In this document: piece by piece, positions 1 to 12,024 of the stretch
Layout: the number at the start of each line of letters is the position of its first letter
Position numbering within the stretch: the first letter of the stretch is position 1
NCBI GenBank assembly: GCA_963934255.1
Contig: CAWVXU010000080.1
Coordinates: forward strand, 1-12,024
Reading direction: 5' to 3'
From: an uncultured Fibrobacterales bacterium
GTDB lineage: Bacteria > Fibrobacterota > Fibrobacteria > Fibrobacterales > CAWVXU01
DNA: 12,024 nt
The notes under the pieces: generated by a model
What the model was told of the DNA's origin: nothing
The model's database searches: none
The model's input: the letters and a program-made list of their open reading frames with translations, nothing else
Program-made: the position numbers and the translations under genes

Positions 1-1
1 T

Positions 2-553
2 TATCAATTTGATCATTTTGGTGAAAAAGCTCAAGATGTTCAAGTAATTGTAGATGGGAAATTAAATCAACTCTACACTACTTATTTCACAACACCATAC
101 AATTCAACCCACAACAATGGGCACTATCGGTATTCTAGTCTTTGGCCAGGCAACTTATTAATTAACTATAACAATGGCTTATCTACACAAGATTTTCAAA
201 ATTTTGCAGCTCAAATGGTTAAACAAGAAGGTCTTATAAAACTACTTGTAATTGAAAAATTTCCCGATCAAGACGCTTTAGACTTATTAAGTGAATCAAC
301 TCAGATGAGTTTAGCTATAAATACAAGCAGTGATTCTCATAGTTTTGTTCTCGAAAGACCAGTTAAAATGTATTGGTTAGACCCCATAACTGGCCAAACA
401 AAATACACGACACCTATGAATATTCAAGCACTTGACTTCAAAAGCTTAAGACTCATTCGCTCTGCCTCAAGCTCAAAATATTTGTATCAACCTTTTGCTG
501 CATATAGTATGTATACCCCCGACATCCTTATTGGACTTATTGATGCACGGTAA
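2..553 (+). CDS. Hypothetical protein, 5'-partial (C-terminal >=183 aa of a gene starting left of the window)
   Basis: The frame of track ORF 215..553 is open with no stop back to position 2 (YQFDHFGEKAQDVQVIV...FAAQMVKQ...), so the ATG at 215 is probably internal. Ends at TAA 551-553, convergent with ftsZ. No family recognised with confidence. Confidence 0.7.
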   Translation, partial: YQFDHFGEKAQDVQVIVDGKLNQLYTTYFTTPYNSTHNNGHYRYSSLWPGNLLINYNNGLSTQDFQNFAAQMVKQEGLIKLLVIEKFPDQDALDLLSESTQMSLAINTSSDSHSFVLERPVKMYWLDPITGQTKYTTPMNIQALDFKSLRLIRSASSSKYLYQPFAAYSMYTPDILIGLIDAR

Positions 554-639
554 ATTATTGTTATCCATTATTTTATATTCATACTAAATTCAATACCTCA
601 ATGAAGACTCTATGAATTTCCAAAGCACCTTATAAAAGT

Positions 640-671
640 TTAAAGCCTCCAATTTACATTGGAGGCTTTAA
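640..671. terminator. Intrinsic terminator hairpin, probably bidirectional, between the convergent + ORF and the dcw operon
   Basis: Perfect 14-bp inverted repeat ttaaagcctccaat-(ttac)-attggaggctttaa. On the minus strand it reads ...GGAGGCUUUAAACUUUUAU. U tails are short or interrupted on both strands. Confidence 0.8.
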
Positions 672-735
672 GGGTTACCCTCAACGAGAGTTTTAACTAA
701 CAGGGAGTGAAGTCAAAACCCTCTCTCGGGCGGGG
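668..735 (-). ncRNA. Structured element in the ftsZ 3' UTR (candidate cis-element or 3'UTR-derived sRNA; possibly related to the ftsZ-DE motif)
   Basis: Minus-strand RNA: 13-bp stem GAGGGUUUUGACU (723-711) / AGUUAAAACUCUC (698-686) with two G.U pairs and 12-nt loop UCACUCCCUGUU (710-699). It is followed by a 7-bp hairpin UUGAGGG-UAA-CCCUUAA (684-668). The G.U pairs form only on the minus strand. GC-rich relative to the neighbouring intergenic DNA. Confidence 0.55.
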
Positions 736-2610
736 TTAGTAATCGTGATTTCTGAGAAATGCAGGGGTTTCAAAATCATCATCATCTTTTCCAAAATTAG
801 GACTTGAACTTGGAATACTTGCTGATGGCTTGCTTTCTATTAACTGAGTCTGATTATCTTGAATAGCTTCATCACGCAAGTATGAAGGCTGTTCTAAGTC
901 TTTCAATGAAGAAGACCCAGATTCTTCCACTCTTTTAACTTGTGGGCTATATATTGAGTTCATTGTTGGTGTTTTAATTGGTTCTACTGTTTTTTGAACC
1001 TCAGTTTTTATGGATTCCAAATTTCTAAGATAAGCGGGTACATCCGCACCTTGTGGATGTTCAAGATGAGAGGTTTCTTTCACCCAGAGTTCTTCTTTAA
1101 CTTCTAGAAAAGAATCTTGTAAATTTGTAATGAGAGTAACAGGCTTCCTTTCAGATGCAAATGATGTTGGCTCTTCAATCATCAAATTTTCATGCTCTTT
1201 GGGTGACATTTGATTTTCAATTTCTAATTCTTGTTTTTCAGCAGTAGAAGCGAGGTTGGTAACAGTTCTCATATCATACATTGGAGATGCAATTACAGCA
1301 ACAGGCTCTTCTTGCACTTCATACATGCTGTTTGGTTGAATATATACAGAAGGTGTTATTATACCTTGGAAGGGAGCTACCGGTGTAGCCATAGTTGGCA
1401 CAATTTGCTGAACAGGTTGTATAAACGCTTCAGGTGCTGACTCAGGATTTGGTGCAGATTGTTGAACTACAGGCTGAGCAATAGGCTGAGGCTGCAATGG
1501 AGCTGAATGAAGAGATGGTGTAGGTTGTTGAATCACAGGTTGAGCCACAGGCTGAGATTGCGGATCAGCAGAGTCTACTCGACTCTCAAAACTAGGTTGG
1601 TCTCCAGTGATACCTACTTGAGATACGAATTTATCATTATCATCTTTTCTAAAACCAGTAGAAATAACTGTTACGGTTATTTTACCTTCAAGATCAGGAT
1701 TGATTACTGTCCCAAAGATAATGTTTGGTACATTTTCTTCACCAACTTCACTATAAATATAAGACATTGCTTCATTGATTTCATGAATACCCATGTCTTC
1801 TCCGCCGGTCATATTCACAAGAATACCTGAAGAACCTTCAATGCGAATATCATCAAGTAAAGGGCTGTTGATTGCACGTTGAGCGGCAGTCATTGCCCGG
1901 TTTTCACCTTCGGCTGTTCCTGTACCCATTAATGCATCACCACCACATGTCATAATAGTTTTAATGTCTGCAAAGTCAACTTGAATTAATCCATGTTTCA
2001 AAATAATTTCAGAGATGCCACGAACTGCACCTACGAGAACCTCATCACATGCAGCAAAAGCATCCTTGACCGACATATTGTTATCTGCAATGGATAAGAT
2101 TTTTTGATTTTGAATCGTAATAATAGTATCAACCGACTCTTTTAATAATTTCAATCCATTTACTGAGTTCTTCGCACGAATAGGTCCTTCAAAGAAGAAT
2201 GGACGAGTTACTACAGCAACGGATAAAATATCCATTTCTTTACAAAGTTGAGCAACTACTGGAGCACCACCAGTACCTGTACCACCGCCCATACCAGCTG
2301 TGATAAACACCATATCTGCACCATCAAGTGCTTCTCGAACTTCGACTAAAGATTCATTTATTGCATCAAAACCAACTTCTGGTTTAGCACCTGCACCCAA
2401 GCCCTTAGTCAGTTCTTTACCTAAAGAAATCTTTTTATGAGCTGCACTATTTTCTAGTGCCATTGCATCAGTATTAATAGAAATAAATTCTACCCCTTCA
2501 AGTCCTGAATGAACCATGCGATTGACTGCATTTCCACCAGCACCACCGATACCTAAGACTTTTATCTTTGCTCTATTTTCGTTTGCTGGATCATTTTCAA
2601 TTCTAGCCAT
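736..2610 (-). CDS. ftsZ: Cell division GTPase FtsZ with very long C-terminal tail (624 aa)
   Basis: KIKVLGIGGAGGNAVNRM, INTD, GLGAGAKPEVG, tubulin signature GMGGGTGTGG, PFFFEG, VDFAD, ITVTVISTGF at the end of the core (~aa 320), and terminal DFETPAFLR. Lies downstream of ftsA. Confidence 0.99.
   Translation of the reverse strand: MARIENDPANENRAKIKVLGIGGAGGNAVNRMVHSGLEGVEFISINTDAMALENSAAHKKISLGKELTKGLGAGAKPEVGFDAINESLVEVREALDGADMVFITAGMGGGTGTGGAPVVAQLCKEMDILSVAVVTRPFFFEGPIRAKNSVNGLKLLKESVDTIITIQNQKILSIADNNMSVKDAFAACDEVLVGAVRGISEIILKHGLIQVDFADIKTIMTCGGDALMGTGTAEGENRAMTAAQRAINSPLLDDIRIEGSSGILVNMTGGEDMGIHEINEAMSYIYSEVGEENVPNIIFGTVINPDLEGKITVTVISTGFRKDDNDKFVSQVGITGDQPSFESRVDSADPQSQPVAQPVIQQPTPSLHSAPLQPQPIAQPVVQQSAPNPESAPEAFIQPVQQIVPTMATPVAPFQGIITPSVYIQPNSMYEVQEEPVAVIASPMYDMRTVTNLASTAEKQELEIENQMSPKEHENLMIEEPTSFASERKPVTLITNLQDSFLEVKEELWVKETSHLEHPQGADVPAYLRNLESIKTEVQKTVEPIKTPTMNSIYSPQVKRVEESGSSSLKDLEQPSYLRDEAIQDNQTQLIESKPSASIPSSSPNFGKDDDDFETPAFLRNHDY
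1459..1556 (-). repeat. Imperfect 32-bp direct repeat in the Q/P-rich FtsZ linker (1459-1490 and 1525-1556)
   Basis: ttgttgaactacaggctgagcaataggctgag vs ttgttgaatcacaggttgagccacaggctgag, 27/32 identical, offset 66 nt (in frame). Encodes QPIAQPVVQQ and QPVAQPVIQQ. Confidence 0.75.
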
Positions 2611-2616
2611 GTGTAT

Positions 2617-2625
2617 CTCCCTGTT
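2617..2625 (-). promoter_or_regulatory. ftsZ ribosome-binding site (AACAGGGAG)
   Basis: mRNA reads CCAAACAGGGAGAUACAC-AUG. The SD-like AGGGAG ends 6 nt before the start codon, within the 36-nt ftsA-ftsZ spacer. Confidence 0.8.
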
Positions 2626-2646
2626 TGGCGTGATTATTTTAAATTA

Positions 2647-3897
2647 TTAGATGTAGTTTTTAGCCCATCCCGCAAATTTACGGAAAAGATTTATTACTCC
2701 ATCATTACTAGAATTACCGTGTTTGGTAGTTCCGTTAGCTTTTAATTGTTCAAGTCCATAAAGGAGTAACCCAACTCCGGTCGCATGTATAGGCGTATGT
2801 ACTGAATTATAAAGGCCTTTAAGTTTTTTAGGGTATCCAACTTTAACTGGTATACCTTCGAAAACTTCTTCTGCCAGTCGTGCAGTTCCTTCACATAAAG
2901 AACCACCGCCTGTAATGATAATGCCTGCCCCAAGATTATTTGTCAGCTTATGCTTTTTCAAATCTTGATATACCATTTCAAAAATTTCTTTCATTCGTGC
3001 TCTTATTACTTTTGCAACAAAGGATTTCTCAATCTCTCGAGCTTTTGCTCCACCGACACCCGGTACTTTAATTTGTTCTTCTTCTATGTTGGATACAGCA
3101 CAAGCACCGTATTTGACTTTAATACTTTCAGCACCTCTAATTGGAGTGCGAAGCGCAATAGCCAAATCAGATGTTACATTGGCTCCACCAAACTCAATTG
3201 AACTGGTGTATTTTATAGATTTATTGGCGTAGACTGCAATGTCAGTTGTTCCACCGCCCATATCAATAACAGCGCATCCAAGTTCACGCTCATCACTATC
3301 TAGGACTGCATAGGCTGAAGCTAAAGGTTCTAGAACAATATCACTTGTATCAATCCCAGCTTTTCTAACTGAATTATAGATGTTTTGAGCCGAAGAAATT
3401 GCAGCAGTCACAATGTGAACATTTCCCTCAATTTTGATACCACACATACCAACAGGATCTTTAATTCCTGACTGGTCATCTACGACAAAATTTTGAGGAA
3501 TGACATGAATAATTTCTCTATCTTCGGGGATACTGAATGTTGAAGCCTGTTCTATACAACGCTGAATATCATGTGGAGTAATGAGAGAGTCTGATTTTGC
3601 TACAGTAATAATTCCTTTAGAATCAAATGACTGAATATGTCTACCAGCAATACCAACAACTACTTCACGTACTTCAATTCCCGCTACATTTTCAGCCTCT
3701 TCAATTGCTTTTTTAATTGATTGAACTGTTTTATCAATATGAACGACTACACCTTTTTTTAGCCCATCTGACACAGACGTACCAATTCCAACAATTTCAA
3801 CTTCGTCTTCATCATTAACTTGGCCGATTACCACGCCAATTTTAGTGGTACCAATATCTAATGCTACTAAAATTCTATTTTCCATTTCTTGCCTCAT
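2647..3897 (-). CDS. ftsA: Cell division protein FtsA (true start may be the second ATG at 3885)
   Basis: ALDIGTTKI, GLKKGVVVHID, VLEPLASAYAVL, IDMGGGTTD, GGANVTSDLA, IIITGGG, and amphipathic C-terminal helix VINLFRKFAGWAKNYI. A GAGG lies 6 nt before the ATG at 3885, while the ATG at 3897 overlaps the ftsQ stop (TAATG). Confidence 0.98.
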   Translation of the reverse strand: MRQEMENRILVALDIGTTKIGVVIGQVNDEDEVEIVGIGTSVSDGLKKGVVVHIDKTVQSIKKAIEEAENVAGIEVREVVVGIAGRHIQSFDSKGIITVAKSDSLITPHDIQRCIEQASTFSIPEDREIIHVIPQNFVVDDQSGIKDPVGMCGIKIEGNVHIVTAAISSAQNIYNSVRKAGIDTSDIVLEPLASAYAVLDSDERELGCAVIDMGGGTTDIAVYANKSIKYTSSIEFGGANVTSDLAIALRTPIRGAESIKVKYGACAVSNIEEEQIKVPGVGGAKAREIEKSFVAKVIRARMKEIFEMVYQDLKKHKLTNNLGAGIIITGGGSLCEGTARLAEEVFEGIPVKVGYPKKLKGLYNSVHTPIHATGVGLLLYGLEQLKANGTTKHGNSSNDGVINLFRKFAGWAKNYI

Positions 3898-4583
3898 TAG
3901 GATGCGAACGCATACCCATCAAATCGTAAATCTAAAGTGGTTTTATTTATCACTTTATTTATATAAGTCGTTGTCAATAGGTCATATCTTTCCCAGATAG
4001 ACTTGGAATCCATTTCAATTAATGCAATCACTTTTATTTTATGACTAACAAAAAAGAATTCAACTTCATCTTTATTCCAATTAATCATTGATAAATCCGA
4101 ATATATTTTATTGTTAGAATTACTTAGTCCGACAAGATATCTTGATACCTTTTTTAAATTATTAATATCATAGTTATTATCTGTGCTAACAATGGGTACT
4201 TCCCACGGAATTTGAATGGAACATTCCAAATATCCATTGGAATATAAGTGACACCAACTGTCTTTTAATATTGCAGCTACTACCTTGGCCTCAACAATTT
4301 TGACATTCAGTACATGCTTCAAACCAAAAGTGATTTCAACCGTTTCAACCTTATTGTGCTCCATGAGTTTTATTTCAAGTTCATTTATATCAATCTCGTC
4401 CCAGTCACTAAAAGTATCGATACCCATTAAAACTTGAAGTTCACTTGGTTCAATTTCTTCGGTACCTATAAACTCAACTGATTTGACTGTCGTTACTTCA
4501 CCTGCATTGACGAAATTAAAGCTCGCGCAACCAATACCTACAAATACAGACAAAACAAGAATTATTAAACTTTTTTTCATCAT
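3897..4583 (-). CDS. ftsQ: FtsQ/DivIB family cell division protein, short and divergent
   Basis: Position between murC and ftsA; single N-terminal hydrophobic segment; POTRA-like pattern (VKSVEFIG...IDINELEIKL..HNKVETVEI....HVLNVKIVE); C-terminal LDLRF motif. Confidence 0.85.
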   Translation of the reverse strand: MMKKSLIILVLSVFVGIGCASFNFVNAGEVTTVKSVEFIGTEEIEPSELQVLMGIDTFSDWDEIDINELEIKLMEHNKVETVEITFGLKHVLNVKIVEAKVVAAILKDSWCHLYSNGYLECSIQIPWEVPIVSTDNNYDINNLKKVSRYLVGLSNSNNKIYSDLSMINWNKDEVEFFFVSHKIKVIALIEMDSKSIWERYDLLTTTYINKVINKTTLDLRFDGYAFAS

Positions 4584-5962
4584 TATTCTTCACCCCATTG
4601 TTTAAAAGGTTGAATCAATTTCCATATCGGGCCAGCGCCCATAATCAGAACTAAATCTTCCCTTGTTTGGATCTCTTGGTACTTGGCTAAAGCTGCTTTG
4701 ACATCATCAATCATATGCAAATCTTTATGACCTTTTTGATGAGCCAAGTCACCAATAAGAGCTGACGATACTTCCAAGTCAATAGGCTCTCTTGCGCCAA
4801 AAATAGGGCATAAAATCAAGGAATCACAATTCAAGAACACGTCAGAAAACTCTTGATAACAATTTTTAGTTCTGGAATATAGATGCGGTTGAAAAACTAC
4901 AACAATTCTTTTTTCTGGAAAATTATCTCTCGCTGCTTGAAGTGTTGCCTTGACTTCAGTCGGATGATGAGCGTAGTCATCATAAAGTAAAAACTTTGGC
5001 GTATCAGCAATATGTTCAAAGCGACGTTTGACACCAGAGAAACTCTTTAATGCAGCTTTTATTTGATTAAAGCTAAGGCCTTCTTCAATACTTAAAGCTA
5101 ATGCACCTAAAGCATTACTTATATTATGATTACCAGGTAGACCTAATTCAATGATCCCTAGAAGTTGATTCTCATGAAAAACTTCGAACTTAGATAAACC
5201 GTGCCTTGCGTCCACATGACCTACACGATAATTGGCTTGAGCAGCAAATCCATACGTGATTAAAGGTTTCACAATAGTAGGTAATATTTTACGAACACCA
5301 ACATCATCAATACAGGCGACAACTTGTCCGTAAAAAGGGACTTTATTTAAAAAATCAGTAAATGCTTGTTCTAAATTTTCCATGGTGCCATAACACTCGA
5401 GATGATCTGCGTCTACATTTGTTAAAAGCGCCATACTAGGCACCATTTGAAGGAATGATTTGTCATACTCATCGGCTTCGGCAATCAGCACATCACTATC
5501 TCCGTGAATAGCACCTGTGCCGAGATTTTTAACTACACCACCTACAATGATTGTAGGTTTTTTGTGACATTCTTTCCAAATATGGCCAAGTAGAGATGTA
5601 GTAGTAGTTTTACCATGTGTCCCACAAACTGCCAAAGTATACTTTAGTCTCATCAGCTCACCCAACATTTCCGCACGGCGAATTGTTGGTATACGAAGCC
5701 TTCTAGCTTCTTCCATTTCAACATTATCTTGCGGTACTGCTGAAGAGTAAACTACAAGTTCTGAGCTATGGACGTTATCTGCACGGTGTCCATTAAAAAC
5801 TTTTACACCGGCATTTCTTAGATGATCAATAACTTCAGATTCCGCCGGGTCAGACCCTGTTACTTCAAAACCATTTTTTACTAAAATCTCTGCTATACCA
5901 CTCATGCCAGCACCACCGACACCAATAAAATGCATCTTTTTTATTCTACTAGAAGGTATCAT
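4583..5962 (-). CDS. murC: UDP-N-acetylmuramate--L-alanine ligase
   Basis: HFIGVGGAGMSGIA, IRRAEMLGELM, P-loop GTHGKTTT, EADEYD, GVKRRFE, DDYAHHPTE, FQPHLYSRT. Confidence 0.99.
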   Translation of the reverse strand: MIPSSRIKKMHFIGVGGAGMSGIAEILVKNGFEVTGSDPAESEVIDHLRNAGVKVFNGHRADNVHSSELVVYSSAVPQDNVEMEEARRLRIPTIRRAEMLGELMRLKYTLAVCGTHGKTTTTSLLGHIWKECHKKPTIIVGGVVKNLGTGAIHGDSDVLIAEADEYDKSFLQMVPSMALLTNVDADHLECYGTMENLEQAFTDFLNKVPFYGQVVACIDDVGVRKILPTIVKPLITYGFAAQANYRVGHVDARHGLSKFEVFHENQLLGIIELGLPGNHNISNALGALALSIEEGLSFNQIKAALKSFSGVKRRFEHIADTPKFLLYDDYAHHPTEVKATLQAARDNFPEKRIVVVFQPHLYSRTKNCYQEFSDVFLNCDSLILCPIFGAREPIDLEVSSALIGDLAHQKGHKDLHMIDDVKAALAKYQEIQTREDLVLIMGAGPIWKLIQPFKQWGEE

Positions 5963-7023
5963 TTTTGGCTTCCTTCCAACTCTTGAATTCGCTCTACTAT
6001 TTCTATTGCTGCACTTGGTTTTGAAAGTGATTTTGCTGCACTTTCCATTTTTGACTTAATATCAGGACTTTTTAAAATCGCTATTATTTTCTCAAAGATT
6101 TGATTTTTTTCCGACTCAAGTTCTACAATTGCCGCACCTGCTGATTCAAGAACACGAGCATTAGCTTCTTGGTGATTGGCTGTCGCATATGGGAATGGGA
6201 TCAAAATACTTGCTTTTTCCAAGCAAAGTATCTCTGCGATAGTAGAAGCACCTGCTCGCGAGACTAAGACATCAGCATGAACCATATATGCATAAATGTC
6301 ATTGATATAATCAACAACTTTAATATTTGGATATTTCTTTTCAAGGTCTTGGTACTTTGATATATTTCTTGAACCAACTTGCCAGTACAAAAGAATTTCA
6401 GGTGTTATCCTATCAAGAATTTCTTCAACTTTAGTATTAACACCTAAAGCACCTTGTGATCCGCCAACGACCATCACGATTTTATTAAAACCATCATAAC
6501 AACTAGGACGTTTTAATTCTTTAGGCTCAGGGATTTGACGTATAGGGTTGCCTATGTTTTCAGCACTTCCTTTAAAAAACTCTAAACACGCTGCATCTGA
6601 ACTAACAAAAACTTTAGAAGCAAAGATTGCACCTATTTTATTGGCGACACCAGCAACAGCATTTTGTTCTTGAAGGTAAATTGTTTTACCAGCTAAAAAT
6701 GCGCCCAATATCACGGGTAAAGAAACATATCCACCAGTGCCTATAACAATTTGTGGCTGTAATTTTCTAATTGTTTTATAAGCTTGGAAAACTGAACCCA
6801 ACACTCTTATTGGTAATTTCAAATTTTCAACAAGTTTACCTCTCACTAAAGGGTAAGCTTCATTATGATGAAAATTCCATTCGGATGAAATAATTTTATC
6901 TTCTAAACTGCCTTGACGTCCAACAAAATCACATGAGTGCCCTAAAGATTTTAGAACTTCTGCAATAGCTACTGCAGGGTATACATGACCACCCGTCCCG
7001 CCACAAGCTAAAATAACATTCAT
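5959..7023 (-). CDS. murG: Lipid II GlcNAc transferase MurG
   Basis: GGTGGHVYP, GTGGYVSLP, EQNAVAGVAN, GNPIR, GGSQGA, SRAGASTIAE, HQEANA. Confidence 0.99.
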   Translation of the reverse strand: MNVILACGGTGGHVYPAVAIAEVLKSLGHSCDFVGRQGSLEDKIISSEWNFHHNEAYPLVRGKLVENLKLPIRVLGSVFQAYKTIRKLQPQIVIGTGGYVSLPVILGAFLAGKTIYLQEQNAVAGVANKIGAIFASKVFVSSDAACLEFFKGSAENIGNPIRQIPEPKELKRPSCYDGFNKIVMVVGGSQGALGVNTKVEEILDRITPEILLYWQVGSRNISKYQDLEKKYPNIKVVDYINDIYAYMVHADVLVSRAGASTIAEILCLEKASILIPFPYATANHQEANARVLESAGAAIVELESEKNQIFEKIIAILKSPDIKSKMESAAKSLSKPSAAIEIVERIQELEGSQK

Positions 7024-8147
7024 GTTAACCGCCCTTCAGTATTAATTGCTGGGTAATCGTCATTTCTACTTAAAGACAACAATATGCCCATAGCCCCCAA
7101 AGTCATAATAAGATTTGTTCCACCATGAGATATTAATGGTAGAGGCTGTCCAGTTGGAGGTATAACTCTCAAACACACTGCCACATGTAAAAGAACATTC
7201 ATTGCAATACCCATTGTGATACCAAGAGCAAGTAATCTACTGAAGACATCTTGGCTATGAAAAGAGATTAATAACCCCCTCCAAATAATAATCGCAAATA
7301 CAATCATGATAAGCGAAGTTCCAATAAAGCCTAATTCTTCACCAATTGTCGCATAAATAGAATCTGTAAATGGTTCAGGTAACCAACCTAATTTTTGGGT
7401 TCCCTCTCCAAGGCCAACACCATTAAACCCACCCTTACTCAGACTAGCAAGTGCTGCAGTTTGTTGATAACCGCTATCAACATTTTGTGTTGGATCCAGC
7501 ATGGCATTTATTCTAGCTCTTCGATAAGGCGTCCACATAGCAATTGTCACAAAAATAGGTAAACAACTGGCTATGAAAATAAAGATATGTTTGAAATTAC
7601 ATCCAGCAACAAATACCATACAAAGAGTAATTCCCGAAATCATTAGACACATCGAATAACTCGGTTGCTTAAGAAGGATACCAAAGACAAAAACCAACAA
7701 AATCATTGGCGGTAAAAAACCTCTTTTGAAGTCTGAAATCCATTCTTGGTTTTGTTCAAGAGTTTTAGCAAGAACGAGAATGAGTCCAATTTTTATTATT
7801 TCCGAGGGTTGAAAAGATATTCCAAAAATACTGATCCACCGAGTGGCACCCTTAGCTGTCAAGGTCAATGCACTAAATTTAAATAGTACAATCAAACAAA
7901 ATACGAGTCCAATAAGGAAGATTGGCCGTGCTAGTTTCTTCCAGGTTTTAGGTTTAAAATTCATAGCTACAAATAAAACGACAACACCAACCACAGCTTT
8001 TTTTAAATGACCCTCCACAAGCTGAGATGCTGACCCAAATTTTAACATCGCATAATGTGAACTAGAACTATAGATTACTACAATCCCAAAGGTTGTTAAC
8101 ACTAAAATAGAGATCAACAAAATATAATCTACTCGAGCTAACTTCAT
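7020..8147 (-). CDS. ftsW: SEDS-family peptidoglycan glycosyltransferase FtsW
   Basis: Multi-pass hydrophobic protein with KGATRWI, FQPSEIIK, GYQ, GVGLGEGTQK, LPEPFTD, IGEELGFIG and PLPLISHGG; directly upstream of murG. Confidence 0.96.
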   Translation of the reverse strand: MKLARVDYILLISILVLTTFGIVVIYSSSSHYAMLKFGSASQLVEGHLKKAVVGVVVLFVAMNFKPKTWKKLARPIFLIGLVFCLIVLFKFSALTLTAKGATRWISIFGISFQPSEIIKIGLILVLAKTLEQNQEWISDFKRGFLPPMILLVFVFGILLKQPSYSMCLMISGITLCMVFVAGCNFKHIFIFIASCLPIFVTIAMWTPYRRARINAMLDPTQNVDSGYQQTAALASLSKGGFNGVGLGEGTQKLGWLPEPFTDSIYATIGEELGFIGTSLIMIVFAIIIWRGLLISFHSQDVFSRLLALGITMGIAMNVLLHVAVCLRVIPPTGQPLPLISHGGTNLIMTLGAMGILLSLSRNDDYPAINTEGRLT

Positions 8148-9124
8148 TATGAAAGAACCTCTTTAATGAATTCATCACCAAGCTTTTGAGAATTTAAACT
8201 ATCTAACTGAATACCACCAAAAAACAAAACATTACTTTGTTTTTCAGTCACCTCATACGCAGTAATCACTGCTTCTGCAATACTATTTACATGATGAACA
8301 TTGATGAAACGATTCATGAACGAGTCTTGAACTCGAGGGGTTTTAATAATATGAATGAGTACTGAGTTGTGGGCAATTAGTTGTTCTTTCAGACCTGAGT
8401 CAAGCATGCAATAATCCCCCCCCATAATAACTACTGGTTGTTTTTCAAAGTAATTCAGAACACGTCGACATTCATCAAATGAGGTTATTTCAGAGTAATT
8501 GACAAATTTATTACCAGTAAAAGGATCTTGTTGTGTATTCACATAATCTAAACCACATATTTTTTCAATTGCTCTACTTATTTTACTGATTTGAATATTT
8601 GCAATCTTCGCCAAATAGATGACTGAAATCAAATCTTCTAGCATTTCTGGCTGTGGAAAATAAACCTCATCTAATAAACAAAGAACTTGTGAGATACCAT
8701 TTTCTACAAGTAATAACATTCCATCTCGAAAATTTATTTTCCAATGAAGGTTGTTAAAAAACTCTTGATTTACTGTTGAGTCAATTTCTCGAAAAATTGA
8801 TGGAACATCAAGGTGAAACGATGAAAAAGACTTATCAAAATAATCCATAGTCTGATGAGAAACCTTAAGTGTTGCATCATCATTTGACTGTTTAATTACG
8901 TGTCCATCAAATACATTTAAGGTGTTTTCATCAGAAAACTGGCTAAACAAATGTGACTTGTGAATTTGTAGAGATGAGATTTCACTCATTTCATTCCACA
9001 TGTCAATCCAGAAATGTTGGCGCGCACTTTTTGGCGAAGCAAAAAGACCTTGTGAATTTAAAGATTTTAAAATTTTCTTTAAATTTTCAACTGTATAATT
9101 AACCTTAATAGTTTGAGTTTTCAT
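8147..9124 (-). CDS. Degenerate MurD-like protein, predicted catalytically inactive (pseudoenzyme or decaying paralog)
   Basis: Occupies the murD slot before ftsW. The C-terminal half follows MurD spacing (KFVNYSEIT ~ FxNDSKAT; PVVIMGG ~ ILIxGG; SIAEAV ~ SLEEAV; NVLFFGG ~ VLLSPA; LGDEF ~ RGxxF). No P-loop and no N-terminal GxG motif. Uninterrupted 325-codon ORF with AGGAGG SD. Confidence 0.7.
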   Translation of the reverse strand: MKTQTIKVNYTVENLKKILKSLNSQGLFASPKSARQHFWIDMWNEMSEISSLQIHKSHLFSQFSDENTLNVFDGHVIKQSNDDATLKVSHQTMDYFDKSFSSFHLDVPSIFREIDSTVNQEFFNNLHWKINFRDGMLLLVENGISQVLCLLDEVYFPQPEMLEDLISVIYLAKIANIQISKISRAIEKICGLDYVNTQQDPFTGNKFVNYSEITSFDECRRVLNYFEKQPVVIMGGDYCMLDSGLKEQLIAHNSVLIHIIKTPRVQDSFMNRFINVHHVNSIAEAVITAYEVTEKQSNVLFFGGIQLDSLNSQKLGDEFIKEVLS

Positions 9125-9126
9125 TG

Positions 9127-10503
9127 TTAACCCTCCTGTTTTTCTAAGGCGCTAACAACTTCATCAAGCTTAATACCCCGACTCGCCTTGACTAAGACAA
9201 TATCGCCATTACCTACGATTTGAGTTACAAAATTTGATAATGCAATATTGTTATTAAAATGATGAATATCTTGCGGTGACATTCCACGATCTTTAGCTCT
9301 TTGACCGATATGTTTTGAAAATTCTCCAATTGTGCAAAGTACATCAAATCCAAGCTCAGCAATATGATTGCCAAGTTCAGCATGCATCTCTGCAGATTCA
9401 GGACCAAGCTCAAGCATATCACCTAATACAGCAATTTTTTTACCAGAACATGTCATTTGTGCAATTGTTTGAAGTGCCATAGAAGTAGATACTGGATTTG
9501 CGTTATAACAATCTGCCGCAATTTTATAGTTCTCAACTTCTTTTATTTCCATACGTAGATGTGATCCACCATAGTGACCCAACGACTCCGAAATTTTAGA
9601 CTTTGGTATCTTAACAATTTGTGCTACTGCAATTGTAGCTAAGGCATTATAAAGATTATGTATACCGGGTACATTCAATTTATACTGTGTCCGTCCAATT
9701 TTAAATTGTGCACACGCATTGTCATCCCAAGTTAAATCTTTTGGTTTAACTTGACCATTATTAACACCAAAGGTAACAAGCTTATATTTAGAGGTAGACT
9801 TTAAATTAGCCAGAAATTTATCATCAGCATTAACAACAAGGTAACCACCTTTATTAAGACCTTTGACAATAGTCATCTTTTCTTCGAATATATTTTCGAC
9901 CGAACGAAAATATTCAAGATGACTCGGCCCGATATTAGTCACTATTGCAATATGTGGTTGCGTAGCTTGGGATAAAATCTGTATCTCCCCTGGATGATTC
10001 GTTCCCATCTCGACAATGGCATAGTCATGTTCATGCTTGAGTCTAAACAAAGTCAATGGTACACCAATATGATTATTGTAATTTCCACTTGTAGCAAAAC
10101 CGTTGAGTGTTGAACTCAAAACAGTATTAATCATATCTTTGGTTGTTGTTTTCCCATTTGAACCCGTTATCCCTATTTTAGTCGCACTAAACTTATGAGC
10201 ATAACCTTTCGCTAATTTAAGCATGGCTTTTTCGGAATTTTTAACTGGAATATACGCTTGAATTTGATTGGGATTTGCCAAAACCCAATCTTGATTCACT
10301 ATTGCCATTATTGCCCCTTTTTTCATCACATCTACCACAAATTGATGCGAGTCAAAGTTGATACCTTTAATTGCCCAAAAAACATTTCCTGTTTGACTTT
10401 TTCTTGAGTCCATTTCAAAATTTATAGGATAGTCTAAATACTTTTTATCACCAATGAATTCAGACTCTAAAATTTTTGCTAATTCTCGAATTTTAAGTTC
10501 CAT
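9127..10503 (-). CDS. murF: UDP-MurNAc-tripeptide--D-Ala-D-Ala ligase
   Basis: DSRK, GITGSNGKTTTK, NNHIGVPLTL, EMGTNHPGEI, DCYNANP, LGDMLELG, VKASRG. AGGAGG SD upstream; 11-nt overlap with murE. Confidence 0.98.
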   Translation of the reverse strand: MELKIRELAKILESEFIGDKKYLDYPINFEMDSRKSQTGNVFWAIKGINFDSHQFVVDVMKKGAIMAIVNQDWVLANPNQIQAYIPVKNSEKAMLKLAKGYAHKFSATKIGITGSNGKTTTKDMINTVLSSTLNGFATSGNYNNHIGVPLTLFRLKHEHDYAIVEMGTNHPGEIQILSQATQPHIAIVTNIGPSHLEYFRSVENIFEEKMTIVKGLNKGGYLVVNADDKFLANLKSTSKYKLVTFGVNNGQVKPKDLTWDDNACAQFKIGRTQYKLNVPGIHNLYNALATIAVAQIVKIPKSKISESLGHYGGSHLRMEIKEVENYKIAADCYNANPVSTSMALQTIAQMTCSGKKIAVLGDMLELGPESAEMHAELGNHIAELGFDVLCTIGEFSKHIGQRAKDRGMSPQDIHHFNNNIALSNFVTQIVGNGDIVLVKASRGIKLDEVVSALEKQEG

Positions 10504-11941
10504 TTGTGCCTCCTATAAATTCTTGAACTATTTCTTTATCATCAAAATGAAATTTCTCAGTTCCAATAATTTGATAGTCTTCGTGTCCTTTACCAGCAAT
10601 GAGAACAATATCATACTCACCCATCACCCCTAATGCCTGCGCAATAGCACTTCGACGGTCAGCCTCAACATAAGCTTGTTTAGAGTCAGGAATGCCCTTC
10701 ATTATATCTTTTATAATTTCGAGTTGATCTTCAGTACGAGGGTTATCACTAGTCACAAAAATAATATCGGCATTGTTTACTGCAACACTACCCATCGTTG
10801 CGCGCTTGCTCTTATCACGATCTCCACCACAGCCGAAAACTACGATAAGCTTGCCTTGACATATTTCTCTAAGAGTATCAAGTACTCGACTTAAAGCGTC
10901 AGGGGTGTGTGCATAATCAATAACAACATGACCTTTTTCAGTTGCTACGACTTCTAAACGCCCCGGTACACAAACTGTTTCAAGACCCTTTTGAATCTTA
11001 TCAATACTTACGCCACAAGTTAAAAGTGCACCTACAGCGCCCATTAAATTCTCTTTATTAAAGTCACCAATAAGATGTGTTTTAATATAGACAACACCAC
11101 ATGGAGTCTGTAAATTCAATTCAATTGGACCTCGGGGATTTAAATCTTCTAGAATAAAAATATCATAGGTCTTTTGACCTAAACCATAAGACCAGTATTC
11201 TGAATCAATTATGTTACATATTTTTTGACCATATTCATCATCAATATTGATGATTGGAATACATTTGTCAGAAAGATACTCTTGAAACATCCTTAATTTG
11301 GCTTCAAAATAAGTTTGCATATCACCATGGTAGTCAAGATGATCTTGACTTAAATTAGTGAAAATAGCAGCATCTAATTTAATAGTACCTAAACGATTTT
11401 GTTCTATAGCATGTGAACTTAATTCAAGTGAAATACTTTGACACTTAGCTAGAATACCTTGACTTAGTATTTGATAGAACTCCACTATCCCTGGTGTTGT
11501 CAGAACACTATCAATGATTTTACCGGCAATTTTATTATGAATTGTTCCTGTAAGGATGTTATTTTGAAATGAGCTTAATACATGGTCAATAATAAATGCC
11601 GTTGTCGTTTTACCATTGGTTCCCGTTACTGCATACTTCACTAATCGTTCAAGTGGTTGATTGTGAAAGTTCTTCAACAAAATATCTAATGAATTAAGAA
11701 CACTCTCCACTTTAATTAGACACTTAATTTCAAGATTTTCTTCTGAAACGATTGCAATAGCACCTCTATTAAGCGCCTCTTGTATATATGCTGCTCCATC
11801 AACAGATGATCCTGGTCTTGCAAAGAAAAGATCACCGGATTTTACAAGACGCGAATCATCAGCGATTGATTTAACTTCAAGCTCATTCAAGTTAAGATGC
11901 GTATGATATGAATGGTATTGGAATAATTTTGCTAAATTCAT
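10493..11941 (-). CDS. murE: UDP-MurNAc-L-Ala-D-Glu--meso-diaminopimelate ligase
   Basis: DSRLV, VTGTNGKTTT, LTTPG, ELSSH, FTNLSQDHLDYH, DYAHTPD, FGCGGDRD, DNPR (mDAP-specificity motif), AGKGHEDYQ. Confidence 0.99.
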   Translation of the reverse strand: MNLAKLFQYHSYHTHLNLNELEVKSIADDSRLVKSGDLFFARPGSSVDGAAYIQEALNRGAIAIVSEENLEIKCLIKVESVLNSLDILLKNFHNQPLERLVKYAVTGTNGKTTTAFIIDHVLSSFQNNILTGTIHNKIAGKIIDSVLTTPGIVEFYQILSQGILAKCQSISLELSSHAIEQNRLGTIKLDAAIFTNLSQDHLDYHGDMQTYFEAKLRMFQEYLSDKCIPIINIDDEYGQKICNIIDSEYWSYGLGQKTYDIFILEDLNPRGPIELNLQTPCGVVYIKTHLIGDFNKENLMGAVGALLTCGVSIDKIQKGLETVCVPGRLEVVATEKGHVVIDYAHTPDALSRVLDTLREICQGKLIVVFGCGGDRDKSKRATMGSVAVNNADIIFVTSDNPRTEDQLEIIKDIMKGIPDSKQAYVEADRRSAIAQALGVMGEYDIVLIAGKGHEDYQIIGTEKFHFDDKEIVQEFIGGTNGT

Positions 11942-12024
11942 CCTTGAGTCCCCTCAAGTATAAGTTCACATGTATCGTTTTCATTTAAATCAGCACCAGG
12001 CTCAAGAGATTGGCTAGTCACAAT
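11938..12024 (-). CDS. ftsI: 3' end of a PASTA-domain protein, probably the class B PBP FtsI (5'-partial)
   Basis: Not in the ORF track. Reverse-strand translation gives IVTSQSLEPGADLNENDTCELILEGTQG*, where VxxQSxxPG is typical of a PASTA repeat end. The TGA overlaps the murE ATG (ATGA), at the usual ftsI position. Confidence 0.7.
   Translation of the reverse strand: MVTSQSLEPGADLNENDTCELILEGTQG
11943..11958 (-). promoter_or_regulatory. Hairpin covering the murE ribosome-binding site
   Basis: mRNA CUUGAG-GGGA-CUCAAG-G-AUG: 6-bp stem with a GNRA tetraloop, containing the SD-like GAGGGG. Confidence 0.45.

Follow-up and report, generated by a model that had tools for sequence, protein, structure and literature searches.

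A conserved hairpin downstream of ftsZ with a loop predicted to pair with the gene's own ribosome-binding site

Natural long-range pairings between the 5' and 3' parts of one bacterial mRNA are few, and the excerpted text of PMC12697547 names icaR and hbs as cases. In icaR of S. aureus, the 7-nt sequence UCCCCUG in the 3' UTR pairs with the Shine-Dalgarno (SD) sequence of its own message, blocks initiation and lowers both mRNA and translation; whether it acts in cis or in trans is left open as well (excerpts of PMC3868564). In Vibrio cholerae, the operon 3' ends OppZ and CarZ pair with their own transcripts and inhibit translation, and OppZ represses only part of its operon and in this way sets stoichiometry, according to excerpts of PMC7398697 and PMC9438474.

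The hairpin described here lies in the window, which is the whole stretch of 12,024 nt that was analyzed. The window's genome (G000) measures 2.67 Mb with 38.6% GC and is detected in marine metagenome runs. FtsZ relatives were found at 72-78% identity. Named FtsZ homologues belong to Fibrobacterota, and named records with the motif of its relatives are Fibrobacter or Fibrobacteraceae, from which we infer that the order sampled is Fibrobacterales. The gene ftsZ closes a dcw cluster whose order we take to be murE-murF-murD-like-ftsW-murG-murC-ftsQ-ftsA-ftsZ, all names except ftsZ, ftsA and ftsQ being presumed from the translations. The relevant features are as follows.

2..553, plus strand: convergent open reading frame without a Pfam match, its 5' end beyond the window; outside the element.
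640..671, minus strand: intrinsic-terminator-like hairpin and U tract (z -7.5), the predicted 3' end of the ftsZ/dcw transcript.
686..723, minus strand: 13-bp hairpin displaying the anti-RBS loop, extendable to 677-731.
699..710, minus strand: 12-nt loop UCACUCCCUGUU, with 699-707 complementary to the ribosome-binding site (RBS) and an open UCCCU core.
736..2610, minus strand: ftsZ, 624 aa, closing gene of the dcw cluster (Pfam Tubulin and FtsZ_C).
2611..2646, minus strand: ftsA-ftsZ spacer, A/C-rich and weakly folded (opening cost 1.1 kcal/mol).
2617..2625, minus strand: ftsZ RBS AACAGGGAG, the predicted target, 6 nt 5' of the ATG.
2647..3897, minus strand: ftsA (Pfam), the cistron 5' of the predicted target site.

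The FtsZ protein has a very long linker of about 290 aa, rich in P, Q, S and E (window 736-1640), with three copies of PAYLR/PSYLR/PAFLR-like repeats that we take to be the core peptide.

Comparative sequence evidence indicates that the ftsZ tail hairpin is a real, conserved RNA element. Like icaR, it has in the 3' UTR a C-rich motif that is the complement of the message's own SD (excerpts of PMC3868564). It differs from icaR in that the predicted target is an internal operon RBS of an essential division gene, and in that the motif sits in a hairpin loop, often that of the terminator, which is conserved with compensation across an order. Pairing and translation block of the icaR type are demonstrated by gel shift, toeprint and compensatory mutation; for ftsZ, natural compensation among relatives was scored. 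As to cleavage of an icaR-type duplex, RNase III is present, and the predicted ftsZ duplex is only 6-10 bp. The element is like OppZ and CarZ in that it is predicted to act on a start region of the operon to which it belongs, the ftsA-ftsZ spacer. However, the excerpted descriptions have OppZ depend on Hfq and on RNase E processing, whereas Hfq (PF17209) was not found in 5/5 genomes, two of them complete. An unpaired UCCC seed directed against an SD independently of Hfq is shared with RsaE and RNAIII, as excerpted from PMC3868564 and PMC2790875; these RNAs act on many other mRNAs, whereas the ftsZ tail has one shared predicted target, its parent gene. RNA control of ftsZ translation has a precedent in E. 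coli, where the sRNA DicF represses it (excerpts of PMC9438474). DicF depends on Hfq and comes from a prophage and not from the ftsZ transcript, so its action is no autoregulation. The literature searched yielded no case of ftsZ controlling itself through RNA.

Part of this element is already catalogued. Rfam family RF02985, ftsZ-DE (Rfam type 'Gene; sRNA'), corresponds to the ftsZ tail of genus g6, where 6/20 loci exceed the cut-off, and it is found once per genome in 51/58 genomes of family f3 at E 0.001. This RNA family reportedly comes from Weinberg et al. 2017. The word 'ftsZ' has 0 matches in the main text of PMC5737381, the presumed source, and the literature search found no statement of a function or target for ftsZ-DE, on which the supplement of that source may comment. 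The model gave no match in window positions 500-900 at E up to 10, and none in the window's genome (gathering cut-off 72.2 bits); the window's hairpin is thus a diverged counterpart. Like RF02985, it lies immediately 3' of ftsZ, on the strand of that gene, and has a CUCCCU loop, aligning without gaps and in the same pairing register as the Fibrobacteraceae hairpin. Unlike RF02985, the window lacks a 5' hairpin and CA-rich linker, with 12 nt from stop to stem, and its loop hairpin is followed by the separate terminator at 640-671, whereas in RF02985 the loop hairpin is itself the terminator, with a U tract. The loop element spans four families, of which RF02985 covers one. A covariance model of our own (R1, 22 f3 hairpins) was rejected: it recovers held-out L135 and L186, misses the window, L002, L003, L004, L011, L021 and L124, and finds other hairpins in the window's genome.

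An earlier, sequence-only reading of the window had described the hairpin and its loop match, and its coordinates and letters are correct. The stem (723-711 with 698-686, including two G-U pairs) has 13 bp and begins 12 nt past the ftsZ stop, and loop positions 699-707 are the exact reverse complement of the RBS at 2617-2625. Of the two strands, only that of ftsZ folds into the hairpin (z -3.7, compared with z -0.5 for the opposite strand). The statement that the match lies wholly in the unpaired loop was approximate: the UCCCU core is open (P 0.89-1.0) and not buried in an alternative fold, and three flanking nucleotides are not open (P 0.08-0.23). In the ViennaRNA fold the loop contains a weak 2-bp CA/UG closure, which takes about 1.4-1.6 kcal/mol to open; the fully open loop is 1.4 kcal/mol above the MFE. 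On the other side of the predicted duplex, the RBS is accessible because the spacer is A/C-rich and weakly folded. Co-folding and whole-mRNA folding are uninformative on the pairing itself, because a strand that pairs with the loop of a hairpin crosses its stem, an arrangement that nested folding is unable to represent. The chance estimate given for the 9-mer in that reading needs correction, because it ignored multiple testing; shuffled pairings give about 1.05 matches of at least 9 nt per round. In the window's genome 807 genes have a 3' hairpin; for ftsZ alone does the loop match 9 nt of the gene's own start region, and pairing of loops with their own starts shows no excess above shuffles in this set. 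The 9-mer is present twice in the window, where 0.06 occurrences would be expected. Since roughly one 9-nt match of this kind is to be expected in each genome, the match in a single genome is not significant alone, and conservation among relatives carries the claim. An Rfam scan of the window gave weak chance matches only, and a plasmid search returned nothing relevant. In four sets of RNA contigs, the listed pieces cover parts of ftsZ and ftsA and none covers 640-735, which is uninformative either way.

Loci of ftsZ were collected from the order, class and phylum, and afterwards as a held-out set. A uniform test blind to the RBS was applied, in which local hairpins were found first and a complement of at least 6 nt to the locus's own SD was then required. 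The test was positive at 38/41 order loci and at 11/11 held-out canonical loci, hence at 49/52, compared with 0/23 other loci of the class and 0/45 other loci of the phylum, or 0/68 outside the order. Positives also comprised 5/72 unrelated metagenome ftsZ loci, three of them near-identical, and 5/700 random genes of the window's genome, with ftsZ itself among them. The metagenome loci are mostly distant lineages and served as an outgroup only; 8/80 were dropped for missing ends, as was L139. The unpublished genome G195 contributes to the class and phylum tallies and possibly to the RF02985 count for f3, and nothing else depends on it. Two of the misses in the order, L011 and L021, retain complementarity of 10 and 9 nt, respectively, although the hairpin is weak; the third, L124, has lost loop and RBS site together.

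Loop and RBS word are jointly missing in two lineages. In genome G196 the ftsZ start has CAGGAG and there is no loop; in genus g11, 9/9 loci have (C/T)GGAGG and 0/9 are positive in the hairpin test. At the level of sequence comparison, this joint loss is independent support for the pairing. In the FtsZ tree the order and the class-level outgroups are not cleanly set apart, and we therefore claim no succession of gain or loss from it. The division machinery of g11 is strongly remodelled. Its FtsZ (L402-L410, L424-L426, L433-L434) is only 26-32% identical to the window's, a gene that we take to be cysS-like abuts the ftsZ stop, FtsA exceeds the cut-off in 0/5 g11 genomes, and the ftsA position of the dcw cluster holds a 460-aa protein without a significant Pfam match. 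Separately, three metagenome contigs (L051, L053, L055) have the ftsZ RBS GGGGGUG and a 3' hairpin with the complementary CACCCCC in its loop region, possibly an independent origin of ftsZ loop/RBS complementarity.

The sequence-only reading had proposed to check whether loop and RBS vary together among relatives, and in the order loci the loop is conserved and does track the RBS. Contiguous complement between them runs to 6-10 nt in 51/51 loci. Cognate pairs match over 7.86 nt on average compared with 7.13 nt for swapped pairs (p 1.2e-4 over 13 genera; p 0.003 for energy; p 7e-4 without the window's genus; marginal inside family f3, with p 0.043 for run length and 0.030 for energy), although these p values overstate the difference, because the genera are related and because cognate extension served as tie-break for the first 40 loop sites, which were chosen in-loop first. 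The core GGGA/UCCC is invariant and therefore cannot itself show compensation. The flanking positions, by contrast, show partial compensation. Where CAGGGA has its C, seven genera form C-G, g9 forms U-A and held-out g68 forms A-U, whereas g3, g5, g7 and g10 have a mismatch. At the third position past the core, g3 has C-G and g5 has G-C; A-U is shared by g7 and g9, most g6 have U-G, and most g4 are mismatched. Flanks are often mismatched; position -3 pairs in 3/51 loci, and the contiguous match is only 6-7 nt in g4 (16/17 loci), g2 and g12, with a G-A mismatch at +1. In the hairpin, 15/16 stem pairs change on both sides and 91% of cells are paired while the loop is held, and the UCCC seed is unpaired with P of at least 0.99 in 38/40 loci.

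Both partners are also unusual words. AGGGAG occurs in the ftsZ start region of 40/41 loci of the order, compared with 3/23 in the class and 5/45 in the phylum, and it is rare genome-wide (31/2073 genes of the window's genome, and 4/308 and 2/311 genes sampled with crude gene calls from the relatives G029 and G039). An altered 16S tail as the cause was rejected, since the tail is the canonical ACCUCCUUU in 2/2 genomes read; these do not include the window's genome, in which 16S was not found. Given the canonical tail, and because AAGGAG/AGGAG is commoner among gene start regions, AGGGAG is not simply the optimal SD. The ftsZ RBS 7-mers CAGGGAG and AGGGAGA are the majority word in 8/8 genera, compared with 2/8 for the best 7-mer of recA, 3/5 for groEL and 2/7 for tsf. 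UCCC loops, in turn, are rare in terminator-like hairpins (1/242, 0/76, 0/77 and 2/49 in four genomes or samples).

Complementarity, accessibility, order-wide conservation, flank compensation and joint loss are thus all present at the sequence level, and the proposal of the sequence-only reading that the loop pairs with the RBS of its own gene gains support from the comparison. Loop and RBS are retained or lost jointly from lineage to lineage, and it is very probable that they pair at the RNA level and so restrain FtsZ production. We consider it quite likely that the pairing occurs in vivo, and somewhat less so, although still probable overall, that its sign is repressive. Our preferred model, which we hold to be likely, is that the 3' end of the message would occlude its own ftsZ ribosome site independently of Hfq and so lower FtsZ synthesis. 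The C-rich loop at the 3' end of the ftsZ (dcw) transcript would base-pair over 6-10 nt with the ftsZ SD region and compete there with the 30S subunit. Only ftsZ would be affected and ftsA left untouched; the word CAGGGAG is absent from the ftsA start region of the window. The ftsZ part of the message would probably be shorter-lived, being exposed to decay. Since the loop is made only after ftsZ has been fully transcribed, the brake would be delayed, with free translation first and damping later. Such pairing could form a feedback loop.

The pairing could take place in cis, within one molecule, or in trans, by a stable 3' fragment or the end of another transcript. We give slightly less than half of the weight to the cis form and slightly more than half to the trans form, and only the latter would yield dose-dependent feedback. 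In favor of cis are the short pairing and the absence of detected Hfq, without which a trans RNA must pair unaided. According to the excerpted results of PMC12697547, mRNA and translation both fall in B. subtilis when an 8-nt anti-SD is placed hundreds of nt 3' of its target, so that unshielded 8-mers work in cis over such distances, with an effect that declines with distance. Anti-RBS 8-mers located between pairing segments or between two 3' UTR hairpins had little or no effect in the same source, and this failure of structure-flanked 8-mers in cis favors trans. The long distance, about 1.9 kb in the window, points the same way, as may the compact layout of most f3 tails (5' hairpin, CA-rich linker, terminator hairpin), which by analogy resembles that of a stable fragment.

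It is unlikely, although it has the best standing among the alternatives, that the loop is instead the seed of a 3'-derived small RNA with other mRNAs as its main targets, ftsZ being a side target or coincidence. Positions 640-735 were scanned against 2072 start regions of the window's genome by a procedure that is IntaRNA-like and not IntaRNA itself, using perfect helices and opening costs. After correction for accessibility, ftsZ ranks 2/2072 (-11.2 kcal/mol) and first among loop-using matches, in agreement with its proposed role as target, whereas ranks 3-6 pair nearly as well (-10.5 to -9.2 kcal/mol), as a small RNA of wider reach would lead one to expect. The identical 9-mer AACAGGGAG also occurs at one other gene start (contig C45 near 2167, minus strand), in a gene that, from its translation, is presumably ilvN-like; this site is poorly accessible and ranks 11. 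By eye, a further C-rich loop, CCCCU, is frequent in the hairpin 5' of the main one (L111, L134, L135, L186, L396-L399); its presence in several f3 genera recalls multi-target C-rich RNAs, and the ftsA start has no evident conserved site matching it. However, five genomes have 41 sites of the form CAGGGAGA-N(4-9)-ATG; among the 30 that were read, ftsZ alone is represented in all five, and N-termini gave no evident second shared target under this strict pattern. A small RNA for other targets also fits poorly with the unusual conservation of the ftsZ RBS itself and its loss together with the loop.

Improbable, and more so than a small RNA for other targets, is that loop and RBS pair for protection or for coupling of stability and translation, without repression. 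Its model is hbs of B. subtilis, in which an interaction between 5' and 3' UTRs controls ribonuclease action (excerpts of PMC5737220). Ribonucleases are available: RNase E/G and RNase III are present in 5/5 genomes, RNase III exceeding the cut-off in 4, while RNase Y does so in 0/5. On the other hand, the pairing covers the SD, and tested cases of this kind lowered both translation and stability, as far as the excerpts of PMC3868564 and PMC12697547 report.

We assign the same low probability to separate conservation of the two motifs. The RBS would be kept for its translation rate and the loop for a protein, be it CsrA bound to the opposite strand, a DNA-binding factor or a barrier to exonucleases, and the complementarity would result solely from the fact that C-rich words complement G-rich ones. 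C-rich loops do occur in recA 3' hairpins of three genomes (G001, G004, G007), and CsrA is present in G000, G001 and G007. However, two complete genomes that retain the element, G029 and G039, yielded no CsrA; with the hairpin at z -0.5 on the opposite strand, a CsrA site there was rejected. The G-U pairs likewise place the structure on the ftsZ strand, and independent conservation predicts neither a better cognate than swapped match nor joint loss. A chance match or a dispersed-repeat copy is very improbable: one 9-nt match per genome is indeed expected by chance, but the hairpin is single-copy in the window's genome by BLAST, by which a repeat origin was rejected, and the contrast of 49/52 canonical loci of the order with 0/68 outside it already refutes this reading.

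Tails of recA drew attention in their own right. In genera g4 and g6, GCCAU is found in the recA 3' region of 30/30 loci (L226-L255), mostly in a hairpin loop, UUUAGCCAUU in g6 and UUUCGCCAUAU in g4. This word complements the recA start AUGGC, many g6 loci reaching 8-9 perfect pairs, and tracks the start imperfectly: g4 mostly has AUGGCA, and two g6 loci have AUGACU. This loop was not seen in hairpin loops of G000, G001, G002, G004, G005 or G007. The recA tail of g4 and g6 may be another tail that pairs with its own message, or else a small RNA directed at a different target. The recA 3' loops of L330, L334 and L335 (G001, G007 and G004), by comparison, are C-rich (AAUCUCCC; UCUCUCCCAUC) and, by eye, find their complement of 6-7 nt in the ftsZ RBS of the respective genome and not in that of recA. 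If real, such a recA tail could damp ftsZ under DNA damage.

Returning to repression of ftsZ by its own 3' end, we tentatively suggest a more specific form, to which we give only about one chance in three: across Fibrobacterales, the stable 3' remnant would be a protein-free counter of ftsZ messages that shuts the RBS as it accumulates. This would be the function of ftsZ-DE, and the loop of the recA terminator, facing the recA start codon, would be a second case. The ftsZ case adds to the few described 5'-3' pairings an order-wide comparative record, with natural compensatory variants and natural losses, and gives the catalogued ftsZ-DE motif a concrete predicted target while extending it from one family to four. 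The level of FtsZ sets the timing of bacterial division. If the message-counting reading is true, the dose of FtsZ and the FtsZ:FtsA ratio would be buffered, and division timing set, at the level of RNA.
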